Source of the DNA: a virus | IMG/VR virus record: IMGVR_UViG_3300042698_000029 | Location: 89,127-153,126 of that record | DNA: 64,000 bases | Reading direction: 5' to 3' (one strand) | Shown here: positions 1-64,000 of the stretch, one piece after another | Layout: every line of letters begins with the position of its first letter | Position numbering within the stretch: the first letter of the stretch is position 1 | Made by a program: the position numbers and the translations under genes | The notes under the pieces: generated by a model | Databases searched by the model: none | What the model was told of the DNA's origin: nothing | The model's input: only the letters and a program-made list of their open reading frames with translations

Positions 1-225
1 CTCCGAGAGCAGTGGGTGTGGTTGGGCTCATGGGGAGCCGGTCGCCGGTACGTCACCGGCACCGTGGAGAAGGGCCAGCCCGTAGTCCGGGACGGCGGTC
101 ATGTGTACGTGTGCCTGCGCGAGCATTTCTCCACCGAATATGACCGGCCCTCTACGGGAGGCTCCTTCTGGGGACACGTCGCCTCTTTCTGCTGCCCTTC
201 CTCCGAGGTGGAACTCCGGGGTTAA
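1..225 (+). CDS. 3' end of a gene truncated by the window edge, ending in a CBM5/12-like small carbohydrate-binding module
   Basis: Frame is open back to the window start. W...Y..G...V..GGHVYVCLREH.S....P....FW pattern is typical of CBM5/12-like modules. Confidence 0.45.
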   Translation, partial: LREQWVWLGSWGAGRRYVTGTVEKGQPVVRDGGHVYVCLREHFSTEYDRPSTGGSFWGHVASFCCPSSEVELRG

Positions 226-451
226 TCCCCTCAAGAGGGGTCCGGAAGGGGGATATTCCTCTCGTTCGGGCTGGTGTCCTCTGCCAGGTGGATCTACGGG
301 CTTTATCCTTTTGCCGGACGGCGCTCCTCACACTGGTGGCCCAAAAGGGAGGGGCGTCGTCGGGGATACAGGGCCCGCATGGGTGGCCCTGTACGAGAAA
401 ACGGGCTGGTTGCCTTCACGGTGACCAGCCCGTTTTCGTTGAACGCTCAAA

Positions 452-678
452 GTCTCATCGTCACTCTTCGTATCGTCTCAGCGAAGTTTCATGATCCATA
501 GAGTGAGACTTTTGATGTCACACTAAGTCACTGGAAATCATGACAAAAAGGTCAGGGTCTCACGAGACGTTGAGACGAGTCTCACGGACGTCTCACCGTC
601 TCACCCGGTCCCACCTGCACGTTTTCCCGTGCGACGTGGCCCACTCCCCAAGGGCGCCTCCCCGTGAGACTCCGAGAC
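452..678. repeat. GTCTCA/TGAGAC hexamer array upstream of the TraB-like gene (candidate clt or protein-binding array)
   Basis: GTCTCA at 452, 475, 557, 579, 590, 598; TGAGAC at 504, 571, 665; near matches at 563, 608, 673. GTCTCACC is tandem with 8-bp period at 590-605. Confidence 0.7.
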
Positions 679-804
679 TTTGGTGACTGTCCGTGCGTCA
701 GGCGAGGGGTGCCGGAGAAGTGATCTAGATCACATAAGAGGCCCGTAGAACTATCTGGACACGGTCCGTACGGTGAGAGGTCGATCCCCGAAAAGGAGTC
801 CGCC

Positions 805-2865
805 ATGCTGCACGCATCCGTACCCGCCGCCCAGTTGAATTCCGCTACCGAATACCTGGCCGCCACCGGCGGCGCGGGAGACGCCCTCCAGTGGGTCATC
901 ATCTGGGGCGCCATCCTCTGCGGAGTCCTCTACTTCGTCCGTTACCGCGACGGAGATCACGAGATCTCCGAGGACTTCGGCAAAGTGTTTCGCCGCACGG
1001 GGATGAAGAGGGGCTCCACGCCCGAGAAGGCGGAGGAGGCCCCGGAGCCTGTCGAGGAGGCCGGGCCCCTCTCGGCGGCCGACGTCGAGGCTCTCGTGGA
1101 GCGCAAGCTCGCCGAGCGGATGCCGTCGATGTCCGGTTCTGTCACGATTCCCGGCATCCCCCGTCAGCGCGCGGGGGACCAGGTTCCTCCCCCCTCCATG
1201 CCGGTGAGCTTCGAGAAGGCCCCTGAGGCCGTCCAGGAGCCGCTGCCCGTCGTAGAGGCTGCTCCCCTCCCCGCCGCCCCTGCGAAGCCCGTAGAGGCCG
1301 TCCAGGAGCCCGTCAGCGCCCCGGCGGCCGAAGCCTCTGCGCGTCCTCGTGAGCGCCTGGTCGTGCCCGAAGTGAAGAAGGCCCCCCCGGCCACAGCTGC
1401 CACATCCGCCCCTCGCATCACGCGGGAGGACGAGCCCCTGGAGGCCACCCCGGAGGAGAAGGAGCTGCTCGACAAGCTCGCGCCCCAGGTGTGGGAGAAG
1501 ATCTCCCCCACGCGCAAGCTCGGCGGGACCGTGGTGGAGAGCGCCGTCCTGACCCGGGCCGGGATCCAGGCCGTGATCAAGCTGAACGGCGACTGGACCC
1601 TGCCTAAGTTCCAGGGCCGCGAGGAGTCCGTGCGCATGCTGCTGGAGGTCCGCAAGGACGTCATGACCCGCATCACCGAGTCCGACAAGTCCGGCTGGGT
1701 GGTCCTCAGCCTGCGCACCCGCAGCGCCTGCCCGACCTTCATCCCCTGGTACCCCGGAGCCCCGCTGGGGTTCTGCACCGTGACCGGCAAGGAGATCCGG
1801 GTCGACTTCCGCAGGCACCTGGCCATTGCCGGAGCCTCCAACATGGGCAAGTCCGTGACAGCCCGGAACATCTTCGCCGAGGTGTGCTTCGACTCCGTGG
1901 CCGCCCTGATCTACTGCGACCCCAAGATGGTGGAAGGCGCGCTCTGGCGGGGCCGGGCCCGGGTGGCTCTGGACCCCGATGAGATCCACGACGTGGCCCT
2001 TGAGCTGGACGAAGAGAACACCCGGCGCAAGAACGTCATGCAGCAGCAGGGCTGGGACAAGTGGATCCCCTCCGAGGAGGCTCCCACCCTGATCGTCCCC
2101 GTGGACGAAGGCGCCTCCCTGGTGGCCGACGCCAAGGACTCCTCCCTGGAGAAGGAGGAGAAGATCATCCGCAAGAAGACCCTCTCCATCTTCGTCAAGG
2201 GGGCCCGGGAGTGGCGCTCCCAGGGCATCCACATCATCTGGATGACCCAGTACCCGACCGTGGAAGAGGGGATGCCGCAGCAGATCGGCGCCAACATCCC
2301 GGACCGGATCTCCATGGCGCTCGGCATGGAACGGCACGCCGAGGTCGTCTTCGACAAGGAGAACGTCGCCAACGGCTGGAAGGCCCACAAGCTCCCCCGC
2401 GACCCCAAGGGACTCGCCCTGGTGAAGGTGGGCGAAGAGTGCGAGCCCAACCCCGTGCAGGTCGTCTACCTGGACAAGGACCGGATCGCCGAGCTTCCGC
2501 TGTCGGGCATCTGGTACCCGTCGGGAGTCCGGTACGCCAAGGAGGTCACCGACGAGCCGGAGCCCGTGGACGAGGCCAGCATCGAGCAGGGCGAGCCGGA
2601 GGACGCCGAGCCCAAGGTTGCGGTGAACGACCAGGCCACGACCCTGATCACCCGGGACGGCGAGACGGTCCTGGTCGAGGAGCCATTCACCTCCGAGGAG
2701 AAGGTCCTGATGGCCCTGGAGATGTCCGAGACCGGTCTCATGGCCTTCGCGGACCTGATGAACGAGACGGCCATCCCCAAGCCCACCCTCTACCGGCTGC
2801 TCAACGCCATGCTGGAGAAGGGGAAGATCGCTAAGGGCGGTCACGGCGAGTGGAAGCTCCCCTGA
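805..2865 (+). CDS. traB: FtsK/SpoIIIE-family DNA translocase, TraB-like conjugative transfer protein
   Basis: N-terminal TM segment, Pro/Ala-rich linker, Walker A GASNMGKS, DPK motif, Walker B IVPVDEG, TQYP motif, C-terminal winged helix (FADLMNETAIPKPTLYRLLNAMLEKG). AAGGAG RBS. Confidence 0.85.
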   Translation: MLHASVPAAQLNSATEYLAATGGAGDALQWVIIWGAILCGVLYFVRYRDGDHEISEDFGKVFRRTGMKRGSTPEKAEEAPEPVEEAGPLSAADVEALVERKLAERMPSMSGSVTIPGIPRQRAGDQVPPPSMPVSFEKAPEAVQEPLPVVEAAPLPAAPAKPVEAVQEPVSAPAAEASARPRERLVVPEVKKAPPATAATSAPRITREDEPLEATPEEKELLDKLAPQVWEKISPTRKLGGTVVESAVLTRAGIQAVIKLNGDWTLPKFQGREESVRMLLEVRKDVMTRITESDKSGWVVLSLRTRSACPTFIPWYPGAPLGFCTVTGKEIRVDFRRHLAIAGASNMGKSVTARNIFAEVCFDSVAALIYCDPKMVEGALWRGRARVALDPDEIHDVALELDEENTRRKNVMQQQGWDKWIPSEEAPTLIVPVDEGASLVADAKDSSLEKEEKIIRKKTLSIFVKGAREWRSQGIHIIWMTQYPTVEEGMPQQIGANIPDRISMALGMERHAEVVFDKENVANGWKAHKLPRDPKGLALVKVGEECEPNPVQVVYLDKDRIAELPLSGIWYPSGVRYAKEVTDEPEPVDEASIEQGEPEDAEPKVAVNDQATTLITRDGETVLVEEPFTSEEKVLMALEMSETGLMAFADLMNETAIPKPTLYRLLNAMLEKGKIAKGGHGEWKLP

Positions 2866-2886
2866 TCCTGAGGGACCGCTTGGCAG

Positions 2887-2917
2887 AGCCCCGGAGTCGG
2901 TGGTTGACTCCGGGGCC
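2887..2917 (+). terminator. intrinsic terminator hairpin
   Basis: GCCCCGGAGTC...GACTCCGGGGC inverted repeat directly after the traB stop. Confidence 0.65.
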
Positions 2918-2976
2918 TTAGTCCGTTTGGGGACGACACAGTCGCACTGAGCTGCGACGGAAGGAAGCGATCCGTC

Positions 2977-3264
2977 ATGAGTACCACCTACGACACCGAG
3001 TGGATGTCTCAGATGGCTTGCACGGGCCACGACCCGGACGAGCTCTTCATGGACGGGGCCGCCCAGAGCCGGGGCAAGAGGATCTGCGCTCCGTGCCCTG
3101 TGAAAGCGGAATGCCTGGCGTACGCCAAGGAGCGCGGCATCGACCACGGTGTGTGGGGCGGCTTCACCGACCGGGAGCGGCGTGAGCTGGACCGGAAGTT
3201 CCCTTCGGTCACCGACTGGAAGCGGTTCATCCTGGACGCCAGGTCCCGGCAGGGCGCGGTCTAG
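2977..3264 (+). CDS. whiB: WhiB-family Fe-S transcriptional regulator
   Basis: W...MAC...DPDELF, CxxCPVKAEC and GVWGG motifs. Confidence 0.95.
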   Translation: MSTTYDTEWMSQMACTGHDPDELFMDGAAQSRGKRICAPCPVKAECLAYAKERGIDHGVWGGFTDRERRELDRKFPSVTDWKRFILDARSRQGAV

Positions 3265-3384
3265 ACCTCCAGAAGCACCGCTTCAGTGCACACAGGAAGG
3301 CCCCCTCCGTTATCAGGTCGGAGGGGGCTTCCCCATGATCAGGTATCAGGGTGAACCGGAGAAATGCAGTCCGCTTGCCTTCCC

Positions 3385-3780
3385 TCACCTCTGGTACAGG
3401 ACCTCTCCGAGAGAGTAGGTCTGAACCAGAGCGTCGATGTCTCGTTCCGAGAAAGACGTGACCTTCTCGTCATAGAGGTCCTGGATGAGAGACCAAGCGC
3501 TTCCGTGGTCCAACGGCAGCCGCGCTTCCACAGCCGCCTTCAGTCCATGGGCGAGCGACAGCGTCGTAGCCAGGTAAGCCTTAGGTTCTGGATCATCGTG
3601 CCGGGTCAGCCACAGCACCTGCGAGTGCGGGTCTTCCACCGAACCGACGCGGCTGCGGCGCACGGTCGCCCAGTGGGAGCAGGCGCCGTTCTCCACGAGA
3701 TCCAGCATCTGCTTCCAGTACCGATCGGCGATGCGCGCGGGTTGGAGGGTCAAATCGAAAGAAGGGTCGTGTTCGTGCAC
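3385..3780 (-). CDS. hypothetical protein (131 aa)
   Basis: GGAGG RBS upstream of GTG, coding-like composition, followed by the hairpin at 3296-3332. Confidence 0.6.
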   Translation of the reverse strand: MHEHDPSFDLTLQPARIADRYWKQMLDLVENGACSHWATVRRSRVGSVEDPHSQVLWLTRHDDPEPKAYLATTLSLAHGLKAAVEARLPLDHGSAWSLIQDLYDEKVTSFSERDIDALVQTYSLGEVLYQR

Positions 3781-3931
3781 TCTTCAGACATCCCTCCACA
3801 ATATGCGACCATGCCTGGGTGATCTCGGGGGAGAGCACACGTTCCGGCAGTTTCGGAACAGAGTTGAAGATCAGCCCAACAGAGAAGCCCCAGGACATCG
3901 AGAGTGTCCTGGGGCTTCTTCTCGTGCGCGA

Positions 3932-4294
3932 TCACAGGGACGTCTTGCCGGACGCCGGAGGGTGGCTGTCCGCCGTAAGGATGAGGATCAGGTGTTCATC
4001 GCCTTCGTCGGCTTCTCCGGAGGCTACGAGAACCTTCAGCTCTTGTTGATCGCCTTCGACCCACCAGCACCGCCACGCGGCTCCCCGGCGAGACAGGTAA
4101 GTCTCGTAGGTCTTTCCGCCGGTCGCCTTGTCGAGTTGCGGGTAGCGCTGCGTTTTGATGCCCGGCCCCTCGAAGGGGTCTTGGGCCATGGACTGGAAGA
4201 CTCCCGCGATGTCGGCCGCGAGCTGCCTGTCCTTCTTCATGGCCTTGGCGAGGATCTTCTCCGCCTTCGGTGTGAGCTCCAGGTGCCAAGTCAT
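3932..4294 (-). CDS. RelE/ParE-like toxin
   Basis: WHLELTPKAEK start, DP motif, WRCWW strand and C-terminal hydrophobic strand + H. Start overlaps the upstream stop (ATGA). Confidence 0.6.
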   Translation of the reverse strand: MTWHLELTPKAEKILAKAMKKDRQLAADIAGVFQSMAQDPFEGPGIKTQRYPQLDKATGGKTYETYLSRRGAAWRCWWVEGDQQELKVLVASGEADEGDEHLILILTADSHPPASGKTSL

Positions 4295-5022
4295 TGGGCT
4301 TCCTCCAGCATCTTGGCGAGGAACGTCTTGGCGCTGATACCGCGAACTCCGTCTTGGATCCCCTTCACGGATTCGACTACGTCGTCCGTCACGTACTGAG
4401 GAGGTACTTCGTTGTTCTCGGGCAGGAGCGCGATGACCACCTCCATGGGCATGTACGGCGTGACATCCCCTTCGACGCCACGGTCAGCCAGCATCTTCTT
4501 GAGCTTCTTGCTGACGTGCATCGTCCCGTTCAGGACGAGCACCGGTACGAGGGTGATGACGCCGTCTTCGCTCACGGAAGCCTCGTAGGCCGTGTGAGCC
4601 CCGGCGAGGTCCTTGAGGCGGGCGCGTCCCTGGGCATCGAGAGAGATCAGGCCGGACGATTCGCGCGCAACACAGACCTCCTGCTCCGGGTCGTACCCGC
4701 GAGTCAGGTCCTCCTCGGTAACCCCGGCGTCCTTCAAGTACTCGAAGACCTGCTGGAAGTCGATCGTGTCGGGGAATGTCTCCGTCCAACCTCCGTGGGG
4801 CATCTGGTGAGGGGAGAGGAAAGAACCGGGGTGAAGCTCACGGAGACGGCCCAGCACGTGCCCTTCCATCGTCAGGGACTGGGAAGAGGGGAAGGGGCCG
4901 AGATGGACGACCTTCTCCCACCCGTCGCTAACGAGGGCCTTGACCCGCGCCTCCTTTCCCACGCCAACCTTCAGGGCGCCGAACTGAGCGTGACGGAGGA
5001 CGTAGATTCCGGTAGTACGCAC
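4291..5022 (-). CDS. GIY-YIG (T5orf172-like) domain fused to an AbrB/MazE-like antitoxin domain
   Basis: GIYVL...LKVG...R...E...GWTE in the N-half. ISLDAQGRARL...YEASVSEDGVITLVP swapped-hairpin pattern in the C-half. GTG start at 5022 with GAGGAG RBS. Confidence 0.55.
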   Translation of the reverse strand: MRTTGIYVLRHAQFGALKVGVGKEARVKALVSDGWEKVVHLGPFPSSQSLTMEGHVLGRLRELHPGSFLSPHQMPHGGWTETFPDTIDFQQVFEYLKDAGVTEEDLTRGYDPEQEVCVARESSGLISLDAQGRARLKDLAGAHTAYEASVSEDGVITLVPVLVLNGTMHVSKKLKKMLADRGVEGDVTPYMPMEVVIALLPENNEVPPQYVTDDVVESVKGIQDGVRGISAKTFLAKMLEEAQ

Positions 5023-5156
5023 AGCAACTCCTCGGGGAGGTCTTCGACTTGATGTACCTAGCTTATCAAGCGCAGCTCTCTGGATAAGAGCTAGTACCTG
5101 TGATGTATGCGACAACGAGGAAGCCCCCAGCCAGTACGTCGACTCGGGGCTTCCTG

Positions 5157-5180
5157 TGTTCCGGCTCCAGCGCGGCCGGA
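5157..5180 (-). repeat. 24-bp hairpin element, copy 1 (identical to 10257-10280)
   Basis: TGTTCCGGCTCCAGCGCGGCCGGA lies between a stop codon and the terminator hairpin at 5118-5155. Confidence 0.8.
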
Positions 5181-5186
5181 GCACGA

Positions 5187-5921
5187 TCAGAGCTGTTCCT
5201 CGTAGTGCAGGTACCCGGTCCCCGGGCAGACCTTCACGGCAACCTCTACGACCCGGTCGTCCTCCAGGTACACCGTCCGCACGTCCACCAGAACCGTGGT
5301 CCCCTCTTCCAGCCCAAGGAGGTCCAGTTCCTCGGAGTACGCGGGCCGGGAGGTGATGTCGTGGGAAGCCCTGTCCTGGGGACTGCCGAGCCTCTCGGAG
5401 GCCAGCTCCCGCGATCCGCCCGTAGAAGTGGTTCCTGACAGTTCCGGAACCTGGTTCATGACGTAGGAGGGGTAGTAGGAGCTTGAGAGGTGAGAGACGG
5501 TGCCGTTCCGGGAAACCACCCTGACCCGCACCTGAACCGGATGTCCCGGAGCGACGCCCAGACGTTCGGCCACCACCTCATCAGCGGCCGTCACTTCGGA
5601 TCGGACGATCCGGGAAACTTCCCCTTCCCGCAGTGCCCGTCCGGTCTCCGCGTGGCGCCGCACCCGGTCCGCGATGGAAGGACTCGACACGACGGCCGGA
5701 CGGTAAGCGACTGAAGTCCCGCTTCCCGAGGACGCAACAGTGAGTCCGTCGTTCTTCAGGACCTGGTAGGCCCTGTTGGCCGTGGCCATCGAGATCTTGA
5801 ACTGGTCGCAGACCTTGCGGAGGGTGGGCATCCGGGCGCCCGGGGGCAGCTCGCCCGACAGGATCTTCGTCCGGAAGTAGCCCACCACCTGGTGGTATGT
5901 CCCACGGGTGCTTTCCGTCAT
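5187..5921 (-). CDS. GntR (HutC/UTRA) transcriptional regulator, KorA/TraR-like
   Basis: YHQVV...I.SGELPPGARMPTLR...ISMATANRAY..L..DG...GSGT GntR HTH plus C-terminal UTRA domain. Confidence 0.9.
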   Translation of the reverse strand: MTESTRGTYHQVVGYFRTKILSGELPPGARMPTLRKVCDQFKISMATANRAYQVLKNDGLTVASSGSGTSVAYRPAVVSSPSIADRVRRHAETGRALREGEVSRIVRSEVTAADEVVAERLGVAPGHPVQVRVRVVSRNGTVSHLSSSYYPSYVMNQVPELSGTTSTGGSRELASERLGSPQDRASHDITSRPAYSEELDLLGLEEGTTVLVDVRTVYLEDDRVVEVAVKVCPGTGYLHYEEQL

Positions 5922-6144
5922 GATCTTTTCCCCTATCTTGCTCTGAAGTGTTGCACATCACTCTGTTCTGCTCTAGATTAAATGACGCAAGCAGCGCACG
6001 GCAAGAGAGATCCACTGTGAAGTGGCTCACAGTGTTCGGATAGTTCCAATCTATCCTGACACAAAACGGAGTGTCGCCTCGCGAGATGGCCTGTGATCCG
6101 CACGAAAATGTACGGAAACCCGAAGCGTCCCAAGGGAGCACACC

Positions 6145-6345
6145 GTGTACGACCCCCTGTTCGAGCCTGCGCGCACCTTGAACACGAACTACCTCGCCGA
6201 GGCGCTCCACTCACTGCGGCAGGTCACCCCTCCCCGTCTCGAAGACCAGGCGTACGGAGCTGACGGAGTCTTCGACGTGACGTCCTACTTCGAGTCTCTT
6301 CGAAGGGAGCTCGACCGGATCGAAGACGAGTGGAAGAACCTCTGA
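6145..6345 (+). CDS. hypothetical protein (66 aa)
   Basis: GGGAG RBS, GTG start. Confidence 0.5.
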   Translation: MYDPLFEPARTLNTNYLAEALHSLRQVTPPRLEDQAYGADGVFDVTSYFESLRRELDRIEDEWKNL

Positions 6346-6428
6346 CAAGCAAACAGGGCCCCCGCTACCAACGAGGGCCCCAGATCAAGCAGTTCCCAAC
6401 CGAAGCCATCGGATAAGGAGTCTTCAGC

Positions 6429-6755
6429 ATGAACGACATCGATACCGACCGCAAGGACCGAATCACCTCCGTCGTAGACCTTCTTCAGACGCGGCATGGT
6501 GACCTCTTCAAGACCTTCCCCGTTGCCCGGCAGGCGCGGGAGGTAGTGAGTGCGGTGCAGGGTCTGATCGCCTCCGACGAAGTAATGGTCATCATCCGAC
6601 GGGTCTCCGGTGACCGGCCCAAGCAGGCAGCGGTCGCGAACGCTCTCGCCCGTGCCAAGGAGAGGGGACTCATCCACAGTCCGCGCAAGGGACTGTGGGG
6701 TGCCTCCCTGGCAGGGGGTGTGTACGGAGGAGGGTCCGACCCGACCTCCCCCTGA
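6429..6755 (+). CDS. small winged-helix-like DNA-binding protein
   Basis: AAGGAG RBS. VANALARAKERGLIHSPRKGLWG wHTH wing pattern. Confidence 0.55.
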   Translation: MNDIDTDRKDRITSVVDLLQTRHGDLFKTFPVARQAREVVSAVQGLIASDEVMVIIRRVSGDRPKQAAVANALARAKERGLIHSPRKGLWGASLAGGVYGGGSDPTSP

Positions 6756-6948
6756 CGGGGCGAGCCCGCTCCTGATGGAAGAATGACGGCAGAAAAGCGA
6801 AGGAGCCCCTGGTGTGGATCAGGGGCTCCTTCAGGTACGAACTCCCCATCCCCATGGGGTGCGCGCGATGTCACTATCAATCAGCTACCCAGAGGTTATC
6901 CGATGGGAGTGACGTCACACCACCCCGCTGTCCGGAAGGACCGGAAAA

Positions 6949-8667
6949 GTGACCGATGTCACAGCCCAGATGATCCAGGCCCGAGCCAGCCTGGAGACCG
7001 TGATGACCTCAGTGTCCCGCCTCACTGGGACCAATGGGGAAGTCGTGAGGGCCCTCACAGACCTGGTTGTCGGGGAGGCCGCATGGTTGAGCCTGCTGGA
7101 CCGGGAGGAGATCATCAGCCGCTCTCTGGAAGTCTTGCGAGAGGCCGGATGTAAGGCGTCCCGCCCTCTGGTATCCGGGGCCGTACAGACCGCCTTCAAA
7201 CTCTCCCAGAAGCGCACAGCGGTTGAGGAGCTCTACCTCGAAGCCCAGCAAGGTGACCTGCTCCCACAGATCGATCCGCAGATCTGGACCAACGAGGGCC
7301 GCTACAAGAGGTTCCTGGACTCCCTGTACCGACTCTCCCTGTACCGCCGGGCGCGGCCTGAGTCGGTGCTGGGGTGCTTCGCCGTTCACAGCCTCTGCCT
7401 GATCCCTCCACACACAAGGGTGGAGACGGACGGCAGCGAGAACGCGCTCAACGCTCTGAGCGCGGTGGTGGGCCAGACCGGCAAGGGCAAGGGCAACGTC
7501 CAGGGGTGCACGGACGTCGTTCTCAAGCCATTGATCCAGCAGTCCGTTCCCGGAAAGAACGAACGGGGAGGGATCCGCCGCGCAGCGGGAGTGGCCTCGG
7601 GTGAAGCGATCATCGACCAGTTCTCAGGCAGCTGGGAAGACGATGACGACATCATGGCCGCCGACGAGGATGGAAGGGTCTCTGGGCAGAAGTGGGACGC
7701 CGTTCTCCTGGTCATCGATGAGATGAAGTCCCTGCTGGCCACCATGGACCGGTCGGGCTCCACCACCGACAGCACCCTCACAAGCCTTCTCACCGGAGGC
7801 GACGTGACCTCTCAGAAAGCCGATGTGACGGGCAACGGCGGAGGAAGGGTGACGCTGACGGGAGGCGAATACCGGTTCTGCGGGTCAGGAGGCCTTCAGC
7901 CGGAGTTCTTGGACAGACTGGCGAAGACCGGCGGCATCGGCTTGGTCAAGCGCATCCTGAAGCTGCCCGCCGGGATGCATCCCGACCAGATCCACGCACG
8001 GAAGGTTCTCGTAGAGGGCGGCTACGGTCGCTCAGAGGCCGAAGAGGACGCGGCCCTTCTCCGTTCATCGCTCCACGGCCTGCGCGAGAACGGGACCGTC
8101 ACGGTGGCCCGCTCCATCCAGGAAGTCATCGACAAGATCGCTGATGCTTCTGTCGAGGATCGGGGCTTCAGCGAAGTAGACCCAGCCGGACAGGGTCTCC
8201 ACCTCCGCATCGTTCTCGCGGCCTTCTTCGCCCGTCTGTCCTCTCTGTGGGAGATCGATCGTGACGCCTGGACCATGTCCGGGTACCTCATGAGCTTGGA
8301 CGAGGCGATGCACAGGCACATCCTCGGGTACGTGGGAGAGGTCGAGCAGGACGAGCGGGCCCGAGAGATCGGGGAGTACACGTCCAAGACGGTCTCGGTG
8401 AAGACCAAGGAGACCTGGGAGTCCACGGGCTCGACGCCGGTCCTGGACAGGGCCATGGGGAAGATCCTGGAGTTCATGTACAACGCGGGTGGGGAGCACA
8501 CGGCCACCGACGTCCGGGACAAGTCAGGAGCCAACAGTTCTACTCAGGCCGCTCACAAGGGTGTGACCGGGAAGCAGCTCCACGTTCATGCCTTGGAGCG
8601 GATGGTCATGTCGGGCGCGGTGAAGAAGGTGGGCCGGAAGTTCGTTGCTACTCGGAAGACCCTGTAG
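6949..8667 (+). CDS. Rep-like P-loop ATPase/helicase (DUF3987/YfjI-like) with C-terminal winged helix
   Basis: AVVGQTGKGKG Walker A, SGEAI, LLVIDEM Walker B, GGLQP and KRIL motifs, C-terminal wHTH. Followed by an iteron-like array. Confidence 0.7.
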   Translation: MTDVTAQMIQARASLETVMTSVSRLTGTNGEVVRALTDLVVGEAAWLSLLDREEIISRSLEVLREAGCKASRPLVSGAVQTAFKLSQKRTAVEELYLEAQQGDLLPQIDPQIWTNEGRYKRFLDSLYRLSLYRRARPESVLGCFAVHSLCLIPPHTRVETDGSENALNALSAVVGQTGKGKGNVQGCTDVVLKPLIQQSVPGKNERGGIRRAAGVASGEAIIDQFSGSWEDDDDIMAADEDGRVSGQKWDAVLLVIDEMKSLLATMDRSGSTTDSTLTSLLTGGDVTSQKADVTGNGGGRVTLTGGEYRFCGSGGLQPEFLDRLAKTGGIGLVKRILKLPAGMHPDQIHARKVLVEGGYGRSEAEEDAALLRSSLHGLRENGTVTVARSIQEVIDKIADASVEDRGFSEVDPAGQGLHLRIVLAAFFARLSSLWEIDRDAWTMSGYLMSLDEAMHRHILGYVGEVEQDERAREIGEYTSKTVSVKTKETWESTGSTPVLDRAMGKILEFMYNAGGEHTATDVRDKSGANSSTQAAHKGVTGKQLHVHALERMVMSGAVKKVGRKFVATRKTL

Positions 8668-8722
8668 TTGTTCGAATGCCGAAGCCCGCTCCTCTCCCGG
8701 GGGCGGGCTTCGGTGCGAAAAA

Positions 8723-8935
8723 TGGGACATGGGACAGCGTGTCCCACTTATGCGCGTGAGAGCCAAAACGGTGTCCCATGTTTGTCCCATCTTTTGTTAC
8801 TCTGAGTAATAATTACGGGTACAAACTAGGGTAAAAAGGACAAATTCTCTTTCGCACCCTGTTGTCCCAGTCCGTAAGCGAAAAGTGGGACAAAAATGGG
8901 ACACCTAGCCGGACATGGGACACTGCGTTGTCCCA
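8723..8935. repeat. iteron-like TGGGACA array with central AT-rich segment (candidate replication origin 1)
   Basis: Ten perfect TGGGACA/TGTCCCA copies at 8723, 8730, 8740, 8772, 8783, 8863, 8886, 8897, 8916 and 8929, flanking AT-rich DNA at about 8790-8850. Confidence 0.8.
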
Positions 8936-9073
8936 CTTTTCGGGAGGTCCACCCGTAGCAGGCCCCCGGTCGAACAACATCGGTGTGAAGTACTGCACAT
9001 TCCATCCCTAGTCAGATGGGTCTAAGCTGATAACTCGCAGGAAGCCCCATCCCCCCGTAGAAGGAGAACCCTC

Positions 9074-9334
9074 GTGGCCGATATGAAGCCCACCACCCAG
9101 CAGATCATCGAGGCCCTTTCCCTTGTGGGAGGAGGCGTGACTCTGGTGACCAGCCAGAATCTGATCGCTGCTGCTTTGATCGGTGCCCTGGGGTCCATGG
9201 GCCTCTACAAGGCCTGGAGCGAGGCGAATCTCCGGAGGCGCCGGGAGTTGGCCAAGGACGCCATCCGCCACGCTGCCGCCAAGGGCGACCTGTCCGCCGA
9301 CGACGCCGCCAAGCTGCTGAAGGAGATGCCGTGA
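9074..9334 (+). CDS. small membrane protein (holin- or Spd-like)
   Basis: GAAGGAG RBS, two hydrophobic segments and a charged C-terminus. Confidence 0.55.
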   Translation: MADMKPTTQQIIEALSLVGGGVTLVTSQNLIAAALIGALGSMGLYKAWSEANLRRRRELAKDAIRHAAAKGDLSADDAAKLLKEMP

Positions 9335-9534
9335 ATCGCACCGAGATGAGTACCTACGGCAGGCTGTCCTGGGCGGCCTCATCCCTGGGGGCGGGGGTGT
9401 TCTTCACAGGCCTCCTAGTGGAGGACCCCTACCTGTGGGGGGCCGGTCTGTTCTGGCTGGCGGGGTTCGGGATGCGGGCCTACATCGAGTTCGTCAAGAC
9501 CTTTCCGGACCCCGATGCCGACCCCGGCCTCTAA
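9331..9534 (+). CDS. small two-TM membrane protein
   Basis: GTGA coupling to the upstream gene and two hydrophobic helices. Confidence 0.55.
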   Translation: MNRTEMSTYGRLSWAASSLGAGVFFTGLLVEDPYLWGAGLFWLAGFGMRAYIEFVKTFPDPDADPGL

Positions 9535-9590
9535 AACTCGGCACACCAAGAGAGCCCCCGATCGGATGATCGGGGGCTCTCAGGCTTGGG

Positions 9591-10193
9591 TCACCCAATG
9601 GGCATACGAGAAGAGTGCATCCGGATCACGGAACCTTCTGAGCCGGGCTCAATCCCGCCAAGCCTCTGCTGCGTGCGCGCCTGCGCCTCTTTCCTCGGAG
9701 CGTTGCATCGGACGCCCGGACCCGCCTTGCACGTCGGACACCTACGCACCATGGCGAACACTTCCCATCGGTTCAGGGTCCCGTCGTCCCAAGCGGGGCG
9801 ACGGGAGTCCACCAGTGCATCCAGCTCCGTTCGGTCTCCGAGCAGAGCGGCACGCAACGCGTGTGCCACGGTGGACGCCGTTCCCTCATCCCGGAACCCC
9901 CTGATGCACCACCCCGACCCACCTCCGGAGAGGGAGTTCGCCGTGCTGGCGGACCCGTGACCTTCAGCGTGCAGGTAGCTCCTGAGTAGATCAACCGCCG
10001 GGTACAGGTCCCCGCAGCGGCTCGCCATTTCAGGGCTCTCGCCGGTACCGGGTTGCATCGTCAGGGTGTCGGCATGCACCCTCCACTCCGCGCCCTCTTT
10101 CTCGACCACGACGAACAACTCGTCCTTAGCCATGGACTGGCGGTAGACCTTATTGGACTCGTGCACATCGCGCACGTGGGGAATCTTCTTCAA
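9591..10193 (-). CDS. hypothetical protein with C-terminal zinc finger
   Basis: RCPTCKAGPGVRC...H motif. Start uncertain. Confidence 0.55.
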   Translation of the reverse strand: MKKIPHVRDVHESNKVYRQSMAKDELFVVVEKEGAEWRVHADTLTMQPGTGESPEMASRCGDLYPAVDLLRSYLHAEGHGSASTANSLSGGGSGWCIRGFRDEGTASTVAHALRAALLGDRTELDALVDSRRPAWDDGTLNRWEVFAMVRRCPTCKAGPGVRCNAPRKEAQARTQQRLGGIEPGSEGSVIRMHSSRMPIG

Positions 10194-10256
10194 AGTCGGC
10201 CGACCCTTATCAAGATGAGGAGAGGGGCCCCACAGAATAGCGGGGCCCCTCTGTGT

Positions 10257-10280
10257 TGTTCCGGCTCCAGCGCGGCCGGA
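10257..10280 (-). repeat. 24-bp hairpin element, copy 2
   Basis: Identical to 5157-5180 and again directly before a terminator hairpin (10221-10252). Confidence 0.8.
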
Positions 10281-10290
10281 TCGCCCGGCG

Positions 10291-10410
10291 TCAGCCGGTC
10301 TTCGTGTAGCAGGTGCAGTTGGCGCCGCAGAGGATGCAGTCGCCGACCTCGATCTCGGAGAGCTTCTTCAGGGTCTCCTTGGTGGTGCTCTTCTTCTCTT
10401 CCGTGTCCAT
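10291..10410 (-). CDS. 39-aa Cys-rich micropeptide (MDTEEKK...GDCILCGANCTCYTKTG)
   Basis: Manual translation, AGAAAGGA RBS, CxxC-xxx-CxC motif. Confidence 0.55.
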   Translation of the reverse strand: MDTEEKKSTTKETLKKLSEIEVGDCILCGANCTCYTKTG

Positions 10411-10444
10411 GACCGTGATTCCTTTCTGGATGGGTGGATGACGG

Positions 10445-10531
10445 TTACTTCTTCTTGCCGAGGTTGCCGAGGTTCACGCCTCCGCCGCCCTTGCCGTTCT
10501 TGGTCGGTATGCCCTTGCTCTCTTCGGCCAT
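10445..10531 (-). CDS. 28-aa micropeptide (MAEESKGIPTKNGKGGGGVNLGNLGKKK)
   Basis: Manual translation, GAAAGG RBS, codon usage typical of the element. Confidence 0.45.
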   Translation of the reverse strand: MAEESKGIPTKNGKGGGGVNLGNLGKKK

Positions 10532-10564
10532 CGTCTTGCCTTTCTCGTGGTGTCACCGGCCCTC

Positions 10565-12211
10565 TTAGGCCGGAGTCTGGGTGTCGCCGTACAGGACCGA
10601 CATGCGCTCGCCGCGTTCGAGCTGAGCGGCGTACACGTCCTCATCGATCGTTCCGGCGGTACGGATGTAGAAGCGCTGGACCGGCTTCGTCTGGCCTGAG
10701 CGGTACAGACGGCCCTTGGCCTGCTCGTTCTGCACGCCGTCCTGGTCCTGAGACAGCCACACCTCGATGTGGCTCTTCTCCTGAAGGCCGTCCGTGCCGG
10801 TACCGACGCCCGAGATGACGGCCACCAGCACGCGGTAGTCGGTGCCGAAGCCCTTCTTCACGGACTCCTGGAGCTCCGGCTGGGAGGACAGCGGCCAGCG
10901 TTCGGCGGACTTCCCGATCTTCCGGGCGACCAGGTCGGCGAACTTCGAGCTGTGCGTGAGGACCAACACCGGCTCTTCCGACGGCAGGTCGGACAGCAGC
11001 TCCTTCAGGGCGTAGATCTTCGGCTGGTCGATGTTCTTGTAGTCGACATCCAGCTTCGAGAGGTCCACGTCCTCGCCGGAGTCGATTCGGTCCTGGAGGG
11101 ACTCGACGGTCACCTTTTGACGCCGGGCTGCTTCCGAGAGGGACATGGTGCCCTCCGTCGCGGTGGTCTGACCCAGTGCCAGCTGCCGGAGGCGGATCTG
11201 CTTGACGATGGGGAGCGGGGTGCCCACGGGGACTTCGTCCATCCACGTGAAGCACTGCTCTTCGAAGTCGTCGTACATCTCCCGCTGCTCCAGCGTCATG
11301 CCCACCTCGATCTCGTGGGTGATGACCTCCGGCAGGTTGAGGATGTCCTTGGACAGGCGCCGGATCGCGCAGGGGATTTCCGCCCACATCGCGGCCGGGT
11401 CGACGATCTCCCCGATGACGTCACGAGTCTTGGGCTTCTTCTCGACCGGGTCCCAGCCGTATTCATCGACCTCGATGTTGAAGTGCTTGTGGGCCCACGG
11501 CCAGAACGCCGTATACACCTTGGGCCACAGCCAGTTGAGGATGAACCACAGATCCTCCTCCTGGTTCCCCGCCGGGGTGGCTGAGGCCCCTACGCGGTAC
11601 ACGCTCTTGATCAGCCGCAGGGTCTTGCCGATCAGCGCATCCTTGCGGTTGCGGGCACGGTGCACCTCATCGAAGACCACCAGGTCCCAGACGCCGGTCC
11701 GGCTCCACGGAGGAATGCGTCCGTCCTGCATCCCCTTGCGGATGTTCGCCTGCGTGGGCGCCCACTTACGCTTCTGGCCCGACTCGGTGACCTCGTAGCC
11801 CAGCTTCCCCGCCATGTGCTCGGGGCCGATCAGGAAGATCCCCGGCTCCTTCTTCGTCATCCGGCGCCAGGTCTCCGCGTCATATTTCGTCTGCGCGCTT
11901 CCGTGCGGGCCTACCAGACGCACCTTGTCGTCCGGAAGCGTCGGGAACTGGCGCAGCAGCGTCTTCTTGACCTGGAGATGAGTGACCGGCGGCCCGATCC
12001 ACAGGATCCGCAGACCACTCTTCTGGGGCTGAATCTTGCGGATGGCCTCCACGATCATCACGGTCTTGCCCAGGCCGAGGTCGTCGGCGAGCAAGACGGA
12101 CTTGGATCCCTGGTCGCTCAGTTCGGCGCGCATCCGCTGGATGGCTTCGTCCTGATAGTCGCGCGGAGCCAGCTTCTCCAGGCGTTCCACCTGGATGTTC
12201 TTCTTGGCCAT
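10565..12211 (-). CDS. SNF2/DEAH-family helicase
   Basis: PRDYQ, LLADDLGLGKT, VFDEVH, SATPAGN and EQAKGRLYRSGQ motifs. Confidence 0.92.
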   Translation of the reverse strand: MAKKNIQVERLEKLAPRDYQDEAIQRMRAELSDQGSKSVLLADDLGLGKTVMIVEAIRKIQPQKSGLRILWIGPPVTHLQVKKTLLRQFPTLPDDKVRLVGPHGSAQTKYDAETWRRMTKKEPGIFLIGPEHMAGKLGYEVTESGQKRKWAPTQANIRKGMQDGRIPPWSRTGVWDLVVFDEVHRARNRKDALIGKTLRLIKSVYRVGASATPAGNQEEDLWFILNWLWPKVYTAFWPWAHKHFNIEVDEYGWDPVEKKPKTRDVIGEIVDPAAMWAEIPCAIRRLSKDILNLPEVITHEIEVGMTLEQREMYDDFEEQCFTWMDEVPVGTPLPIVKQIRLRQLALGQTTATEGTMSLSEAARRQKVTVESLQDRIDSGEDVDLSKLDVDYKNIDQPKIYALKELLSDLPSEEPVLVLTHSSKFADLVARKIGKSAERWPLSSQPELQESVKKGFGTDYRVLVAVISGVGTGTDGLQEKSHIEVWLSQDQDGVQNEQAKGRLYRSGQTKPVQRFYIRTAGTIDEDVYAAQLERGERMSVLYGDTQTPA

Positions 12212-12215
12212 GGTG

Positions 12216-12947
12216 TTACCAGCCCTTCGAGCGGCTGGTCTTGCTGGTCCACGACAGGTACGGGTCCCCGCGAAGCGGAACACCTTCCGCGCGGGCCTTG
12301 GCGTACAAGTCGTTACGCAGGGATCCGGCGATGAGGTACGTCAGGGAGCAGGCCTCGTGGCGCACTTCGTCGTTGAAGACCGGCATCAGAGCGATGGTCT
12401 TGACGGCGTTGAAGTTCTCCTCGACGGCGTTGTACAAGTCCAGGAGTTCCAGTTCGGAGGGCCACAGCACGGGTGCCTGGCGGGGGAATCCGGCCTCCTC
12501 GTGCAGGAGGGCGATGCGCAGCTCGATCCGGCCGAGGGTTTCGGTGACCTCGTTGGCGACGTCGGGGACTTCCACGATCTGGATCCCGTTCATCCCGAAT
12601 GCCTCGTGCATCGGACCCGAGAGACTCGTGAACATGGCGAGCGCGTGGTGGTCGACGGGGGAGCCGTCATCGTCCTCGTAGGCGTAGAGACACACCATCC
12701 GCAGACCATTGTGGTCATCGGGGTACACGTAGGTGGTACCGCAGTTCTCGGGGATGCGGCTCAAGAAGCCCATGATCTTCTCGCGCGCCGGGTCCGGCAG
12801 GAGCGTGGTGTTGTCCCACGTCACCTTGCGCAAGTAGAGGCAGAGGTCTTCCCACCGGTAGTCACCGGCGCCCGGATACAGGCTGATCCTTCCCTGATTC
12901 TTGGAGGCGGTGAAGTAGTTCCATCGCAAGCCGTCGATCTCGTGCAT
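12216..12947 (-). CDS. hypothetical protein (243 aa)
   Basis: GAAGGAG RBS, in an operon with the helicase. Confidence 0.7.
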   Translation of the reverse strand: MHEIDGLRWNYFTASKNQGRISLYPGAGDYRWEDLCLYLRKVTWDNTTLLPDPAREKIMGFLSRIPENCGTTYVYPDDHNGLRMVCLYAYEDDDGSPVDHHALAMFTSLSGPMHEAFGMNGIQIVEVPDVANEVTETLGRIELRIALLHEEAGFPRQAPVLWPSELELLDLYNAVEENFNAVKTIALMPVFNDEVRHEACSLTYLIAGSLRNDLYAKARAEGVPLRGDPYLSWTSKTSRSKGW

Positions 12948-12974
12948 GTCGCTCTCCTTCCGGGGGTGTGGTGC

Positions 12975-13337
12975 TCAGAGCTGTACGGAGGTCTGACCGG
13001 GGATCTGCGGGGCGGGACGCCGGACGCGGATGTCTCCCCGTCGCGGAGAGGTCTCGATCAGCTCATCCACTTTGGCCCAGTAAGCCGACGCCTCCGCTGG
13101 GTCCATCCCTTCCCAGACCTCGTACCAGGCGCGGATCCCCGGAAGGCTTTCGATGAACCAGGAGTAGCCGGAGACGTTGTCCGGTCCGCAGGTAGTGATG
13201 TCCGGCTTGGGGAACCCGTTGGTGCTGTGGATCCAGTTGTTGACCTTGCCAGGGTCGATTCCGCCCAGGTAAACGGCGACCGCGCGGGTGCCGTACGTCT
13301 GGACGCCGTGGATTCGCAGGCCGTCAGGGGTCCTCAT
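12975..13337 (-). CDS. hypothetical protein (120 aa)
   Basis: GAGGAG RBS. Confidence 0.6.
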   Translation of the reverse strand: MRTPDGLRIHGVQTYGTRAVAVYLGGIDPGKVNNWIHSTNGFPKPDITTCGPDNVSGYSWFIESLPGIRAWYEVWEGMDPAEASAYWAKVDELIETSPRRGDIRVRRPAPQIPGQTSVQL

Positions 13338-13417
13338 GATGCGGTCTCCTCTTCTGGGGCAGGAGAGGGGCGTCCGGGTGCATGAGGACGCCCCTCGGTT
13401 TCCGGTGGTGCGGCTGG

Positions 13418-13606
13418 TCAGCTCTTCTTGTTGCCCTGGTCGTCGTTCTTGGGGGCAACGGCCGCTATGGCCGCCATCGTGCCACCCGCCAGCAGGGCGG
13501 TGCCGGGACCGGAGACGGAGGCGAGGCTGACGACAGCAGCGGCAGCCGCGCCCCCCTTGGCGACGGTCGAGGCGGATGCGTTGGTGAGCTTGTCCTTGAG
13601 GCCCAT
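13418..13606 (-). CDS. small Ala/Gly-rich hydrophobic protein
   Basis: AAGGAG RBS before MGLKDKL. Confidence 0.5.
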   Translation of the reverse strand: MGLKDKLTNASASTVAKGGAAAAAVVSLASVSGPGTALLAGGTMAAIAAVAPKNDDQGNKKS

Positions 13607-13702
13607 GGTGATCTCCTTGATGGATGGCGGTGAGGGTTTCTGTTCCTTACCATCATCCATCGCAAGGGCGTGTCAGGATAGATTAGACTGAGGTGACCTG
13701 CG

Positions 13703-14725
13703 TCACGACGCCAAGACCCCCACCGCCTGCCAGGCCCGCTCCACCGAGGTCTTCACCTGCGAGAAAGGCCCGAACCGTTCCGAGGCCGCCGAGACCGTCG
13801 CCGTGGCAAACGCCAGGAAACTGGACGTCGGACCCACGCGTCCCTGAAGAATGGTGTCCAGCCACACGCGGCCCGTCTGCTCCCAGGCATGACCGCCCAC
13901 CGACACCGAGGCCAGGTAGAAGGCGTGGTTCGGAATGCCGGAGTTGATGTGCACCCCGCCGTTGTCCTTCGACGTCTGGACGTACTTCGCCATCGTCGCG
14001 GGCTGCGGATCCCGGCCCAGCTTGCGGTCGTTGTACGCAGTGCCCGGGGCCTTCAGGGACCGCAGCGCCGTGCCCTGCACGGTGGAAGTGAAGATCCCCT
14101 CACCGATGAGCCAGCTGGCCTCTTCCGCCGTCTCATCCAGGGCATACTGCTCCGCGAGAACCCCGAAGACGTCCGCGAAGGACTCATTGAGCGCGCCGGA
14201 CTGGCCGTGGTACTGAAGGCCGACCGTGTTCTGGACGATTCCATGCCCGATCTCGTGAGCGACGACCGTGGAGTCCGAGAGGAATGTGTCGAAGTACACG
14301 TCGTCGCCGTCGCCGATGGCGAGGAGCTCCCCGTTCCAGAACGCGTTGGCGTAGGCCTGTCCGTAGTGAGCCACACAGGGAAGGTCAGTTCCGGCCCCGT
14401 TCACCCCCGACCAGCCATAGACGTCGTAGAGGAACTCCAGGATCTCGCCGGACATACGCCACAGCCGGTTGGCCTCCCCGTCCTCCACTTCGGGGTCCAG
14501 GTCGTCGCGGAGCATCGTGCCGGGGAGTGACCACCCCTCTTCGGCCGTCCACACGGATCGGTTGGCGGGCACCGTAGCGGCCGTCAGCAGCGGGTCGGGA
14601 GGGATCAGCGAGCGCATCGCCCGCACAGCCGCGTCTTTGCCGAAGTCCCGCCGGACTTTCAGAGCCCGCTCCGCCACAGGCAGGCGCTCGACCAGGTGGG
14701 GAGGGATGATGAAGCATTGGGTCAT
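13703..14725 (-). CDS. M4 family metalloprotease, protealysin type
   Basis: Short propeptide CFIIPPHL, NAFWNG, HEIGH zinc motif, GALNESFAD and DNGGVHINSG. Confidence 0.93.
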   Translation of the reverse strand: MTQCFIIPPHLVERLPVAERALKVRRDFGKDAAVRAMRSLIPPDPLLTAATVPANRSVWTAEEGWSLPGTMLRDDLDPEVEDGEANRLWRMSGEILEFLYDVYGWSGVNGAGTDLPCVAHYGQAYANAFWNGELLAIGDGDDVYFDTFLSDSTVVAHEIGHGIVQNTVGLQYHGQSGALNESFADVFGVLAEQYALDETAEEASWLIGEGIFTSTVQGTALRSLKAPGTAYNDRKLGRDPQPATMAKYVQTSKDNGGVHINSGIPNHAFYLASVSVGGHAWEQTGRVWLDTILQGRVGPTSSFLAFATATVSAASERFGPFSQVKTSVERAWQAVGVLAS

Positions 14726-14754
14726 ACCGGACAGGATCGCCGTACGCTGAGCTC

Positions 14755-15348
14755 ATGAACGGCTACGACATGATCTGCGAGGCGGTCAAAGCGTCCCGGA
14801 CAACCCGGATGCCGGAAGCAGCCACCACCCCTGCCACCCCTGCCCGACCCCTGAGTTCCTACGCCGAGGCGGGAGGTACCAAACGGTCCGACGGCAAGTC
14901 GTCGCAGGACAAGAACGGCGGCAACCGCTACGACATCTCCACGCCCGAGAAGAAGCGCAAGGCTCTCGCGGCAGCCCGTCGCAGCGACAACCCCGAAGAC
15001 CTCAAGCGCCTGCGAGGCAAGGTCGCCGAGTCCTGCCTCCTTCCCCCGCTCTATCCGCGCGAAGCGGTGTCGTCAGGCGATTTCCCGGCCTTCGGAGAAG
15101 CCGAACTCACTGCCAAGCGCCGCAACAGCCTCCCGGCCAGCGCCTTCGCCGGTCCGAACCGTACGTACCCCATCGACACTGAGGCCCGAGCTCGGGCGGC
15201 TATCGCCCGCGTCCGACAGTTCGGCAGCCCCGAGCTCCAGCGCCGGGTGATCGCGGCGGTGAAGCGCCGTTACCCCAACATGGATGTGGAGGCGAAGTCA
15301 GGCAAGCCCACCGTGTCCTCCCCTTCTCAGCGCCGGAAGAAGAAGTAA
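14755..15348 (+). CDS. basic phage-type protein with a DUF6582-like domain
   Basis: LTAKRRNSLPASAFAGPNRTYPIDT..RARAA.ARV.QFG pattern. Confidence 0.6.
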   Translation: MNGYDMICEAVKASRTTRMPEAATTPATPARPLSSYAEAGGTKRSDGKSSQDKNGGNRYDISTPEKKRKALAAARRSDNPEDLKRLRGKVAESCLLPPLYPREAVSSGDFPAFGEAELTAKRRNSLPASAFAGPNRTYPIDTEARARAAIARVRQFGSPELQRRVIAAVKRRYPNMDVEAKSGKPTVSSPSQRRKKK

Positions 15349-15414
15349 CCGGCTACGCCAGTGAGCCCCTGGAGAGGCGACCGGACCCTCCAGGGGCTCA
15401 TCGGATGTTCACCG

Positions 15415-15915
15415 TCAGAACGTGATGAAGTCCATGACGTCCTGTACTCCCTTGACGAAGTCCTTCAACTCCGGTTCTCCGGTGACCACCACGGAAGGGA
15501 CGTCCCCCGGGGGAATCGCCTGGCGGAGGGGCTCGGAGGAGTACACGATCAGCACCGGGCCCGCCTCCACGACGGCCTGCGAGTCGGGGGAGTCGTCTGT
15601 CACGATCACACCGCACACGACGTCCAGGTATCCCGCCATGCGAAGGGCATGAGCGGCCACCTCGCCGGTTGACAGGATCAGCTGGGGCTCTGAGTCGTCC
15701 AGGGCCGGAAACGCGCCGGAGAAGGTGATGTGGTGGTATCTGACACCCCCTTTGACGGGGTCGTCCCCCAGCTCGTCATCGGCAATCAGGCAGTCGACCT
15801 CGTGCCCGGCCTCGGCCAGGGCCTCCATGAGCTGGATGGTCAAGGTGTCTTCGACTTCGACCGGATCCCGGTCTAGAAGTACGGTGATCTTCATTGTTTC
15901 TCCTTCGGGACACAA
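15415..15915 (-). CDS. hypothetical protein resembling a GT-B N-terminal Rossmann half
   Basis: MKITVLL...LMEALAEAGHEVDCL pattern. Confidence 0.45.
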   Translation of the reverse strand: MCPEGETMKITVLLDRDPVEVEDTLTIQLMEALAEAGHEVDCLIADDELGDDPVKGGVRYHHITFSGAFPALDDSEPQLILSTGEVAAHALRMAGYLDVVCGVIVTDDSPDSQAVVEAGPVLIVYSSEPLRQAIPPGDVPSVVVTGEPELKDFVKGVQDVMDFITF

Positions 15916-15997
15916 CGAAGCCCGGACCAGGGAGAAGAGTTCAAGGTCCGGGCTCCGCCACGGTGCTGCGCGATCCTATCGGATTGAGGGGGCTGCG

Positions 15998-17011
15998 TCA
16001 GTTCAGGACGAGCAGCTTCGTGCCGGGCAGCAGGACCCGGTTGACGGAGGTGCTCTTCACGAAGATCTCGTACTTGTCGTTGTGATCGGGCTTGACCTTC
16101 ACGTTGTCCCGGCCGAGGCCGAGCATGTCGCGCACCTGGTCACCGGCGTAGATCTGGCTCGTGGACTTCTCCAGGATCATGATCTCCTTGTTCCCCTGGA
16201 TCTCCTCGCGCTTGGTGAGCTGGTAGAACGCCTTGCCCAGCCGGTACTTGATGCCGCACTGGTCCTCGACCCACGCCTTGATGGCGGTACGGGCGGTGAC
16301 CGGAACCAGCATGTAGTCGACCGGCTTCAGAGGCGTGAGAGCCGCCTGCTGGATGGCTTCTGCGTTGACCGCGTCCGCACCGGTGGAGAAGACGGCCCGC
16401 GACCCCCGGATGCCCGACGCGCGTCCGGTCATGAATGCGCTGGTCGCCGTACGGACCGCCGAGAAGCCGTCCTCCAGGCCCTTGCGGGAGGTGGCGTCCC
16501 AGATGGCGATGTTGTTCACCGGGAAGCCGTAGTTGACGGCGTACTGCTCGCCGCGCCGGTCCGGTACCAGGGTCGCCACCGTCCAGTGGTCGGGCATCTT
16601 CTCGAACCAGTTGGTGAGGTCGTACTTGCTGCGCTTGGACCGGTTCTCCTGGCCGTCGGTGATCACGAAGGACAGAAAGGCATGGTCTCCGTGCAGCTGC
16701 GCCGTCTGCGCCAGTTCCTCCTGGGACTGGAGAGTGGCATCGATCAGAGCCGTCCATCCCTGGGTCTTGTAGTGATCCTTCAGCGACGGCAGGCGCAGGA
16801 CGTCCTTGTCGTAGAAGAGGCACCGGACCTCGGTGTCGAAGGTGTAGACGGTGATGCGGGTCTCCTGATCGAGGCGCTTGGACTCCTCGGCGAGGTAGCG
16901 GATCTGGTCGTCCACGACACGAATCACGTCGCGGTGCAGGCTGTACATCGAGTCCGACGCGTCAATCACGAGTGCCACGTGATTGATCAGGTTCTGGACG
17001 GGCTTGGACAT
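15998..17011 (-). CDS. vWA domain protein
   Basis: VALVIDASDSM MIDAS, TALIDA and VITDGQEN motifs. Confidence 0.88.
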   Translation of the reverse strand: MSKPVQNLINHVALVIDASDSMYSLHRDVIRVVDDQIRYLAEESKRLDQETRITVYTFDTEVRCLFYDKDVLRLPSLKDHYKTQGWTALIDATLQSQEELAQTAQLHGDHAFLSFVITDGQENRSKRSKYDLTNWFEKMPDHWTVATLVPDRRGEQYAVNYGFPVNNIAIWDATSRKGLEDGFSAVRTATSAFMTGRASGIRGSRAVFSTGADAVNAEAIQQAALTPLKPVDYMLVPVTARTAIKAWVEDQCGIKYRLGKAFYQLTKREEIQGNKEIMILEKSTSQIYAGDQVRDMLGLGRDNVKVKPDHNDKYEIFVKSTSVNRVLLPGTKLLVLN

Positions 17012-17174
17012 GGTCTTCCCCTTCACTACGGAGGCTTTGAGACAGCCTTATCATCTCAGCCCCCACTGACAATTGCGCTGACCTGCTGTTGTACCCGGCG
17101 GCCGGGCAGACCGTGCAGTGCCACCCCGAGGGGGTGTCGGCGACCTGGGCCCCGCAGTTCGGACAGTTCATCAC
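16962..17174 (-). CDS. small zinc-ribbon protein
   Basis: CPNCG...WHCTVC motif. Confidence 0.45.
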   Translation of the reverse strand: MMNCPNCGAQVADTPSGWHCTVCPAAGYNSRSAQLSVGAEMIRLSQSLRSEGEDHVQARPEPDQSRGTRD

Positions 17175-17178
17175 GCAC

Positions 17179-17358
17179 CTACTTCCGTGGCCTGGGACTG
17201 GACGAGGTCTTCTTGGTCTTCTTCTTGTGGTCGATGTCGAGCTCGATGCCGGTGCCGGTGCTCTCCGAGACGCAGGAGGACACCCCCACTGCGATGAAAA
17301 CGATCAGGACGATGGCGATGATGGCCAGGTAGAGGGTCTTGGTCTTTCGAGAAGCCAT
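17179..17358 (-). CDS. 59-aa membrane protein or lipoprotein
   Basis: Manual translation MASRKTKTLYLAIIAIVLIVFIAVGVSSC..., AAGGAG RBS. Confidence 0.55.
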   Translation of the reverse strand: MASRKTKTLYLAIIAIVLIVFIAVGVSSCVSESTGTGIELDIDHKKKTKKTSSSPRPRK

Positions 17359-17368
17359 GGTGCTCTCC

Positions 17369-17467
17369 TTAGATGTTGCGGCCGACGACGGCGCAGAGAA
17401 AGAGGAACGAACCAGCCACGAACGTGGCGCCCAGAACGAGGACCAGGGAGTTGCGTAAAGCCTTCAC
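17369..17467 (-). CDS. 32-aa single-TM microprotein
   Basis: Manual translation MKALRNSLVLVLGATFVAGSFLFLCAVVGRNI, AAGGA RBS, contains a TTA codon. Confidence 0.45.
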   Translation of the reverse strand: MKALRNSLVLVLGATFVAGSFLFLCAVVGRNI

Positions 17468-17479
17468 GGTGGAGTCCTT

Positions 17480-17563
17480 TCAGAGGAACAGAACGGGCAG
17501 GTACAGCGTCCCGGCGAGCAGCAGGGCCAGAGCGAGGAGCTGTACTTTCTCTCGGAGATTCAC
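17480..17563 (-). CDS. 27-aa single-TM microprotein
   Basis: Manual translation MNLREKVQLLALALLLAGTLYLPVLFL, starting 2 nt after the M23 stop. Confidence 0.45.
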   Translation of the reverse strand: MNLREKVQLLALALLLAGTLYLPVLFL

Positions 17564-17565
17564 GG

Positions 17566-18129
17566 TTACCCCTTGGAGTTGAGCCAGGTGGTCGGGTTGA
17601 TGTCATCCCGGTAGTTCGGTCCCGTGCGGACCTCGAAGTGCAGGTGCGGGCCGGTGGACTTCATGCCGGTTCCCCCGGAGAAAGCGACCCGGTCCCCCAC
17701 GTTCACGGTGTCGCCGACCTTGACCAGCGTCTTGGACAGGTGGGCGTACTGGGTGTACAGCTTGTCGCCGTGCTTGATGACCAGGGCGATGCCGTACGCC
17801 GAGCCGTCCACGTTCCACCCGGCCTTTACGACCTTGCCGGACGCAGCCGCGCGGACCGGGGTGCCTGACCGTGCCGGGTAGTCGACGCCCGTGTGGTAGC
17901 CGGTGGCCCACTGGGATCCCGCGTACTTGTACGGGGTGTTGACCTCCAGGTCCACTGGCGCCATCCGGTCCCCTTTGAACTTGGGGGCCTTCGGCAGCGA
18001 GGTCTGATGTCGGTCGACCTGCTGTGCTCCGGCCGCGTACGCCTCGGGGTACAGGGCGTCTTCCACGGCGAACCAGGCGCCGACGCAGAGGAACGCACCT
18101 ACGCCGACGCCGATCATCTTGAGTCCCAT
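17566..18129 (-). CDS. secreted M23 family peptidase
   Basis: Signal/TM segment, HTGVD, YAHL and STGPHLHFEV motifs. Confidence 0.93.
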   Translation of the reverse strand: MGLKMIGVGVGAFLCVGAWFAVEDALYPEAYAAGAQQVDRHQTSLPKAPKFKGDRMAPVDLEVNTPYKYAGSQWATGYHTGVDYPARSGTPVRAAASGKVVKAGWNVDGSAYGIALVIKHGDKLYTQYAHLSKTLVKVGDTVNVGDRVAFSGGTGMKSTGPHLHFEVRTGPNYRDDINPTTWLNSKG

Positions 18130-18135
18130 GACTGA

Positions 18136-18357
18136 TCACGCCTTTCCGGGGCAGTGGTGAAGCGCGATGCGCAGGTGTACGTCCTGGAGATTGATCTCGT
18201 AGTCCGCCCGCATGAAGGAGAACTCCGCGTCTTCCGCAGAGAGGACCTTGTTGGAGGGGACCTCTTCTCCGCAGGGGAGGTGCTTGATGAAAAGCTCGCC
18301 GTTGTAGTTCCCCGCCTCGATGAGGTATTCGGAGAGGACGATGTGAGGGTCCGACAT
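18136..18357 (-). CDS. hypothetical protein (73 aa)
   Basis: GAGGAG RBS, in operon. Confidence 0.6.
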   Translation of the reverse strand: MSDPHIVLSEYLIEAGNYNGELFIKHLPCGEEVPSNKVLSAEDAEFSFMRADYEINLQDVHLRIALHHCPGKA

Positions 18358-18366
18358 GATTACTCC

Positions 18367-18900
18367 TCAGTACGGCGTAGGGGCCGCGTCGAAAGACCCG
18401 TAGCGGCGGGTGGCGTACAGGGCTCCGGCGCACAGGTTCGCCACCGGGTCGTAGCCGTCGTTGCTGGTGCCGTCGCAGTGGTTGGCCTTGAAGGTGGGTC
18501 CTATGACCTGGACCAGGCCCTTCGAGGGGACCCCGTTGATGGCGTTGATGTCGTCGGGGTTGCAGATGTATGGGTTGCCCCCCGACTCGTCCTTGATGTG
18601 CCGCCAGTAGCCCGCCCGGGTGGCCTTCACACCGTGCTTCTCACCTGCCGCCATGGCTTCGGTGATCCACAGGTTGATCTGCTCGTCGGAGGCCACCTGG
18701 CCGTTCTTGCGGGAGCACGTGGCAGGCGACTTCCACTCTCCCCAAGCGCCTGTGGTCGACTGCGGAACGTTTCCGCTGTACCCCGAGGCGTCGGAGTCGG
18801 AGGAGTAGTTCGGGACCAGAGGCGGTGCGAAAGCGACCGTGGCCCCGATGACGACCCAGCTGCCCCCGAACATCAGGGCGGCCTTCACTCGACGGTCCAT
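18367..18900 (-). CDS. secreted SLT-type lytic transglycosylase
   Basis: Signal peptide, ESGGNP, DINA..G.PSKGLVQVI.PTF and DPVANL.AG..Y...RYG motifs. Confidence 0.9.
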   Translation of the reverse strand: MDRRVKAALMFGGSWVVIGATVAFAPPLVPNYSSDSDASGYSGNVPQSTTGAWGEWKSPATCSRKNGQVASDEQINLWITEAMAAGEKHGVKATRAGYWRHIKDESGGNPYICNPDDINAINGVPSKGLVQVIGPTFKANHCDGTSNDGYDPVANLCAGALYATRRYGSFDAAPTPY

Positions 18901-19186
18901 GGCTCCTCCTTATCGGGAAAGTCTGTCTGGATAAGAGTGTGGCCCCCGACATCGCCGGGGGCCAGCTTTGGAGCATGTGAGTCGCGTCTCAGTCCTTCGG
19001 CAGGTCGTCGTGCGACCCCTTCCGCTGGTGGACCATCTTGTCGGAGAGCGACTTCTTGTCGTCGTCTCCCTTGTCGTCCTTCTTGCCCTTCCAGTCCTTG
19101 CCCACGGTGGACACCTCCCTTTCCTTCGCAACGATCCTGCGGGGAAAGGACGGCCAAATCCACAGAGGAAGGCTGTGATTTGTGTC

Positions 19187-19684
19187 TCAGAGTTCTGCGG
19201 GAAGGGCCATGTGGCGACGGGCGTACATGATGCGCCTCACCCGGGGCTTCTGCGGCACCACGGGGATCTGCGCCGTCGGGGGGTGCTGCGGCATCGGAGG
19301 AACCGGCGGAACTTCCGCTTCCTCCTCCGTGGTCGGCTGGTCAGGGAACAGGATCTCCACCACGGTCAGCAGGCGGGTGTCCGGCTCGATGAACGTAACC
19401 CACGCAACCGCGCAGACGGGCCCGATCGCGTACCGGCGGCGGCAGGAGATGCCTTCCTCGGCTTCACCCGTTTCCCGGGGGTCCGCCCGCTGGCAGATCC
19501 TCTCCAGCTCCCCCTCTACTTGAGAGAGGAGATCGAACGGAAGAGCTCCGAGCTGAGCCTGGGCGGAGTCCGTGTACCGGAGCGTGAACTCCTCGAAGGT
19601 TCGGATCTTCTTCAAAATTCGCCCACGTTCCCGCAGAGTGGGCAGTAGTACTTCCTGTTGACTCCATCTACGAGGTTCCTGCAC
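19187..19684 (-). CDS. hypothetical protein with a RelE-like core
   Basis: FTLRYTDSAQAQL..LP......E...I...DP ... LLTVVEI pattern. Confidence 0.4.
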   Translation of the reverse strand: MQEPRRWSQQEVLLPTLRERGRILKKIRTFEEFTLRYTDSAQAQLGALPFDLLSQVEGELERICQRADPRETGEAEEGISCRRRYAIGPVCAVAWVTFIEPDTRLLTVVEILFPDQPTTEEEAEVPPVPPMPQHPPTAQIPVVPQKPRVRRIMYARRHMALPAEL

Positions 19685-19747
19685 CTGTCACACGTTCCTC
19701 TCGTGATCTCCCCCATCATGACCAGCGAAGTTTCCACTGTTTTCTGA

Positions 19748-20185
19748 TCATTTTCCATAGTGGCCTCCCCTGTAGTGCTTAACGGCTTTCCGCGTGAGCA
19801 GGTCCTCCACAGCCAGGAGAGTCAACGGCAGAACGGTCCCGTCGGCAAGGAACTGTCCACCCAGGACAAGCTCCCCCACCGACCCCTCACGATCCGGGAA
19901 CGCGTTGGTGGTGACGTCCGTAACGTGCATCACCGTGCCCGGCTCCATCCGCAGCCCCGTCTCCCGCTGCGGAAAGGGCCGGTCAGGGGGCCACAGGATG
20001 TCAGCGTGTACTTCACGGTCCTCATCGGCGAGGAACACCAAGTGCATGGTGTGATGAGAGATTGTCTGAGGATCCACGTCTTCTCCCTCGGTCGAGCCGT
20101 TAAGCAGGGCAGCGTAGCCGAAACAAGAGGGTGTGAAGGACGCTTCGGTGCGGATAACGGTTGGGTCAAACCGTTCATCGAACAC
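19748..20185 (-). CDS. hypothetical protein (145 aa)
   Basis: ORF with coding-like composition. Confidence 0.5.
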   Translation of the reverse strand: MFDERFDPTVIRTEASFTPSCFGYAALLNGSTEGEDVDPQTISHHTMHLVFLADEDREVHADILWPPDRPFPQRETGLRMEPGTVMHVTDVTTNAFPDREGSVGELVLGGQFLADGTVLPLTLLAVEDLLTRKAVKHYRGGHYGK

Positions 20186-20253
20186 TCACCAGAGATTTGT
20201 CCCAAAACGGTACTCTTGGGTAGATAACCCTCCCGCAGCAGAGGAAGTACTTC

Positions 20254-20508
20254 ATGGCACTCACCCCGCGTCTTCGCGCCATCGCCGAGGACGGTTGTTC
20301 GGAGCTCATCAAGATCGACCAGGACGGCGGAGTCCTGAAGCTGGACATGGACGGTGTGCTGGTCGAGCTGCCCAACGGCTACGTCAGCACCGAGGTCTAC
20401 GACGACCGCGTCTACGTCTCCGTGTCCGCCTGGTACTGCGCGGACCGCGTCGAGCTCACCGGCACCCCCTCGGAGCCGCCGGAGGAGGAGGAAGACCCGG
20501 AGGACTGA
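20254..20508 (+). CDS. acidic hypothetical protein (84 aa)
   Basis: GAGGA RBS, strong GC3 bias. Confidence 0.6.
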   Translation: MALTPRLRAIAEDGCSELIKIDQDGGVLKLDMDGVLVELPNGYVSTEVYDDRVYVSVSAWYCADRVELTGTPSEPPEEEEDPED

Positions 20509-20602
20509 TCCCCTGTCGGAGGCAGGTCTCCGGACGCTGCACTGTGCCCACAGTCGACGCGCGTCCGGAGACTTGCGGGAGCCTAGCTCCGTTCTCCGGT
20601 GG

Positions 20603-21211
20603 TTACGCGGAGGCGCGCACGATGCCGTCCACCTTGCGGCGGATCTCATCCATGGACAACGGGTACGGGTCGATCTTCCCCAGCTGCCACTCGGAGTGGC
20701 CGATCACCGAAGTCGACCCGTTGCGGCCCCAGTTGTGCGCCTTGATCAGAGCAGCCGAAGCCAGCACCACCGCCCGTACCTGTTCGTCGGGCCACGGGTC
20801 GTCGCCATCGCCGAGGTTCACGCACTCGAAGCCGTAGAAGTGACGGTTGCCATCGACGGTGACTGCTTTCTTCTTGGGGAGGGACGTTTCTGCGATGACC
20901 GCTTTCAGGACGTCCGGGTCACCCAGACCCGCATGGTTGCAGCGGCCCCACCCGGTGAGGTAAACCGTGCCGTCCTTCGCGATCAGGCCCTGGGACAAAG
21001 GCCCCGGCAGATCCGGACGACCCCGGATGATTGTTTCCAGAGTGCCCTTGAGGCCTCGCGTCACGGTGTGGTGGATCATCACCCCGTGGACGGGACCCCA
21101 GGGGCCCTTGTGGTTCCTGTTCCTTGTCTTCCAGCCGCTCGTCTCGACCACACGCAGTCCGGTCTGACGCAGGGCTTTCAGCGCGATATCAGCGCTCAGA
21201 GGATTCGCCAT
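20603..21211 (-). CDS. N-acetylmuramoyl-L-alanine amidase (Amidase_2, endolysin-like), catalytic domain only
   Basis: GW.TR.R, VMIHHT, GRPDLPGPL, NHAG, GFEC.N and GHSEW..GKIDP motifs. Confidence 0.9.
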   Translation of the reverse strand: MANPLSADIALKALRQTGLRVVETSGWKTRNRNHKGPWGPVHGVMIHHTVTRGLKGTLETIIRGRPDLPGPLSQGLIAKDGTVYLTGWGRCNHAGLGDPDVLKAVIAETSLPKKKAVTVDGNRHFYGFECVNLGDGDDPWPDEQVRAVVLASAALIKAHNWGRNGSTSVIGHSEWQLGKIDPYPLSMDEIRRKVDGIVRASA

Positions 21212-21300
21212 GCAGGCTGTTCTACCCCAATATCGGGCGTTTCGTCGCTTTGCCCCCAAAAACCAAGGGAGGGCCCGGATCCCTCCAGGCCCTCCCCTCG

Positions 21301-21576
21301 TCAGACCGGCTGTACGGCCTGCTCCCAGCTCGTGGGAAGCAGCTCGGGCTTCGGAGGGACCTTGTTCATGGCGTCCAGCAAGAGGACCGCTTGAGGCTTG
21401 GAGGAGACTTCCAGAGCCTTCGCCCAGGCCCGGTCGAGCTCGACGTCACTCTGGCCGCCCCGGGCCCGTGAGATGGTGAGCATCATCTCCGTCCCCCACT
21501 CGACGGCTGCGGTGGGTACGCCCGGGGCGAGGCTGCGGACCATCCGCTCGGCCTCGTTCTTCGTCATGCGGGTCAT
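21301..21576 (-). CDS. hypothetical protein
   Basis: GAAAGG RBS before MTRMTK. Confidence 0.55.
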   Translation of the reverse strand: MTRMTKNEAERMVRSLAPGVPTAAVEWGTEMMLTISRARGGQSDVELDRAWAKALEVSSKPQAVLLLDAMNKVPPKPELLPTSWEQAVQPV

Positions 21577-21657
21577 GAGGTGTACCTTTCTTCTGGCGTA
21601 GCAGAGCGCGGCGAAGGGGCCCGTGGTGAGCATCGGGCCCCTTCGGCGTGGGGGAGA

Positions 21658-22071
21658 TCAGACCTTCTTGGCGATGACCCACGTGACGTCGGCGGTCTGT
21701 TCGGTCACTTCGTCGTCCGAGACCTGCACGCGAGTGGGGAACACATGCATCCCCGGCTCGGGGAAAGTGATGAACTCCCCTTCGAAGACGTGGTCCCCGT
21801 GGGCCTCGATGATCTCTCGCATGTTGGCCGCGAGGTAGCCGGACGCACCGTGCCCGTTACGAACCGGGACGATAGAGGAACAGGTCTTCACTGTCTTCTC
21901 CCCTTCGTCCGTCTCGCTCGTGACCACCGTGATGTTGAAGACCAGGGACTGGCCGGACTTCCGTCCGCTTTCCCGGGTGTTCTCGGTGAGGAAGTCCGAG
22001 TGCTTGATCTCATTCCACTTCAGTGGAGGGTAGACCCTGACCTCACCGGTGGTCCTGGAGTCGTCACTCAC
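21658..22071 (-). CDS. hypothetical phage-type protein (137 aa)
   Basis: RBS plus upstream CTTATC promoter motif. Confidence 0.6.
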   Translation of the reverse strand: MSDDSRTTGEVRVYPPLKWNEIKHSDFLTENTRESGRKSGQSLVFNITVVTSETDEGEKTVKTCSSIVPVRNGHGASGYLAANMREIIEAHGDHVFEGEFITFPEPGMHVFPTRVQVSDDEVTEQTADVTWVIAKKV

Positions 22072-22232
22072 TTTGCCGCCCTTCTCGGTAATTGCCGTTC
22101 TGATAAGAAGATACCCCCGGCCGGAACCGGGGGTAAGGGTGGTGCAGGGTGACCTCGGTCACTGGGGGCTGCCCAGCTTTCGCTCCAGGCGCGCGAGGAT
22201 CGGATCCAGCGTCCGGTAGATCTCTTCGTCGC

Positions 22233-22478
22233 TCATGTCCGCTCCTTGTAGAAAGACGGGGGCTTCTTCGCAGCCGTTTCTGCCGCGCGGATTACCTGGT
22301 CCATGCGGTCGCGGCGGGTGGACCAGTAGGGGACTACGTCGTCCGGTTCGAACAGTTCGGCGAAGTATCCGACGGTCCCTTCCTGGGTGAAGATGCGCGC
22401 GATGGCCCCGTTGTCCATGAACTTGGGGATCCGGACGCCGAACGCCGTATCAATGTAAGTCCGCTTGATCTCCGCCAT
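22233..22478 (-). CDS. hypothetical protein (81 aa)
   Basis: GAGGAG RBS. Confidence 0.6.
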   Translation of the reverse strand: MAEIKRTYIDTAFGVRIPKFMDNGAIARIFTQEGTVGYFAELFEPDDVVPYWSTRRDRMDQVIRAAETAAKKPPSFYKERT

Positions 22479-22810
22479 TACGTTCTCCTCTACTGCTGCG
22501 GCTGCTTCTGGGCAGCCAGCATCGCGGCTGCGGCCTGCACCTGAGCCTGGCGAACCAGGATGTCGGCCGCATTGGGGTCGCTGACCTGGACGGGGGACGA
22601 CTGCGGCTGCTGCTCGGACATGGGGAACACTCCTTGGGCTCGTATGGGGTGGCTTCCAGCTGATACGAGTCTGGCCCCTGTCGGGGACAGGGGCCAGATC
22701 AGGAGGGTGTGAGGCTAGTCACTCAGTAGCCGGACACGTCGGTCGGAATCCATCAGAGGCCGCCATCCCCCGCGACCGGGTCGGGACAGCAGGAAGCGGC
22801 TTCCTCTCGG

Positions 22811-23164
22811 TCATGGTTGCTCTTTCCGGATCAGTTCGAGGACCTTCTCCTGCGTCTCCAGGGTCAGCTCGTGGTTGATCCTCAAGTCGATACCGACTTC
22901 CCGCAGACCGGCGATCACGTCACCCCGGCGCTTGTTGACGGCGTACTGTTCCATGGAGAAAACCCGCAGGTTGCCCTCGTACCGGTACCTGCCCGTCCTC
23001 ATCGAGAACTCGTCCACGCGGGTGGACCCCACCCACTGAGCGGTGATGTACTCGCGGCCTCGTCTGATGACCGTCGCCTCCACCGTCTGGGTGTGGGTCT
23101 CCACCATGACGGGGTCCCCCACCTTCAGGTGGAAGAGGTCGCCGCGCGCTTCGTGCAGCAGCAT
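22811..23164 (-). CDS. hypothetical protein, SH3/beta-barrel-like
   Basis: LKVGDPVMV...ATVIRRGREYITA pattern, RBS. Confidence 0.6.
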   Translation of the reverse strand: MLLHEARGDLFHLKVGDPVMVETHTQTVEATVIRRGREYITAQWVGSTRVDEFSMRTGRYRYEGNLRVFSMEQYAVNKRRGDVIAGLREVGIDLRINHELTLETQEKVLELIRKEQP

Positions 23165-23166
23165 GG

Positions 23167-23634
23167 TCAGCTCTTCTCCGTCAGAGTCCAGTACATGGTC
23201 CCGCCGTCGCCGGAGACCATCTGGAAGTCGGGCAGGCTCAGGGCGGCGTCCACGGCGGGGAAGAGGTGTTCCTCGTCAGCGTAGGCCCGGAGCATCTGAA
23301 AGGACATCCTCTTCTTGCCCTCCAGGTCTTCCGCGAGCTCGTCGTCCATGATCAGGCCGATCAGGTAGGCCCGGACCCTCTGGATCTCGTTCCAGTTGGT
23401 GGCTTGGACCTCGTTCCAGAGGGCTGCCGTGTTCTGTCCGGGGCTGGCGAGGGCTCCCCAGAAGTCCTCGGCCGGGGTCGGCTTGCGCAGCCGGGGGGTG
23501 ACGGGAGTGGCGAACCAGGGAACGCCGTCCTCGAAGTAGGCGACCGGGTAGACGACGCTGTCCCAGTCCTCCAGGGTGGTGAGGTTCTTCTTGGTGACGA
23601 ACATCCAGCCGGAGCCAGGCATGGGGTGGGACAT
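23167..23634 (-). CDS. hypothetical protein (155 aa)
   Basis: GAGGAG RBS, tight operon packing. Confidence 0.6.
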   Translation of the reverse strand: MSHPMPGSGWMFVTKKNLTTLEDWDSVVYPVAYFEDGVPWFATPVTPRLRKPTPAEDFWGALASPGQNTAALWNEVQATNWNEIQRVRAYLIGLIMDDELAEDLEGKKRMSFQMLRAYADEEHLFPAVDAALSLPDFQMVSGDGGTMYWTLTEKS

Positions 23635-23636
23635 GG

Positions 23637-23864
23637 TCAGTTCTCCTCGAAATCGGTCTGTACGAAGGCGGTCTGAGCGGCGAGGTTCAGGGGCAGCTCC
23701 TTGGGCATCTCCCAGTCGGCCACCGGCTCGCCCTCTTCGGCGAGGCCCGGGTAAACGAGGACCTCGACGTACATGTAGCCCTTCTTGGTGCCCGGCTTGA
23801 AGACCTTCCTCCGGGTCCTTGCCACCACCATGTGGCCCTTGATGACTTCCTTGTGAACGGCCAT
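23637..23864 (-). CDS. hypothetical protein (75 aa)
   Basis: Tight operon packing, upstream CTTATC motif. Confidence 0.6.
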   Translation of the reverse strand: MAVHKEVIKGHMVVARTRRKVFKPGTKKGYMYVEVLVYPGLAEEGEPVADWEMPKELPLNLAAQTAFVQTDFEEN

Positions 23865-23963
23865 CTTTCCCCCATCATCTTGCTTCGTTCTGATAAGAAC
23901 CGTACCCCCTGACCTCGGCGGGAGGCAGGGGGTACGTAGGTGAGGTCCGTCACTTCAGGTTCG

Positions 23964-24389
23964 TCAGGTTGCGTCCCACACAGCCTGACCTCGGGTGCGG
24001 TACGGCTCGATGTCGAGCGCGCGGTCGAACTCAGCCTTGCGGCCTCGGGTGTTCACGGTCTTGACCGCCTTGAGAGCCGCGTCGCGTTCCCGGGCACGCG
24101 CGGCACCCTGGAATTCCTTGGCTGTAGCCCGGATGCCCTTGATGGACCGCGCGAGGCCCCGACCGTAGGTGTAGGTCATCTTCTCGCGGATCACGCGTTC
24201 TGCGCGCGGGCGCCTTCCCTCAGTCTCAGCCCGGCGCAGTTCACCGTTCTCGTAGCGCAGGCCGTACAGGGTGTGCCATTCCACGGCTCCACGCTTGCGG
24301 CGCCAGGGACGCTGGTGGCTATCGGCGCTGATGTAGTGGACGTAGCCGTCGGTCTTCTTGTAGGGCCGGTGGCCCAGGGAGCGGGACAT
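23964..24389 (-). CDS. highly basic hypothetical protein preceded by a uORF
   Basis: MSRSLGHRPYKK start with GGAGG RBS, Arg/Lys-rich. Confidence 0.65.
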   Translation of the reverse strand: MSRSLGHRPYKKTDGYVHYISADSHQRPWRRKRGAVEWHTLYGLRYENGELRRAETEGRRPRAERVIREKMTYTYGRGLARSIKGIRATAKEFQGAARARERDAALKAVKTVNTRGRKAEFDRALDIEPYRTRGQAVWDAT

Positions 24390-24397
24390 GGTGTCCT

Positions 24398-24450
24398 CCG
24401 TAGGTAGGTACCTACGGCTCTCCACTGGTGTGCATGGCCTTCACCTCCTT
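24398..24450 (-). promoter_or_regulatory. uORF MHTSGEP* (24412-24435) with a hairpin overlapping the downstream RBS (candidate translational attenuator)
   Basis: AAGGAGGTG RBS. CCGTAGGT..ACCTACGG hairpin spans the uORF stop and the start of the next GGAGG. Confidence 0.55.
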
Positions 24451-24480
24451 CCCTCGCGAGCCAGATGGGAGACTACCGGG

Positions 24481-24789
24481 TTACTTCTCGTCGCTCCACG
24501 GACCGGCCATGGGGATCTCCGGGTGCGGGGAGAAAGGCTCGTCGCGCAGCTGGAACCACGCCTGGAGGGTGGTGCCGTTGCTGCGCCGGGTACGGATGGT
24601 GAACTCGTCCACGCTCACAGTCCCGTCGGCCTTTTCCCACATGATCTGGGCCTCGATGGAGTTCTTCTCCATGACCTCACCGGGAGAGCCTCCGGTACCG
24701 TCCCCCTTCCAGTTCTCCACGGTGTAGACCGTCACCTTGGTACCGGATTCGATGCGGCGCTTAGGCTTGTTCTTTCCGAAAAGCTTCAC
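24481..24789 (-). CDS. hypothetical protein (102 aa)
   Basis: AGGAG RBS. Confidence 0.55.
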   Translation of the reverse strand: MKLFGKNKPKRRIESGTKVTVYTVENWKGDGTGGSPGEVMEKNSIEAQIMWEKADGTVSVDEFTIRTRRSNGTTLQAWFQLRDEPFSPHPEIPMAGPWSDEK

Positions 24790-24881
24790 AACAACTCCTG
24801 TTAGAAGAAGGGTAGTTGGACAAGAAAAAGGCTACCTCCGCCCCACTAGCGGAGGTAGCCCAAACGACCGTGACGCTCGTC

Positions 24882-25097
24882 TCAGCCGGTGGAGACGCGG
24901 ATGTCGCAGACGTGTATCTCCCCCTCCTCGACCTGGAACCAGATCTGCACCGGTCCTGCCTGGTCGCGCAGGTACCCGACCCGGTGGGGTTCGGGGAGCT
25001 GGACTGCCCTCTCCCACGCGCGCACCTCTTCTTCATGGGCCGGTATGAGTCTTTCCCGGTCGGCTTCCGCCGCCGGGTGGTAGACGATCTTGAGCAT
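24882..25097 (-). CDS. small RelE-like protein
   Basis: MLKIVYHPAAEADRERL...VQIWFQVEEGEIHVCDIR pattern, AAGGAG RBS. Confidence 0.45.
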   Translation of the reverse strand: MLKIVYHPAAEADRERLIPAHEEEVRAWERAVQLPEPHRVGYLRDQAGPVQIWFQVEEGEIHVCDIRVSTG

Positions 25098-25115
25098 AGT
25101 GATCTCCTTGTTGTT

Positions 25116-25625
25116 TCAGGCTTCTTCCAGAGGCCTGGCTTCTCTTCCGTGGCGGAACCCGGCCCGGCTGGCGATGCCGCTGAACTCGAACCGCTTGCCA
25201 AGGCATCCGGTGTCCAGGACCCCGAGGACCATGGTGGCGGGCACCTGGTCGCCCTCGGAGGTGACGATCTGCAACCAGTCTTTTTCCTCCCCCGACTGGT
25301 ACTTCACGACCGTTCCCTCCGTCTTCCAGGGGCCGGGCTGGGCGGGGTGTTCGTTGCGTACTCGATACAGACGCGTGACCTTGGTCACTCGATTGGCAAA
25401 GAACACGCCGTTCTTGGTCTTGCCAGAGATCGTCACCTGCGTCCCTTCGGACACATGCTCCAGCCCAGTGCACCGGGGTCCGATGCCCTCCGGATGGAAG
25501 CCGATGACCTTGATGCTGCCCTTGTTCACCCCCTTGTTCAAGGTGAACCAGGCAAATCTCCGCCCCGAGGTTGCGGTCTTCTCCCCGTGCTGGAGGATCA
25601 CACCGGTGAGCTCTTCCTTCTGCAC
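25116..25625 (-). CDS. hypothetical protein, possibly tandem OB folds
   Basis: Beta-rich, EGTQVTISGK pattern. Confidence 0.45.
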   Translation of the reverse strand: MQKEELTGVILQHGEKTATSGRRFAWFTLNKGVNKGSIKVIGFHPEGIGPRCTGLEHVSEGTQVTISGKTKNGVFFANRVTKVTRLYRVRNEHPAQPGPWKTEGTVVKYQSGEEKDWLQIVTSEGDQVPATMVLGVLDTGCLGKRFEFSGIASRAGFRHGREARPLEEA

Positions 25626-25724
25626 AGTCCTATCCTAATCCTTGACGTGTATCGGATAAGGGAGATTGAATGAGACGAAGCCCCCGGTGCTCAGGTCCGG
25701 GGGCTTCGTAGGTGTCAGGCCTTT

Positions 25725-26069
25725 TCAATCATCCGTCTTCTCTCCCTCCTCTTGCGGACCGGCACGGCGGCCGAGCTCCTTCAGAAAGATCAGCAACCCC
25801 TCCAGACGTTCGGCCTGTTCCACGGTGAGACCCTTGTCGAAGGCCGCCTCGAAGTAGGCCAGACGCCCGGCCGTCTCTAGTACACGCCGCAGGGCGCGCA
25901 CTGCGGGGTCCGTGCCGGTGCGGAGCATCACCATGGCTGTCCTCGTCGGATCCTCCGTGACCTTGTTCAGGTCCATGGGGAACTCTTCCAGCGCCGTCAG
26001 CGCGTCCGGCTTGATTCCACCGTGACCCGTGCCGCTCTTGCGGGGCTTGCTGACCTTCTCACGCCCCAT
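25725..26069 (-). CDS. hypothetical protein
   Basis: Coupled to the upstream gene (TGATG). Confidence 0.55.
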   Translation of the reverse strand: MGREKVSKPRKSGTGHGGIKPDALTALEEFPMDLNKVTEDPTRTAMVMLRTGTDPAVRALRRVLETAGRLAYFEAAFDKGLTVEQAERLEGLLIFLKELGRRAGPQEEGEKTDD

Positions 26070-26368
26070 CACAGCCCCCTGGTGACGCGTCCCCACGCCT
26101 CATCGCCGTGGACCTTGCGGCCGATGTAGTCGGCGTACGCGACGGCCATGTCCTCTGCGTCCTCCTTCGCGCCCTCGACGTCCGCACACATTGCGCCGCA
26201 CGTCGGAATGTCGGGGGCCGCGCCGAAGAGCTCCGACCGGAAGTAGTATCCCGATTCTGCGTCAGGGCCCTTTCCCCGGGAACTCTCCCAGTTGATCGCG
26301 CCGACAGGGATCTTCCCCAGGAACGCGTACTCGGTTCCGAACTTGCTCCGCTGCCAGGTAAGCGCCAT
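26069..26368 (-). CDS. hypothetical protein
   Basis: GGAGGAG RBS before MALTWQ, upstream CTTATC motif. Confidence 0.6.
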   Translation of the reverse strand: MALTWQRSKFGTEYAFLGKIPVGAINWESSRGKGPDAESGYYFRSELFGAAPDIPTCGAMCADVEGAKEDAEDMAVAYADYIGRKVHGDEAWGRVTRGL

Positions 26369-26465
26369 GGCTTGTCCCCTCTCCTCCTGTTGATAAGAGA
26401 AGTATGGCACCGGGCCGGGGGTGTCGGTGCAGTTCGTGACCGGGCTCACAGACCACCATGACGGC

Positions 26466-27326
26466 ATGAGAGAGATCGTCATCGTTCCTGCCTGGCGGCG
26501 CCCGGACTTCCTCACTGCGTGCCTGTCGCGGCTCGATCTGTCGGACGACGGGGAGAGACGGTATTTGATCTCCCTGGACCGCGACCACACGGCTCCCGTG
26601 AGAGAGGCGGCCGACAGCTTCCTGGGCATCCTCGGCACCGCGCGGGTGAGGATCGTCTCGCGGGAGCACAACTACGACGAGAGCAACAGCTACAACACTC
26701 TCAAGGCGTATGAGGACGCGGTGGAGTGGGGGGCTGATCTGGTCTACCTGGTGGAGGACGACGTCTTCACCGGCCTGGACTTCTTCACGGCCCACCAGCA
26801 GGCCCACGATCTGCTGCCCGACGTCTTTGCGGTGGGCGGCTGCAACTTCTTCCCCGGCGGGGACCCGGCGGCACTCAGCTTGCGCTACCCGTACCACTCT
26901 CTGGGGATCTCTTTCCGGCCAGATGTCCTGAAAAACTACGTTCTGCCCCACGCCACCGTTGCCTACTTCACGAACCGGTCCAGGTACTGCGAAGAACGCT
27001 TCGGCAGCAAGGGCCACTGGGACCAGGACGGGCTGATCGAAGCGGTCCGGCGGACCACCGGCCTGCCCTTCGCCGTGATGGATGCCCCGCGCGCCTACCA
27101 CGCCGGGTATACGGGGTACAGCCGGGTCGGTACTCACTTCCTCAAGCCCGAGGAGACCTGCCGCCACCACATCGTGGAGGCCGCCGCCAAACTCCTCCGC
27201 ATGACCTCCGACGAGCTCAATGAGCGAGCGCTGTTCGACAAGGATCATCAAACGGTTGAGTTGAACGCGCCGCGACCCCCTATCACCATGGTCCAGGACG
27301 GCCCTGTCGTTACACTCCGCCAGTGA
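26466..27326 (+). CDS. GT-A fold glycosyltransferase (paralog 1)
   Basis: IVIVPAWRRPDFL, LVEDDV, GISFR, QDG and RAYHAG motifs. Confidence 0.8.
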   Translation: MREIVIVPAWRRPDFLTACLSRLDLSDDGERRYLISLDRDHTAPVREAADSFLGILGTARVRIVSREHNYDESNSYNTLKAYEDAVEWGADLVYLVEDDVFTGLDFFTAHQQAHDLLPDVFAVGGCNFFPGGDPAALSLRYPYHSLGISFRPDVLKNYVLPHATVAYFTNRSRYCEERFGSKGHWDQDGLIEAVRRTTGLPFAVMDAPRAYHAGYTGYSRVGTHFLKPEETCRHHIVEAAAKLLRMTSDELNERALFDKDHQTVELNAPRPPITMVQDGPVVTLRQ

Positions 27327-28252
27327 GCATCATCACCCTGGTCAGCAAGGACAACGGGGTCGGTCTCAGCGCGGACATGGTCCTCCTGGAGAAGTTCTTC
27401 GCAGGAGAAGGCCACACTGTACGCCGGGCCGACTGGGAAGCCCCGTTCATCGAACCGTGCGATCTGATCGTCTTCCTGGAACTGTTCGGATCCCAGCTCC
27501 TGCCCTATGCCCGCCGGTCTGTCTTCGTGCCCAACCTGGAGTGGATGATTCCCACCTGGATCCCCGAACTACGGGGCGTCACCCAGATGTGGGCCAAGTC
27601 GATCGCCGCGTACAAGGTCTTGCGGGGCCTGCGCATGCCTGCCGAATACACCGGCTTCCTCACGCGCGACCGGTACGACCGAACGGTAGAACGGACCAAC
27701 ACCTGCCTACACCTCAAAGGCAGGTCCAGCGCCAAGAACACCGACGCCGTGATCGAGGCCTGGCAGCGGTTCGGGACCTACTTGCCCCCTCTGACGATCA
27801 TCGCCAACGACCCCATCAATCACAGCCTGCCGGACAACGTCACCGTCCTCGGCCGACTCAGCGACGCCGAGGTCAGCCACCACCTGAACACCCACCGCAT
27901 CCACGTCTGCCCTTCCAGGGTCGAAGGATGGGGGCACTACATCACGGAGGCCCTGACCTGCCGGGGCATCGTGGTCACCACCAGTGAATCGCCCATGGTC
28001 GAACATGTCACCCCGCAGTGGGGCTTCATCGTGGAGCCTTACGGCGTACAGCTCCTGCCGGGCACGTTCGTCAACGAAGTGGGCATCAGCGCGGAGAAGC
28101 TCGCCGCCTGTGTCATGGAGGCCGCGATCCTGTCCCCGGAACGGACGACGGAGATGGGCCGCATGGCCCGCTCCCACGCCCTGCGCCGCAACGGTGAGTT
28201 CTCCGCCACGGTCCGCACCCTGCTGGGCGACCTGCTGAAGGAGGACACGTGA
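27323..28252 (+). CDS. GT-B (GT4-like) glycosyltransferase
   Basis: HVCPSRVEGWGHYITEALTCRGIVVTT (EX7E) motif. Confidence 0.85.
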   Translation: MSIITLVSKDNGVGLSADMVLLEKFFAGEGHTVRRADWEAPFIEPCDLIVFLELFGSQLLPYARRSVFVPNLEWMIPTWIPELRGVTQMWAKSIAAYKVLRGLRMPAEYTGFLTRDRYDRTVERTNTCLHLKGRSSAKNTDAVIEAWQRFGTYLPPLTIIANDPINHSLPDNVTVLGRLSDAEVSHHLNTHRIHVCPSRVEGWGHYITEALTCRGIVVTTSESPMVEHVTPQWGFIVEPYGVQLLPGTFVNEVGISAEKLAACVMEAAILSPERTTEMGRMARSHALRRNGEFSATVRTLLGDLLKEDT

Positions 28253-29163
28253 AGCACCTGGTCAACGTCATCGCCTGGCGCAGGCCGGACTTCTTCGCCG
28301 CCACCCTCGAACGTCTGCGCATGGCCGACCGGCCGGACGTGCGCTACCGGATCTGCATCGACCACGAACCCGATTACTACGTTCCGCCCCTGGCCCAGAC
28401 CTTCCGCTTCGACCTCGGAACGGACCGCGTCGACCTCATCTACCGAGGCTGGTGCAAGAACCAGGGCCCGACTCGGAACATCGTGGCCGCCCTGCACGAG
28501 AGTCTCCTGCGCGAGCCGGACGACGACACCCTGATCCACTGGATCGAAGACGACATCTTCGTCCACCGGGAGTACTTCCTGTTCCACGAAAGCGCTCACG
28601 AACTCGTGCCGGACGCCTTCTCCGTAACGGCTTGCAACCCCAATGGCTTCCCCCGTACCCACCCGGACCTGTTCCACAAGGTCTCATGGTGGCCTGGCAG
28701 TCCCACCGTCGGGGTGAGCTTCCGCCCGGACACGGTGCGCCTGATCACGAGCCTGCTTCCGGTGTCCTACATGGACGACCCGGTCGGCCACCTCCGCCGG
28801 ACCTTCCCCCACCATGGATGCCCGCCGGACCAGTGGTCAGGAATCGACGGAGCCCTCGGCAGGGTTATGGCCACCACCGACCGACGGCCGATCTACCCCT
28901 TCGTGGGCCGGGCCTATCACGCGGGCTTCGTCGGGGCACCGTGCGAGAACGAGGCCTGCAACAACGAGAACACCCGGGACGGCATCAACAACGGGCCGCA
29001 CCGCCACGGAACCCCGGTACCCGGGCAGACCCTCCAGGAGCGGCGCGACTACCTGCTGTCCCTGGACGCCGACGGGCTCAACAGCCACGCCACCACCATC
29101 GGGGACCACGTCTGGTACGACCTCGACATTTCCTACGGTCCTGCTCTGGAGCTGACGACGTGA
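28249..29163 (+). CDS. GT-A fold glycosyltransferase (paralog 2)
   Basis: AWRRPDFF, WIEDDI, GVSFR, IDG and RAYHAG motifs. Confidence 0.8.
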   Translation: MKHLVNVIAWRRPDFFAATLERLRMADRPDVRYRICIDHEPDYYVPPLAQTFRFDLGTDRVDLIYRGWCKNQGPTRNIVAALHESLLREPDDDTLIHWIEDDIFVHREYFLFHESAHELVPDAFSVTACNPNGFPRTHPDLFHKVSWWPGSPTVGVSFRPDTVRLITSLLPVSYMDDPVGHLRRTFPHHGCPPDQWSGIDGALGRVMATTDRRPIYPFVGRAYHAGFVGAPCENEACNNENTRDGINNGPHRHGTPVPGQTLQERRDYLLSLDADGLNSHATTIGDHVWYDLDISYGPALELTT

Positions 29164-29717
29164 CAACCATGCATCAACTGATTTCCGACTCCCTGGCAGA
29201 GCTGCGCCGCCGCACCGGCTGGGGCCCCCTCCACATTCTGGAGACCGGCACCATCCGTAACTCTGACGAGGAATACCGCACCGGCGACGGATGGTCCACG
29301 CTGGCTTTTGCCGAGGACATCGCCGTCCACGGAGGGACACTGACCTCCGTGGACCTTGACACCACCCACGCGGAGAAAGTTCTCGAAGACCAGGGCCAGA
29401 TGGAGCAGGTCAACCTGCTCACCGGCTACAGCATCGACGTGCTGGGGCGGATGCTGGCCAAGAAGCAGCGCTATGACGTGATCTTCCTCGACTCGGACAA
29501 CGACTCCCAGCTGATCCTGCACGAACTGATGCTGGCCCGCCTCATGGCCCGGAGGGGAGCGCTCCTCATGCTGGACGACATCGACCTGGAAGGCCGGTCC
29601 GACGCCGTGAAGGGCCTCAGGGCCATCCCGTACCTGGAGGCGGCCGGGATCGAGTACAAGATCCTGACCCGCGACGGGGGCACCCACCGCACCGGCTTCT
29701 GCGTGGCGTGGCTGTGA
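29160..29717 (+). CDS. class I SAM-dependent methyltransferase (Methyltransf_24-like)
   Basis: ILETGT, LTSVDLD, YDVIFLDS and LLMLDD motifs. GTGA coupling. Confidence 0.8.
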   Translation: MTTMHQLISDSLAELRRRTGWGPLHILETGTIRNSDEEYRTGDGWSTLAFAEDIAVHGGTLTSVDLDTTHAEKVLEDQGQMEQVNLLTGYSIDVLGRMLAKKQRYDVIFLDSDNDSQLILHELMLARLMARRGALLMLDDIDLEGRSDAVKGLRAIPYLEAAGIEYKILTRDGGTHRTGFCVAWL

Positions 29718-30571
29718 TCAACTCCATGGTTGTCGTTCCGGCCTGGCGCAAGCCGGACTTCCTGGCGGCCACCCTGCACCGGCTCGCCTTGGCCGAGGAC
29801 TCCTGCGAGGAGAAGGTCGGCTACATCGTCTGCGTGGACCGCCACCCGCACCCCGACGTCCTGGAGGTGGCCTGGCAGTTCCGGGATGACCGCAGACCGG
29901 GCCTGGTCGTCGTCAAGAAGCGGATCCACGAATACCACGGCAACAGCTTCAACGTCCTGACCGGGCTGATCGACGCTCTCAAGATGCCCGGCGCCGATCT
30001 GATCCACCTGGTCGAGGACGATGTTTTCGCTGGCGTGGACTATTTCACCTACCACCGCGCGGCGCACGAGCTGATGCCGGAGGCGTTCGCGGTTTCCGCG
30101 TGCCGTAACCAGAACGACCCGGAGCGGCACTCCGACAAGCCGTACATTCTGCGCGCCCACGCCAGCTATCAGTCCCTTGGTGTGTCTTTCCAGCGCAAGA
30201 TCCTCTACAGGCTCGCCTCGTATGCGCAGGAAGGGTATTTCCGCGATCCGGTGGGCTTCTGCCAGGCAGTGTTCCCCGACTCGCGGATCCCCGCCCCGCA
30301 CGCGGAACAGGACGGACTGTTGAACCGGATTCGGGAGTCCCACGGGCTGAAGACGGTCTACCCGGACGTGCCGCGCGCCTATCATGCGGGGTTCGTCGGG
30401 TACCACCGTGCAGGAGATCCGCTGACGGAGGGAACTGCGGCGGAGCGCGGTCTCCAGTTGCTGGCCATGGATGCCGAGGAGCTGAACCGGCGCGCGGAGG
30501 GTCCGTGGAAGGACCACGAGACCATCGACCTGGACGAGGTCCGCAAGGGACCGGAGAGAGTGATTTTGTGA
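29714..30571 (+). CDS. GT-A fold glycosyltransferase (paralog 3)
   Basis: VVVPAWRKPDFL, LVEDDV, GVSFQ, EQDG and RAYHAG motifs. Confidence 0.8.
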   Translation: MINSMVVVPAWRKPDFLAATLHRLALAEDSCEEKVGYIVCVDRHPHPDVLEVAWQFRDDRRPGLVVVKKRIHEYHGNSFNVLTGLIDALKMPGADLIHLVEDDVFAGVDYFTYHRAAHELMPEAFAVSACRNQNDPERHSDKPYILRAHASYQSLGVSFQRKILYRLASYAQEGYFRDPVGFCQAVFPDSRIPAPHAEQDGLLNRIRESHGLKTVYPDVPRAYHAGFVGYHRAGDPLTEGTAAERGLQLLAMDAEELNRRAEGPWKDHETIDLDEVRKGPERVIL

Positions 30572-31293
30572 GCACCGAACTCGCCGTCATCGTGCCCAGC
30601 CGCAACAGGCCGCAGGCGGTGCAGCAGCTTGCCGACGCGTTCGCCCTGAGCTGCTCTTCGTGGACCAGCCTGATCCTCGTGGTGGACGAGGACGACAAGG
30701 ACCTGGAGGAGTACCGCGAGGCCGTGGCAGCCGCTTACCCGACGTACGCCGCGATCCAGCTGCTCGTACAGGCCGAAGGCGGAAACATGATCACCGGCTG
30801 CAACGTCGGTGCCGCGCGTGCGCTGGAGATCACCTCTGGGGCGATCGGGTTCATGGGCGACGACCACCGGCCCCGGACCAGGGGCTGGGACCGTGCCTAC
30901 ATCGACACCCTCAAGGCCAAGCCGGGCATCGTCTACGGCAACGACCTGCTTCAGGGCGAGTACCTGCCCACTCAGTTCGCCGTGTCCGCAAAGATCGTGG
31001 AGAACCTCGGCTTCCTCGCCCCGCCCACTCTGGTCCACCTGTACATGGACGACTACTGGCTCCGCATGGGCCGTCTGTGTGAATGCGTCACCTACCTGCG
31101 GGACGTGGTGGTCGAGCACATGCACCCGGCGGCGGGGAAGGCGGGCTCCGACGCGGGCTACGAACGGGTCAATGCAGTAGAGATCAACCACCGGGACCGC
31201 GTCGCACTGAACGCCCACATGGACGCCTTCGTGGGTCGCGACATGGAGGCCATTCTGGGGGCCTGTGCGGCTCTCTCCGGGCCTAACTCATGA
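30568..31293 (+). CDS. GT2-family glycosyltransferase
   Basis: LAVIVPSRNRP, VVDEDD, FMGDDH, HLYMDD and VEHMHP motifs. Confidence 0.85.
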   Translation: MSTELAVIVPSRNRPQAVQQLADAFALSCSSWTSLILVVDEDDKDLEEYREAVAAAYPTYAAIQLLVQAEGGNMITGCNVGAARALEITSGAIGFMGDDHRPRTRGWDRAYIDTLKAKPGIVYGNDLLQGEYLPTQFAVSAKIVENLGFLAPPTLVHLYMDDYWLRMGRLCECVTYLRDVVVEHMHPAAGKAGSDAGYERVNAVEINHRDRVALNAHMDAFVGRDMEAILGACAALSGPNS

Positions 31294-31850
31294 AGCGGGT
31301 CCGCCTCCGCCCAGTCCATAGTGAAAACGCCCTGAAGGCCATCTACGCCCGTCCGCACGATCACCGGCCGTGGCGGGACCACCACCTACGGGTAAGCGTC
31401 ACCACCGAGATCGCCCACTGGATGGCGGGCGGCCCGGTCTACTCGGCGGCCGACCTCTCCTGCGGCAACGGAGCCATCGTGGACGCCCTGGACGTCAGCG
31501 GCCCCACGTACAAGGGCGACTTCGCTCCGGGCCACCCGCTGACGGGGCATCTGGAGGAAACCCTGCCGCAGATCCCCCGGGTCAACCTGTTCGTCCTCTC
31601 GGAGACGCTGGAGCACCTCGACAACCCAGACCGAGTCCTGGAAATGATCCGGGAGAAGGCCGACACCCTGGTCCTGTCCACGCCAGTGGACTGCTGGGAC
31701 GACAGCAACGAAGAGCACTACTGGGCCTGGTCGAGGGAAGCCGTGGAGGAGATGCTGCTGAACGCGGGCTGGGGGCCGGACGTGTATACCGCGCTGGACA
31801 TGCGGCCCAAGTTCGGTCCGTACTGCTTCGGGATCTGGGGGTGCCGCTGA
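31290..31850 (+). CDS. SAM-dependent methyltransferase
   Basis: ADLSCGNG, SETLEHLDNP and LVLSTP motifs. Confidence 0.8.
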   Translation: MKRVRLRPVHSENALKAIYARPHDHRPWRDHHLRVSVTTEIAHWMAGGPVYSAADLSCGNGAIVDALDVSGPTYKGDFAPGHPLTGHLEETLPQIPRVNLFVLSETLEHLDNPDRVLEMIREKADTLVLSTPVDCWDDSNEEHYWAWSREAVEEMLLNAGWGPDVYTALDMRPKFGPYCFGIWGCR

Positions 31851-32473
31851 TGGAATGGCGTCTGTACCCAGGTCAGGCTGTTCCGCCGGTATCCACCTTT
31901 GAGTTCCACAAGAAGAGGGAGCGCGCTCCTCACCTGGAGCAGCCAGGCCACCGTGAGAGGCTGACACGGGCGGCCCAGCTTGTACAACGGGCGGCGGCAG
32001 CCATCGACGGCAAGGTGACTGCCTCCGATCTGGGTTGCGGAGACGGCGGCCTCCTGTCTTTGCTGATGACGCCATCCACCCAGGTGGACGAGTGCTGGGG
32101 TTATGACTTCTGCCCCGCCAATGCGGCCGGGTGGGCTGAACGAGGGGTCAAGGCGACCTTTCTGGACGTCTTCAACACCCAGCGCTCCCAGGTCGCCCTC
32201 GGCGATATCACGATCATGACGGAAGTTCTGGAGCACATAGCCGACCCCCACGGGGTGCTGCGTTGGGTGGGACTGCACTCCTCCTACATCGTGGTCTCCT
32301 CTCCGGCGGTCGAGGACGACGTCTTCCACGACCCGTGGCACGCGTGGGCCTGGGACCCTCCGGGGTACCGCGACCTGGTGGAAGGGGCGCATTTCGAGGT
32401 CTTGCTGCACGAGCTGATCGTGAGCGACGTCACCCAGATCATCCTGGCCCGGAACCGGTGGGGGCGCATCTGA
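31850..32473 (+). CDS. SAM-dependent methyltransferase
   Basis: DLGCGDGG, TEVLEHIADP and IVVSSP motifs. TGATG coupling. Confidence 0.82.
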   Translation: MEWRLYPGQAVPPVSTFEFHKKRERAPHLEQPGHRERLTRAAQLVQRAAAAIDGKVTASDLGCGDGGLLSLLMTPSTQVDECWGYDFCPANAAGWAERGVKATFLDVFNTQRSQVALGDITIMTEVLEHIADPHGVLRWVGLHSSYIVVSSPAVEDDVFHDPWHAWAWDPPGYRDLVEGAHFEVLLHELIVSDVTQIILARNRWGRI

Positions 32474-32556
32474 GGGAAAACCGGGCATAGCCGGGCACGA
32501 CACCCTTAAATATCCCAGATAGCGGGAGCTGCTCTGCATACGGTGAACAGGCCGGA

Positions 32557-33474
32557 ATGACCGGATACGCCGTAAAGGAGCAGCTTGTGCTCAAGCAGGC
32601 CCTCGTCACAGGATCCAGTGGATTCGTAGGTCGTCACGTATCCGCCCGTCTCGAATCCCAGGGATACCAGGTGTCACGCTGTGACATCCTCGACGGCCTC
32701 GACGCGCACGACCTCTTCACCTACGACGACGCCACCTACGATCTCGTCATCCATGCCGCAGCCGTCGCACCCCATCGTGCCGCCATCGACGGCGTCCCGC
32801 AGAACCTCCTCCACAACGTCATCCTGGACGCCGCGATGTTCCGCTGGGCCTTGAAGACGCGGCCGCATCGCGTGATCTACCTCTCGTCCTCCGCCGCGTA
32901 CCCGGTCCCCTATCAGCGGACCCTGGACGAGGGTCAGGACCTCCACGAAGACATGCTGGATCTCGACGGGCCGCAGTTCCCCGACGCGGCATACGGCTGG
33001 ACCAAGGTCACCGGAGAGAAGATGGCCAGCGCGGCCCGTGCCGCCGGGCTGAACGTGACGGTGGTACGGCCCTTCTCCGGATACGGCGAGGACCAGGGCG
33101 AGGACTGGCCGTTCGGAGCCTTCATCCGCCGCGCCCTGCGCCGCGAGGACCCCTTCGACATCTGGGGCCCCGGGACGCAGGTCCGGGACTGGATCCACAT
33201 TGAGGACGTAGTGTCCGCGATGCTGGCGGCGGCCGACGCCGGGGCCGCCGAGCCGGTTAACCTCTGCACCGGCCGGGGCGTCTCCATGGTTGAGCTCGCC
33301 GGGCTGGTGTGCCGGACTGCGGGGTACGATCCCGATTTCCGCACCCACCCCGACAAGCCCACCGGTGTCATGTACCGAGTAGGGGATCCAGACAGGATGA
33401 AGCAGTTCCACACCCCAGAGATCACTCTGGAGGAGGGCGTAGAGCGCGCCCTGAAGGTTCCCGCGCCGTTCTAG
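32557..33474 (+). CDS. NAD-dependent epimerase/dehydratase (extended SDR)
   Basis: ALVTGSSGFVG, YLSSSAAY, YGWTK (YxxxK) and QVRDWIHIED motifs. Confidence 0.92.
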   Translation: MTGYAVKEQLVLKQALVTGSSGFVGRHVSARLESQGYQVSRCDILDGLDAHDLFTYDDATYDLVIHAAAVAPHRAAIDGVPQNLLHNVILDAAMFRWALKTRPHRVIYLSSSAAYPVPYQRTLDEGQDLHEDMLDLDGPQFPDAAYGWTKVTGEKMASAARAAGLNVTVVRPFSGYGEDQGEDWPFGAFIRRALRREDPFDIWGPGTQVRDWIHIEDVVSAMLAAADAGAAEPVNLCTGRGVSMVELAGLVCRTAGYDPDFRTHPDKPTGVMYRVGDPDRMKQFHTPEITLEEGVERALKVPAPF

Positions 33475-33731
33475 TCGCAGCCTCCGCCGCCACCGCACGA
33501 GGAGCTGCCGGAGTCGGAGCAGGACGAACTGCTGGACCCGCTGTCGTATGAGCTTCCGCAGGATCCTGTGGAGGAGTCGTATCCGCCGCTGTCCGAGGTC
33601 CAGGTGGACGTGTAGGTCACGTTCAGGAACGCGGCCATCTGCTGGTCGGTCAGGGGCTCCATCCGCAGGCGCCTGCGCCGGGCGATTTCGTCGCGCATCC
33701 GGCGGCGCTGGGACTCGGTGAGACGGGCCAT
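33471..33731 (-). CDS. small protein with a Ser/Gly/Asp/Cys-rich tail
   Basis: GAGGAGG RBS, basic N-terminus, SDSGGYDSSTGSCG...GGGGGCD tail. Confidence 0.65.
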   Translation of the reverse strand: MARLTESQRRRMRDEIARRRRLRMEPLTDQQMAAFLNVTYTSTWTSDSGGYDSSTGSCGSSYDSGSSSSSCSDSGSSSCGGGGGCD

Positions 33732-33836
33732 GACTTCCTCCTCAGAAACAGGTCCGGGCGGACCTCCTGGTTAAAGGATGTCCGCCCGAGGGAAAACCCA
33801 AAAGAGTTTTGAGGAAGTTCAGAGCTTTCTTAGAAG

Positions 33837-33909
33837 TGAATCCGGTCGGACTCGAACCGACGACACGGTGGTTAAGAGCCACCTGCTCTTCCAACTGAGC
33901 TACGGATCC
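33837..33909 (-). tRNA. tRNA-Lys(CUU)
   Basis: Full cloverleaf, anticodon arm GGTGG-CTCTTAA-CCACC, T loop TTCGAGT. Confidence 0.92.
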
Positions 33910-33948
33910 GGGCGGGGACCCCGACATCACCAGTCGAGGCCCCCTTGT

Positions 33949-34022
33949 TGAAGAGAGACGGACTCGAACCGTCATCCTTCGGCACCATAGGGCCGACGCG
34001 CTACCAATTGCGCTATCTCAAA
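33949..34022 (-). ncRNA. degenerate tRNA-like RNA (8-nt anticodon loop, only 4-bp acceptor pairing)
   Basis: Intact D arm GCGC-AATTGGTA-GCGC, stem TCGGC/GCCGA with loop CCTATGGT, T arm GACGG-TTCGAGT-CCGTC. Confidence 0.7.
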
Positions 34023-34347
34023 GGGGTTCCGTTCACGGTCCTGCACAGGCGGACGGGGTTCAGCTTCAAGAGGCATGCGCTCTGCCATTGAGCCACCCGG
34101 GATCGGAGTCCCCGGGGCCGGATTCGAACCGGCATCTCACACCAGCAGACCCATCACGGTAGATCAGGACGCCGACGGTTTGTCTGAGCCTGGAGCGAGA
34201 ACATCAGCTTCAACGGGCTTTGAGATTCCCGTGAGAACTTCAGCAATCATCTTCAGTTTTCGCCCTCAGGGCGACCCGTGCGCTCAGTCACGGGAGTCTT
34301 GGAACGGTCCCAGGAGGGGTAGGGACCGTTGTGGGGATCACCTTACC
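34023..34347 (-). ncRNA. structured ncRNA containing a circularly permuted tRNA-like module (core 34072-34143)
   Basis: Order on the minus strand is GGTGTG-AGAT, T arm GCCGG-TTCGAAT-CCGGC, CCCGGGG-A-CTCCGA-TCCCGGG, TG-GCTC-AATGGCA-GAGC-G-CATGCC. Four upstream hairpins and four TGAAG motifs. Confidence 0.75.
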
Positions 34348-35088
34348 TCATGAACCGAGAAGGTGCCGGAAGATGTTCGCGCCGACGGTGACCTGTTCCA
34401 CTTCCATGGAGTTGGCCTCCTCGCGGGCACGCTTGACGGCGTCCGACATGGCGTCGATACGGGCGACGATCTCCGCTCGGCGTTCACGGGGGAGGGCACC
34501 TGAGAACTTGGTCGTCTCCCAGTAGCCCGCGTTCTTGTCCACGGAGATGACCTCGGTCTGCGCCGGGTGCTTGTCGGTCGCCGGGTACTTCACCAGGACC
34601 GACTGCTCCTTGCGGTTGCGGACGGTCTTTACCGGAGCCGTACGGAAGCCTCCGTTTTCGGCGTCCGGGGTCCACAGCTCCGCCGGGTCGAGGACCGGTG
34701 CCTTGGAGACCACGGTCCGCAGGTCGGTGAGCTGCTTCTCCAGGAAGAGCAGGTAGGGGACCGGCAGCTCGGGCGTGATGGCCTGGCCGTCCAGCACCAC
34801 AGCGGCGCGGGCGCTCATGTTCGCGGTCTCCTTGGTGGCCACCACGTCGAAGAGCTCGGTGAGATGCTTCGCGACGTCGGCCAGCATGAACTCGACGTTC
34901 TTCTGAACCAGCGTGGACTCCGGCGGCAGCTCGTCCCCACCGTCTTCGATCGGCGTGTACTTGCGGGAGAGGCCGCTGAAAAGCGGGGCCTTCTGGAGGC
35001 CGTGGTAGATCTCGGTCACCGCGTGCGAGGTGCGGGCCTGAAGACCCTTCTGTACGGCGACGATCTGACAGAGCTTCGGTGCGGTCAC
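34348..35088 (-). CDS. conserved-looking coiled-coil protein (246 aa) embedded in the tRNA array
   Basis: GAAGGA RBS + GTG at 35088. KLCQIVAV, LPVPYLLFLEKQLTDL, ATDKHPAQ, TKFSGALP and AVKRAREEAN motifs. The upstream ORF extension is a tRNA-like sequence. Confidence 0.85.
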   Translation of the reverse strand: MTAPKLCQIVAVQKGLQARTSHAVTEIYHGLQKAPLFSGLSRKYTPIEDGGDELPPESTLVQKNVEFMLADVAKHLTELFDVVATKETANMSARAAVVLDGQAITPELPVPYLLFLEKQLTDLRTVVSKAPVLDPAELWTPDAENGGFRTAPVKTVRNRKEQSVLVKYPATDKHPAQTEVISVDKNAGYWETTKFSGALPRERRAEIVARIDAMSDAVKRAREEANSMEVEQVTVGANIFRHLLGS

Positions 35089-35119
35089 AGTCAATCCTTC
35101 GGTGAGCTTGAGTCTGAAG

Positions 35120-35238
35120 TGGGAAGAGTGGGATTCGAACCCACGATTTCCGCTGACACGCAGACGTTGCCTAGGTCGACTGCATAGACGGATCAACCGG
35201 ATTTCGTCCGGCCCCATAAGCCACTCGGGCATCTTCCC
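35120..35238 (-). ncRNA. tRNA-like RNA with a 5-nt anticodon loop and ~50-nt variable arm (Ser(CGA)-derived?)
   Basis: GGGAAGA/TCTTCCC acceptor, class II-like D arm, CCGGA-CGAAA-TCCGG, T arm GTGGG-TTCGAAT-CCCAC. 119 nt. Confidence 0.75.
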
Positions 35239-35477
35239 TAGATGGTCCAGGCCCCGAAAAAGTCTTCGGGGTAGATCAGGTCGTACCAGTCCAGCGCAGC
35301 CTGTGCGTCTTGGTGATACTTCTCGGCGCCATCCAGGATGCTATCGCTGGCCTGACAGACGGCGCCTTCCCTCCAGCTGTGGGGACACGGCGTACACCAC
35401 TGTGCTCCACAGGTGAGATGGCCTTTCACTGCTTCCTTTCTCGAAGGGCCCGTTACGTGTCCCCGGTGGATGCCCAT
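35238..35477 (-). CDS. hypothetical protein
   Basis: GAAAGGA RBS before an internal GTG (VKGHLTC), Cys motifs. Confidence 0.4.
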   Translation of the reverse strand: MGIHRGHVTGPSRKEAVKGHLTCGAQWCTPCPHSWREGAVCQASDSILDGAEKYHQDAQAALDWYDLIYPEDFFGAWTI

Positions 35478-35695
35478 ACCGGGTCTGGCGAGAGCGGGGA
35501 CTACACCCTTCTTCCAGTCTTGCCTCGACTTGCAGGCAAAGGATGCATTCCCGTTGACACTACCCCTCTTAGTGATCCAGGAAGGGTCCTCCCTTGCAGC
35601 CCCGAGAGGTGTTGCGGGGTATGCAACTCATGAGGCATTCACTCCGCCGGATCGGCACCGCACCTGCCTGCCTCTCCAGCGTTCCTCGTTACCTG

Positions 35696-35862
35696 TGCCC
35701 TTGGCGGGATTCGAACCCGCGCCTGGATTTCTCCAGAGCTGAGTGTGGAAAACGCGCTTCCCTACAGACCCGGTTCGCGAGCCATTCGGTGCATCCGCAA
35801 CCTTCTCAGCACGCCGCCCCTCCGTTTTTGGGCCGCTCTGTCCCTGCCTGAGCTACAAGGGC
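35696..35862 (-). ncRNA. 167-nt tRNA-like RNA with a ~95-nt structured insertion
   Basis: GCCCTTG/CAAGGGC-A acceptor, D arm GCTC...GAGC, T arm GCGGG-TTCGAAT-CCCGC. Internal GCTGAG/CTCAGC and CTGGA-GAAA-TCCAG stems. Confidence 0.75.
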
Positions 35863-35873
35863 ATGATCCATGT

Positions 35874-36041
35874 TCAGTTGTCCGCGCTGTCCCCCAGGTA
35901 CTTCCGGGTGAGGCGCCTGCTCTTGCCGAGCTTGCGCTGTACCGCCCAGGGGTCCTTGTTCTTTCGGCCGCTTCCGGTGAGCGTGGAGTAGCCGCACATC
36001 AGGCAGCAGCCCCGCCAGCGCTTGTGGGGAGAGTGGGCCAT
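35874..36041 (-). CDS. 55-aa basic Cys-containing protein preceded by a uORF
   Basis: Manual translation MAHSPHKRWRGCCLMCGY...RKLGKSRRLTRKYL, GGAG RBS. Confidence 0.55.
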   Translation of the reverse strand: MAHSPHKRWRGCCLMCGYSTLTGSGRKNKDPWAVQRKLGKSRRLTRKYLGDSADN

Positions 36042-36075
36042 GACTGAGCTCCGTTCGAGTTTTCCCGGCCCCTCT

Positions 36076-36108
36076 TCAGGGCTGGGGTAGCTCGCGGTAC
36101 TCGTTCAT
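36076..36108 (-). promoter_or_regulatory. uORF MNEYRELPQP* (candidate leader peptide)
   Basis: GGAGG RBS, ends Pro-stop. GAGCT in the uORF can pair with AGCTC, which overlaps the downstream RBS. Confidence 0.45.
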
Positions 36109-36260
36109 CGTCCGTCCTCCGGTCTGGGTTGAAAGGTGCGGGGGCCGTATAGCCTCGGCCGCAGAAATATCTTGCATCAGGAGAGCCGCCACGCGGATCA
36201 CTGAAGTTGGCCTCCTCCTACCCGTGCAGAGTCGGCTGTCGTCTCTGCTGGCATCCGCCG

Positions 36261-36332
36261 CTCCCCTTCAAGGACTCGAACCTCAGTTTCCTGATCCAGA
36301 ATCAGGCGTCCTGCCGACTGGACGAAAGGGGA
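36261..36332 (-). tRNA. tRNA-Gln(CUG)
   Basis: Cloverleaf, CCTGA-TTCTGGA-TCAGG. Confidence 0.9.
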
Positions 36333-36356
36333 TTGAGATTATGCAATTGTACTGCG

Positions 36357-36430
36357 TAGGTGGGGTGGGATTCGAACCCACACATTGCATCCGTTATCCG
36401 GCCGTCTCTGCGCGATTGGACTACCCACCT
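36357..36430 (-). ncRNA. tRNA-like RNA with a collapsed anticodon arm (loop GATAA, Ile-derived?)
   Basis: Perfect AGGTGGG/CCCACCT acceptor and GTGGG-TTCGAAT-CCCAC T arm. Anticodon arm reduced to CCG-GATAA-CGG. Confidence 0.7.
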
Positions 36431-36511
36431 TTGCAGGCGCCTGCCGTATGGATCCCGACCAAGAGTACAGCAGGCGCCTTCACGAAACCGAAACCCGAGG
36501 GAATCGGTTGG

Positions 36512-36677
36512 TCATACGTCCTGGGCGATCTCCTCTTCGCAGCCCGCGTGCAGCCACTTCTTGAGGATCCGGTCCTCTACTTCGAAAACGTAGGGGTCCG
36601 CTACCCAGAAAACTTCTTCTTTCGCTACCCCTACCAACCCACAGTGGGAGCACTTTCGATACAGCTTGGTGTTCATG
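36512..36677 (-). CDS. small zinc-binding protein
   Basis: GGAGG RBS, CSHC...HAGC motif. Confidence 0.5.
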
Positions 36678-36723
36678 AGGTTCCCTCCGAGTGAGTGACT
36701 TTTCAATCTCTCGGACGACCTCG

Positions 36724-36797
36724 TGGCTCGGGCTGGGCTTGAACCAGCGACCTTCTCCTTATGAGGGAGCTGCTCTAACCACCTGAGCTACAGAGCC
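36724..36797 (-). tRNA. tRNA-Met/Ile2(CAU)
   Basis: Cloverleaf, CTCC-CTCATAA-GGAG. Confidence 0.88.
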
Positions 36798-36805
36798 TTG
36801 CTTCA

Positions 36806-37090
36806 TCAGACGATCTTGTGGACCATCTTCGGCATCCCGAAGGACATCGCACAGGTGGGGCCGTACTGCGTCAGCAGCTCCACCTGGGGGACGCTGCCGT
36901 TCTCGAAGGGATCGGTCCAGGTCTCCACCGGCATGCCGTTCGGATAGCCGCCGTAGTTCATGACTTCGGCGAGGGTGGCGAAAGTACCGGCCGGGACGGA
37001 GGCGGCCCACAGCGTCACCTTCTCGGTGAGATGCTTCCCCAGGTCGGGGTTGGCGGCGTAGTGAGACTTCTTGTCGACCGTGATGTGCAT
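36806..37090 (-). CDS. hypothetical protein (94 aa)
   Basis: GGGAG RBS, strong GC3 bias. Confidence 0.6.
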   Translation of the reverse strand: MHITVDKKSHYAANPDLGKHLTEKVTLWAASVPAGTFATLAEVMNYGGYPNGMPVETWTDPFENGSVPQVELLTQYGPTCAMSFGMPKMVHKIV

Positions 37091-37121
37091 GACTCCCCCT
37101 AGTTTCTCCCCGCGTGTACCG

Positions 37122-37194
37122 AGCCTCCGACAGGGTTCGAACCTGCGACACCTTCCTTACGAAGGAAGTGCTCTACCAGCTGAGCTACAGAGGC
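37122..37194 (-). tRNA. tRNA-Thr(CGU)
   Basis: Cloverleaf, CTTCC-TTCGTAA-GGAAG. Confidence 0.92.
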
Positions 37195-37280
37195 AATGTC
37201 CGGCTTTCGAGCTCTCAGGAGACCGGACGAACCTGACTAAGGTGTTACCGGGCAGTACCCGGTTACTGATCAGTACCCCG

Positions 37281-37354
37281 TACACTCGGCAGGATTCGAA
37301 CCTGCAACCTCCTGGTCCGTAGCCAGGTGCTCTATCCGATTGAGCTACGAGCGC
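37281..37354 (-). tRNA. tRNA-Arg(ACG)
   Basis: Cloverleaf, CCTGG-CTACGGA-CCAGG. Confidence 0.92.
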
Positions 37355-37502
37355 TTGACGAGGTACCGCGTCTTCCTCGGACTCACCTGCGGGAGCCACG
37401 CGGTACCTCTTGCCTGGTGTGACCCAAGGCGACCGCCGTGTCCCGCACCCCTTGACCCCCGGAGGGCTCGCCTGGTGACGGGAACTTAACGGATAGCAGG
37501 AG

Positions 37503-37576
37503 TAGGGGAGAGAGGAATTGAACCTCCGACCTCGTGATTATCAGTCACGCGCTCTTACCAACTGAGCTACACCCCT
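37503..37576 (-). tRNA. tRNA-Ile(GAU)
   Basis: Cloverleaf, CGTGA-CTGATAA-TCACG. Confidence 0.92.
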
Positions 37577-37699
37577 TTGAAGAGGCCGGTCTCCTGTCCA
37601 GAAGATGCGCGGCCTCTCGCCCAGCGAATTCCCCGAAGGTGCATTCCATGGAATTCTCTGCACTTGGGCCCTTGGGTTTCCCTGGCCCCTTCTGTCTTC

Positions 37700-37729
37700 A
37701 GTATGCCCACAGTGCCGCAGGCCTTGCAA
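37700..37729 (-). promoter_or_regulatory. sigma70/HrdB-type promoter for the tRNA array
   Basis: TTGCAA-N18-CATACT upstream of the first tRNA. Confidence 0.55.
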
Positions 37730-37760
37730 GCCGTATCAGCTCGATGTGACCTGACTCACT

Positions 37761-38174
37761 TCAGCAGTACGCCGACTGGAGCATCCAGGTCGGGGCTGAA
37801 GCCTTGAGCTCCAGCGTCTTCACCGCCCATTCCAGTCGGAGAACCTCCTCCATGCCCAGGGAGAAGTGACTGTGATCGATCGTCTTCCCGCCGCCCTCGT
37901 CCACGGAGACCGACCGCGACGTGAGCAGGATGAACCGATGCCCCAGTGGGGTGGGGTTGTTCACCCAGGGGATCTCCAGGCCGAGTTCGTCCCGGAGGCG
38001 CACGGTCAGGTCGTCGTACTCCAGAGCGTTGACCGTTTCCTCGTCCACGCCGTGCTCCAGGAGCAGCACCTTCTGCATGGTCTCGATAACGTCCCCCGAT
38101 CCGAAGGTCCAGCTCTGCTCGGACGGCTCTTCGAACGCTACGCCGAAGTGGAGCTCTGTCTGGTGGTAACCCAT
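37761..38174 (-). CDS. hypothetical protein (137 aa)
   Basis: GAAGGGG RBS, GC3 bias. Confidence 0.6.
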   Translation of the reverse strand: MGYHQTELHFGVAFEEPSEQSWTFGSGDVIETMQKVLLLEHGVDEETVNALEYDDLTVRLRDELGLEIPWVNNPTPLGHRFILLTSRSVSVDEGGGKTIDHSHFSLGMEEVLRLEWAVKTLELKASAPTWMLQSAYC

Positions 38175-38265
38175 GATATTCCCCTTCCGTTCTCACTATT
38201 TTCCCACGTCATACCTGGTGGTAGTACCCTGTGGAGACGTGACCCCCACCACACCTGGAGTATCC

Positions 38266-38457
38266 GTGGATCCCACCGAGCAGATGATGAAGTTCTTCGA
38301 GTTCGAACATCTTCCCGCTCATCTTCAGCAGGTCTCCAAGATCTTCTCCACGGCAGCTGCGCAGATCGTGGATCTGGTGCCACCGGGCCCGGAGCGGACA
38401 GTGTGTCTCCGCAAGCTGCTGGAGGCCAAGGACTGCGGAGTACGGGCCTCCCTGTAA
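38266..38457 (+). CDS. small helical-hairpin phage protein, candidate Acb2/Tad1-type nucleotide sponge
   Basis: FFEFEHLPAHLQQVSKIF...PPGPERTVCLRKLLEAKDCGVRA, GGAG RBS + GTG. Confidence 0.5.
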   Translation: MDPTEQMMKFFEFEHLPAHLQQVSKIFSTAAAQIVDLVPPGPERTVCLRKLLEAKDCGVRASL

Positions 38458-38528
38458 AAACGCTGAGACCCTCTCCGATGGCGGCCCGCAGGCCGGGGAA
38501 ACCGGAGAGGGTCTCAGGACCGAAAGCG

Positions 38529-39248
38529 TCAGCGATCGGTCACCCTGTTGCGGCGCGCGAAGACAAGGACTCCCGCGCCGAGGAACATGATGCCACTAGC
38601 GAAGAGCATCTGCACCACGTCCTCATACCCCGCGCGTTCGGTCCTGGTCTCCTCCGTGGACAACCTCGTTTCGCCCCTCGACGCGGGCGGCTGGGGAACC
38701 CGGGGTGGAGGAGGCACCACCAACTTGCTGAAAGGGGTTCTTTCCATGCCGGTGTACGACACGGACGGATTCGGGGAGCTCGAAGATTTCGGCCCCGAGA
38801 TCGCCGCCGATGAGGCGGATGAAGTAGAGACGGGGCCGCCTGAGATCTGGGTGGTGCGACGAGCCAAGCCCGTACGGCTGCCCGTGGAAGACGTACCAGA
38901 CCCCAGGGGGTGCCTCAACGTCCCCGGGACGCCCGTACCCCGTGTAGAGGAGATCGTCTTCCCAGGCCTCTCCCTGATCGGCGGCCCACTCCTGGAAGAT
39001 TGGGCCGAAGGACCGGAGAACGGACGTGCAGGCTTTGCGGCAGAGGTCGGGGATGGTGGGGATACGGCCACGCACTCTTCAACCTCGACGTACCAGGCGG
39101 GTGGGTCCGGGGGTGCCGGAACGGGTTCGAAATAAGTAGAACATGAACACGGGCAATCCGAACGGTTGCCCTGTGTCGCCACGGCGGCCGAGCCGAGCCC
39201 TACGAAGACCACGACAGCCGTGACGGTCACCAGGAAGACGTGTCGCAT
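38529..39248 (-). CDS. putative secreted, C-terminally anchored Pro/Ser/Thr-rich protein
   Basis: N-terminal signal peptide, C-terminal TM + RRNR tail. Confidence 0.45.
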   Translation of the reverse strand: MRHVFLVTVTAVVVFVGLGSAAVATQGNRSDCPCSCSTYFEPVPAPPDPPAWYVEVEECVAVSPPSPTSAAKPARPFSGPSAQSSRSGPPIRERPGKTISSTRGTGVPGTLRHPLGSGTSSTGSRTGLARRTTQISGGPVSTSSASSAAISGPKSSSSPNPSVSYTGMERTPFSKLVVPPPPRVPQPPASRGETRLSTEETRTERAGYEDVVQMLFASGIMFLGAGVLVFARRNRVTDR

Positions 39249-39257
39249 GGAGCCTTT

Positions 39258-39578
39258 CTACGCGTTGATGCAGGTGTTTCCAAACGCGGGGTTCAGTGCA
39301 CCGATTACGTTGACCGTGTTGCCGCAGACGTTGATCGGAATGTGGATCGGGATCTGAACGACATTGCCCGAGAGGATGCCCGGCGAGCCCACGGCCGCAC
39401 CCGTGGCGTGAGCCCCTCCGCCGCCGTGGTGGTGGTGGCCTCCGTGGTGGTTCTTGCGCCCGTGGTCCTTCTCCTCACACACGTGGTCGTAGCCGCAGGA
39501 CGGGGCCTGGGCCACGGCTGCGGCCGGGGCACCCAGTACCAGGGAAACACTGGCCACGGCCAGAGCGAGCTTCTTCAT
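39258..39578 (-). CDS. chp: short chaplin (DUF320) with His-rich linker
   Basis: Signal peptide and GAAVGSPGILSGNVVQIPIHIPINVCGNTVNVIGALNPAFGNTCIN chaplin domain. Confidence 0.92.
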   Translation of the reverse strand: MKKLALAVASVSLVLGAPAAAVAQAPSCGYDHVCEEKDHGRKNHHGGHHHHGGGGAHATGAAVGSPGILSGNVVQIPIHIPINVCGNTVNVIGALNPAFGNTCINA

Positions 39579-39672
39579 CAAGGGTCCTTTCGTAGGTGGA
39601 TGGATCACCGGCGTCCCAACGAAGTCGAGGCCGCCGGGTCGCGGGGAGTCACCCGGATGATTCCGGGCCGAT

Positions 39673-41559
39673 TCAGCCCCCGAGCTCCTTGACCGCCGCG
39701 TACACGCGTCGGGCAATGTACAGGTGACCTGCGTCGTTGGGGTGAACACCGTCCGAACCGATGTAGAGGTCGGCGTTGCCGCTCCCTGTGGGAGAGCTGG
39801 TGTTGCCCGTGCCCGTGATCCACGGTCCGTGAGTGGCGACGAGGGTTCCGGTGGCGTCGTAAATGGAGCCCGTGACGGGGGAGATGAAGGGGATTCCGGC
39901 CGCAGCAGCCGACAGGCGCAGGGTGGTGTCGGTGTTGGTGATGCCACTGCCGGGCGAGCCGGTGGGAGACCAGCACCCGAGCACGTAGATCTGCGTGTCC
40001 GGCAGGGCCGCCTGGATGGTGCTGTACAGCAGGTCGGCCGCTGTGTCGATCGCAGGCTGGGATCCGCCGTTGTCGTTGTACCCGCCCCAGATGAACAGGA
40101 TGTCCGGCGCCCACGGCGTGACGTCCACGGCGACACGGTCCTGGAAGACGACGGAGGTACCAGGAGTGATGTATCCCGTGCCGCCGATGCCTTCCTGCCA
40201 CGAGTCCTCGTAGCCCAGCATCTGCATGGCCTTGTTGAACCAGGTTCCCGCGCCCAGGGCGGTGTTCATGGCGCTTCCCCCGGACAGGCTGTCGCCCAGC
40301 ACCATCACCCGCTTCTCGGGCTGCGGAGGCTTCCACATGATGGCAGTCGGGGGAAGGTAGATGCCTCCGAAGGGCATTACTGAGCAGTCGAAGCGGATGA
40401 CGCGCGGCTTCGCGCGGCCCAACGTGACCGTGAGCAGGTGCGTGCTGCCGGGGGTGGTGCCTGCAATGGCCTGCATGAGGTCGGTCAGGGGACGGCCGTC
40501 GACCCAGAGCCGCAGGTGTCCGGCGGACTGGAAGTTCAGGCGCAGCTGGAACGCGTCGGCGTCGGTGCCGAAGCTGAAGCTGTACGTGGACTGGGACGAG
40601 GCGAGGGTCGTGCGGGTGTTGGGGTACCGGGAGGTCGGGAGTACGTAGGTGGAGTCGGGAGTCCCGGATCCGATGGTGAAGTTGCCCGCGCCCAGGTACA
40701 GGAAGCGTCCGGTGACGTCGCTGCCGGAGAGCGCCACTCCGGGAGGGGCTTGTTTGATGTACCCGCTGGCGGGGGTGCTGGTCTGGGCGATGCTGATGTT
40801 TGTCGGGGCCGGGGCGGGACCGAGGTTGGTCAGCGTCATGCGCCACGGGTAGTTGGGGAAGGCGTAGACCCGGCCCGCGCCAGTGCCCTGGTTGGCCAGG
40901 GCGATGGTGGCGAAGCCGTTGCTGAGGTGCGCGGCGGTGACGGTGAAGATCGTGCCCGAAGACGCCTTGTTGAACGAGGTGCTGGGGTAGAACTCGGGGT
41001 TGCCCTCCGTGAGCGGGGAAGCGGTGCCGGAGGAGGCGTATTGCGCGATGGCTCCGGCTGAGCTGAGGAGTACCAGGTCCAGGTAGCGGCTGCCGGAGTA
41101 GAGCATCCCGAGGTGGACCTGGATGCGGTCGTCGGGCTGCGCCAGGATGGAGCACTTGAGCTGGGTGCCCACGCTGGTGGACGCGATTGTCCAGGACGCG
41201 GCCGAGGCGAGGTCCTGGACAGCACCGTCGATGATCTTTGCTTCGGCGGTGCGGTTGCCCGTGCTGTCGACTCCCGGGACACCCTGAATGCCCTGGAGAC
41301 CTGGTGACCCGTCCTGGCCGTCCGCTCCGGCGGGACCCGTGGCGCCGGTCGCCCCCGTTGCTCCAGGAGTTCCGGGCGCCCCGTCTGCCCCGTCCTGGCC
41401 GTCCGCTCCGGCCGGTCCGGCGGGGCCCGTCGGTCCAGTGGGTCCGGTGGCCCCTGGAGGCCCCGTGGGTCCGGTCGGCCCGGTAGCGCCGGGTGCCCCG
41501 TCAGCACCGGGAGGACCCGGAATGCCGTAACTTCCGCATACCCCTGGATACGTGCTCAT
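39673..41559 (-). CDS. collagen-repeat protein with C-terminal SGNH/GDSL hydrolase
   Basis: (Gxy)n tract, GDSL, GGTGY, GGYND and DGVHP motifs. Confidence 0.85.
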
Positions 41560-41687
41560 GGCGACCCTTTCGGACGATTCGCTCTCAGGGTATGCCAAAG
41601 GGTGCAGAGCGGATCATCCGGACATGACGAAGCCCCCACCTGTTCGTGCAGATGGGGGCCTCGCTGCGCGTGACTGCGGAATCCAGG

Positions 41688-42005
41688 TTACTGATCTATG
41701 TGGGGGCCGATGTACTCCACACAGATGGTCTGAACGTCATCCACCCGTTCGCCGTAGAACCAGACGAGGCGTTCTGCCGAGGGCCCTCGCCGGACCCATG
41801 AGAACCACAGCTCGTCTCTGCCCTGGAGCCACGAGGGACCTCGGTTGGACGCCCGGCGGTGGCTGGATAGGGACGGGTACGAAGGATCCTTCTCCAGCAG
41901 GTTCAGGGCCTTCTTGACCTGTCTGATCTTGCCGTGGTCCCCGCTGCGCTCGATGGCCTGGAGGCCTCGGCGCGCACGTTCTCTGATGTCGAGCTGGTAG
42001 GGCAT
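41688..42005 (-). CDS. RelE-like toxin
   Basis: YQLDIRERA...KKALNLLEKDPSYPSLSSH...RLVWFY...IGPH pattern. Confidence 0.65.
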   Translation of the reverse strand: MPYQLDIRERARRGLQAIERSGDHGKIRQVKKALNLLEKDPSYPSLSSHRRASNRGPSWLQGRDELWFSWVRRGPSAERLVWFYGERVDDVQTICVEYIGPHIDQ

Positions 42006-42037
42006 GCGTTCTCCTGCGCGGTGCGCGAATGGACGGG

Positions 42038-42379
42038 TTATATGTCGTCAAGGCGCGAGCCACCCAGAAAGTTCCTGAAGAACTCCCTCACCCCGCCGCG
42101 AGGGCGGACGGATGGCTTTCCTCCGCCGGGTTCGGCACGGACCCCGTTGTCCTGGTACACGGCTTCCACGCCCGTGATCCCGTTGAGCTTGCGGATCATG
42201 GCGTAGTACTGGCCGAGAGGGAGCAGATCCTTCGGCTCCTCCAGCTCAATCACATCCGTGCGGAGCCAGTGGCGGGCCCCTGCGAGCTCCCGGTCAGGCC
42301 CCAGGATTGAGATGGCCTCGTCCCAGATCCTGTCCTGGTCGGCCTTCGGCAAACCCTTGCGCATGCGTACGACAATCAC
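42038..42379 (-). CDS. hypothetical protein (113 aa)
   Basis: GAAGGGGAG RBS. Confidence 0.55.
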   Translation of the reverse strand: MIVVRMRKGLPKADQDRIWDEAISILGPDRELAGARHWLRTDVIELEEPKDLLPLGQYYAMIRKLNGITGVEAVYQDNGVRAEPGGGKPSVRPRGGVREFFRNFLGGSRLDDI

Positions 42380-42463
42380 TGCACTCCCCTTCCGTAGGTT
42401 TCTCCACCCTAAGGTGAACTGGAGGGTACGGAAAGGGAGTTGACCGTGAGTCCTGTCACATGG

Positions 42464-44095
42464 CTACACGGTCGGCATGGACACGTTTCGCCAGTGCGGC
42501 GTGGAGCTGTTCTGGGTGACGTTGCCCGACACCAGGTGCATGTAGGGGCCCCGGTAGGTCTGGGCTGCCGCTGCCGAGGAGGTGATGGAGAACTCCGGCG
42601 AGATGTCGGTCCTGACGAAGGTGAGCGAGGTCGGCCGGACCTCGATCCTGAAGGTCATGTAGGTGTCTGCCACGGGCGGCTGGAAGCCGCTGGTGGTGGG
42701 CGGGGTGCCATTCGCCACGGCCGTGCTGCCAGCGGTGCCGGGGTCGTGGCGGTTGATGAGCATTTCGCCGTTGGCCCGGACAAGGCAGTGGTACCCGCCG
42801 ACCGTGTTGGTGGATCCCGTGAAGATGTACTGGGTGTCATCGGGGCGGCATACCGCTACTCCGCTGACCTGAGTGGAGACGGGCGGGATGACGGGCCATT
42901 TCATGGACCACAGCACGTTGTAGGACGAGGGGGCTGGGACTTCGTTCAGGCCGCCCAGGCAGACCGTGTGAGCGGAGCTCAGGCTGGGGAAATAGACGCT
43001 GCCGTCACTGGCGTCGAACTTCAGCCGGGTCGCGCGCGAAGCCTCCGAGGTGGGGATCGTCGGATCCCCCTCCAGCATGCCGGGCATCATGACCTTGGTG
43101 GCGAAGTTGTCGGCCGCCAGCATCTTGTACGTGAACTCGGTGTTCGTGGACCGGGTGACGTAGGCGATGCGCGAGCACATCAGGCCCTTGACTCCGAGAT
43201 CCTGGCTGAGGTGGCGTGCCTGCTCGCGGCGGTGGACTTCCCAGACCATGGTGTCCTTGCCCCGTGCGACGATCTCCGCGATACGGGCATCGGTCGTGAC
43301 GGCGGGAATCCCCCACATGTCTACGACGGAGTCGTAGGTGTTGAGCTCGCTGTCGTTGGTCAGGCCGTCCCCGGCCAGGTACCCCCACGTGGTGAATCCG
43401 TTGGTCCGGGCCCAGGACAGCAGGCTGTTGTTGTACATCATCTTGACCACGACGTTCTGCCGGGCCTGCGGGTAGTCCTCCAGGAGCATGCGCTGCAAGG
43501 GCTGTACCGCCGCGTTGGATTTGGCCTCTACGAAGATCACCGTGTTGTGGATGAACCGGTCCAGCACTTCTCGCAGGGTGACCAGGCGCTGACCGGGCCA
43601 GCCCGGTCCGAGGTAGTCGGTCTCCTCGCTCCGTACGAGGGCGGCGATCTCCGACCAGGGGCGCGTGGTGGCCGCTCCGGTGGAGTTGGTGCTTTTGTCG
43701 AAGTCCGGGTCGTGCATGCAGAACAGCGTCTTGTCGGCTGCCGCAACCACGGACACCTCGATCGCGGGCACGTAGCCGTTCGTCCTCATCAGCTCGGTGC
43801 TGACGTCGTAGCCGACCAGGGTGTGTTCGGGGAATTCGGCGCCGGATCCCCGGTGGGCGACGTACCAGCCAGCGGCCTGCGCTCGCATCTGGGCGATCGT
43901 GTAGGCGGGCAGGGCGGAGCTGGCCGACGGGCCCTGGCCCTCCTGGGACACGACGACCGACCAGGGGGCCGCTGGAGGGGACTGGCCTGCGGTGGTGGTG
44001 CTGGTGGCCAGGAAGATGGCGCCCCGGAACGAGACCAGGGAGCCGGAGGGGTAGATGGTATTGGCAGACCAGACGCCCCGCCACGGATAGGCCAT
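42464..44095 (-). CDS. glycerophosphodiester phosphodiesterase-like protein with N-terminal CBM-like module
   Basis: WRGVWSANTIY..G.LV module, then VAHRG, PEHTL, IEVSV, MHD and EAK GDPD motifs. Confidence 0.85.
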   Translation of the reverse strand: MAYPWRGVWSANTIYPSGSLVSFRGAIFLATSTTTAGQSPPAAPWSVVVSQEGQGPSASSALPAYTIAQMRAQAAGWYVAHRGSGAEFPEHTLVGYDVSTELMRTNGYVPAIEVSVVAAADKTLFCMHDPDFDKSTNSTGAATTRPWSEIAALVRSEETDYLGPGWPGQRLVTLREVLDRFIHNTVIFVEAKSNAAVQPLQRMLLEDYPQARQNVVVKMMYNNSLLSWARTNGFTTWGYLAGDGLTNDSELNTYDSVVDMWGIPAVTTDARIAEIVARGKDTMVWEVHRREQARHLSQDLGVKGLMCSRIAYVTRSTNTEFTYKMLAADNFATKVMMPGMLEGDPTIPTSEASRATRLKFDASDGSVYFPSLSSAHTVCLGGLNEVPAPSSYNVLWSMKWPVIPPVSTQVSGVAVCRPDDTQYIFTGSTNTVGGYHCLVRANGEMLINRHDPGTAGSTAVANGTPPTTSGFQPPVADTYMTFRIEVRPTSLTFVRTDISPEFSITSSAAAAQTYRGPYMHLVSGNVTQNSSTPHWRNVSMPTV

Positions 44096-44143
44096 ACCAG
44101 GCTCCTTTGGACTATCTGGACATTGCTCTCTTAAAGGATAGGA

Positions 44144-46246
44144 CTAGATCAACGTCCAGTTGCCGCTGCCGTCGGGAGCGACCGTGAGGCGATTCCACTG
44201 GTCGGGGAGCGTCGCCGTGGGGCTGCCGTCGATCGTCTGGCTGGAGACGGTGGCGACCGTCACCACGTTCGCGGACGAGTCGATCTTCTTGATCGTGTAC
44301 TGGTTCGGTGTCGCCACCGCAGAGATCAGAGTGACCGTGACCGGACCCGACGCCGCGTTGACCAGGATCGTCTCGTCAATGATCCGGACCGAGGCTGAGG
44401 CTGTGATGGTCCGCACCACCCGGGACTTCTGGCCGTTGATGACCCTCAGGCCGGTGGGCGAGGTCGCCGTCACGCCGCTCTCGGTGAACAGGCCCGTCAG
44501 CTTCACCGTGCCCCGCGCCGCAGCCAGGGCCGCCGAGCTGGTACCGGAGACGGTGAAGTTCGCGGCCTCAGTGGAGCACTGGTCGATGTCGATGGCCGGG
44601 CCGATGCCCCCGCTGCCCACGCCGTAGATGTAGATCTGGTTGACGCACTGCTCAACTGAGCAGGAGATCACCTTCATGGCGTGAACCGAGCCCACCGACC
44701 CCGCGTAGGTACCCACGGCCACCAGGCCCGCCCAGCAGTACAGGGCCATGTACCGGTCCACGATCCCGTGCTCCGTCAGGAACATGGCGTACGTGTAGCC
44801 ACCCTGCACTGAGAGGTTCTTGACGTAGACGAGGTCGTTGTTGCCCGGAGCAGGCAGCATCACCCCGATCGACAGCCCCGTTCCCAGCGTGGTGGGGGAG
44901 ACGTAGTCCGAGCCGGTCACGATGCCTGCGGTGCCGACGGAGACGTTCTCGATCTGTGCGTTGGCGCAGCCCCAGACGTTGATGGCGCCGTACGTCAGAC
45001 CGTGGTCGGAATGGGCGTTGAGCAGGGTCAGGTTCTTGATGATGGGGATGATGTTGGCGTACACCGCGCCGACGCCATAGCCCGAGCCCTCGTTGGGCCC
45101 GCAGATGATCGCAGGGTTGCCGCTGGCGTTGATGTTGGCGATCTGTGCGGCGGGAGAGGCGTACACGTTGAAGGCGATGTAGCCGCCGCCCGCCATCTGC
45201 GGGACCTGCTGCTGCCAGTGCCGGACCGCCGCCCCGCCGTCGGAGGGGCCGGAGAAGGTGATGTGCTTCTTGACGGCCGTTACGGGATTTGTGCCGAAGA
45301 CGAGCAGGCCGTTGCCCGACTTGTTGGTGCGCAGAGCTCCGGCCAGAGCGCAGAACCGGGGGGTGAAGACCTCCGCGTGGGTGTTGCCCGCTGCGAGGTA
45401 CGCTTCGGCGGCGTCGATGGCCGCGTTGCAGGCCGCCGTGTCATCGGTACCGAAGAAGACGGGCTGGTTGGTGGCGGTGGTCACGGCAGGCGCCGCGATC
45501 GTGACGGAGTTGGCGCTGGCCACAGCGGTGATGGTGGTGCTGTGGGCGGTCACGCCGGTGGTTCCGGCCCGGTTGACCAGGACCGCCATGCCCACGGTGG
45601 CCCCGGCGAAGCCGCCAGAGGCGCTGGTGAGCGTGGTGGAAGCGGCGGTGATGGTGCCGTCGGCGATCATCTTGACGTCGCCCTTGGCGCCGTACTTGGT
45701 GACGTCGAAGAACCACGGGGGGCTGAGGGCGGTGAGGTTGCCCGTGAGCGTCCAGCTGCCGGAGTAGGTGTAGATGTCGCCGGTCAGCGTGTTGAGGTAC
45801 ATGTCGCCGGTGGCTGCCGACCCGGAGGGGGCACCCGCGCCGGTGGTCCACACGGTTCCGGGAGTACCTGCCGTACCGGCCGGGCCGGTTGCGCCCGTGG
45901 GCCCGGCGGGACCCGTCGCGCCGGTGGCTCCGTCGGCGCCTTCCTCGGCTACAAGCTCCCACGGGAAAGTGGGCGGGGAGACACCCGGGGTGATGTCATC
46001 GGTGGCCAGGTAGGTACTGCCGCCGAGACGAGCCAGGTCGCCTTCGAGGTAGGTGTTCTCCGACTCCCAGGTCCCCCGCCACGAGTCGAGGAAAGAACCC
46101 GATTCTCCGGCTGGCCCAGCGGGACCCGTGGCTCCGGTGGCGCCTGTAGCGCCCGTGGCCCCGGTCGCCCCGGCGGGACCTGCTGGCCCTGTGGGTCCGG
46201 CGGGCCCCGGGATGCCGAATCCTCCGCACTCGGTGGGGTAGGTCAC
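44144..46246 (-). CDS. collagen-repeat tailspike/fibre-like protein with pectate-lyase-like beta-helix
   Basis: Gxy repeats, WRGTW module, FDVTKYGAKGD...GTDDTAA motif. GAAGGAG RBS + GTG. Confidence 0.75.
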   Translation of the reverse strand: MTYPTECGGFGIPGPAGPTGPAGPAGATGATGATGATGATGPAGPAGESGSFLDSWRGTWESENTYLEGDLARLGGSTYLATDDITPGVSPPTFPWELVAEEGADGATGATGPAGPTGATGPAGTAGTPGTVWTTGAGAPSGSAATGDMYLNTLTGDIYTYSGSWTLTGNLTALSPPWFFDVTKYGAKGDVKMIADGTITAASTTLTSASGGFAGATVGMAVLVNRAGTTGVTAHSTTITAVASANSVTIAAPAVTTATNQPVFFGTDDTAACNAAIDAAEAYLAAGNTHAEVFTPRFCALAGALRTNKSGNGLLVFGTNPVTAVKKHITFSGPSDGGAAVRHWQQQVPQMAGGGYIAFNVYASPAAQIANINASGNPAIICGPNEGSGYGVGAVYANIIPIIKNLTLLNAHSDHGLTYGAINVWGCANAQIENVSVGTAGIVTGSDYVSPTTLGTGLSIGVMLPAPGNNDLVYVKNLSVQGGYTYAMFLTEHGIVDRYMALYCWAGLVAVGTYAGSVGSVHAMKVISCSVEQCVNQIYIYGVGSGGIGPAIDIDQCSTEAANFTVSGTSSAALAAARGTVKLTGLFTESGVTATSPTGLRVINGQKSRVVRTITASASVRIIDETILVNAASGPVTVTLISAVATPNQYTIKKIDSSANVVTVATVSSQTIDGSPTATLPDQWNRLTVAPDGSGNWTLI

Positions 46247-46460
46247 GGCATCTCCTTCGAGGCAGGTCAAATCGCCCTTACAGGATATGCCGGTAGATCG
46301 GGGATGCTCAGTGACAACTCGGACAGAAACGCCTTGGGTGACGCCGGAAGTGACCCAGGTCACGCTCGTACTGCCCAGTACTGGACACTGCGCTCCACCG
46401 AAAATCGCGAGGATCTTCTCAGTCGCCGCGAGAACGCGGTCTCCGGAAGGGAAAACTCAG

Positions 46461-46718
46461 ATGGCAACGGTGCGCATCAACGAAGTCGGGTTCCTCAACG
46501 AGGACACCATGAGGCAGTCGATCGGACGGCTCGGTCTGGCGACCCTGCCCAGCGGGGTGAGTCCTCTCGCCACCGCCACGCTGGTCCGCCTCACCTGCCA
46601 GGCCCACGGCGTACAGGTCGCAGGCTTATCCCGCGAGTACGAGGAGACCCTGCTGAAGGAGCTGGCCTCGATCAAGCTGATCTTCTGGCCCGGCGGCAAC
46701 GTGGTGCAGATGGTCTGA
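46461..46718 (+). CDS. hypothetical protein (85 aa)
   Basis: GAAGGG RBS before MATVRINE. Confidence 0.55.
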   Translation: MATVRINEVGFLNEDTMRQSIGRLGLATLPSGVSPLATATLVRLTCQAHGVQVAGLSREYEETLLKELASIKLIFWPGGNVVQMV

Positions 46719-46766
46719 GAAAAGCCGAACACCCCCACCCTGTCCAGGCGGGGGTGTTCGGAGGCG

Positions 46767-47148
46767 CTAGAACAGCCGACGAAGGGCCTCGGTTGCCTTC
46801 TCAATGTCAGCGAACTTCTCCAGGGCCAGGTCGAGCATGAACTGGATGGCCACCTCGTCCTCAACCGGGAGGACGGCCTCCCCGTTGAGCGCGAGGAACG
46901 AGATCATCGCCACCCATCCGGTTCTCTTATTGGCGTCCACCAGTGGGTGGTTACGCGCAATCCCCTCACCGAGAGCGAGAGCCTTGGTCCAGACATCGGG
47001 GTACACGTCCTGGCCGCCGTAGCTGGATTGCGGCCGGAACACCGCTCACCGCTGATGACAGGAGGCCCCAGTCACGTACAACTACGGGAAACCCGAGGGC
47101 TTCCTCCGTAGCCGCTAAGACAGCGTCCTCGTCGGGGTAGTGGATCAC
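46767..47148 (-). pseudogene. doc: Doc/Fic toxin gene frameshifted by a 7-bp tandem duplication
   Basis: N-part VRDWGLLSSAV and C-part FRPQ...NHPLVDANKRTG lie in different frames. AGCGGTG is duplicated at 47040-47053. Confidence 0.85.
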
Positions 47149-47267
47149 CGGTCGGCCAGCTTCTTCAGCAGCGTCCCGTGGACCTTGCCGATCTTCTTGC
47201 CGATCTCCCGCATCTTGGCCCGCATCTCGTCCTTCGTCATCGGGCGCTCCTCGGTCGCTACGCTCAT
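47145..47267 (-). CDS. 40-aa antitoxin of the Doc toxin
   Basis: Manual translation ...KVHGTLLKKLADR, GAAGGAGG RBS, GTGA overlap with doc. Confidence 0.65.
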   Translation of the reverse strand: MSVATEERPMTKDEMRAKMREIGKKIGKVHGTLLKKLADR

Positions 47268-47351
47268 GTTTCCTCCTTCGGGTAGTCAGATACTCACACG
47301 AAAATGCCCCTGTTCCCAAGGGGACAGGGGCATGATCTGAGTCACACCTGA

Positions 47352-47586
47352 TTAGTACAGCGAGCCATCCGGAGCAGGTTCGACCGGCAGGAATTCGTTG
47401 CCGGACAGGTAGTTCTCGAAGCTCTTCGCGACGGTCACCGTTCCCTGGGCGATTTGCTCGGGAGTCAGGGTGCCCGCGTCAGGGGCGTGGGCGGTGAGGA
47501 TCTCCACCGCACGTTCCAGGGAGTCGGACCGCAGGGACCGCGCCGGGTCCTCCCAGTCGCCGTCGCCGCATTCCTGAATGGTCATG
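47352..47586 (-). CDS. hypothetical acidic protein
   Basis: GGAGG RBS before MTIQEC. Confidence 0.45.
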
Positions 47587-47683
47587 TTGCCTCCGTAGGT
47601 CAAGAACATCATGGCGCAGGAAGGCCCTGTCCAGGCGTACCCGGACAGGGCCTTCATGTTGTCCGCCGCCGGACAGTTTTCGC

Positions 47684-48511
47684 TCAGCCCTCGGGGGCGA
47701 ACGGAATCGTGACCTCCTGGGAGACCGTGCGGACGGGCTCGTCCACGTCGGTGACGGTCACCGTGTACGTGCCGTCGCCGTAGGTGTGCTCGGTGTTCGT
47801 GGTGCCGTCACCCGGGTTGGTCTCGTCCGCGAGGCCGTCGCCGAAGGAGATGGTCACCTCTCCCGCACCCTTGTTGTCGGCGAGGATCGACGCGCGGCGG
47901 CGGGTGGGGTCACCGGCGTCGGCCGAGATAGAGACCTCCAGGTCTCCGGTAGCCGTGGAAAACGGGACGATCACCTCGTAGGTCGCCGAGCGCTCCGGCT
48001 CGTCCACGTCGGTCACGGTGACGGTGTAGGTTCCGGCCGCTGCGAACAAGTGGGACGTCGTGGTGGTGCCGTCGCCGTTGTTGGTGCCGCCCGGGGTACC
48101 GTCGCCGAAGTCGACGGCGAGACCGCCCTTGCCGTAGTTGTTGGCGGAGATGAGCACCGACATGCGAGTGACGTCGGCGGTGTCCTCGATCACATCCAGC
48201 GAAACGGCGCCGGGGACCATGGAGTCCTGGCGGGCCTTGAGGCCGATCTCGTCCGGACCCTGGGAGAACCCGGAGACCGTTCCCTTGAAGATCATCTGGC
48301 CGTTGCGGTCGTAGAGGATCACCTTTCCGGTGCCCGGCCACGCCCCTCGGACGGCCAGGTACTCCTCGGCGTCGTCGGCGAGCTGAACGGGGTTCCACGT
48401 GACTTCGAGAACGAGACCCTCGTCCTCGGTGTCGACGCGGACTTCCCTGGGCTTGGTGTTGATTTCGACTTCGCTCTCGTCCTCGCGGACAAAGACGATC
48501 TTTTGGATCAT
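47684..48511 (-). CDS. PKD-domain protein (two Ig-like PKD repeats)
   Basis: Two DFGDG/SFGDG...H.[FY]...GTYTVTVTD repeats. Confidence 0.85.
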   Translation of the reverse strand: MIQKIVFVREDESEVEINTKPREVRVDTEDEGLVLEVTWNPVQLADDAEEYLAVRGAWPGTGKVILYDRNGQMIFKGTVSGFSQGPDEIGLKARQDSMVPGAVSLDVIEDTADVTRMSVLISANNYGKGGLAVDFGDGTPGGTNNGDGTTTTSHLFAAAGTYTVTVTDVDEPERSATYEVIVPFSTATGDLEVSISADAGDPTRRRASILADNKGAGEVTISFGDGLADETNPGDGTTNTEHTYGDGTYTVTVTDVDEPVRTVSQEVTIPFAPEG

Positions 48512-48718
48512 GAACTGCTCCCGGGTAGCGTTCCGTCCGGAACGTGACGTTCCTACCGAAATGGTCTCTTACCTAGCAGTGTTGGGTCAAATGCGCAAGA
48601 AAACCCGCCCGGTGTGTGGAGGCACCGGACGGGTTCGGGGGTGAGGAGCAAAGTCCTGGGGCTGCTGCTGTCAGCCCGGCCCGGAGGGCCACCCGGCGGA
48701 CAGATTACCCGAGAACGA

Positions 48719-48982
48719 TCAGCCCTGGACGCCCGACGTGCCCGTGACCTGCGTACGGGAGTGGTCGGACATGACGTTGACCGCGTTGGTGTCCCTCAGG
48801 CTGAGCAGCGCCTCGGCGTTGTCCACGCTGGAGCCGGTGGTGTTGTCGGGAGCCGGGAGGATCAAGCCGGTCACCTTCTTCAGGGCGTTCGGACCCGTGG
48901 GCAGCGGGGCGGCGGTCGCGGGTCCGGCTGCCGAGGCCACGGCTGCGGCGGTGAGCGCTGCTGCGGTGAGGATCATGCGCAT
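48719..48982 (-). CDS. small secreted protein
   Basis: Ala-rich signal peptide with ATA-A cleavage site, GGAG RBS. Confidence 0.6.
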   Translation of the reverse strand: MRMILTAAALTAAAVASAAGPATAAPLPTGPNALKKVTGLILPAPDNTTGSSVDNAEALLSLRDTNAVNVMSDHSRTQVTGTSGVQG

Positions 48983-49154
48983 GGGAGCTCCAGGGTGTGA
49001 GTTGCTGGCAGAAGCTGTGCGGGACGGAACCTACCGCAGCCGCGCACCCATCCTGAAACACCCCTGTTCGCTTCTTAGGGCCTTCGAACCCCCGGGTGGG
49101 GGTGGGGGACCCATAAGTAGAGTTAGGCCCGCAGAAGGCCGTATGGACCCCTTC

Positions 49155-49628
49155 TCAGGCCGTTGTGCCAGAGATCCCCGAGTACGAGAACCGAGAGTCC
49201 CACTTGTGAGCGGGGAACCAGCCGATGGGGCGCACCACATTCACGTTCTCCTTGGGGGCCGTCGACAGGTCGAAGACCGCCCGGTCGGCCAGCCCCTCGG
49301 GAAGGGTGATCCAGTACTTGGTCCAGTGGGAGTTCCGGAAGTGCTGCTCCACGCAGTACTTCCAGATGAACGGGGTGCTCGCGCCGGGGTAGATGTTGGG
49401 GTCGTAGGGGTTGAGCACTTCGGCCCGTGCTGATCCGTCCCCTCCGAGGATCAGCTGGGTCGTGGACAGCACCATCGTGTAGTCCACCCCGGCCGGAAGC
49501 GCTGTGATCAGGGCCGGGTCGGGAGACACGAAGACCTCCCCCTGGTGCGGGGCGCCACTGGGCCTCAGCCACCGCCCCGCCAAGACAACACGCAGGAATC
49601 CGTCAGGGAGCATCCCGGTCACCTCCAT
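49155..49628 (-). CDS. hypothetical protein resembling a fibre N-terminal/baseplate-attachment domain
   Basis: V.LAGRWLRPSGAP.QG.V...P...G.G.A...V...DPNI.P....W.Y pattern. Confidence 0.4.
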   Translation of the reverse strand: MEVTGMLPDGFLRVVLAGRWLRPSGAPHQGEVFVSPDPALITALPAGVDYTMVLSTTQLILGGDGSARAEVLNPYDPNIYPGASTPFIWKYCVEQHFRNSHWTKYWITLPEGLADRAVFDLSTAPKENVNVVRPIGWFPAHKWDSRFSYSGISGTTA

Positions 49629-49801
49629 CGTCGTGACCAGGATCTCACTCGTCCGTGGGGATGACCTCTTTGGTGATCTAACTTCTTGCAGGATCGGGGA
49701 CCAGCAGAAGGGCCCCAAAAGGGTTTTGCGCAGGAACTGGGTAGGTCACGTACCGCTGGCCAGGCCCGAGCCGTAGCGGTGCCGTGGACAGACACCGGGG
49801 A

Positions 49802-50119
49802 TCAACGGTTGCCGGTCCAGACGATGCGCTCCCTGAACCCGCCCCTCTCCTCGGCCTTGGATGCCCGGAGCCCCTCCAGCTGCGCCGGGTTGATTCCGAG
49901 ATCGGCCGCGAGGGCGAAGACGACCTCCAGGACGTCTGCGAGCTCCTCGGGGGCGTCGGTCTCGTCCGCCTCCAGGTACTCCGCCACCTCTTCACTGAGC
50001 TTTGCGCGGAGTCGCTGCCGGTACTCGGCCGGGTCAGCGACGTAGACCTCCGGCTCGGCCCCACCCGCGCGGATGATCCGGGGAATTCGGTCTCTTACCA
50101 ACTTGCCCTTGGTGAGCAC
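49802..50119 (-). CDS. MazG-like nucleoside triphosphate pyrophosphohydrolase
   Basis: KLVRDRIP, KLSEEVAEY, EELADVLEV and K..ERGGF motifs. Confidence 0.9.
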   Translation of the reverse strand: MLTKGKLVRDRIPRIIRAGGAEPEVYVADPAEYRQRLRAKLSEEVAEYLEADETDAPEELADVLEVVFALAADLGINPAQLEGLRASKAEERGGFRERIVWTGNR

Positions 50120-50266
50120 GTACTTCTCCTTCCACTGGACCGACTCGGCCCTCTCAAGGCCTGTCACGGCCTCCTCCTCAGTCCGGAGAACCTACAACAG
50201 GCGTCGGGTGTTCGACAGGCCCTCCGTGTTCGACTTTCTCACGCTACGCATTGTCATACCGCAGGT

Positions 50267-50473
50267 GGGGTCCTGGGGTCCCTCCGAGTGGTGGGGTCCT
50301 CGCTCTAGGGACCCCACTTGCAGTAATACCAGCTCACAGGTTTGACGTGTCCCTATCACATAGGATGGGGATGTCCTTTTTGTTTTGTTTTATACACATG
50401 TAAAGGGTGGGGTCCCTCACCCAAGGACCCCACCGGGACCCCAGTGCAGGGACCCCAGGGACCCCAGGACCCC
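50267..50473. repeat. iteron-like GGACCCC array with central AT-rich segment (candidate replication origin 2)
   Basis: Ten GGACCCC/GGGGTCC copies at 50267, 50275, 50293, 50309, 50409, 50425, 50436, 50450, 50459 and 50467, around the T-rich segment at 50377-50404. Confidence 0.8.
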
Positions 50474-50538
50474 ACCAGCTACCGAGAGTGACGAAAAAGC
50501 CCCCGGCGATCACCGGGGGCTTTCGTTCTGTTCGATTT

Positions 50539-52116
50539 CTAGCGAGGCGTGTACTTGCCCTCTCCGTTATCCGCCAGGAGCTTGTTCTCGACCGCGTACC
50601 GGACCGTCCAGCGGGCCAGCCCGCCCTTGGCCTTCTCCTTCTCCCAGTCCCCTCCGGCGATCACGCAGCTCTCTTCCCACTCCGTCACCTCCGACTTGGT
50701 CAGCCGGTCCCGGATCTCGACCTGGGAAAGGGGCTTGAGCCTGCACTTCGCCGTGATCTTGTGCGCCACCCGGGCCACGATCTCCGGCCACGTGCCCGGC
50801 GTACCCATGGCGTCCGCGTTCTCCCGCACCCGCTCAGCACGGGACTTCCGCCCGGCCTCCTCGACCCGGCCCTCGGTTTCAACCCTGCTCTGGAAGGACG
50901 TGAGGACCTCCGCAGCGCGGTGAGTCACGGACCCGAAGCCACGCGCTACCGCCCAGTCCTCTTCGCTGATCTCGTAAGAGCACCGCATCAGGGCCGACTG
51001 CGCGGCCACCCGGTACAGGGCCAGAGTGGCGTGCGAGGCACGCGGGTCCTCCAGGGTGAGGCCACCCGACAGAGACGAGGCCAGGATCGTCAGCTCGTCC
51101 CCCATGACCTCCGGCATGGAGAGGACGACGCCCTCCTCGTCCGCCCCCACACGGACGCAAAAGTCCACCACGTCCCCGAACGAGTCCGGGAAGCCGGGAC
51201 GCTCCCTGCGGGCCTCCAGAGCCGCTGCACGGAGGCTTTCCGGGACGGCCTGGCCCCGGCTGAGCAGACGCCCCACCTCCAGCACCGCCTCGTCCTCGGA
51301 CGCGGTGACCACGGGGACGATCATGTTGCGCTGGTAGAAGCCGGTCGTGTGTCCGGCCACCTCCGCGAAGATCTCCCCCTGGTAGTAGGCGGTGATCCCC
51401 AGAACGTACTTCTGCGCCGGAACCACGCGGTGGTGTTCATCGGAGGCCGTGTCGTTGCGGATCTCGTCGCCGACGTACGCGTCCAGGAGGTTCGACTCCA
51501 GCTCCAGCGCCTGGTTACCCCGGGAGCTGGACTTGCTCATGGCGCTGAGGAGGACCGCCCCCTCGGAATAGGACAGTTCGGTCCGGGGGACGCATCCCCA
51601 CGCAAACTCCGGGGTTCCGGGCTGTGGACCCATGATGTCGTCCTCGTCCTCCGAGAGGACGATTTTCCGGAGCATGCGCGCCAGGAGGGCGGAACCGTTG
51701 GCCGGGCGCAGCGTCTGGAATCCGAAGTCGAACTCCTCCACGTCCTCGGCGGACACAAAGACCGGCAGGGATGGCTTCGCCAGCGCTGCGGGGACGGGCA
51801 TGAGCCGGTCTCGCGCCGACATGGTGGTGTTGGAGCCCGCGCCGGAGAACGCCACCAGAGCGTAGAACCCGCCGAGGTGCACTGGACTCTTCTGGGGGTT
51901 GGGCTGTCCCAGAACGCGAGGCCCCGCAAGGATCCCGGCTCGGTTGAAGCAGGCTGCGGCCAGCCCTTCCGGCTTGACGCCTACCGCATCAGCGGCTTCC
52001 TTGATCCGCGCCATGTGCGGAAGGGCCCACAACTCCTCCGGAAGACCGATGTCACGGAGCTGGAGCGCCAGGGCCGATCGCTGTTCCGGAGTCAATTTCA
52101 GTGTGGTGCTGGTCAC
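50539..52116 (-). CDS. second Rep-like protein, divergent relative of 6949-8667 (degenerate P-loop)
   Basis: ALVAFSGAGSN at the Walker A position, YYQGE and QRNM at matching positions, C-terminal wHTH. Followed by a terminator and an iteron array. Confidence 0.55.
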   Translation of the reverse strand: MTSTTLKLTPEQRSALALQLRDIGLPEELWALPHMARIKEAADAVGVKPEGLAAACFNRAGILAGPRVLGQPNPQKSPVHLGGFYALVAFSGAGSNTTMSARDRLMPVPAALAKPSLPVFVSAEDVEEFDFGFQTLRPANGSALLARMLRKIVLSEDEDDIMGPQPGTPEFAWGCVPRTELSYSEGAVLLSAMSKSSSRGNQALELESNLLDAYVGDEIRNDTASDEHHRVVPAQKYVLGITAYYQGEIFAEVAGHTTGFYQRNMIVPVVTASEDEAVLEVGRLLSRGQAVPESLRAAALEARRERPGFPDSFGDVVDFCVRVGADEEGVVLSMPEVMGDELTILASSLSGGLTLEDPRASHATLALYRVAAQSALMRCSYEISEEDWAVARGFGSVTHRAAEVLTSFQSRVETEGRVEEAGRKSRAERVRENADAMGTPGTWPEIVARVAHKITAKCRLKPLSQVEIRDRLTKSEVTEWEESCVIAGGDWEKEKAKGGLARWTVRYAVENKLLADNGEGKYTPR

Positions 52117-52291
52117 TTTTCTTCCTCTCCTGAGGAAGAGCCCTGGGTTCACCACGCCGTTATCGGGTAGAGTCGTCTCAACGAAGCGAGCTGCACTCTA
52201 TTCGTGTGATGGAGCTCCAGAGTCTTCCAGTGGGTAGCTGGCGATGACTCCTTGAAGGACCCCGGTTCCGACGCCGGGGTCCTTCACTCTT

Positions 52292-52534
52292 TCACGCGCC
52301 GGGGACATCCTCCGGCAGGGACGCGAGGCGGATCTGCTCGGCCGTGAGGGTTCCCGTCCGCAGCATCCGTTCCACTGCCTCCAGGACCTTCGCCGCCGTC
52401 GCGGAACGGCTCGCGGCTCCGATCTGAGGGCCCAGCTCGTCCAGGGTGCGGCGGTGGTGGTTGTTCAGCGTCATGGAGGACGCGGTGAGCTTGTCGTCCT
52501 CGTGGATGTCCTGCTTCGGCCTTCCCAGTGCCAT
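52292..52534 (-). CDS. ribbon-helix-helix-like regulator
   Basis: GRPK...SMTL....RTLDEL.....SRSA pattern, upstream of the Rep-like gene. Confidence 0.55.
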   Translation of the reverse strand: MALGRPKQDIHEDDKLTASSMTLNNHHRRTLDELGPQIGAASRSATAAKVLEAVERMLRTGTLTAEQIRLASLPEDVPGA

Positions 52535-52675
52535 GGGAGTTCCCTTCCTCTTCGTCGTTTCACATAACATAGCCCTCTCGAAAGAGGGGGTGGAAGGGAA
52601 AGACCGTGTGACCTACCCCACACATGCAGGAAGGCCGGACCTCCGAAGAGACCCGGCCTTCCTGACCTGCGACAA

Positions 52676-53179
52676 TCACCTCGTGGAGGTGTCCCTCAGG
52701 TTCTCCTGCGCCGCGATGCGGGACTTCGTTTGGCGAATCTCCGCCTCCTTCTCGCGCAGCTTGATGGCCAGTTGACCCCTCCGCTCCTCCAGCTGCACCA
52801 GCCGACGGCTCAAGCGCAGGATCTCTGCCTCCGCCTTCTGCTTCACCGTGCGCTCGACCTTACGGCCCTTGTTCTTGCCGGTGGCCGCGTTGCGCTCCTT
52901 CTCCAGCCACTCCGCGAATTCCTCGATCTTCGAGCGGAGTACCCATTCCCGGGCCCCGTACTTCACCACCGAGCGCGGGAACTCGCGACTGTAGTTGGAC
53001 CGCCGCGAGGACACCAGGGCCGGAGTGCACCCCAGGATCTTCGCCTGCTCCTCGCGGTCGGCTACCAGGTCCCAGCGGCCGGTCAGCTCGGAGTGGAGCC
53101 ACACAACGAGAGAGGGGTTCTTGATCACTTCCGGCACCTGGATGAAGTCGGGCGCCGGAGGGATGATCATGTCGGTCAT
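52676..53179 (-). CDS. HTH plus coiled-coil protein
   Basis: EQAKILGCTPALVS..R.....FP HTH and a heptad C-terminus. Confidence 0.6.
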   Translation of the reverse strand: MTDMIIPPAPDFIQVPEVIKNPSLVVWLHSELTGRWDLVADREEQAKILGCTPALVSSRRSNYSREFPRSVVKYGAREWVLRSKIEEFAEWLEKERNAATGKNKGRKVERTVKQKAEAEILRLSRRLVQLEERRGQLAIKLREKEAEIRQTKSRIAAQENLRDTSTR

Positions 53180-54234
53180 GCGGACATCTCCTTGTACCAC
53201 TGCTGAAGCTGAGCCGGGCGCCAGATTTCGCCGAGCCCCAGGTTGGTGGGCGCGAGCTTGTCCAGCTGCTTGTCGTCCAGGAAGTTGCGCAGCCCCGACC
53301 GGACGAGGTTGGCGTACATGACCTCGTCACGCTTGGAGATCTTCGTGGTGCCGTTGCGGTTGCGCTCGTTGCGCACCCTGTAGGCGTGGGTGCGTACCCG
53401 GTCGCGCGGATCGGACGGCTCCAGCACCATCGAGGTGTCCATGAGCGGGTTCAGGAACTCCTGCACCCTGGAGTAGTCCGCACCCGCGCGGTAGGCCGCC
53501 ACCATGTGGGAGAGCAGCGTCTTCGCCGGGATGCCCGTGCGGTTCTTGGCGACCATCACTTCCTGGTACCAGCCGCTTCCCAGCTCGGGGAACAGGGACT
53601 CCAGGAACAGCAGCCGGTCGATGTCGGCACGCTCATCCATCAGGTTGACCTTCTCGCGCCCTTCCAGCATGGGGGAGAGGTACTTCAGGGTGACGGCTTC
53701 GCGCTTGGCGTCCGGCAGACTCAGGAACTGGTGGCCCTGCCGCCCGAGGCCGGTGTCGATGTTGGAGAACGACGACCACGGCACGTTGCCGGTGACGGGA
53801 AGCGACGGCGCTTCAAACCTCAGCCCCTCCTTCGAGGCGATCATGTACGCCAGGAGGATCGCGCAGAAACGGTGCTGGCCGTCCAGGACGTACCCGTCCG
53901 GAGTGAAGTCGGCCCCCTTGGGGGTCAGCATGTCCCACTTCCCCGAGAGGATCTTCTCGCGCGCGAACTTGGTGATCTCGTTGATCGAGATGTCGCGGTT
54001 GATCCGGCTGTCGTCGCGGAAGTCGGACGGTGTCTGATTCTTGCGGAAGATGCGGTTGACGACAATGTCGTATGCGAGCTCCCGCGTGACCTTCATCCGA
54101 CCCAGCGGAACCGACGGCGTACCGTCGATAAACGCCGGAAGGTCGTTACCCGGGAGCTCGAACCGAGCTGCCCGAGGATCCGACGAGAAATCGATGTTCA
54201 GTAGCCGCTCCAGCGGCGAGCGTGTCTCAGCCAT
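53176..54234 (-). CDS. ParB/Srx-like (DGQHR) domain protein
   Basis: NR.I...G.W......DFTPDGYVLDGQHRFCAI...IDTG..R motif. Confidence 0.7.
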   Translation of the reverse strand: MAETRSPLERLLNIDFSSDPRAARFELPGNDLPAFIDGTPSVPLGRMKVTRELAYDIVVNRIFRKNQTPSDFRDDSRINRDISINEITKFAREKILSGKWDMLTPKGADFTPDGYVLDGQHRFCAILLAYMIASKEGLRFEAPSLPVTGNVPWSSFSNIDTGLGRQGHQFLSLPDAKREAVTLKYLSPMLEGREKVNLMDERADIDRLLFLESLFPELGSGWYQEVMVAKNRTGIPAKTLLSHMVAAYRAGADYSRVQEFLNPLMDTSMVLEPSDPRDRVRTHAYRVRNERNRNGTTKISKRDEVMYANLVRSGLRNFLDDKQLDKLAPTNLGLGEIWRPAQLQQWYKEMSA

Positions 54235-54313
54235 GTGCCTTCCTTCCCCTTCGTTGGAAGACACTCTTCCTAAGCATCCCCCACGCTGTCAACAGATGGA
54301 GTCTACGTGATAA

Positions 54314-54670
54314 CTACGTCACACCCCTGGTCGGGGGCGGTACCCGGTCCTCGGCGATGACGTCCCGGAACATCCAGTCCGGGTACTCTTCCCACGCCTC
54401 GGTCAGCCAACCAGTCTGACGACCCGCACGGTTCCACTCCGCCGCACTGAGTACACCGGTCCGGCCACTCCCCGCCGGGTCGTACCGCAGCACACTGACG
54501 CGGTGCTCGTAGTACCAGCACCGCAGCTGCTTCACCGACGCCCAGGCCTTTTCCTCAGTCTCGTCCCGCAGAGCGTTGGACCAGGTCCGGGACCTGCTGG
54601 TCGGATGAACGAAGTCCACCCAGTAGGTCAACCGAACCTGATCCAGCGCGGGAACTTCCAGCTCACTCAC
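54314..54670 (-). CDS. hypothetical protein
   Basis: Likely GTG start (VSELEVP), packed in operon. Confidence 0.45.
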   Translation of the reverse strand: MSELEVPALDQVRLTYWVDFVHPTSRSRTWSNALRDETEEKAWASVKQLRCWYYEHRVSVLRYDPAGSGRTGVLSAAEWNRAGRQTGWLTEAWEEYPDWMFRDVIAEDRVPPPTRGVT

Positions 54671-54692
54671 AGTCTTCCCCAGGCCCCGTGGT

Positions 54693-55046
54693 TCAGGAGG
54701 CCACGCCGCTGCGGCTTGCCCGGCGCGCGTTGAACCTCTCCCAGTACGTCTCCCACTGCGGAGGAATCCCTTCGCGGCAGCCGAAAACGACCAGCCAGCC
54801 CTCGTCCTCCGGCTTGTCCGGGTTCTTCCCAGGGACCCAGGAGGCGAAGAATTCGGCCGGGTCCCAGCCGCCGTCGATCCGCTCTCCCCGCTCGAACCTC
54901 TTGGCCGCGTCAACGGCCTTCTGCTGAGTGGGGAACCACGCGTCGGGGATGGTCTCCGTCAAGTTCTTCCTGAGAAACGCCTTGCGTTCCTCCACAGTGT
55001 TGGGGCCTTCCGAGACAGGAAGGGGCCAGAATCCCTTGATCCTCAC
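54693..55046 (-). CDS. hypothetical protein (117 aa)
   Basis: GAGGAGG RBS. Confidence 0.6.
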   Translation of the reverse strand: MRIKGFWPLPVSEGPNTVEERKAFLRKNLTETIPDAWFPTQQKAVDAAKRFERGERIDGGWDPAEFFASWVPGKNPDKPEDEGWLVVFGCREGIPPQWETYWERFNARRASRSGVAS

Positions 55047-55202
55047 GACAAGGACCTCCTCTTTGATCTACGTGGAAATCCCAGACTAACCTGGGAACAT
55101 CATGAGATCCAGCGGAAGTGACCCGGCGTGGCTGCCTGCTCTAACATGACGAAGCAGCCCCCGGCGAGGACCGGGGGCTGCTTCACGTTCCGTCCCGTGG
55201 AA

Positions 55203-55475
55203 TCAGGACTCTTCGATCTGGTCGGCGTGCTTGACCAGGATTTCCTGCCCCGCGTGGACCAGCTCCTTGAGGTCCGCGTACGAGATGCGGATCTCAAGGG
55301 CCGCGTGGGCGCTCGGGGAGAACGACCCCTTCGAGCGGTAGTCCAGGCGGACCGACGCCGAGTCCTGCTCATCAGCCAGGGTCATCTCGACCGAAGCCGT
55401 CTCGTCCTCCTCCAGCCAGAGGCGGGACGACTTCCCCAGACGCTGAATCCAGCGGTGCGTGTTCTTCCAGGGCAT
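55203..55475 (-). CDS. hypothetical protein (90 aa)
   Basis: GGAGG RBS, coupled start. Confidence 0.55.
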   Translation of the reverse strand: MPWKNTHRWIQRLGKSSRLWLEEDETASVEMTLADEQDSASVRLDYRSKGSFSPSAHAALEIRISYADLKELVHAGQEILVKHADQIEES

Positions 55476-55592
55476 CAGATCCTCCAGCTCCTGACGGGGT
55501 CGCCCTGGCCCTGGTTGTCGTGCGCGCTGCGCAGCTGGGTGTACGCCCGGCGTTCGGCCTCGTACAGCAGGTGGTCGCGCATGGTGTTCTCC

Positions 55593-55877
55593 TCAGGCCA
55601 GGTCGATGCGGTCGGTGTTGTTCGGGATGAGCACCGGATACGCCAGAGAGTTGAGCTTGACGATCCAGTGCTTCCCGTCCGGGGTGGCCGCCACCGTGTC
55701 GATCTCCCCGGTGACCTCCATCCGGTCCGGATGGCCGACGTGGATCTCCCAGTTCTCGTCCAGATCCAGGTCACCGAGTACGTCCGCCTGGACCCACTCA
55801 TCCGTAATGCGCGGGTCGCGCAGGACGTCGTCGGACTGAGTCAGATAGTTGTCCAGCTTGCTCATACCGTCAGTCAT
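55593..55877 (-). CDS. hypothetical acidic protein
   Basis: ATGA coupling to the upstream TerD-like gene. Confidence 0.55.
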   Translation of the reverse strand: MTDGMSKLDNYLTQSDDVLRDPRITDEWVQADVLGDLDLDENWEIHVGHPDRMEVTGEIDTVAATPDGKHWIVKLNSLAYPVLIPNNTDRIDLA

Positions 55878-56476
55878 GCGAGGCACTCCATCGTGTTCTT
55901 GAGGTCGGTGAGGTCGCCTGGTTCGGCGTACCCCCAGCGGGCATCTCGGAGGGCGGTCCAGCCGCCGTCCGTGCGGCGCTCCAGGTCCATCAGGATGGCG
56001 ACGTTCAGCCGGTCCAGGAGCAGCCCGGCCCCTGAGCAGAGCTGGATCTCCGACTGGATCAGGAGGTCCGAGCTTTCCGGACCGTACAGGTCGAGCTGCG
56101 CCTTGGGAATCTGGTCGAAGGACGTGCCGGGCTGATGGGCAACCACGGCTACCGTCAGCTTGGAGACCACGGTCGGCGCCAGGCTCAGGTCGACCAGGGC
56201 TGACTCGTCCCACAGAGACCGGCCGCCGCGCTTCTCGTCGTGAGCGATCCACAACCAGTCCGCCACGTCTCCACCCAGCCCGACGGGACCGAACAGCCCG
56301 GCGATCTGACCGTCCTCGCGGTAGGCGGTGAGGATCAGGTCCAGGTTCATTCCGCGCAGCTTCTTGATCTGGCCCGACAGACCGGCCCCGCCGTCCCTGC
56401 GCCAGCTCGCTGCCAGCCGGACGGTGCCGCTGGGGAGGGGCCATGAGGTACGGACGGGGCTCAGCTGAATTGCCAT
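55874..56476 (-). CDS. divergent TerD-family protein
   Basis: LAASW...MNLDL...HDEKRG....DESALVDLS..P..V..L.V.V.......F pattern. Confidence 0.6.
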   Translation of the reverse strand: MAIQLSPVRTSWPLPSGTVRLAASWRRDGGAGLSGQIKKLRGMNLDLILTAYREDGQIAGLFGPVGLGGDVADWLWIAHDEKRGGRSLWDESALVDLSLAPTVVSKLTVAVVAHQPGTSFDQIPKAQLDLYGPESSDLLIQSEIQLCSGAGLLLDRLNVAILMDLERRTDGGWTALRDARWGYAEPGDLTDLKNTMECLA

Positions 56477-56787
56477 CACATCTCCTTCTTGTGGTGTGCG
56501 AGGACCAGCTGGCAGACGTGGTCCCAGTTCGCCAGCGAGAACAGCAGGGAGCCGAGGTCGCTGCGGATCTTCCGCGCGGTCTCGACGTCGGCGTCCCGGT
56601 TGGAGATCCACAGGAGGTCATCGACCTGCACTCCGTACCCGATGTCGAAGAGCAGGAGGTTCACCCAGCTGTGGAGGGGGTTGACCGCTTCCAGACCGGT
56701 GGCGTTCTTCGCCAGGGCCAGGGCGGGGTCCCGCAGCGCGGGATCGTTGCACAGCCACTCGGCAATGCGGGCCTCGTAGTTGTCCAT
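56476..56787 (-). CDS. hypothetical protein
   Basis: Coupled start and stop. Confidence 0.55.
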   Translation of the reverse strand: MDNYEARIAEWLCNDPALRDPALALAKNATGLEAVNPLHSWVNLLLFDIGYGVQVDDLLWISNRDADVETARKIRSDLGSLLFSLANWDHVCQLVLAHHKKEM

Positions 56788-57125
56788 CACGCCACCACCG
56801 CGATCTGCTTGGCGACCTGGATCTGGGAGAGGAGGGCCAGGGCGGAGCGGTGAGCGGCCTTCGCCTCGTCCGTGTAGGACGAGAGGCACATGCGCGCGTA
56901 CCGCAGGAGCAGGTCCTTCACCTCGGGGCAGGCCCGGACGAACACGAAGGGCTCCCCGGTGGCGGAGGGAACGTTCACGCGGGCGTCCCACGCGTACCGC
57001 AGGGTCATCTCCACCATGTTCTGGTGGGCCATGTCGAGGTCGCCGTTCCAGGCTCCGGTGGTGCGGAACCAGAGGTCGAAGGCATTCGCGTTCCTTGCCG
57101 AGAGCCGTACTCCGTTGTCGCTCAT
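56787..57125 (-). CDS. hypothetical protein (112 aa)
   Basis: GGGAGG RBS. Confidence 0.6.
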   Translation of the reverse strand: MSDNGVRLSARNANAFDLWFRTTGAWNGDLDMAHQNMVEMTLRYAWDARVNVPSATGEPFVFVRACPEVKDLLLRYARMCLSSYTDEAKAAHRSALALLSQIQVAKQIAVVA

Positions 57126-57246
57126 GATGTCCTCCCCTTCCGAGGGATGTCGTGGTCGTCAGTCTCCCTTATCAATCTGTCCTGACACGATAAAGCCTCC
57201 TCCTGGACCGGCGTGCAGTCCAGGAGGAGGCGGTGTGACGTAGCTC

Positions 57247-57570
57247 TCAGCTGTACAGCTTCTTCAGGCGTTCGATCTCCGCTTCGACCTCGGCGAGGGT
57301 GACCTCTCGGTACTCCCATCCCCCGTCCGGTCGCTGCATGGTCAGCCGAGCCGTCCTTCCGGCTTGCAGGGTGTACCGGGCGGACCCCAGAAGGTCCTGC
57401 CGCAGAGTGTCCTCTCCCTGTTCCGCTTCCCAGCGAATGCCGTCGCCCCCTTCCTCGTCTGCTTCCAGGAAAAGCTCCTCGTAGCTGTGCTTGATATCGA
57501 CGCCGTACTTCCCGAGCACGGCCTTGATCTCCTGCCGTGCCTGGTAAAGCTCCATCAGACGCTGATCCAT
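57247..57570 (-). CDS. hypothetical protein (107 aa)
   Basis: GAGGAG RBS. Confidence 0.6.
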   Translation of the reverse strand: MDQRLMELYQARQEIKAVLGKYGVDIKHSYEELFLEADEEGGDGIRWEAEQGEDTLRQDLLGSARYTLQAGRTARLTMQRPDGGWEYREVTLAEVEAEIERLKKLYS

Positions 57571-57580
57571 GACCCTCTCC

Positions 57581-57772
57581 TCAGTGCCAGGTGCCGTCGT
57601 CCAGATCGAGGTAACTGCCGGACTTGTCGTCGGTCAGGACGATCCGAGGACCGTCGTGCTGGATCAGGGTGATCCGCATCCCCGTCTCGGCCAGCAGCTC
57701 CCACAACCGTCGCCGGGCCTCCGCCATCTTCTGCTGCTGCATCCCCTGCATGAACAGGTTGAGGTCGGTCAC
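57581..57772 (-). CDS. hypothetical protein (63 aa)
   Basis: GTGA coupling. Confidence 0.55.
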   Translation of the reverse strand: MTDLNLFMQGMQQQKMAEARRRLWELLAETGMRITLIQHDGPRIVLTDDKSGSYLDLDDGTWH

Positions 57773-58083
57773 GACGGCTCCCCACTCTCTTCCTCGATCA
57801 AGCGCAGGGCGAACCCGTGCACCTTCAGCTGCGACGGCCCCACCGTGAAGTACACGAGAGCCCCGTACTTCTTCCCTTCGAGTACGACCGGCTTCCGGAC
57901 CTGCGCCACCCGGGACACCCAGCCAGGCTCGTCTGACCGGCTCGCGGGAAGCGACACAGAACCCTTGAAGGGCTCCTTCTCCAGGACGTCGAGCTTGTCC
58001 TGGAAGACCTTCTGCACGTCCCTGTCCAGGTGGAACAGGTCGTCCATCACCTGGTGGGACACGTAACTCACGTACCTCGGCAT
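57769..58083 (-). CDS. RelE-like protein
   Basis: YVSYVSHQVMDDLFHLDRDVQKVFQDKLDVLEKEPFKG...LVYFTV...LKVH pattern, GAAGGAG RBS. Confidence 0.5.
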   Translation of the reverse strand: MPRYVSYVSHQVMDDLFHLDRDVQKVFQDKLDVLEKEPFKGSVSLPASRSDEPGWVSRVAQVRKPVVLEGKKYGALVYFTVGPSQLKVHGFALRLIEEESGEPS

Positions 58084-58096
58084 CGCTCTCCTTCGG

Positions 58097-58975
58097 TTAC
58101 TTCTGAAGTTTGGACACCAGCTTGGACGGGTCCAGGATCGGCGCCCCACCCGGACCGGAAATGTACGGGTCGATCCACGTACGCCTCGTACGGACCTTCC
58201 CAGGCCCGTACGGGACGTTGCGCCAATGCCCCCGGGTGATCCACCGGTGCGACCGCTGGACACCCTCCCCGGACCCGTACGACGGATTCGTGGCCGTTCG
58301 TCGCAGCGTCACGTACCGGGTGTCCATCAGCAGCTTGGCGTCCAGCCGGGCCAGCCTCTTCATGCCGTGACGCGACGGCCGAACCATCTCCCGGGTGGCC
58401 AGCGTCTGCTCCATCAGCAGCCACAGCGACAAGGCCATCGTCGGCAGGAACACCGAGATCGTCTGGTCCATCTCATCCACCGGCATGGTACGCAGGTAGA
58501 TGTTGATGGCGGTCAGCTCCTCCCCGAGGGGAACCGGCTGCTCCATGTCCGGCAGCAGTACCGACCGGGTCAGGGCCAGCCCTTCCTTGAAAGCCCTCAC
58601 ACGCTCGGGGTTGTCCTCGTGGAAGGACTGGATCCTGTCCAGACCCATCTGCCGGGGGACCAACCCGTGAAGGTTGACCTTTCCCCCGATGACCGACCAG
58701 GAGAACCCGGCCAGCCCGTGGACCGTCCCCTCCCATACCAGAATCCCGTGCGGAGAAGGGATGTCCTCGGCGTGCATCGTCATCGGCAGCAGGGACTCCG
58801 CCGCCGCCTCGGCCGTCTGCCGCATGTCCTGGGCAACCCAGAACAGGTCTGCCGCCTGGACCGAGGTGATCCACCTGTCCAGGCTGACCCCAGGATCACC
58901 CTTGTACCAGCGCGCGTCCTCAATCATGTCCGCCCGCAGTTCGGGAACGTCCCTCGCAGTGACGTTGTGGGACAC
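58097..58975 (-). CDS. phage-type hypothetical protein with C-terminal RW.VRGHWR...YGP motif
   Basis: HRWITRGHWRNVPYGP...WIDPYISGP..AP. Confidence 0.65.
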   Translation of the reverse strand: MSHNVTARDVPELRADMIEDARWYKGDPGVSLDRWITSVQAADLFWVAQDMRQTAEAAAESLLPMTMHAEDIPSPHGILVWEGTVHGLAGFSWSVIGGKVNLHGLVPRQMGLDRIQSFHEDNPERVRAFKEGLALTRSVLLPDMEQPVPLGEELTAINIYLRTMPVDEMDQTISVFLPTMALSLWLLMEQTLATREMVRPSRHGMKRLARLDAKLLMDTRYVTLRRTATNPSYGSGEGVQRSHRWITRGHWRNVPYGPGKVRTRRTWIDPYISGPGGAPILDPSKLVSKLQK

Positions 58976-58978
58976 GGC

Positions 58979-59335
58979 TCAGAACTCCAGCCGGTGACTG
59001 TCGCACACCGTGGCGGTGCCCACCGCGTAGCGGATGAGCAGCTGCTGGCCATTGAGGTCGATCTCGGGGCTGACCGGCACCCAGTCCCGGGTACCCGGCT
59101 TATTCATGATCAAGGAGGAGAAGGCGCCGGACATGTCCAGCGGGGCGTCCTCAGGGTAGCTCAGGTGGTCCACGATGACGTTGGCCGCCCAGCCCTTGAG
59201 GCCGTCCAGGGACAGGACCGCGAGGGACCCGTCCTGATTGGCGATGAAGACCGACTGGACTTCCTCCACGTCGCTGCGGTCCAGCCACAGCACCGGGTAG
59301 TTCTTGCCCTCTTCGTACGCACGGTTGAACTGCAT
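58979..59335 (-). CDS. hypothetical protein (118 aa)
   Basis: TGATG coupling to the HU gene. Confidence 0.6.
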   Translation of the reverse strand: MQFNRAYEEGKNYPVLWLDRSDVEEVQSVFIANQDGSLAVLSLDGLKGWAANVIVDHLSYPEDAPLDMSGAFSSLIMNKPGTRDWVPVSPEIDLNGQQLLIRYAVGTATVCDSHRLEF

Positions 59336-59817
59336 CAGATCTTCTCCTTCTTGATGTACCTGCGCTTGTGGACACCGGCCTTGGCGTAGTCGGTGATGGC
59401 CTCCCCCGAGTTCTTGGGAGCCTTGCCGATGAGCGGCCCGGTCTTGGGGAGAGACCGGCCGTTGAGGTACTGCTTGAACAGGGCGCCGGAGGAGAACTTG
59501 ACGTCCTTGCGTGCAGGGGCCCGCATGGTCTCGCCGGTCTGAGGATTGCGGGCCTTACGGGCCTTCCGCTCCTCGGGCGCGAACGCCCCGAACCCGGTGA
59601 TCAACACAGACTTGCCCTGGTGAACGGTCCGAGTGACAGCGTCCAGGAACTCCATGCAGATCTTCTCGACGTCGTCCTTCCCAGGCGCGTTCATACCCTC
59701 GGCCAGCCTCAGATTCAAGGCGACCATCGTGAACAGATCGTCTCGGCTGAGCCGCTCCTTCACTTCGATCGCCTTCAGCCGCTTCTGGTCAGTGTCGGAC
59801 AGCTCCGAAACCTTCAT
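59335..59817 (-). CDS. hup: HU/IHF-family DNA-binding protein with N- and C-terminal extensions
   Basis: V.ITGFGAF...ERKARKARNPQTGE....PA...VKF..G..FK motif. Confidence 0.9.
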   Translation of the reverse strand: MKVSELSDTDQKRLKAIEVKERLSRDDLFTMVALNLRLAEGMNAPGKDDVEKICMEFLDAVTRTVHQGKSVLITGFGAFAPEERKARKARNPQTGETMRAPARKDVKFSSGALFKQYLNGRSLPKTGPLIGKAPKNSGEAITDYAKAGVHKRRYIKKEKI

Positions 59818-59911
59818 GTCTTCCTCCTTCAACTCAGGCAAACGAAAGGCCCGTAGGGGGAACTTATCCCCCTACGGGCCCCAGGATCCAGCGAGTTGAG
59901 TGTGCCGTCGC

Positions 59912-60127
59912 TCACAGTCGACGGTCCGCCTCCCGGTGGTCCGCCAAGCACAGCACGCAATCCGGATCACCGTTCGTACCGTGCCTGCCCGTGAGGTGCG
60001 CAACCGATCGTGCGTCGTCGCCCTTGATGCAGGCCGAACAGTGGATCGCCGTCATCCCGTCCGCGTGCTGGCCGTCTGCGTGCTCAGCCAGCAGCTCCTT
60101 GTCTTGGTCTCCCGGCGTGTAAGCCAT
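59912..60127 (-). CDS. small His/Cys-rich protein with two H...H....C..C units
   Basis: HADGQH...CSAC and HLTGRH...CVLC, GGAGAGG RBS. Confidence 0.55.
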   Translation of the reverse strand: MAYTPGDQDKELLAEHADGQHADGMTAIHCSACIKGDDARSVAHLTGRHGTNGDPDCVLCLADHREADRRL

Positions 60128-60138
60128 TCCCTCTCCTC

Positions 60139-60753
60139 TTACGCTGCGAATGCCTTGGGGGAGACCTGACCGGGCTCCCAGGTGCTGTCAGGGTCCCGGA
60201 TCCCCTCCTCCCCACACCACTGGTTCACGAAGTCCGTGACCTCGTCGTCGGACATGTGGAAGCCGGGAACGTCCCCGTTCGACCTAGTGATCAGGTAGTC
60301 CAGGAACGCGAAGGACAAATCCTCGTTCTCGTTCCCTGCCAGGTCCTCTCCGTAGAACAGGACCTCCGCTTCCCTGTTGGTCAGGCCCAGAACCGACTGG
60401 GCGGCGTCCGGGACCGGGATGCGAAGGGAGCTGCACGGTATCCCGGGCGAAGGGACCGGCCGGACCTCGTTAGCCTGACGGCTGCCGTAATCCCATACGG
60501 CCTCGAACCGACCCGAGGCCACTGCCAGACGACCCGCCAGGTCGTAGTACACCCTGTCGTCCAGGCCCCAGCGGATGAACGCCGAGTGAGTGTGCTCGCC
60601 GGAGTTTCGGGCCCACTCGCGCAGCTCCAGGAGCTTCACCGGCAGGTCGTCGGGGTACCTCTGGGGGCTGTCGCGGGGGGTCTCCGCTTCCTCGTCCGTA
60701 CCGTATTCTTCTTCGTCGTAGTGAGTGTCGTACCGGTCCGTCAGGCGGTTCAT
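60139..60753 (-). CDS. hypothetical acidic protein
   Basis: GAGG RBS before MNRLTD. A...LGLT.REA..LF motif common in actinophage proteins. Confidence 0.6.
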   Translation of the reverse strand: MNRLTDRYDTHYDEEEYGTDEEAETPRDSPQRYPDDLPVKLLELREWARNSGEHTHSAFIRWGLDDRVYYDLAGRLAVASGRFEAVWDYGSRQANEVRPVPSPGIPCSSLRIPVPDAAQSVLGLTNREAEVLFYGEDLAGNENEDLSFAFLDYLITRSNGDVPGFHMSDDEVTDFVNQWCGEEGIRDPDSTWEPGQVSPKAFAA

Positions 60754-60863
60754 CCGTCTTATCCTCTCTGATCGAAACGAGAAGGGCCCCACAGAAGGAA
60801 TGTACCCTTCTGTGGGGCCCCTTTACAGGAATCCGCAGGTGATGCGCATCACCTGCCTGGAGA

Positions 60864-61580
60864 TCAGACGCGCTGGCGGCAGTGGTCCAGCAGCGAGTTG
60901 ATGTCGCCGCGCTTGATCGACACCATCTCCTCCAGCACCTCGATCTGCCACGGCGCCGCCGGGTCCGTCGGCGAGGTACGCGAGACCTTCGCGATGAGGC
61001 AGCAGTTCGCCTGCGCCCCCAGGTCCGGCATGATCAGGGCGTCTTCGGTGGCCGAACCGTCCGCGCCGAGGTTGTACATGCGGAACTCGACGTTGTTGGC
61101 CCCCTGGAACCCCTTGTCCTGCGCGGCATCAGCCATGCCGCCTGCCTTGAAGACCGAGGCGGTGAAAAAGATGGAGTCGTAGGCGAGCGGGATGTCGGCG
61201 AGGACCACGTCGACCTGTTCGTCGTCCAGCGCCTCGATTTGGGCCGCCGACAGGCCGGACTTCTTGAGCTTGCGCTTGTTGTCCTCGCCGGTGGTGGAGT
61301 CTCCGGAGTGCTTGACGGGGGAGCCCTCGCGGGCCAGCGGATCCACGTTGTCCAGACCGGCGAACTTGACCGCCTTGGTGCCCTGCATGAGGACGGCGAT
61401 CAAGTCGATGTCCAGGCCGCCCGCCTTCGACAGCAGGCCGAGGAACCCCGACTTGCCCCGCGTGGACGCGTCCCACTTCGCGCCGAACCGCAGCCGCTTC
61501 TGGGCGGTGCCGTCGTCCTCGACCAACTTCGCACCGTTGCCACGGCCAGCGTTGTCCTTGTTCAGGTTGATCGAACCCAT
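60864..61580 (-). CDS. terD: TerD-family stress protein
   Basis: INLNK, GAKWD, DIDL.A, HSGDSTTG, DDEQV.V.L..IP motifs. Confidence 0.85.
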   Translation of the reverse strand: MGSINLNKDNAGRGNGAKLVEDDGTAQKRLRFGAKWDASTRGKSGFLGLLSKAGGLDIDLIAVLMQGTKAVKFAGLDNVDPLAREGSPVKHSGDSTTGEDNKRKLKKSGLSAAQIEALDDEQVDVVLADIPLAYDSIFFTASVFKAGGMADAAQDKGFQGANNVEFRMYNLGADGSATEDALIMPDLGAQANCCLIAKVSRTSPTDPAAPWQIEVLEEMVSIKRGDINSLLDHCRQRV

Positions 61581-61658
61581 GATGTTCTTCCCCTTCAGTG
61601 TGGGCCCCCGACGGATTGCCGGGGGCCGGTCGTTCCCAGTACTGATGTGCGGGACGGG

Positions 61659-61937
61659 CTACTCGAACTCGGCCAGCGCCTCTTCCGCAGTCTTGACCGG
61701 CGCCGTGTTGTCGGCCAGGACCACGTAACTGGCCCCGCCCTTGCCCGTCAGGAACGGCAGCACCACGATGTGCGGGGCGCCGGGCCGGGACCAGCCGCCG
61801 ATCTCCCACGCGCCACGGGAGGGCAGCCACTTCGCCGGGACCGCCGTGCCGCCCAGCTCCCGGGCCAGCCCGCGCGCCTCGGCCGGGCCGTACCCGAGTG
61901 CCCGCGCCGGTGTCCTTGTCAGGTCGACTGCCATCAC
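61659..61937 (-). CDS. hypothetical protein
   Basis: GTGA coupling (VMAVDLT). Confidence 0.5.
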   Translation of the reverse strand: MMAVDLTRTPARALGYGPAEARGLARELGGTAVPAKWLPSRGAWEIGGWSRPGAPHIVVLPFLTGKGGASYVVLADNTAPVKTAEEALAEFE

Positions 61938-62308
61938 TTCTCCCCCTGGTCCAAGTGTTCCTGCTCCTTGCGCTGTTTGGTCACGGCCGCGTCGATGGCC
62001 TTGTCCAGGGAAATGAAGGTGGCGACCTTCAGGAAGGCCTCCCACTGGGTGTGTTCCTCCATGCTCCTGTCCAAGCAGTCAGGGCCATAGCTCGGGGAGA
62101 AGGCGACCCACTTGTCCGGCGAGTCCGCCATGCAATAGAACGGCCCCCACTTCGCCACCCAGCGGCCGTCTGGAAGCTTCCCCAACGTGGACACCTGGAC
62201 GAGCCACTGGACCTTCTGCTCGCCGTCCACGGTTCGGTAGACCGGGAAGACGAACTCGGTGGCGTGTGCTGCCCGCTCCCGTGCGGTACGCAAGTCGTCG
62301 GTGCTCAT
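61934..62308 (-). CDS. hypothetical protein, paralog of 62305-62664
   Basis: Shared AT.F..PV......, PDGRW....G.FY..AD and TF.SLD.A..A motifs. Confidence 0.65.
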   Translation of the reverse strand: MSTDDLRTARERAAHATEFVFPVYRTVDGEQKVQWLVQVSTLGKLPDGRWVAKWGPFYCMADSPDKWVAFSPSYGPDCLDRSMEEHTQWEAFLKVATFISLDKAIDAAVTKQRKEQEHLDQGEK

Positions 62309-62664
62309 GCGCTTTCCTTGGCGTCGTACTCAGCCTGAACCTGCTGCTGCCGGGCCTTGGCGGCCTTGACCGCCGCGTCCAGCGAGTGGAAGGTGGTGCG
62401 CCGATCGAACTCGGCCCACTCCTCCGATGCCTCCAGCAGCGCCAGGGGCTCCGTCAGCCACTCGTCCTCGTCGGCGCACCGGTAGAACTGCCCCTGCGTC
62501 ACATGCCAGCGGCCGTCCGGGACCTGCGCGTAGGCGGACACCACGACGACGTCGAGGATCTCCCGCACGCCGTCCTCGCTGTTCTTGAAGACCGGGTATC
62601 CGAAGCTGGTGGCGCTCGCCGCCTCGTTCCAGGCGAAGTCCAGGTCGAGGTCTTTGTCGTTCAT
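62305..62664 (-). CDS. hypothetical protein, paralog of 61934-62308
   Basis: Same shared motifs, AAGGA RBS. Confidence 0.65.
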   Translation of the reverse strand: MNDKDLDLDFAWNEAASATSFGYPVFKNSEDGVREILDVVVVSAYAQVPDGRWHVTQGQFYRCADEDEWLTEPLALLEASEEWAEFDRRTTFHSLDAAVKAAKARQQQVQAEYDAKESA

Positions 62665-62672
62665 GGTTTTCC

Positions 62673-63137
62673 TTATCGGATCGTGGTGGACAGAAGTTCC
62701 TCCACCTTGTCGTCTCCTCCGAGCAGCGCCGCGAGATCCCGCGCCGCCCGGCAGTCCTGGTCGAAGCGGTACCGCCAGAACTCCTGGTTCCCCAGGTCGG
62801 CAGGCCGCAGGCCCATCAGCTTGCACCAGCCCGTAAATGTCCTCTTCGTCCCCAACAGCCGTACCCGTTCGACGCGGCCCAGCAGAGTCCGGAGGTACTT
62901 GTCGACCAGGACAGTGATGTCGTTGCTCGACTTCGTGTACTCCATCACCGTGGCCGAGTGGAAATCCTCCAGGGACACCCCCTCCCTTCGCCGGGAGGTG
63001 ATGCGGACGTTCCAGGAATGGACTGAGCTGGCGAGGGCCGTTCTGCGGTAGTTCCCGTCGTATCTGGCCTCGCCGCCGTAGCTGAACTCGACGGCGAGGC
63101 CGTACGTGGCCATCTGCTGAAGGATGGTCTGCTTCAC
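62673..63137 (-). CDS. hypothetical protein, paralog of 63145-63612
   Basis: Shared NQEFWR.RFD.D motif. Confidence 0.6.
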   Translation of the reverse strand: MKQTILQQMATYGLAVEFSYGGEARYDGNYRRTALASSVHSWNVRITSRRREGVSLEDFHSATVMEYTKSSNDITVLVDKYLRTLLGRVERVRLLGTKRTFTGWCKLMGLRPADLGNQEFWRYRFDQDCRAARDLAALLGGDDKVEELLSTTIR

Positions 63138-63144
63138 CCGGGTC

Positions 63145-63612
63145 CTACCGGGAGCTGACGGAGGTGAGGAACTCGCGAGCGCGGTCCCCGCCGCAGACGA
63201 TCCGCGTGAACTCCTTGAAGCACTTCACGTCGTGGTCGAACCGGCCGCGCCAGAACTCCTGGTTGTCCCGGGTGTCCTCGATGGTCACGCCGAAGCTCAC
63301 GCCCTGCACGTCCAGCCACTCCTCATAGTCGAGGAGGTGGCCGTCCATCGACAGGAGGTTCCCCATGCGCAGGGAGAAGGAGAGCATGTACTGCTCCGTG
63401 ACGGTGGTCTCCGACTCCTGGATGGCCTGGAATTCGTTGCGGGTGGCCCGGTAGCGGTCACTCAGGACCGCCGTAGGGTGCCCGGCCATGACCCTGACGG
63501 CCCAGACGTGTACTTCCTCAGCGCTCTTGGGGGAGAGGCGTTCCACACCCTGGTACAGGAACTCCGGCGTGATGCCGAAGGTGATGAGGTTCTGATGGAG
63601 ACTGCTCTTCAT
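63145..63612 (-). CDS. hypothetical protein, paralog of 62673-63137
   Basis: Shared NQEFWR.RFD.D motif, AAGGAAGG RBS. Confidence 0.6.
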   Translation of the reverse strand: MKSSLHQNLITFGITPEFLYQGVERLSPKSAEEVHVWAVRVMAGHPTAVLSDRYRATRNEFQAIQESETTVTEQYMLSFSLRMGNLLSMDGHLLDYEEWLDVQGVSFGVTIEDTRDNQEFWRGRFDHDVKCFKEFTRIVCGGDRAREFLTSVSSR

Positions 63613-63630
63613 GGCTTCCCTTCCTTGAGA

Positions 63631-63858
63631 TCAGGCGGCGGTCTTGATGGCGGCCGGAGTGAAGGCACCGATGATCTGGCCCTTGCGGTTGCGCTTGGTG
63701 ATGTACGCCTTCCCGTGCCGGTCCTTCAGCTCCAGGCCGCGCTTGGTGGCTTCCGTGTCGGAGAAGATCGGCCCGGTCTCCCGGCAGTCACGGTCGACGG
63801 TCCCTACGGGGCCGTAGTGCACGACGAAGTAGGCTTCGGTGGCCTTCATGACACTCAT
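63631..63858 (-). CDS. hypothetical protein
   Basis: GAAGG RBS, upstream CTTATC motif. Confidence 0.5.
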   Translation of the reverse strand: MSVMKATEAYFVVHYGPVGTVDRDCRETGPIFSDTEATKRGLELKDRHGKAYITKRNRKGQIIGAFTPAAIKTAA

Positions 63859-64000
63859 TCCTTCCACTGGGGAACAGGGCTTTCAGCGACTTGATGCCAC
63901 TACCCTAGGCAATGCGCACAAACACAAACAGGTGCGGCCCTTGTGATAAGGACCACACCTGTTCGTACAGCTCCGCGCTAGCCGGTCAGTGGACGAACTC

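What the first reader, a model, noticed from the sequence alone, without database searches (positions are those of the whole stretch)
33837..37576. tRNA array in which about half the members keep the elbow but have broken anticodon arms
Seen: six canonical tRNAs (Lys, Gln, Met/Ile2, Thr, Arg, Ile) are co-oriented with five aberrant ones (33949, 34072, 35120, 35696, 36357). In all five the D and T arms are near perfect and the anticodon region is altered. Two independently have 5-nt loops (CGAAA, GAUAA) equal to anticodon+AA without the two 5' pyrimidines. Random decay would not be expected to spare the elbow each time. Established: phage tRNAs counter host anticodon nucleases. Inference: these are selected non-decoding mimics, such as uncleavable inhibitors of anticodon nucleases or modulators of RelA, T-box or synthetases.
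Basis: partly seen in the sequence, partly recalled or inferred. Interest (0 to 1): 0.72.

Follow-up and report, generated by a model that had tools for sequence, protein, structure and literature searches.

The report
Phage tRNA array with conserved tRNA mimics
Almost half of the tRNA-shaped genes in this soil phage's tRNA cluster cannot read codons, yet related phages conserve them as tightly as real tRNAs, so they are selected tRNA look-alikes of several undescribed kinds and not broken genes.

Summary
There are six canonical tRNAs (Lys, Gln, CAU-type Met/Ile2, Thr, Arg, Ile) and five co-oriented aberrant tRNA-shaped elements.

Four to six related phage contigs, reached through the embedded DUF7873 gene, carry orthologues of all five with the same odd features. 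Mean pairwise identity is 0.78-0.97. Canonical tRNAs of the same arrays score 0.79-0.90, and four-fold degenerate sites 0.50-0.68. Stems show compensatory changes. Decay is therefore refuted.

The five belong to different kinds:
- **B** is not a tRNA with a broken anticodon arm. It is the circularly permuted, YrlA/Y-RNA-like domain of a ~250-nt RNA. Such a module follows DUF7873 in 20 of 20 loci examined, and none of the three DUF7873 phages tested has Ro60.
- **D** (167 nt) belongs to an unannotated family (20 full-length members). All five other carriers tested encode Ro60; this phage does not.
- **C** and **E** have 5-nt NNNAA loops. In C the stem and AA are invariant while the triplet switches (CGA, CAC, GUC, CCU).
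- **A** is 97% conserved, with an 8-nt loop and a closed acceptor end.

The reading "selected non-decoding mimics" is supported. The nuclease-decoy mechanism is untested. This scan has noted similar phage tRNA-mimic arrays on other DNA.

The parts
37502..37576 (-). canonical tRNA-Ile (GAT)
   Evidence: ARAGORN; Rfam tRNA 72.9 bits
37280..37354 (-). canonical tRNA-Arg (ACG)
   Evidence: 68.8 bits
37121..37194 (-). canonical tRNA-Thr (CGT)
   Evidence: 65.1 bits
36723..36797 (-). canonical tRNA with CAT anticodon (Met or Ile2; not resolved)
   Evidence: 59.6 bits
36357..36430 (-). Element E: tRNA mimic with a 7-bp acceptor and a T arm, a 3-bp D-like stem whose 12-nt loop lacks GG, and a 3-bp stem capped by the 5-nt loop GAUAA
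   Evidence: Rfam 36.3 bits. Orthologues in L031, L032, L034 and L035. 96.7% of cells paired and 7 pairs with compensatory change, reached by 1 of 500 shuffles.
36260..36332 (-). canonical tRNA-Gln (CTG); absent at this position in relatives L031 and L032
35696..35862 (-). Element D: 167-nt tRNA-shaped RNA with acceptor, D arm and T arm, a hairpin with the conserved loop AAAACGGA in place of the anticodon arm, and a ~100-nt conserved multi-helix domain at the variable-region position
   Evidence: Homologues in at least four lineages of cultured Streptomyces phages, none annotated. 20 of 40 pairs compensatory. Model R1 scores it 166 bits against at most 37.7 for ordinary tRNAs.
35120..35238 (-). 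Element C: Ser-like class II tRNA mimic with an invariant CCGGA/UCCGG stem, a 5-nt loop CGAAA (NNNAA, triplet variable between relatives) and a ~50-nt variable arm with conserved apical loop CCUAGGCAA. It ends about 30 nt before the DUF7873 start codon.
   Evidence: Rfam 43.1 bits. Alignment A4. 96.5% paired and 9 compensatory pairs, reached by 0 of 500 shuffles. Further members L040, L041, L033.
34348..35088 (-). DUF7873 protein gene (246 aa), flanked by C upstream and B downstream
   Evidence: Pfam PF25283, 308 bits. AlphaFold2 model with pLDDT 90.7 shows a helical bundle plus a long beta hairpin, with no convincing PDB match.
34040..34299 (-). B RNA: conserved ~250-nt structured RNA downstream of DUF7873. 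Its 3' domain is the permuted tRNA-like module. The outer ends of the RNA are approximate.
   Evidence: Five-phage alignment and consensus fold A7; mean identity 0.86
34079..34136 (-). Element B core: T arm, closed acceptor hairpin, D arm (circularly permuted tRNA-like domain, YrlA-like)
   Evidence: Rfam YrlA 30.5 bits, model positions 28-81. The same module lies downstream of DUF7873 in 20 of 20 loci.
33941..34026 (-). Element A: tRNA mimic with D and T arms intact, an 8-nt anticodon-position loop CCUAUGGU (it may fold as a 7-bp bulged stem with a triloop), and only 4 acceptor pairs extended by an outer CCCCUU/AAGGGG helix
   Evidence: Orthologues in L031, L032 and L034 with 97% mean column identity.
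33836..33909 (-). canonical tRNA-Lys (CTT)
   Evidence: 64.9 bits

Best explanation
The stretch is a phage operon of tRNAs mixed with tRNA mimics. Six members are ordinary decoders. The other five are non-decoding, tRNA-shaped RNAs of at least four separate families, kept by purifying selection. In this phage lineage the mimics are the constant core of the array, while the canonical tRNAs come and go. Shown: B is the tRNA-like 3' domain of a ~250-nt RNA encoded directly after the DUF7873 gene, and this gene-RNA pairing is general. Shown: D belongs to a conserved family of tRNA-shaped RNAs that elsewhere travels with phage Ro60. Inferred: the mimics keep the acceptor, D and T parts so that host RNase P, RNase Z and tRNA-binding proteins process and recognise them, and the anticodon end is rebuilt into a protein- or RNA-docking surface. 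B, and probably C and A which flank the same gene, would work with DUF7873 as a Ro60-independent, Y-RNA-like ribonucleoprotein. Such a particle would act on tRNA or structured-RNA surveillance, or on counter-defence, during infection. The mimics would not take part in decoding.
For: All tRNA-type matches in the complete 153-kb phage record lie in this array. Relatives were found through DUF7873 homologues of 66-86% identity. Their arrays are syntenic with the window, and all five elements have orthologues. Mean pairwise identities are A 0.97, B 0.86, C 0.85, D 0.85, E 0.78. Canonical tRNAs score 0.79-0.90, and four-fold degenerate sites of DUF7873 score 0.50-0.68. Covariation: C has 9 pairs with compensatory change, reached by 0 of 500 shuffles, against at most 3 for slid controls. 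E has 7 such pairs, reached by 1 of 500 shuffles. D has 20 of 40 such pairs. The non-canonical features themselves are conserved. These are C's stem and the AA of its loop, D's AAAACGGA loop, and A's mismatched acceptor top with the outer helix. The set of canonical tRNAs differs between relatives. A permuted module with a 6-7 of 7 bp closed acceptor lies 65-430 nt after the DUF7873 stop in 20 of 20 loci. These come from actinophages, cyanophages, Rhizobium, Vibrio, Ralstonia and Klebsiella phages and from Streptomyces chromosomes. Sub-threshold YrlA matches lie at the same spot. All five other D-carrying phages tested have a TROVE/Ro60 gene and none has DUF7873. All three DUF7873 phages tested lack TROVE. 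Arthrobacter phage Atuin has Ro60 followed by permuted modules, while its array-syntenic relative Mimi has DUF7873 followed by permuted modules.
Against: There are no expression, processing or binding data. Binding of DUF7873 to any of these RNAs rests on gene order alone. The DUF7873 fold gives no functional hint. B reaches only 30.5 bits against Rfam's 69-bit threshold for YrlA. This phage carries D but no Ro60, so D's partner here is unknown. C was not found next to more distant DUF7873 genes, so any link between C and DUF7873 is lineage-specific. The comparative sample for A, C and E is small (4-7 sequences from one phage group).
Confidence: 0.72

Rival explanations
1. C and E (and perhaps A) would be decoys or uncleavable competitive inhibitors of host anticodon nucleases or other anticodon-reading defence proteins. 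They would present an anticodon-like triplet plus A37-A38 on an otherwise authentic tRNA body, but lack positions 32-33 and so lack the normal cleavage context.
For: In C the 5-bp stem and the two A residues are invariant in 7 independent sequences, while the triplet switches between CGA, CAC, GUC and CCU. Column 34 shows all four bases. E has the same NNNAA format, GAUAA in four phages and CUAAA in one. Host nucleases that target phage and host tRNA anticodon loops, and phage tRNAs that escape them, are established (PMC10264068, PMC11555353, PMC12409363).
Against: Nothing here tests nuclease binding. CCU recurs in three lineages, including the most distant, so the triplet is not simply saturated. 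With three columns, a rate above neutral cannot be shown. B and D have no anticodon-like triplet. No decoy tRNA of this design appears in the tRNA-evasion paper whose text I searched for decoy and tRNA-like.
Confidence: 0.22
2. The mimics would be cis-acting processing and regulatory elements rather than trans-acting RNAs. As tRNA-shaped punctuation they would let RNase P and RNase Z cut the polycistronic transcript. C, which ends about 30 nt before the DUF7873 start codon, would be an operator or 5'-end-defining element for that mRNA.
For: C abuts the DUF7873 ribosome-binding site in all relatives. Small protein genes are interleaved with the RNAs. No promoter-like or terminator-like sites were found inside the array, which fits one long transcript.
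Against: Punctuation needs only an acceptor and a T arm. It does not explain D's invariant 100-nt core, C's conserved variable-arm loop, or A's closed acceptor, which should hinder RNase P. D-family RNAs occur in other phages between ordinary tRNAs with no adjacent protein gene.
Confidence: 0.15
3. Some members would still decode in an unusual way. A, with its 8-nt loop, would act as a four-base (UAUG) or frameshift-suppressor tRNA. C would be read with a 4-bp stem and a 7-nt loop, giving anticodons GAA, ACA, UCA or CUA.
For: A's loop has 8 nt. Earlier notes of this scan report four-base xAUG anticodons in other phage arrays (not checked here). Under the 7-nt reading, two C variants would carry stop-codon anticodons.
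Against: A's first three acceptor pairs are mismatched in all four phages, and its ends are locked in an outer helix. A's loop can close into two more C-G pairs that leave a triloop, and the two loop positions that vary are unpaired in that fold. C never has U33, and its A-U closing pair is invariant. No Pth2-like gene is present.
Confidence: 0.05
4. The aberrant members would be decaying tRNA pseudogenes.
For: Phage tRNA arrays turn over quickly, and the canonical set does differ between relatives. The elements were recognised through their intact T arms, which biases the sample.
Against: Conservation equals or exceeds that of canonical tRNAs and lies far above four-fold degenerate sites. Compensatory changes occur in acceptor, T and extra-arm helices. 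The same odd features recur in every relative.
Confidence: 0.02

Closest known systems
YrlA-type bacterial and phage Y RNAs (Rfam RF02553; Chen et al. 2014, PMC4201824; structure preprint 10.1101/312249)
   Same: B has the defining topology. A T arm is followed by an acceptor-like stem closed by a loop, then by a D arm. The 5' and 3' sequences form a long stem where the anticodon stem would be. Like YrlA it has no free CCA end.
   Different: YrlA was defined by adjacency to Ro60/Rsr. This phage has no Ro60. B instead follows DUF7873, a 246-aa protein of unrelated predicted fold, and that pairing holds in 20 of 20 loci. B scores 30.5 bits against a 69-bit threshold and is preceded by about 150 nt of further conserved structure.
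Ro60-associated RNAs of phages (genes annotated 'Ro-like RNA binding protein' in Streptomyces, Gordonia and Arthrobacter phages)
   Same: All five other D-carrying phages tested encode a TROVE protein. The cultured Streptomyces phages with this Ro-like protein are nearly the same set as those with a D homologue.
   Different: D is not permuted. It has free acceptor ends, a D stem and a large insertion at the variable-region position. It matches no Rfam family and is unannotated in every GenBank record seen. In this phage it occurs without Ro60.
Phage T4 small stable RNAs RNAC and RNAD from the tRNA gene region
   Same: They are small RNAs co-encoded with phage tRNAs whose biological role is unknown (PMC3014915).
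   Different: No sequence or structural relationship was tested. T4 has two such RNAs beside eight tRNAs (from memory). Here the mimics nearly equal the tRNAs in number and fall into at least four families.
Phage tRNAs with anticodon-loop substitutions that escape tRNA-targeting defences (PMC10264068, PMC11555353)
   Same: They are phage-encoded, tRNA-bodied, and altered specifically in the anticodon loop.
   Different: Those tRNAs keep a 7-nt loop and still decode. C and E have 5-nt loops without positions 32-33, A has an 8-nt or closed loop, and none of the three can decode normally.
Frameshift-suppressor tRNAs with 8-nt anticodon loops (sufD, SufB2 type; from memory)
   Same: A has an 8-nt loop on a 5-bp stem.
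   Different: A lacks a paired acceptor end (3 of 7 pairs mismatched, conserved across relatives) and lacks U33.

Membership tests
Canonical tRNA (Rfam RF00005) | 5-bp anticodon stem with a 7-nt loop (U33, three-base anticodon, purine 37) | tested here: not met
   A has an 8-nt loop, C and E have 5-nt loops, D has a 10-nt loop on a 4-bp stem, and B has no loop because its ends lie there. The six canonical members meet the feature.
Canonical tRNA (Rfam RF00005) | 7-bp acceptor stem with free 5' and 3' ends, plus D and T arms in the order 5'-D-anticodon-T-3' | tested here: inconclusive
   C, D and E meet it, with 100% of acceptor and T cells paired. A has only 4 acceptor pairs. B is permuted.
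YrlA / Y RNA-like (Rfam RF02553) | Permuted tRNA-like domain: T arm, closed acceptor stem, D arm | tested here: met
   B matches model positions 28-81. The consensus fold across five phages agrees, as does the motif scan.
YrlA / Y RNA-like (Rfam RF02553) | Score at or above the Rfam gathering threshold (69 bits) | tested here: not met
   30.5 bits in the window, and 25.8-49.6 bits in homologous positions of other DUF7873 loci.
YrlA / Y RNA-like (Rfam RF02553) | Encoded next to a Ro60/Rsr (TROVE) gene | tested here: not met
   No TROVE match in the complete phage record by Pfam model or by tblastn with two phage Ro proteins.
YrlA / Y RNA-like (Rfam RF02553) | Ro60-binding helix formed by the RNA's 5' and 3' ends | not testable with these tools
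   A long terminal stem is predicted, but binding cannot be judged from sequence.
D family (model R1 built here) | tRNA frame, a hairpin with loop AAAACGGA, and the conserved core ending in GGGUCUGUAGGGAAGCGCG | tested here: met
   166 bits. There are 21 full-length hits of 64.9 bits or more over 21 loci, which is 20 distinct RNAs because L022 and L027 are identical; ordinary tRNAs reach at most 37.7. The window sequence was part of the seed alignment.
tmRNA (RF00023) | tRNA-Ala-like domain with G3:U70 and no D stem, a tag reading frame, and pseudoknots | tested here: not met
   ARAGORN finds no tmRNA. D has C3-G70 and a 4-bp D stem, and no reading frame is conserved across its homologues.
tRNA interrupted by a group I intron | Intron of about 200 nt or more in the anticodon loop, with a group I core | tested here: not met
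   The inserts are about 100 nt (D) and 50 nt (C). They lie after the anticodon-position hairpin. No intron family matched.
DUF7873 (Pfam PF25283) | Full-length match above the curated cut-off | tested here: met
   308.1 bits against a cut-off of 27, profile positions 2-242 of 244.

The most novel reading that the evidence does not exclude
DUF7873 and its obligatory permuted tRNA-like RNA would form a widespread Y-RNA-type ribonucleoprotein that is independent of Ro60 and takes Ro60's place in phages and some bacteria. In this lineage it would have recruited extra tRNA mimics (C, E) whose 5-nt NNNAA loop displays an exchangeable anticodon triplet. That triplet would be retargeted between lineages to titrate or mislead host proteins that read particular anticodons, such as anticodon nucleases.
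Probability: 0.2. Interest if true: 0.9.

Novelty: new variant of a known kind. Interest (0 to 1): 0.78.

Why it matters
Phage tRNA genes are now read mainly as replacements for host tRNAs destroyed by defence nucleases. This array shows that, in one lineage, the stable core of the tRNA cluster is a set of RNAs that only look like tRNAs.

Three testable leads follow:
- A protein family of unknown function (DUF7873, thousands of members) is always followed by a permuted tRNA-like RNA. In the phages tested here its presence excluded Ro60. This offers a second route into the still unexplained role of the tRNA-like domain of bacterial Y RNAs.
- An unannotated RNA family (D) is present in many sequenced Streptomyces phages.
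- A tRNA body carries a 5-nt loop with a switching triplet, which is a simple design that can be tested directly against tRNA-targeting defences.

The work also shows that routine phage annotation misses a whole class of genes.

Tried and rejected
- **Whole-phage relatives in IMG/VR.** Searches with two other proteins (36806-37090 and 50539-52155) gave nothing. One distant locus came from DUF7873.
- **BLAST of A, C and E against cultured phages.** It returned only generic tRNA similarity.
- **Model R2 for C.** It found no C-type RNA next to distant DUF7873 genes.
- **Known partners or explanations.** The phage has no Ro60, no RtcB and no Pth2. ARAGORN called no tmRNA, and no intron family matched.
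- **DUF7873 protein.** PHROGs gave no family. PDB sequence search gave nothing. Foldseek gave nothing at E <= 0.001. VIA-align's best hit was Z 8.6 to a designed helical protein, within the noise for helical models. The ESM Atlas gave only unnamed clusters at 0.81.
- **Pseudoknot in D.** A pairing between loop AAAACG and CGUU(U/A)U in the core is possible. All the loop bases are invariant and the one varying partner base is uncompensated, so the pairing is neither supported nor refuted.
- **Promoter and terminator scan.** It was uninformative: 0 and 1 sites, at or below shuffled expectation.
- **Weak YrlA hits at junctions of adjacent ordinary tRNAs**. These are the known dimeric-tRNA artefact and were not counted.
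- **Complex prediction.** None was run, because the tool takes no RNA.

Full report
**Setting.** The window is the last 64 kb of a complete 153,126-bp IMG/VR phage record with direct terminal repeats. It has 64% G+C and tail-fibre genes. All nine Rfam tRNA-type matches of the whole genome lie between 33.8 and 37.6 kb of the window, on the minus strand.

**The observation.** ARAGORN and Rfam agree on six canonical tRNAs: Lys-CTT, Gln-CTG, CAT, Thr-CGT, Arg-ACG and Ile-GAT, scoring 57-73 bits.
- A (33949-34022) has good D and T arms and a 5-bp stem with an 8-nt loop, CCUAUGGU. Only four acceptor pairs form, and an outer CCCCUU/AAGGGG helix extends them.
- B (34079-34136) runs T arm, closed acceptor hairpin, D arm. 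It is a circularly permuted tRNA-like domain. Its best Rfam match is YrlA (Y RNA-like), model positions 28-81, at 30.5 bits.
- C (35120-35238) resembles a class II tRNA-Ser(CGA). Its stem is CCGGA/UCCGG, its loop is CGAAA, and its variable arm is about 50 nt.
- D (35696-35862, 167 nt) has a perfect acceptor, D arm and T arm around about 110 nt of other structure.
- E (36357-36430) has perfect acceptor and T stems, a 3-bp D-like stem, and a 3-bp stem capped by GAUAA.

B is permuted rather than broken, and E's D arm is not near perfect.

**Finding true relatives.** The only sizeable gene inside the array, 34348-35088, is a full-length DUF7873 (PF25283, 308 bits). Whole-phage relatives could not be found through other proteins. 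DUF7873 homologues of 66-86% identity led to related contigs: L031, L032, L034, L035, L040 and L041. Their arrays are syntenic with the window. They share the 137-aa gene upstream and the epimerase and methyltransferase genes downstream.

**The decisive comparison.**
- Every aberrant element has orthologues with the same peculiarities.
- Mean pairwise identity is A 0.97, B RNA 0.86, C 0.85, D 0.85, E 0.78.
- Orthologous canonical tRNAs in the same arrays score 0.79-0.90. Four-fold degenerate sites of the DUF7873 gene score 0.50-0.68.
- For C, 96.5% of cells pair and 9 pairs show compensatory change. No shuffle out of 500 reaches this, and slid controls give at most 3.
- For E, 96.7% of cells pair and 7 pairs are compensatory, reached by 1 of 500 shuffles.
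- A is almost invariant, including its mismatched acceptor top and outer helix.
- The canonical complement differs between relatives: Ala, Phe, Tyr, Asn, Leu and Gln come and go. The five mimics are constant.

**C and E share a loop format.** In seven independent C sequences the stem CCGGA/UCCGG and the last two loop bases (AA) never change. The first three loop bases are CGA (twice), CAC, GUC and CCU (three times). E has GAUAA in four phages. In L031 a different arm ends in CUAAA. In C the triplet switches between lineages whose remaining sequence differs by only 3-5%. Three columns cannot prove a rate above neutral, and CCU recurs, so I treat this as a lead.

**B and DUF7873.**
- The ~330 nt between the DUF7873 stop codon and A are conserved in five phages. 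They fold into several hairpins followed by the permuted tRNA-like domain, which is closed by a long terminal stem.
- I examined 20 DUF7873 loci. They come from Arthrobacter, Gordonia, Rhodococcus, Pseudanabaena, Microcoleus, Rhizobium, Vibrio, Ralstonia and Klebsiella phages, from metagenomic contigs and from Streptomyces chromosomes.
- All 20 have one or two permuted modules 65-430 nt after the stop codon, with the acceptor strands complementary at 6-7 of 7 positions.
- In the annotated phage records this space is an unannotated gap.
- Rfam gives sub-threshold YrlA matches at the same place (25.8-49.6 bits).
- YrlA RNAs were defined as neighbours of Ro60 (PMC4201824). This phage has no Ro60, and neither do two other DUF7873 phages.
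- Arthrobacter phage Atuin has Ro60 inside its tRNA array, followed by permuted modules. Its array-syntenic relative Mimi lacks Ro60 and has DUF7873 followed by permuted modules.
- The AlphaFold2 model of DUF7873 is confident (pLDDT 90.7). It shows a helical bundle with a long beta hairpin and resembles nothing solved.
- That DUF7873 binds the RNA is an inference from gene order.

**D is a member of a real family.**
- BLAST found full-length, unannotated homologues inside the tRNA arrays of at least four lineages of cultured Streptomyces phages. These are Kela/JustBecause, GiJojo/Alone3/pSt2308/LuckySocke, the Francob/Comrade group and the Quantum/Kradal group.
- A pattern scan added eight IMG/VR contigs.
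- In a seven-sequence alignment, 20 of 40 predicted pairs show compensatory change.
- Covariance model R1 separates 21 full-length hits on 21 loci (64.9 bits or more) from ordinary tRNAs (37.7 or less). They are 20 distinct RNAs, since L022 and L027 are the same sequence. L040 adds a divergent hit of 48.7 bits.
- The anticodon-position hairpin has a covarying 4-bp stem and the invariant loop AAAACGGA. The insert holds long invariant stretches.
- No Rfam family matches.
All five other D-carrying phages have a TROVE gene and none has DUF7873.
- The list of cultured Streptomyces phages with this Ro-like protein nearly coincides with the list carrying D.
- This phage is the exception: it has D without Ro60 but with DUF7873.

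**What it most likely does.**
- Shown: five conserved, structured, tRNA-shaped RNAs cannot decode in the normal way. Two of them belong to families tied to specific proteins.
- Inferred: they use the tRNA frame for processing, stability and recognition, and they carry a rebuilt anticodon end as a docking surface. B (with C and A nearby) would work with DUF7873 as a Y-RNA-like particle acting on tRNA or structured-RNA surveillance, or on counter-defence.
- The nuclease-decoy idea remains a live rival for C and E because of the switching triplet.
- Rivals I rate lower are cis-acting processing or operator roles, residual unusual decoding by A, and decay. The last is excluded.

**Known relatives and novelty.**
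- The nearest described things are YrlA-type Y RNAs, phage Ro60 systems, T4's unexplained RNAC and RNAD (PMC3014915) and anticodon-loop variant phage tRNAs (PMC10264068).
- None of these covers a DUF7873-linked permuted RNA, the D family, or 5-nt NNNAA mimics.
- A full-text search for DUF7873 found no paper. The search for YrlA together with phage returned only the known Ro60-linked work.
- Other windows of this scan have reported comparable phage tRNA-mimic arrays, linked to Pth2 or to Ro60. Those are unchecked notes, not support.
- I class the finding as a new variant of a known kind (tRNA mimics and Y-RNA-like RNAs). Interest is high because it is directly testable.

Noticed in passing
window 36132-36260 (minus strand): A 129-nt stretch between tRNA-Gln and the 55-aa gene is 93-94% identical to L031 and L032, and 85% identical over 88 nt to Streptomyces phage JustBecause. 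That is more conserved than the neighbouring coding DNA. It overlaps a 41-aa ORF (36076-36201) and is followed by a 10-codon ORF (MNEYRELPQP). It may be a further non-coding RNA or a leader.
   Followed up: partly
L014:1482-1650, L013:4027-4195 (minus), L015:1484-1637, L016:1484-1638, L017:1471-1624, L018:1483-1714, L019:1484-1637: D-family RNAs lie in unannotated gaps of the tRNA arrays of GenBank Streptomyces phages Kela, JustBecause, GiJojo, Alone3, Francob, Quantum and pSt2308. In LuckySocke a 'hypothetical protein' is annotated over the match.
   Followed up: yes
L003:1063-1591 (Gordonia phage Phendrix): A full-length tmRNA match (89 bits, gathering score 47) lies in an unannotated gap between tRNA-Asn and tRNA-Arg of the Phendrix tRNA array.
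   Followed up: no
L030:5940-6290 (Arthrobacter phage Atuin): Two to three permuted tRNA-like modules lie in the unannotated gap after the Ro-like gene and tRNA-Thr. The related phage Mimi instead carries DUF7873 with permuted modules at the end of a syntenic tRNA array. Ro60 and DUF7873 were mutually exclusive in every phage tested (8 records).
   Followed up: partly
L015:1380-1483, L016 and L019 at the same position: About 100-165 nt directly upstream of the D-family RNA are conserved among GiJojo, Alone3 and pSt2308 and are unannotated. This may be another structured RNA.
   Followed up: no
L036 and L042 (Streptomyces chromosomal contigs): DUF7873 with downstream permuted modules also occurs on large bacterial contigs, next to Mrr-type nuclease, DNA-ligase-fragment and endonuclease VII genes. 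These may be prophages or defence islands.
   Followed up: no
window 805-2865 and 13703-14725: The phage encodes an FtsK/SpoIIIE-family protein with a C-terminal helix-turn-helix (686 aa) and a thermolysin-type M4 peptidase (340 aa). Both are unusual cargo for a phage.
   Followed up: no
L012:3928-4007 (Klebsiella phage vB_KpM_FBKp24): An annotated 'tRNA-Sup-TTA' lies about 100 nt after the permuted module that follows DUF7873. It may belong to the same mimic cluster rather than being a suppressor tRNA.
   Followed up: no

Follow-up and report, generated by a model that had tools for sequence, protein, structure and literature searches.

Y-RNA-like RNAs built on a circularly permuted tRNA-like head accompany DUF7873 genes in phages and bacteria

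YrlA RNAs (RF02553) are bacterial Y RNAs that occur together with Ro60/Rsr (Chen et al. 2014, PMC4201824; Wang et al. 2018, bioRxiv 10.1101/312249). A 5′ motif, GNCGAAN0-1G, has been proposed as the Ro60/Rsr recognition site, and the YrlA of Mycobacterium smegmatis is cleaved by RNase P, likely because of its 7-bp closed acceptor stem, and has CCA added (PMC4201824). Y RNAs have so far been defined by their partnership with Ro60. At the phage locus described here, the same inside-out tRNA design is tied equally tightly to the uncharacterised protein family DUF7873. The DUF7873 gene and the RNA that follows it are read here, with moderate confidence, as one two-part unit that is related to the bacterial Y RNA particles but independent of Ro60.

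The unit lies on the minus strand of the window, the 64,000-nucleotide stretch of phage DNA that was analysed (Table 1), and is embedded in a same-strand tRNA array that reaches position 37576. A GAAGGA sequence is located 8 nt upstream of the GTG start (35088) of the DUF7873 gene. The earlier note on this DNA, made from the letters alone, had described about 325 nt without a credible same-strand ORF after a gene for a 246-aa protein, which holds, as no minus-strand ORF of at least 50 aa is present in 34023-34347. The four hairpins, the permuted tRNA halves, the UGAAG copies and the repeated 10-mer that it had listed were likewise all found again at their positions. Neither a sigma-70-like promoter nor an intrinsic terminator was found for the window RNA.

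Table 1. Features of the DUF7873 gene, the structured RNA and their tRNA neighbours, in minus-strand order (positions are those of the window).
Feature	Position	Strand	Details
tRNA gene with 56-nt insert	35120..35238	(-)	ends 32 nt before DUF7873 start
DUF7873 protein gene	34348..35088	(-)	246 aa; GTG start at 35088; stop TGA 34350-34348
Whole structured RNA	34029..34330 (approximate ends)	(-)	no ORF on strand; kept element by element in 4 related phage contigs
Hairpin H0	34303..34330	(-)	AACGGUCCC, 10-nt loop, GGGACCGUU; directly after stop codon
Hairpin H1	34275-34294	(-)	CCCGUG/CACGGG; matches the family's variable G+C-rich hairpin
Hairpin H2	34260-34274	(-)	UCGCCC-UGA-GGGCGA; matches the family's conserved UGCGC-GAGGA-GCGCA hairpin
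Hexamer-repeat strand	34233..34257	(-)	ACUGAAGAUGAUUGCUGAAGUUCUC; family consensus GCUGAA-GCUGAA-GCU...; holds two UGAAG copies
Hairpin H3	34213..34232	(-)	ACGGG-AAUCUCAAAG-CCCGU; occupies site of first head (M1) in most relatives
Conserved strand	34182..34212	(-)	UGAAGCUGAUGUUCUCGCUCCAGGCUCAGAC; contains the family's most conserved single-stranded motif UCUCGCUCCAG
3′ domain	34029..34178	(-)	helices Pa, Pb, Pc enclosing tRNA-like head
Helix Pa	34175-34178 with 34029-34032	(-)	CCGU with ACGG
Helix Pb	34165-34170 with 34038-34043	(-)	GUCCUG with CAGGAC
Helix Pc	34150-34157 with 34049-34057	(-)	GUGAUGGG with CCCGUCCGC; one bulged base
Internal loop	34059-34071	(-)	UCUUGAAGCUGAA
Circularly permuted tRNA-like head M2	34072..34143	(-)	direct read and partial Rfam YrlA match
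M2 anticodon-type stem	34138-34143 with 34072-34077	(-)	GGUGUG with CAUGCC; continues into Pc, Pb
M2 AGAU	34134-34137	(-)	
M2 T arm	34117-34133	(-)	GCCGG-UUCGAAU-CCGGC
M2 acceptor hairpin	34096-34116	(-)	CCCGGGG 34110-34116, loop ACUCCGA 34103-34109, UCCCGGG 34096-34102; 7 bp
M2 UG	34094-34095	(-)	
M2 D arm	34079-34093	(-)	GCUC-AAUGGCA-GAGC
tRNA-like gene, 8-nt anticodon loop	33949-34022	(-)	begins 7 nt after RNA
tRNA-Lys(CUU)	33836-33909	(-)	

The window RNA has a 5′ and a 3′ domain, of which only the latter carries a tRNA-like head. The four upstream hairpins stand as read, but not as separate elements, since they form the 5′ domain of the same RNA, from which a second head was lost in this phage clade. 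No M1 head was detected in the window or its clade by strict-pattern and model scans, and hairpin H3 is retained in the alignment of the four related phage contigs. Hairpin H0 is outside the family consensus and is kept in loci L165 and L166 with changes on both strands. Additionally, the CUUAAACGCC motif that the family carries between Pc and Pb is absent from the window RNA, which has GCCUGUG in that place. The window RNA is thus a reduced clade variant in which a plain hairpin replaces the first tRNA-like head, and neither this head nor CUUAAACGCC can be essential. The 10-mer UUGAAGCUGA occurs in the window only at 34060-34069 and 34204-34213, where 0.06 occurrences per window are expected by chance and none of 100 shuffles reaches two. 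UGAAG is present on the minus strand at 34064, 34208, 34238 and 34251, with about 0.5 copies expected per 325 nt of one strand from the 189 copies on both strands of the window. These four copies, which had been taken as a repeat of their own, belong to a family-wide 6-nt repeat (GCUGAN, 3-4 copies).

Within the clade, the permuted head shows compensatory changes, for instance in L167, where a T-stem C-G pair has become G-C, and in L165, where an acceptor C-G pair has become U-A. The acceptor stem has 7 bp in every head found, a length that the search pattern demanded. Across the family, the loops that close it usually end in C-R-U, and about one third start with a discriminator followed by CCA; the N-CCA opening occurs in 34/94 distinct M2 heads and 30/105 M1 heads, compared with a chance estimate of about 2%. 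The window loop ACUCCGA contains no CCA, position -1 is an A and the first pair is U-G; tRNA-like processing is therefore less likely here than in the relatives.

The 3′ domain is represented by R1, a covariance model that was built here for a family not contained in Rfam 15. The window sequence matches model positions 1-154 with 108.5 bits (E 3.8e-28), a value that is partly circular because the window is in the training alignment, and it is the only full-length R1 copy in the phage genome. Independently of the model, its helices are visible in the sequence itself. The family is large and covarying, and its 3′ domain consists of a permuted tRNA-like head on three stacked helices. In the alignment, 89.9% of the cells are paired versus 63.2% after shuffling and about 43% after sliding, and the permuted stems covary as the earlier reading implied (score 0.714 versus 0.225 shuffled). 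Paired cells amount to 92.7% in Pb and 86.9% in Pc, and all 15 pairs have changed on both sides. The RNAs are 300-390 nt long (about 300 nt in the window) and keep the nucleotides for tRNA-type tertiary contacts. Most relatives carry two tRNA-like heads, M1 in the 5′ domain and M2 in the 3′ domain; the strict pattern detects M1 in 77 of 160 loci, the model detects it in further ones, and a head at the M1 position is also missing in many Streptomyces loci.

In the 5′ domain, CUGA recurs with a periodicity of 6 nt in aligned blocks of most family members. The GCUGAN repeats face a UCAG-hexamer strand and may pair with it, as in the minimum-energy folds of seven bacterial members, where the hexamer-repeat strand pairs with a UCAG-rich strand. 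This helix has some compensatory support (GCUGA/UCAGC versus GCUCA/UGAGC in the L146 group), with registers that shift between members; RNAalifold predicted no long-range helix on the MAFFT alignment of the 5′ domain. Two other folds were considered and set aside. A normal-order tRNA fold of the 5′ domain is what ARAGORN implies in 28 of the 80 bacterial loci, with a tRNA placed at +28 to +124; however, the leader has 17 perfect pairing sites with the M1 acceptor strand, no improvement on the 14.2 expected when acceptor strands of other loci are used. A single tRNA with a giant insert, formed from the M1 5′ strand and the M2 3′ strand, matches by eye only in its conserved end pairs and fails in the variable middle.

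The association of RNA and gene was followed in 80 bacterial and 80 viral loci, which are the best 80 matches per scan with at least 40% identity to a query. The earlier note had proposed that the gene and the downstream permuted-tRNA RNA belong together, and they are indeed a conserved pair: a full-length R1 copy follows DUF7873 in 80/80 bacterial and 74/80 viral loci, and in 38 of the 41 viral loci that were not used for training. Weak R1 matches are found at the expected place in the viral “misses” L110, L150, L184, L205 and L249, and the related viral loci L119 and L120 have no detectable RNA. In 139 of the 160 loci, the strict permuted-tRNA pattern occurs on the strand of the gene and no more than 600 nt downstream; the other 3.7 Mb scanned gave 15 matches. 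Each of 36 whole genomes (5.5-13 Mb) has one DUF7873 gene, and full-length R1 is found only downstream of it. The RNA family occurs essentially only beside DUF7873 genes, almost all of which, among those examined, are accompanied by a member. The architecture is kept over about 240 loci in phages and in genomes annotated as Actinomycetota and Chloroflexota. Almost certainly, the RNA family is real and distinct from the rsr-linked YrlA RNAs, and a functional coupling of the RNA to DUF7873 is very probable. No near match to the window locus was found in the phage nucleotide database. A literature search returned no paper on DUF7873 or the DUF7873-RNA pair and nothing relevant on YrlA in Streptomyces or on permuted tRNA in phage.

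The 246-aa protein matches PF25283 (DUF7873) over profile positions 2-242 of 244 (E 6.3e-92) and scores 308.1 bits, where membership is defined by a whole-protein score above the curated cut-off of 27 bits with the profile covered. An identical protein is present in the protein collection (P0001), and more than 5,600 homologues were found in this analysis. The AlphaFold2 model (mean pLDDT 93.4) takes on a bundle of long helices with a long β-hairpin, so that the protein is helical as previously described and the label “coiled-coil” is loose. The β-hairpin (segment 148-192) protrudes, carries a net charge of +2 to +3 compared with about -4 for the body, and ends in the invariant tip ATDKHPAQ. 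DUF7873 is predicted to be a homodimer rather than an open oligomer of the kind that the earlier note imagined on the UGAAG repeats. The dimer model reaches an ipSAE of 0.72 (best control 0.00), with at least 96% of the contacts in common among three runs and a partner pLDDT of at least 88. In the calibration of the tool, the ipSAE mark is reached by 20 of 30 proteins solved as one-chain pairs and by 1 of 23 single-chain proteins, counts that apply only roughly here because the alignment was self-made.

Searches with the model or the sequence revealed no informative fold for DUF7873. Foldseek gave no PDB match at E ≤0.001; VIA-align returned 3kdq with a Z of 9.2 but an rmsd of 7.9 Å, followed by generic helical hairpins; and the ESM Atlas contained only the own family and unnamed phage proteins (TM 0.44-0.61), with no hit of at least 0.9 in its feature search. 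A profile search of PDB sequences and a PHROGs search gave no match. Longer or fused forms of DUF7873 were not found, which is weak evidence.

The best-surviving alternative, although unlikely, is that the RNA acts without binding the protein, either in cis, at the 3′ end of the DUF7873 mRNA, where it could stabilise, regulate or provide a processing site, or as a free tRNA mimic that happens to travel with the gene. This would fit the usual position of the RNA start, 30-100 nt past the stop codon on the same strand, and the lack of a promoter-like site in the window. It would also fit the protein, which is mildly acidic overall (median pI 6.1) and shows no recognisable RNA-binding fold or motif in Pfam, Foldseek, VIA-align or the ESM Atlas. 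However, a covarying RNA of 300-390 nt with tertiary-contact nucleotides far exceeds the needs of a stabiliser, and the full-length copies in whole genomes stand only beside DUF7873. In L122 the RNA is on the strand opposite to DUF7873, and in L089, L093 and L160 it lies more than 500 nt away, which argues that it is more than a 3′ UTR. R1 is also retained in 6/6 divergent or broken Streptomyces DUF7873 copies, including those beside frameshifted or truncated genes.

That the phage brings an ordinary YrlA-type Y RNA for the Ro60 (Rsr) of its host, with DUF7873 as a mere neighbour, is improbable. The head has the exact YrlA order, and the Rfam YrlA model matches 34079-34136(-) over its positions 28-81 of 114 with 30.5 bits (E 8e-4 in a 4-kb search). 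Relatives score 35-50 bits, one of them 49.6 bits over the whole model. The window RNA, matching half of the model, is below the YrlA gathering threshold of 69 bits over the whole model; this test is weak and the low score alone does not exclude a Y RNA, since actinobacterial YrlA candidates beside TROVE reach only 43-54 bits and are also below the Rfam cut-off. The window RNA lacks the proposed Ro60-recognition motif GNCGAAN0-1G, which is not enriched in the family either (44/157 RNA loci versus 48/159 control windows). The earlier statement that no Ro60/TROVE gene is visible in the window is correct and extends to the whole phage genome, which is complete (153,126 bp with terminal repeats); none was found in a second phage (98% complete) either. 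About half of the bacterial carriers (17/36) do have TROVE, but always at a separate locus and not within about 4 kb of the RNA, and it is undetected in the remaining 19/36. Ro60 is accordingly no part of the pair. In the three carriers whose TROVE surroundings were examined, separate YrlA-like RNAs adjoin TROVE, and these match R1 over the tRNA-like core only and not over Pb and Pc. The near-total linkage with DUF7873 in both directions likewise speaks against this reading.

Slightly less probable still is a pair of the toxin-antitoxin kind, with the structured RNA restraining a harmful protein or the reverse, as in type III systems. Such a pair would explain a selfish, patchy and mobile distribution. 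The unit is compact and two-part, is present in 80 of 151 Streptomyces species genomes (53%) and is therefore accessory, has no conserved neighbours, is common in phages and prophage-like regions, and contains short tandem repeats within its RNA. In known type III systems (ToxIN), tandem repeat units precede the toxin gene, from which the gene order and the single long RNA found here differ. Furthermore, DUF7873 shows no nuclease or other toxin signature in Pfam, PHROGs, Foldseek or VIA-align. The broken DUF7873 genes with intact RNA are neutral on this reading.

Finally, a true permuted tRNA gene or a functionless, decayed junction of two tandem tRNA genes is very improbable: a tandem tRNA-Asn pair 4 nt apart does reach 51.6 bits under R1 and 38.4 bits under Rfam YrlA, the locus sits in a tRNA array and the acceptor loops that open with N-CCA indicate an origin in tRNA genes, but M2 lacks an anticodon loop of 7 nt, its GGUGUG/CAUGCC stem opens into an internal loop and the covarying Pc and Pb, no tRNA 5′ half upstream or 3′ half downstream was read, ARAGORN calls no tRNA at the window head, and the architecture persists across the family.

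The comparative evidence is strong for a Y-RNA-like RNA with a non-Ro partner; how the two parts might work together can be proposed from their sequences. From synteny alone, we infer that DUF7873 physically binds the RNA, and a physical RNA-protein particle is somewhat more likely than not. The DUF7873 homodimer would bind the conserved non-tRNA parts, namely helices Pb and Pc and the helix of the hexamer repeats, in which UCUCGCUCC forms a bulge, and the invariant tip of the positively charged β-hairpin is a likely RNA contact. The particle would present one head (window phage) or two (most relatives), shaped like a tRNA elbow and acceptor, to tRNA-recognising enzymes. The acceptor-closing loop would resemble a joined 3′ trailer and 5′ leader. 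With a discriminator and CCA at the start of about one third of the loops and C-R-U at their end, the head may be opened by RNase P and end in CCA, as in the M. smegmatis YrlA; processing like a tRNA is a tentative reading that we hold with less than even confidence. In the window phage, cleavage by the same tRNA-processing enzymes probably frees the RNA from the transcript of the tRNA array. At least two tRNA genes lie within 3 kb in 34/80 viral loci, 250 of these 252 tRNA genes on the same strand, and in phage locus L121 a tmRNA gene and the DUF7873 unit share one array.

The weakest step concerns the target, for example factors acting on the acceptor or the elbow of tRNAs, for which the particle might serve as a decoy or tether. 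The patchy spread, the absence of fixed neighbours and the site in phage tRNA arrays point to a unit engaged in conflicts over tRNA, although a part in phage-host conflict is doubtful. The nuclease decoy, RNA-repair scaffold and anti-defence factor suggested by the earlier note are hypothetical roles. In its most speculative form, which is rather unlikely as a whole, the proposal would be an undescribed, widespread particle of many phages and of bacteria annotated as Actinomycetota and Chloroflexota, in which a dimer holds a one- or two-headed tRNA mimic and engages acceptor or elbow factors, for example by sequestering or tethering defence toxins that modify the 3′ ends of tRNAs. This would explain why phages carry the unit within tRNA arrays.

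The DUF7873-RNA pair is found in about half of the sampled Streptomyces species and in many large phages. If it forms a particle, tRNA mimicry for RNA-protein machines would be broader than the Ro60 system, DUF7873 with its more than 5,600 homologues would gain a first functional handle, and phage tRNA arrays would gain a new class of RNA beyond tRNAs and tmRNA.

Among known systems, tmRNA is likewise an RNA that mimics part of a tRNA (T arm and acceptor) and works with a single small dedicated protein, SmpB, a cooperation that is presumed here. tmRNA also shares the location inside phage tRNA arrays. Unlike tmRNA, which has an open, chargeable acceptor and a coding part, the DUF7873-linked RNA has a loop-closed acceptor and no tag reading frame, and a Pfam search of DUF7873 gave no SmpB match. 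Circularly permuted tRNA genes, as in Cyanidioschyzon merolae and some archaea, also place the 3′ half before the 5′ half and join them at the acceptor ends. These genes keep an anticodon loop and mature to normal tRNAs via a circular intermediate, whereas the DUF7873-linked RNA has no anticodon loop. The closest likeness is to YrlA, with which it shares the permuted order of variable region, T arm, loop-closed acceptor stem and D arm, the T-loop and D-loop nucleotides typical of tRNA, and an anticodon-type stem leading into the remaining RNA. Both adjoin a dedicated protein gene, often have two tandem copies or heads, and occur in bacteria and phages. The 7-bp closed acceptor and the loops that often start with a discriminator and CCA recall the M. 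smegmatis YrlA in particular; the window loop, however, lacks CCA. The partner gene is DUF7873 instead of TROVE, and the length exceeds that of Y RNAs (80-130 nt). The RNA has its own closing helices and motifs (Pb, Pc, AUCGA, CUUAAACGCC and the hexamer repeats), which the rsr-linked RNAs do not match, and genomes that have both proteins keep two distinct RNA loci.

The window forms the right-hand 64 kb of a complete phage genome of 153,126 bp with direct terminal repeats. On its minus strand, an array of tRNA and tRNA-like genes extends from 37576 to 33836, in which one protein gene is embedded that encodes a full-length member of Pfam DUF7873 (PF25283, E 6e-92). The 325 nt downstream of this gene contain no minus-strand ORF of at least 50 aa. 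They harbor a structured RNA, the window RNA, in which reading of the minus strand finds every element that an earlier note had listed, each in its place. The circularly permuted tRNA-like head is built, in order, from the stem strand GGUGUG, AGAU, a T arm (GCCGG-UUCGAAU-CCGGC), the acceptor strand CCCGGGG and a closing loop, after which the acceptor strand UCCCGGG, UG, a D arm (GCUC-AAUGGCA-GAGC), G and the stem strand CAUGCC follow. The 10-mer UUGAAGCUGA has two copies in the whole window (0.06 expected).

Features of the DUF7873 locus and of one comparison contig (window coordinates unless a contig is named)
Feature	Position	Strand	Details
DUF7873 gene	35088-34348	-	GTG start; GAAGGA 8 nt upstream; 246 aa
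Four hairpins	34303-34330, 34275-34294, 34260-34274, 34213-34232	-	sequence read
Circularly permuted tRNA-like head (M2)	34072-34143	-	sequence read
Acceptor-closing loop ACUCCGA	34103-34109	-	sequence read
tRNA-like gene	33949-34022	-	8-nt anticodon loop CCUAUGGU; ARAGORN 'tRNA-???'
tRNA match with insert	35120-35238	-	43.1 bits; 56 nt between anticodon-stem halves
Weak tRNA match	36357-36430	-	36.3 bits; acceptor and T arm, without D arm
tmRNA region of L121 (phage contig)	3375-3903 and surroundings		array also holding DUF7873 unit

The pairing of gene and RNA was followed through 80 bacterial and 80 viral loci encoding relatives of the window protein, the best 80 matches of each scan, all at least 40% identical to a query protein; the bacterial loci are titled Streptomyces, Nonomuraea, Micromonospora, Catenulispora, Nocardia, Ktedonobacterales, and others. 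In 139 of the 160 loci, a strict head pattern (5-bp T stem, UUCRANN loop, 7/7 acceptor closed by a 3-15-nt loop, D arm) occurs on the strand of the gene no more than 600 nt downstream of it; 77 of these loci have two matches, and the remainder of the 3.78 Mb scanned has 15. A covariance model of the 3′ domain of the RNA, R1 (154 positions, 37 base pairs), locates full-length copies behind the gene in 80/80 bacterial loci, 74/80 viral loci, and 38/41 additional viral loci outside its training, which bears out the earlier expectation that homologs of the gene carry a downstream permuted-tRNA RNA. The same holds for all six divergent, frameshifted, or truncated Streptomyces copies of the gene that were searched. 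Nine viral loci are without a full-length match: two are cut by contig ends, five give weak matches at the expected place, and only L119 and L120 have no R1 match at all.

Each of 36 whole bacterial genomes carries exactly one DUF7873 gene, and full-length R1 matches are confined to its downstream side and its strand, with a gap of 150-400 nt between gene and RNA in ten pairs compared. G032 is the only genome with two RNA copies, 1-1.6 kb from the gene. Its locus (L010, a Ktedonobacterales MAG) contains tandem full-length 3′ domains at 6330-6493 and 6895-7050 (105 and 101 bits) besides further heads and is an expanded form of the RNA locus. The leftover weak partial matches are of three kinds: some come from the first head at the same locus, others from tandem tRNA genes, and others from RNAs beside TROVE (Ro60/Rsr) genes.

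In alignments, the family RNA is roughly 330-390 nt long and takes on two domains. The 5′ domain starts with a variable G+C-rich hairpin and a conserved UGCGC-GAGGA-GCGCA hairpin, continues with a strand of three or four GCUGAN hexamer repeats and a first permuted head (M1), and ends with a UCAG-hexamer strand bearing the most conserved motif, UCUCGCUCCAG. The 3′ domain is made up of helix Pb, an AUCGA bulge, helix Pc, an anticodon-type stem with the second head (M2), an internal loop with UGA-N3-4-CUGA, and the CUUAAACGCC motif. Covariation in the stems, which the earlier note had called for, is found. Across 66 sequences, standard pairs fill 89.9% of pair cells versus 63.2% in shuffled alignments and ∼43% with partners slid, and the covariation score is 0.714 versus 0.225 shuffled. 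Pb and Pc, which played no part in sequence selection, are 92.7% and 86.9% paired, and each of their 15 pairs has changes on both sides. Figures for the T arm, acceptor, and D arm come out too high, as the selection pattern requires these pairs. The RNA is a real covarying family.

UGAAG, previously described as a repeat of the window RNA, is present four times (∼0.5 expected), but aligned members identify it as the local form of the hexamer repeats of the family. When seven bacterial members are folded at minimum energy, short helices form between the GCUGAN and UCAG strands, interrupted by small loops, and UCUCGC is bulged out. The outermost helix is backed by one compensatory switch (GCUGA/UCAGC to GCUCA/UGAGC in the L146 group). 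The GCUGAN/UCAG helix is missing from the RNAalifold prediction, and the repeat registers shift from member to member. The repeats may form a duplex, an array for protein binding, or both.

The RNA layout of the window recurs in four related phage contigs (protein identity 66-86%). A plain hairpin, ACGGG-AAUCUCAAAG-CCCGU, stands in place of M1 in this clade, and the CUUAAACGCC motif is not present in the RNAs of the window and the four contigs. The outer helices Pa, Pb, and Pc and the M2 head are retained with compensatory changes (T stem C-G to G-C in L167, acceptor C-G to U-A in L165). The four hairpins of the window RNA are thus real, but by clade comparison they make up its 5′ domain, which has no head. 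In the clade, a tRNA-like gene begins 7 nt past the RNA, with a tRNA gene behind it, which in the window is tRNA-Lys. Because tRNA genes follow so closely and no promoter-like or terminator-like site is found at the window RNA, the RNA of the window phage is probably excised from the array transcript.

The AlphaFold2 model of the window protein (pLDDT 93.4) is composed of long helices and a long β-hairpin (residues 153-192), the tip of which, ATDKHPAQ, is nearly invariant among relatives. Structure and profile comparisons find no solved or predicted structure of known function that resembles it. A two-copy model reaches an ipSAE of 0.72 (best control 0.00) and passes the tool's mark. In the calibration of the tool, 20 of 30 proteins known as one-chain pairs and 1 of 23 known as single chains attain this mark, counts that are only rough here as our own alignment was supplied. 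Between runs, at least 96% of contacts are shared, partner pLDDT is at least 88, and the modeling supports a homodimer. The median pI of DUF7873, 6.1, is mildly acidic, and its β-hairpin carries positive charge; fused, longer forms were not found. We lean toward the view that the dimer binds the RNA.

Alternatively, the RNA could be a Y RNA for a host Ro60. The Rfam model of YrlA (RF02553) matches the window head over positions 28-81 of 114 with 30.5 bits (E 8e-4), under the family cut-off of 69. The absence of a TROVE gene, noted earlier for the window, extends to the whole phage genome, and none is found in a second phage, 98% complete. Only 17 of the 36 bacterial carriers of DUF7873 have TROVE, always at a different locus. 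In genomes G006, G020, and G025, a separate tRNA-like RNA adjoins TROVE; one or two YrlA-like RNAs lie directly upstream of it in L257 (G006:C6:139500-142000) and L258 (G025:C6:100000-102500). The tRNA-like RNAs adjoining TROVE in G006 and G025 score 43-54 bits against YrlA, and the YrlA-like RNAs of L257 and L258 span 31-54 bits, all under the 69-bit cut-off; this threshold seems to miss part of the rsr-linked Y RNAs of actinobacteria. R1 matches the G006 and G025 RNAs only over the tRNA-like core and the G020 RNA with just 47 bits; therefore, two RNA classes coexist that differ outside the head. The 5′ motif GNCGAAN0-1G, which is tied to Ro60 recognition (Chen et al., PMC4201824), does not occur in the window RNA and shows no enrichment in the DUF7873-linked family. 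A Y RNA for Ro60 is rated lower than an RNA family coupled almost one-to-one with DUF7873.

A cis-acting or free-standing RNA is likewise rated lower. In the viral locus L122, the RNA (7938-8091, minus strand, 118.8 bits) lies ∼1.2 kb from the gene and on the opposite strand, and is therefore able to be its own transcription unit. DUF7873 is found in 80/151 Streptomyces species genomes, usually single and at varied chromosomal places, and the gene neighbors differ between two bacterial loci compared. Among the viral loci, 34/80 lie among at least two same-strand tRNA genes, and the L121 array combines more than 25 tRNA genes with a tmRNA gene (90.3 bits). Patchy presence, varied places, and phage tRNA arrays form the pattern of an accessory, mobile unit; a toxin-antitoxin-like pair is also rated lower.

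Other tRNA-like sequences lie around the unit in the array. The tRNA-like gene behind the RNA has just four clean acceptor pairs, lengthened by CCCC/GGGG past an internal loop; it is kept in the related contigs L164 and L166, and L167 has a tRNA-Asn(AUU) with a 7-nt loop there. The match with an insert ends 32 nt before the DUF7873 start and receives no ARAGORN call, and L164 has a 91-nt tRNA-Tyr(GUA) at this place. The weak match may be a decayed or unusual tRNA, and reading the window RNA itself as a permuted or decayed tRNA gene is rated lower than the covarying family.

The heads of the DUF7873-linked family carry tRNA-type signals. A discriminator plus CCA opens the acceptor-closing loop in 34/94 distinct M2 and 30/105 distinct M1, with a chance level of ∼2% by our own estimate. 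Most other loops start with N-C-U-N, and loop ends are mostly C-R-U. With CCA starts and C-R-U ends, the loop therefore looks as if a 3′ trailer had been fused to a 5′ leader. [quoted passage not shown] By analogy, DUF7873-linked heads may likewise be cleaved by RNase P and given CCA; judged by its loop and its U-G first pair, the window head would rank below most others as a candidate.

A tandem tRNA-Asn(GUU) pair 4 nt apart (L256, G029:C1:6217500-6218000) reaches 51.6 bits against R1 and 38.4 against YrlA, and R1 matches of the same score and length occur in a dozen other genomes, those whose loci bear the title Streptomyces. Matching both models, the pair is a concrete instance of the “dimeric tRNA” false positives of which Chen et al. 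warned (PMC4201824). ARAGORN calls a 90-nt “tRNA” (Phe-GAA or Ala-AGC) at +28 to +124 after the gene in 28/80 bacterial loci (L016-L045 and others). The call covers the hairpins of the leader plus the M1 T arm and probably arises spuriously from similar G+C-rich stems. It may end up among the tRNA genes listed by annotation pipelines.

The DUF7873-linked RNA lacks an Rfam 15 family and gives only sub-threshold YrlA matches there; the protein has DUF status in Pfam, and a literature search found no mention of it. Possibly, the unit offers its heads to the tRNA machinery, which may also process them, and a rather doubtful further step is that the unit serves conflicts over tRNA. In its design, the head is homologous to that of YrlA. 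The partner of YrlA is Ro60, whereas the DUF7873-linked RNA is coupled to DUF7873 instead.

What the first reader, a model, noticed from the sequence alone, without database searches (positions are those of the whole stretch)
35696..35862. 167-nt 'giant' tRNA-like RNA with a ~95-nt structured insertion
Seen: perfect 7-bp acceptor (GCCCUUG/CAAGGGC-A), D arm and T arm. The anticodon/variable region is replaced by GCCC-10nt-GGGC, a GCUGAG/CUCAGC-closed multi-stem domain and a CUGGA-GAAA-UCCAG tetraloop hairpin. It is too short for a group I intron and lacks the G3:U70 alanine identity of tmRNA. Inference: the tRNA ends may act as an RNase P/CCA-processed stabilising scaffold for a cargo RNA domain.
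Basis: seen in the sequence. Interest (0 to 1): 0.75.

Follow-up and report, generated by a model that had tools for sequence, protein, structure and literature searches.

The report
Ro60-linked tRNA-shaped RNA with giant arm
This 167-base phage gene makes a tRNA-shaped RNA that cannot decode; it belongs to a widespread, apparently undescribed RNA family that repeatedly sits beside genes for the RNA-surveillance protein Ro60 and its Y RNAs.

Summary
On the minus strand (35862 to 35696) lies a 167-nt RNA with a perfect 7-bp acceptor stem, a D arm and a T arm. It has a 5-bp stem with an 8-nt loop (AAAACGGA, no U33) where the anticodon arm should be, and a 95-nt structured region where the variable loop should be.

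It is not a degenerate tRNA. I collected about 100 distinct relatives (148-279 nt) from phages and from bacteria of several phyla. All helices covary, and about 35 core nucleotides of the insert are nearly invariant. Rfam holds no matching family, and I found no paper describing it.

The loop (AAAACG) can pair with CGUUUU in the insert in nearly all members, but covariation for this pseudoknot is thin.

The family is linked to Ro60 (TROVE):
- 14 of 14 neighbouring TROVE genes lie on the same strand.
- 23 of 45 element-bearing phage records encode TROVE.
- YrlA-like Y RNAs lie alongside.

This phage has no TROVE gene. It has a DUF7873 gene with a YrlA-like RNA 1.6 kb away.

Best reading: a non-decoding tRNA mimic, processed like a tRNA, that works with Ro60/Y-RNA-type RNA surveillance or repair. 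Its function is inferred, not shown.

The same scan found this family earlier on other DNA (e1-5596685, e1-5712825, e1-5712842).

The parts
35856..35862 (-). Acceptor stem, 5' strand (GCCCUUG), RNA positions 1-7
   Evidence: Pairs perfectly with 35697-35703. All 7 pairs covary in 36 homologues.
35835..35853 (-). D arm (GCUC, 11-nt loop with GGGA, GAGC), RNA 10-28
   Evidence: The stem is nearly invariant across the family, 29-36 of 36 per pair. It has the same D-arm sequence type as the YrlA consensus.
35816..35833 (-). Hairpin at the anticodon-arm position: 5-bp stem (the fifth pair is A.G here) and 8-nt loop AAAACGGA, RNA 30-47. There is no U33.
   Evidence: 5 of 5 stem pairs covary. The loop consensus (A/U)AAA-ACG-(G/A)A holds in sequences found without using it as an anchor.
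35823..35828 (-). Proposed pseudoknot, 5' strand (AAAACG)
   Evidence: Complementary to 35749-35754. At least 4 bp is possible in 82 of 91 members. Rare compensatory changes exist. This is inferred.
35805..35810 (-). Closing helix Pa of the inserted domain, 5' strand (GCUGAG)
   Evidence: 6 of 6 pairs covary with 35738-35743.
35790..35802 (-). GG of the inner GG/CC helix, then the small hairpin UGC-GGAU-GCA (near-invariant GGUUGC...GCA)
   Evidence: GG/CC covaries (GC 24, AU 6, UA 1). The hairpin stem is invariant and therefore untestable.
35782..35791 (-). CACCGAAUGG: near-invariant GCACCG plus a CGAAUG word shared with the putative Ro60-binding motif of YrlA (GGCGAAUGC)
   Evidence: GCACCG is invariant in 36 of 36. 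Compared by eye with the YrlA consensus. CGAA is replaced by CGGG in long forms, so the motif match is inconclusive.
35767..35783 (-). Variable hairpin Pc. In relatives it is replaced by much larger structures of 50-110 nt.
35749..35766 (-). UGU-AGGGAAGCG-CGUUUU: the most conserved strand of the family. Its last 6 nt are the proposed pseudoknot 3' strand.
   Evidence: AGGGAAGCGCG is invariant in 36 of 36. It served as the search anchor that recovered the family.
35738..35748 (-). CC of GG/CC, ACA, then the Pa 3' strand (CUCAGC)
35723..35736 (-). Small hairpin CUGGA-GAAA-UCCAG. It is lineage-specific.
   Evidence: Present with compensatory changes in phage Kela (CCGGA-GAAA-UCCGG) and as a UUCG hairpin in Quantum. 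Absent from most members.
35696..35720 (-). T arm (GCGGG-UUCGAAU-CCCGC), acceptor 3' strand (CAAGGGC) and discriminator A. CCA is not encoded (the next bases are CAG).
   Evidence: 4 of 5 T-stem pairs covary. Coordinates.

Best explanation
This is a real gene for a non-decoding, tRNA-shaped RNA. It belongs to a widespread family that is absent from Rfam.

Shown:
- The molecule keeps a full acceptor stem, D arm and T arm.
- It carries a conserved hairpin with the loop AAAACGGA where the anticodon arm would be.
- It carries a conserved multi-helix domain in place of the variable loop.
- All of its variable helices covary.
- The family recurs in phages and bacteria.
- The family is strongly associated, in gene order and in genome content, with Ro60 (TROVE) genes and YrlA-type Y RNAs.

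Inferred:
1. It is cut out of the tRNA-array transcript by the tRNA-processing enzymes and receives CCA.
2. The extra domain lies along the anticodon arm, and its CGUUUU strand pairs with the AAAACG of the loop. The anticodon position is then masked, and only the tRNA elbow and acceptor end are displayed.
3. The RNA acts as a partner or adaptor of Ro60/Y-RNA-type RNA surveillance or repair during infection. In phages such as this one, which have no Ro60 gene, it would use the host's Ro60 or the DUF7873 system encoded next door.
For: Family and structure:
- BLAST hits lie in unannotated gaps of the tRNA arrays of Streptomyces phages.
- Pattern scans gave about 100 distinct members, 148-279 nt long.
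- Covariation on 36 sequences: 0 of 500 shuffles reach the observed values. Acceptor 7/7, anticodon-position stem 5/5, Pa 6/6, GG/CC 2/2 and T stem 4/5 pairs change on both sides.
- Model R1 gives 158.5 bits here and 43-72 bits for distant members, against 39 bits or less for ordinary tRNAs.
- Rfam has no match at E up to 10.

tRNA-like ends:
- CCA is encoded in 18 of 98 members.
- There is no promoter or terminator of its own.

Pseudoknot:
- At least 4 bp is possible in 82 of 91 members.
- One member has GCG in the loop matched by CGC in the domain. UAAACG/CGUUUA occurs in two members and UAAAACG/CGUUUUA in another (L052).
- Mean helix length with a member's own partner strand is 4.82, against 4.71 in shuffles; 17 of 2000 shuffles reach it.

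Ro60 link:
- TROVE is the only neighbour conserved across phyla.
- 14 of 14 TROVE genes within the fetched flanks are on the same strand, 7 of them within 500 nt.
- 23 of 45 element-bearing phage records encode TROVE, including all 6 cultured Streptomyces phages. A single tblastn query finds TROVE in 91 of 50,697 phage records.
- 20 of 50 bacterial genomes with the element encode TROVE.
- YrlA-like RNAs lie beside the element in these loci.
- In this window a YrlA-like module lies at 34079-34136.
Against: - No expression, processing or binding datum exists for any member.
- This phage encodes no TROVE protein.
- About half of the element-bearing phage records and 30 of 50 bacterial genomes show none either.
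- In Deinococcus and most Streptomyces the element and the TROVE gene lie far apart or on different contigs.
- Ro60 genes, Y RNAs and this RNA all tend to sit in tRNA arrays, so part of the linkage could be shared location.
- The pseudoknot strands are almost invariant. Tested alone on 36 sequences, the pairing does not beat shuffles (56 of 500), and another register also pairs.
- The CGAA word is not kept in long forms or in Deinococcus.
Confidence: 0.5

Rival explanations
1. A Ro60-independent tRNA decoy or mimic. The locked tRNA body binds or titrates a tRNA-directed enzyme, for example a host anticodon nuclease or another tRNA-targeting defence effector, or it works with another partner such as DUF7873. 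Under this reading the Ro60 co-location only reflects a shared 'RNA conflict island' in tRNA arrays.
For: - The RNA occurs in many genomes without TROVE, including this one.
- Here it lies 600 nt from a DUF7873 gene that has its own tRNA-mimic RNA. DUF7873 is present in 6 of 45 element-bearing records.
- Chromosomal copies in Streptomyces are followed by an ORF with a full-length but sub-threshold match to the HAD domain of 'Swiss Army Knife' RNA repair proteins.
- It is always found among phage tRNA genes.
Against: - The near-invariant insert core across hosts from Actinomycetota to Bacillota and Myxococcota points to a universal partner, not to lineage-specific nucleases.
- A paired anticodon loop would be a poor bait for an anticodon nuclease.
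- Same-strand adjacency to TROVE in 14 of 14 loci is hard to explain by location alone.
Confidence: 0.22
2. A conditional or specialised decoding tRNA derived from tRNA-Arg(ACG). The last five loop bases, ACGGA, equal the 3' part of the tRNA-Arg(ACG) loop. The insert would mask the anticodon with an internal CGU codon until a signal releases it, or the 8-nt loop would read a quadruplet.
For: - The loop ends in ACG-GA or ACG-AA in phage and actinobacterial members. One member has GCG in the loop with CGC in the domain, and one has GCG with CGU.
- The D loop mostly carries GGA, the position of A20 (ArgRS identity is from my own knowledge).
- The element directly follows tRNA-Arg(ACG) in Kela, Quantum and Actinoplanes.
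- CCA is encoded in 18 of 98 members.
Against: - U33 is absent, and the loop is 8 nt or longer.
- In Myxococcota and Deinococcus the loop is 12-16 nt and only its AAAACG start is kept.
- The tRNA body is closest to a tRNA-Arg in only about 12 of 40 loci.
- Acceptor identity varies: G3:U70 in 11 of 98, and discriminator A, G or U.
- The pairing runs 5-7 bp beyond a codon.
Confidence: 0.08
3. A tRNA gene carrying an intron or a mobile or decayed insertion. It would either be spliced to a normal tRNA or be a pseudogene.
For: The overall appearance is a tRNA interrupted by about 95 nt. Rfam tRNA reaches threshold on two relatives when the insert is treated as an insertion (L042 at 37.9 bits; L009 at 38.9 bits).
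Against: - The insert lies in the variable region, not in the anticodon loop.
- Removing it leaves an 8-nt loop without U33.
- 95 nt is too short for a group I intron, and no intron family matches.
- The insert core is the most conserved part of about 100 homologues, and its helices covary. This is the opposite of decay.
Confidence: 0.03
4. The insert is a ligand-binding or catalytic RNA domain (riboswitch-like or ribozyme) mounted on a tRNA body, with no protein partner needed.
For: About 35 nearly invariant nucleotides are arranged around a multi-helix junction with a possible pseudoknot. This pattern is typical of aptamers and small ribozymes.
Against: No Rfam riboswitch or ribozyme family matches at E up to 10. 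There is no conserved downstream gene to regulate. The genomic link is to an RNA-binding protein.
Confidence: 0.1

Closest known systems
YrlA-type bacterial and phage Y RNAs (Rfam RF02553; Chen et al. 2014, PMC4201824; Wang et al. 2018, bioRxiv 10.1101/312249)
   Same: - Both are tRNA mimics with D and T arms of the same sequence type.
- Both are encoded near Ro60/TROVE genes on the same strand, in bacteria and in phages.
- Both are often co-transcribed with tRNAs. In D. radiodurans tRNA-Asp is co-transcribed with the Y RNAs, and tRNA-Asp is a frequent neighbour here.
- Both carry a CGAAUG word in a bulged helix.
- M. smegmatis YrlA is cut by RNase P and receives CCA.
   Different: - YrlA is circularly permuted. 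Its ends lie in the Ro-binding stem and its acceptor is closed by a loop. Here the ends are those of a normal tRNA.
- This family adds a hairpin at the anticodon position with a conserved loop, and a conserved domain of 75-190 nt in the variable region. That domain has no counterpart in YrlA.
- The YrlA model does not match it.
- Both RNAs occur side by side in the same loci, so they are not substitutes for each other.
Yrl1 and Yrl2 of Thermus phage phiLo, bound by the phage Ro60 (PMC12135203)
   Same: They are phage-encoded RNAs next to a phage Ro60 gene. They were identified through the CGAA motif and form complexes with Ro60 and host PNPase.
   Different: They are simple stem-bulge-stem RNAs without a tRNA body. 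The family model finds no member in the phiLo Ro60 locus.
tmRNA
   Same: It is a large RNA with tRNA-like ends that is processed like a tRNA, and phages encode it in their tRNA arrays.
   Different: This RNA has a true D stem and no G3:U70. There is no conserved reading frame or resume codon. Neither ARAGORN nor the Rfam tmRNA models call it.
Class II tRNAs (Leu, Ser, Tyr, Sec) with long variable arms
   Same: The extra structure emerges from the variable region of an otherwise canonical cloverleaf.
   Different: Their arms are a single hairpin of up to about 21 nt, and they keep a 7-nt anticodon loop. Here the arm is a conserved multi-helix domain of 75-190 nt, and the loop is not an anticodon loop.
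T-box specifier-anticodon pairing, and the anticodon-codon mimic pseudoknot of dicistrovirus IGR IRES (from my own knowledge; resemblance only)
   Same: A codon-like strand pairs with an anticodon-loop-like hairpin.
   Different: Here both partners are in one molecule, the pairing is 4-7 bp long, and covariation support for it is weak.

Membership tests
Canonical tRNA (Rfam RF00005) | 7-bp acceptor stem, D arm, and T arm with a GTTCRANYC loop | tested here: met
   with covariation.
Canonical tRNA (Rfam RF00005) | 5-bp anticodon stem with a 7-nt loop, U33 and a purine at 37 | tested here: not met
   The loop is 8 nt, AAAACGGA, with A at the U33 position. In other members it is 7-16 nt and conserved as a motif, so it does not vary as anticodons do.
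Canonical tRNA (Rfam RF00005) | Variable region of 4-21 nt; detected by ARAGORN and by the Rfam model at threshold | tested here: not met
   The variable region is 95 nt. ARAGORN makes no call. Rfam tRNA gives 20.6 bits on the 3' part only, against a cut-off of 29.
YrlA / Y RNA-like (Rfam RF02553) | Match to the family covariance model | tested here: not met
   No YrlA match on the element at E up to 10. The window's YrlA-like match is a different locus, 34079-34136.
YrlA / Y RNA-like (Rfam RF02553) | Permuted order: the 5' and 3' ends form the Ro-binding stem and the acceptor is closed by a loop | tested here: not met
   The ends are at the acceptor stem, as in a tRNA.
YrlA / Y RNA-like (Rfam RF02553) | Putative Ro60-binding motif GNCGAAN(0-1)G | tested here: inconclusive
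   ACCGAAUGG shares CGAAUG with the YrlA consensus GGCGAAUGC but lacks the first G. Long forms read CCGGGAC and Deinococcus forms read CCUAUAG.
YrlA / Y RNA-like (Rfam RF02553) | Encoded within about 4 kb of a Ro60 gene on the same strand | tested here: inconclusive
   Met for the family in 11 loci within about 4 kb; 14 of 14 TROVE genes within the fetched flanks are on the same strand. Not met for this copy, because the phage has no TROVE gene.
YrlA / Y RNA-like (Rfam RF02553) | Physical binding to Ro60/Rsr | not testable with these tools
   Needs RIP, CLIP or EMSA.
tmRNA | G3:U70 alanine identity, a tag reading frame with a resume codon, and no D stem | tested here: not met
   The 3:70 pair is C-G. 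No frame is conserved: the UAG seen here is absent from long forms. A 4-bp D stem is present. No tmRNA call was made.
tRNA with a group I or archaeal-type intron | Intron in the anticodon loop whose removal restores a canonical tRNA; a group I core, or a bulge-helix-bulge motif | tested here: not met
   The insert is in the variable region. Removing it leaves an 8-nt loop without U33. No intron family matches.
   All features are present. The score against R1 is 158.5 bits, but the window copy was in the seed alignment, so the independent support is the 36-sequence alignment.

The most novel reading that the evidence does not exclude
The family is a third, undescribed RNA component of Ro60 particles. 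It is a CCA-ended tRNA body whose anticodon is deliberately masked by its own extra arm. Ro60/Y-RNA machines of phage and host would use it either as an adaptor to recruit tRNA-handling enzymes (RNase P, CCA-adding enzyme, RtcB, PNPase) to damaged RNAs, or as a switchable spare tRNA-Arg that is unmasked when host defences cut cellular tRNAs. Either role would give Ro60 biology a new, experimentally tractable handle in cultured Streptomyces phages.
Probability: 0.15. Interest if true: 0.9.

Novelty: new variant of a known kind. Interest (0 to 1): 0.72.

Why it matters
What bacterial and phage Ro60 does, and why its Y RNAs imitate tRNA, are still open questions (PMC4201824, PMC12135203).

This family adds a conserved, easily recognised RNA to that problem. 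It occurs from 39-kb proviruses to 450-kb phages, and in Actinomycetota, Myxococcota, Deinococcus and Bacillota. It lies in or beside Ro60/Y-RNA loci, yet genome annotation misses it: every copy found in deposited phage records sits in an unannotated gap.

Several cultured Streptomyces phages carry both the RNA and a Ro-like protein (Kela, JustBecause, Quantum, Alone3, GiJojo, Francob, Gilson). The link can therefore be tested directly.

The finding also means that some 'empty' stretches in phage tRNA arrays are genes. tRNA finders should be expected to miss this class.

Tried and rejected
1. Rfam at curated thresholds and at E up to 10 gave no family for the element.
2. tmRNA, group I intron, archaeal bulge-helix-bulge intron, box C/D guide, and known riboswitch or ribozyme consensus sequences were considered by eye and by Rfam. 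None fits.
3. tRNA-Arg origin: the tRNA body was aligned to the tRNAs of the same loci, and an Arg isoacceptor was the best match in only about 12 of 40 loci. This is inconclusive.
4. Pseudoknot tested alone on 36 sequences: 86.7% of cells pair, but shuffles reach this in 56 of 500 cases, and a register slid by 2 columns also pairs. Covariation support is therefore weak. A permutation test on 91 sequences gave a modest signal, with 17 of 2000 shuffles reaching the observed value.
No reads were laid, so there is no transcript evidence.
7. Neighbour clustering around 58 bacterial copies gave TROVE as the only partner conserved across phyla. The other clusters are Streptomyces-specific ORFs without a Pfam match.
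8. Deinococcus: 11 of 111 genomes carry a Deinococcus-type member (15 had a pattern match; I counted 11 by eye), but not next to rsr where positions could be compared. I could not tell whether it equals the 'RNA a' or 'RNA b' of D. radiodurans (PMC4201824).
9. Literature searches found no description of the family. Two Y RNA reviews were not held in the library.
10. Folding energy of the single sequence is not distinguishable from shuffles.

Full report
**What is there.** The finding lies on the minus strand, 35862 down to 35696. It sits inside a co-oriented tRNA array (33836-37576) of a 153-kb virus record with direct terminal repeats, about 64% G+C, whose nearest relatives are actinobacteriophages.

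The 167-nt RNA has these parts:
- a perfect 7-bp acceptor stem and discriminator A
- UA, then a 4-bp D stem with a GG-containing loop
- a hairpin at the anticodon-arm position (GCCCA/GGGGC around AAAACGGA)
- five unpaired bases
- a helix GCUGAG/CUCAGC that encloses about 60 nt
- a small GAAA-capped hairpin
- a canonical T arm

ARAGORN does not call it, and Rfam tRNA reaches 20.6 bits on the 3' part only. Neither the curated Rfam thresholds nor a permissive scan (E up to 10) gives any other family. The minimum free energy of the single sequence is unremarkable (z = -0.82). The case therefore rests on comparison with relatives.

**A large family.**
- BLAST against deposited phages found the same element in unannotated gaps of the tRNA arrays of Streptomyces phages: Kela, JustBecause, Quantum, Kradal, Satis, Alone3, LuckySocke, GiJojo, Francob, Comrade, Gilson and others.
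- Pattern scans anchored on conserved words of the insert found more in IMG/VR contigs. These range from 39-kb proviruses to 450-kb phages, both G+C-rich and A+T-rich.
- A scan of one genome per prokaryotic species found about 58 further copies. They occur in Streptomyces, Actinoplanes, Kitasatospora, Frankia, Streptosporangium, many Myxococcota, Deinococcus, Bacillota, a Fibrobacteria genome and a cyanobacterium.
- In all there are about 100 distinct sequences of 148-279 nt.
- Size differences come from replacement of one hairpin (Pc) and from insertions after the anticodon-position hairpin.
- GGUUGC-loop-GCACCG and AGGGAAGCGCGUU are almost invariant.

**Structure.** On 36 diverse members, a structure derived from the window sequence pairs in 90.9% of cells, against 77.7% for shuffled partners and 38-48% for slid partners. 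29 of 45 pairs have changes on both sides, and no shuffle in 500 reaches any of the five measures.

| Helix | Pairs with changes on both sides |
|---|---|
| Acceptor stem | 7 of 7 |
| Anticodon-position stem | 5 of 5 |
| Closing helix Pa | 6 of 6 |
| Inner GG/CC helix | 2 of 2 |
| T stem | 4 of 5 |

The D stem, the small UGC/GCA hairpin and a CC/GG pair are invariant, so they cannot be tested. The GG/CC covariation shows that the UCC following CGUUUU pairs back to the GG before UUGC. That leaves CGUUUU single-stranded.

A covariance model built from 11 short forms scores the window copy at 158.5 bits, and this is the only copy in its genome. It scores distant members at 43-72 bits and ordinary tRNAs at 39 bits or less.

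**The loop and a possible pseudoknot.** When the family is collected without using the loop as an anchor, the loop still reads (A/U)AAA-ACG-(G/A)A in phage and actinobacterial members. In Myxococcota and Deinococcus it starts with AAAACG and then lengthens to 12-16 nt. It is a family motif, not a set of anticodons.

AAAACG is complementary to the CGUUUU that follows AGGGAAGCG. A helix of at least 4 bp is possible in 82 of 91 members and one of 6-8 bp in 27. A few changes are compensatory:
- GCG in the loop with CGC in the domain, in one member
- UAAACG with CGUUUA in two members
- UAAAACG with CGUUUUA in another member (L052)

Pairing a member's own loop with its own domain strand gives slightly longer helices than permuted pairings (4.82 against 4.71, with 17 of 2000 permutations as high). 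Tested alone on the 36-sequence alignment, the pairing does not beat shuffles (56 of 500), and a second register also pairs. I therefore treat the 'locked anticodon loop' as likely but unproven.

The resemblance of ACGGA to the tRNA-Arg(ACG) loop, and the frequent position next to tRNA-Arg(ACG) or tRNA-Asp, are noted. A test of body similarity to Arg tRNAs was inconclusive.

**tRNA-like ends.** There is no promoter-like or terminator-like site around the gene. Among 98 members, 18 encode CCA directly after the discriminator, far above the 1 in 64 expected by chance. Acceptor identity is not uniform: the discriminator is A in 74, G in 17 and U in 7, and G3:U70 occurs in 11. This fits maturation by the tRNA-processing enzymes. 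It argues against one shared aminoacylation identity.

**Context: Ro60 and Y RNAs.** I clustered the ORFs around the bacterial copies. The only neighbour conserved across phyla was a protein of about 500-550 aa, in a Bacillota MAG, Acetivibrio, a Fibrobacteria MAG and a deltaproteobacterium. Pfam identifies it as TROVE plus the Ro60 vWA domain.
- tblastn with these proteins found TROVE genes in the flanks of 14 element loci, eight of them phage contigs. In all 14 the gene is on the element's strand, and in seven it is within 500 nt.
- Whole-record searches found TROVE in 23 of 45 phage records that carry the element, including all six cultured Streptomyces phages, where it is annotated as 'Ro-like RNA binding protein'.
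- TROVE is also present in 20 of 50 bacterial genomes with the element.
- For scale, one TROVE query finds relatives in 91 of 50,697 deposited phage records. Chen et al. put Ro60 in about 5% of bacterial genomes (PMC4201824).
- In the TROVE loci, sub-threshold but full-length YrlA matches lie beside the element. In one jumbo-phage contig (L047) the order is YrlA-like RNA, a small GGCGAAUGC hairpin RNA, the element, then TROVE.
- TROVE loci of other phages (Gordonia VanLee, Xanthomonas 10KY502B, Rhizobium TM39, Streptomyces BRock, Thermus phiLo) have YrlA-like RNAs or the published Yrl RNAs, but not this family.

The element is therefore an additional, optional component and not a replacement for YrlA.

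Its CACCGAAUGG shares CGAAUG with the presumed Ro-binding word of YrlA. That word is not kept in long forms or in Deinococcus.

**This window.** The phage has no TROVE gene. About 600 nt downstream of the element lies a 119-nt second aberrant tRNA-like gene. It is followed by a DUF7873 gene (E = 6e-92) and a structured RNA of about 300 nt that contains the window's YrlA-like module. DUF7873 occurs in 6 of the 45 element-bearing records. The element here is thus part of an island of tRNA-mimic RNAs. Its partner, if it needs one, would be the host's Ro60 or something else.

**Reading.**
- I am confident (about 0.95) that this is a functional, non-decoding, tRNA-shaped RNA of an undescribed family.
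- I put about even odds on its working with Ro60/Y-RNA-type surveillance or repair.
- The main rival is a Ro60-independent tRNA mimic or decoy.
- A masked tRNA-Arg, a ligand-binding or catalytic domain, and an intron or pseudogene are progressively less likely.

**Prior notes.** After reaching these conclusions I looked up the scan's earlier notes. The same family had been reported from other genomes as 'tRNA-shaped RNA linked to phage Ro60' and as 'anticodon-locked tRNA-shaped RNA family'. They agree with what I tested here. Literature searches found no published description.

Noticed in passing
window 34060-34345 (minus strand) and 34348-35088 (minus strand): A DUF7873 gene (Pfam E = 6e-92) is followed by about 300 nt without an ORF. 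This stretch contains a circularly permuted tRNA module that matches Rfam YrlA below threshold (30.5 bits, 34079-34136). It is a second tRNA-mimic RNA system in the same array, in a phage without Ro60.
   Followed up: partly
window 35120-35238 (minus strand): A 119-nt tRNA-like gene (Rfam tRNA 43.1 bits) has a class II type D arm. At the anticodon-arm position it has the hairpin CCGGA-CGAAA-UCCGG, a 5-nt loop that contains CGAA. Its variable region is about 50 nt. ARAGORN does not call it.
   Followed up: partly
window 33949-34022 and 36357-36430 (minus strand): Two more aberrant tRNA-like genes. One has a 6-nt anticodon loop, and ARAGORN reports it as 'tRNA-???' with anticodon 'at'. The other has no D arm (Rfam tRNA 36.3 bits).
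   Followed up: no
window 35239-35695 (minus strand): About 455 nt between the element and the 119-nt tRNA-like gene has no convincing ORF (the longest is 79 aa). It was not examined for RNA structure.
   Followed up: no
L047:1-780 (IMG/VR contig of 424 kb): Three RNA genes lie in tandem upstream of a TROVE gene: a YrlA-like RNA (50.4 bits), a 68-nt hairpin RNA starting with GGCGAAUGC (a YrlB-like form), and a member of the family studied here.
   Followed up: partly
L127:169-355 and 3474-3686 (Streptomyces sp. A012304); also L079 and L101: Two chromosomal copies of the family lie 3.3 kb apart. Upstream sequence is conserved between Streptomyces species. The second copy in L127, and the copies in L079 and L101, are each followed by an ORF with a full-length but sub-threshold match to the HAD domain of 'Swiss Army Knife' RNA repair proteins (PF18143, 23 bits against a cut-off of 27.5).
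   Followed up: partly
L019:3480-3556 and L032:1062-1134: The genes directly upstream of the family member in these two phage contigs are unusual tRNAs. One has a 4-base anticodon (cuaa) and the other is an amber-suppressor type tRNA(CUA).
   Followed up: no
L180:6995-7158 and 11019-11099 (Streptomyces phage BRock): A sub-threshold manA RNA match (49.7 bits) overlaps an annotated collagen-like CDS. An 80-nt match to tmRNA (64.5 bits) lies in the tRNA array.
   Followed up: no
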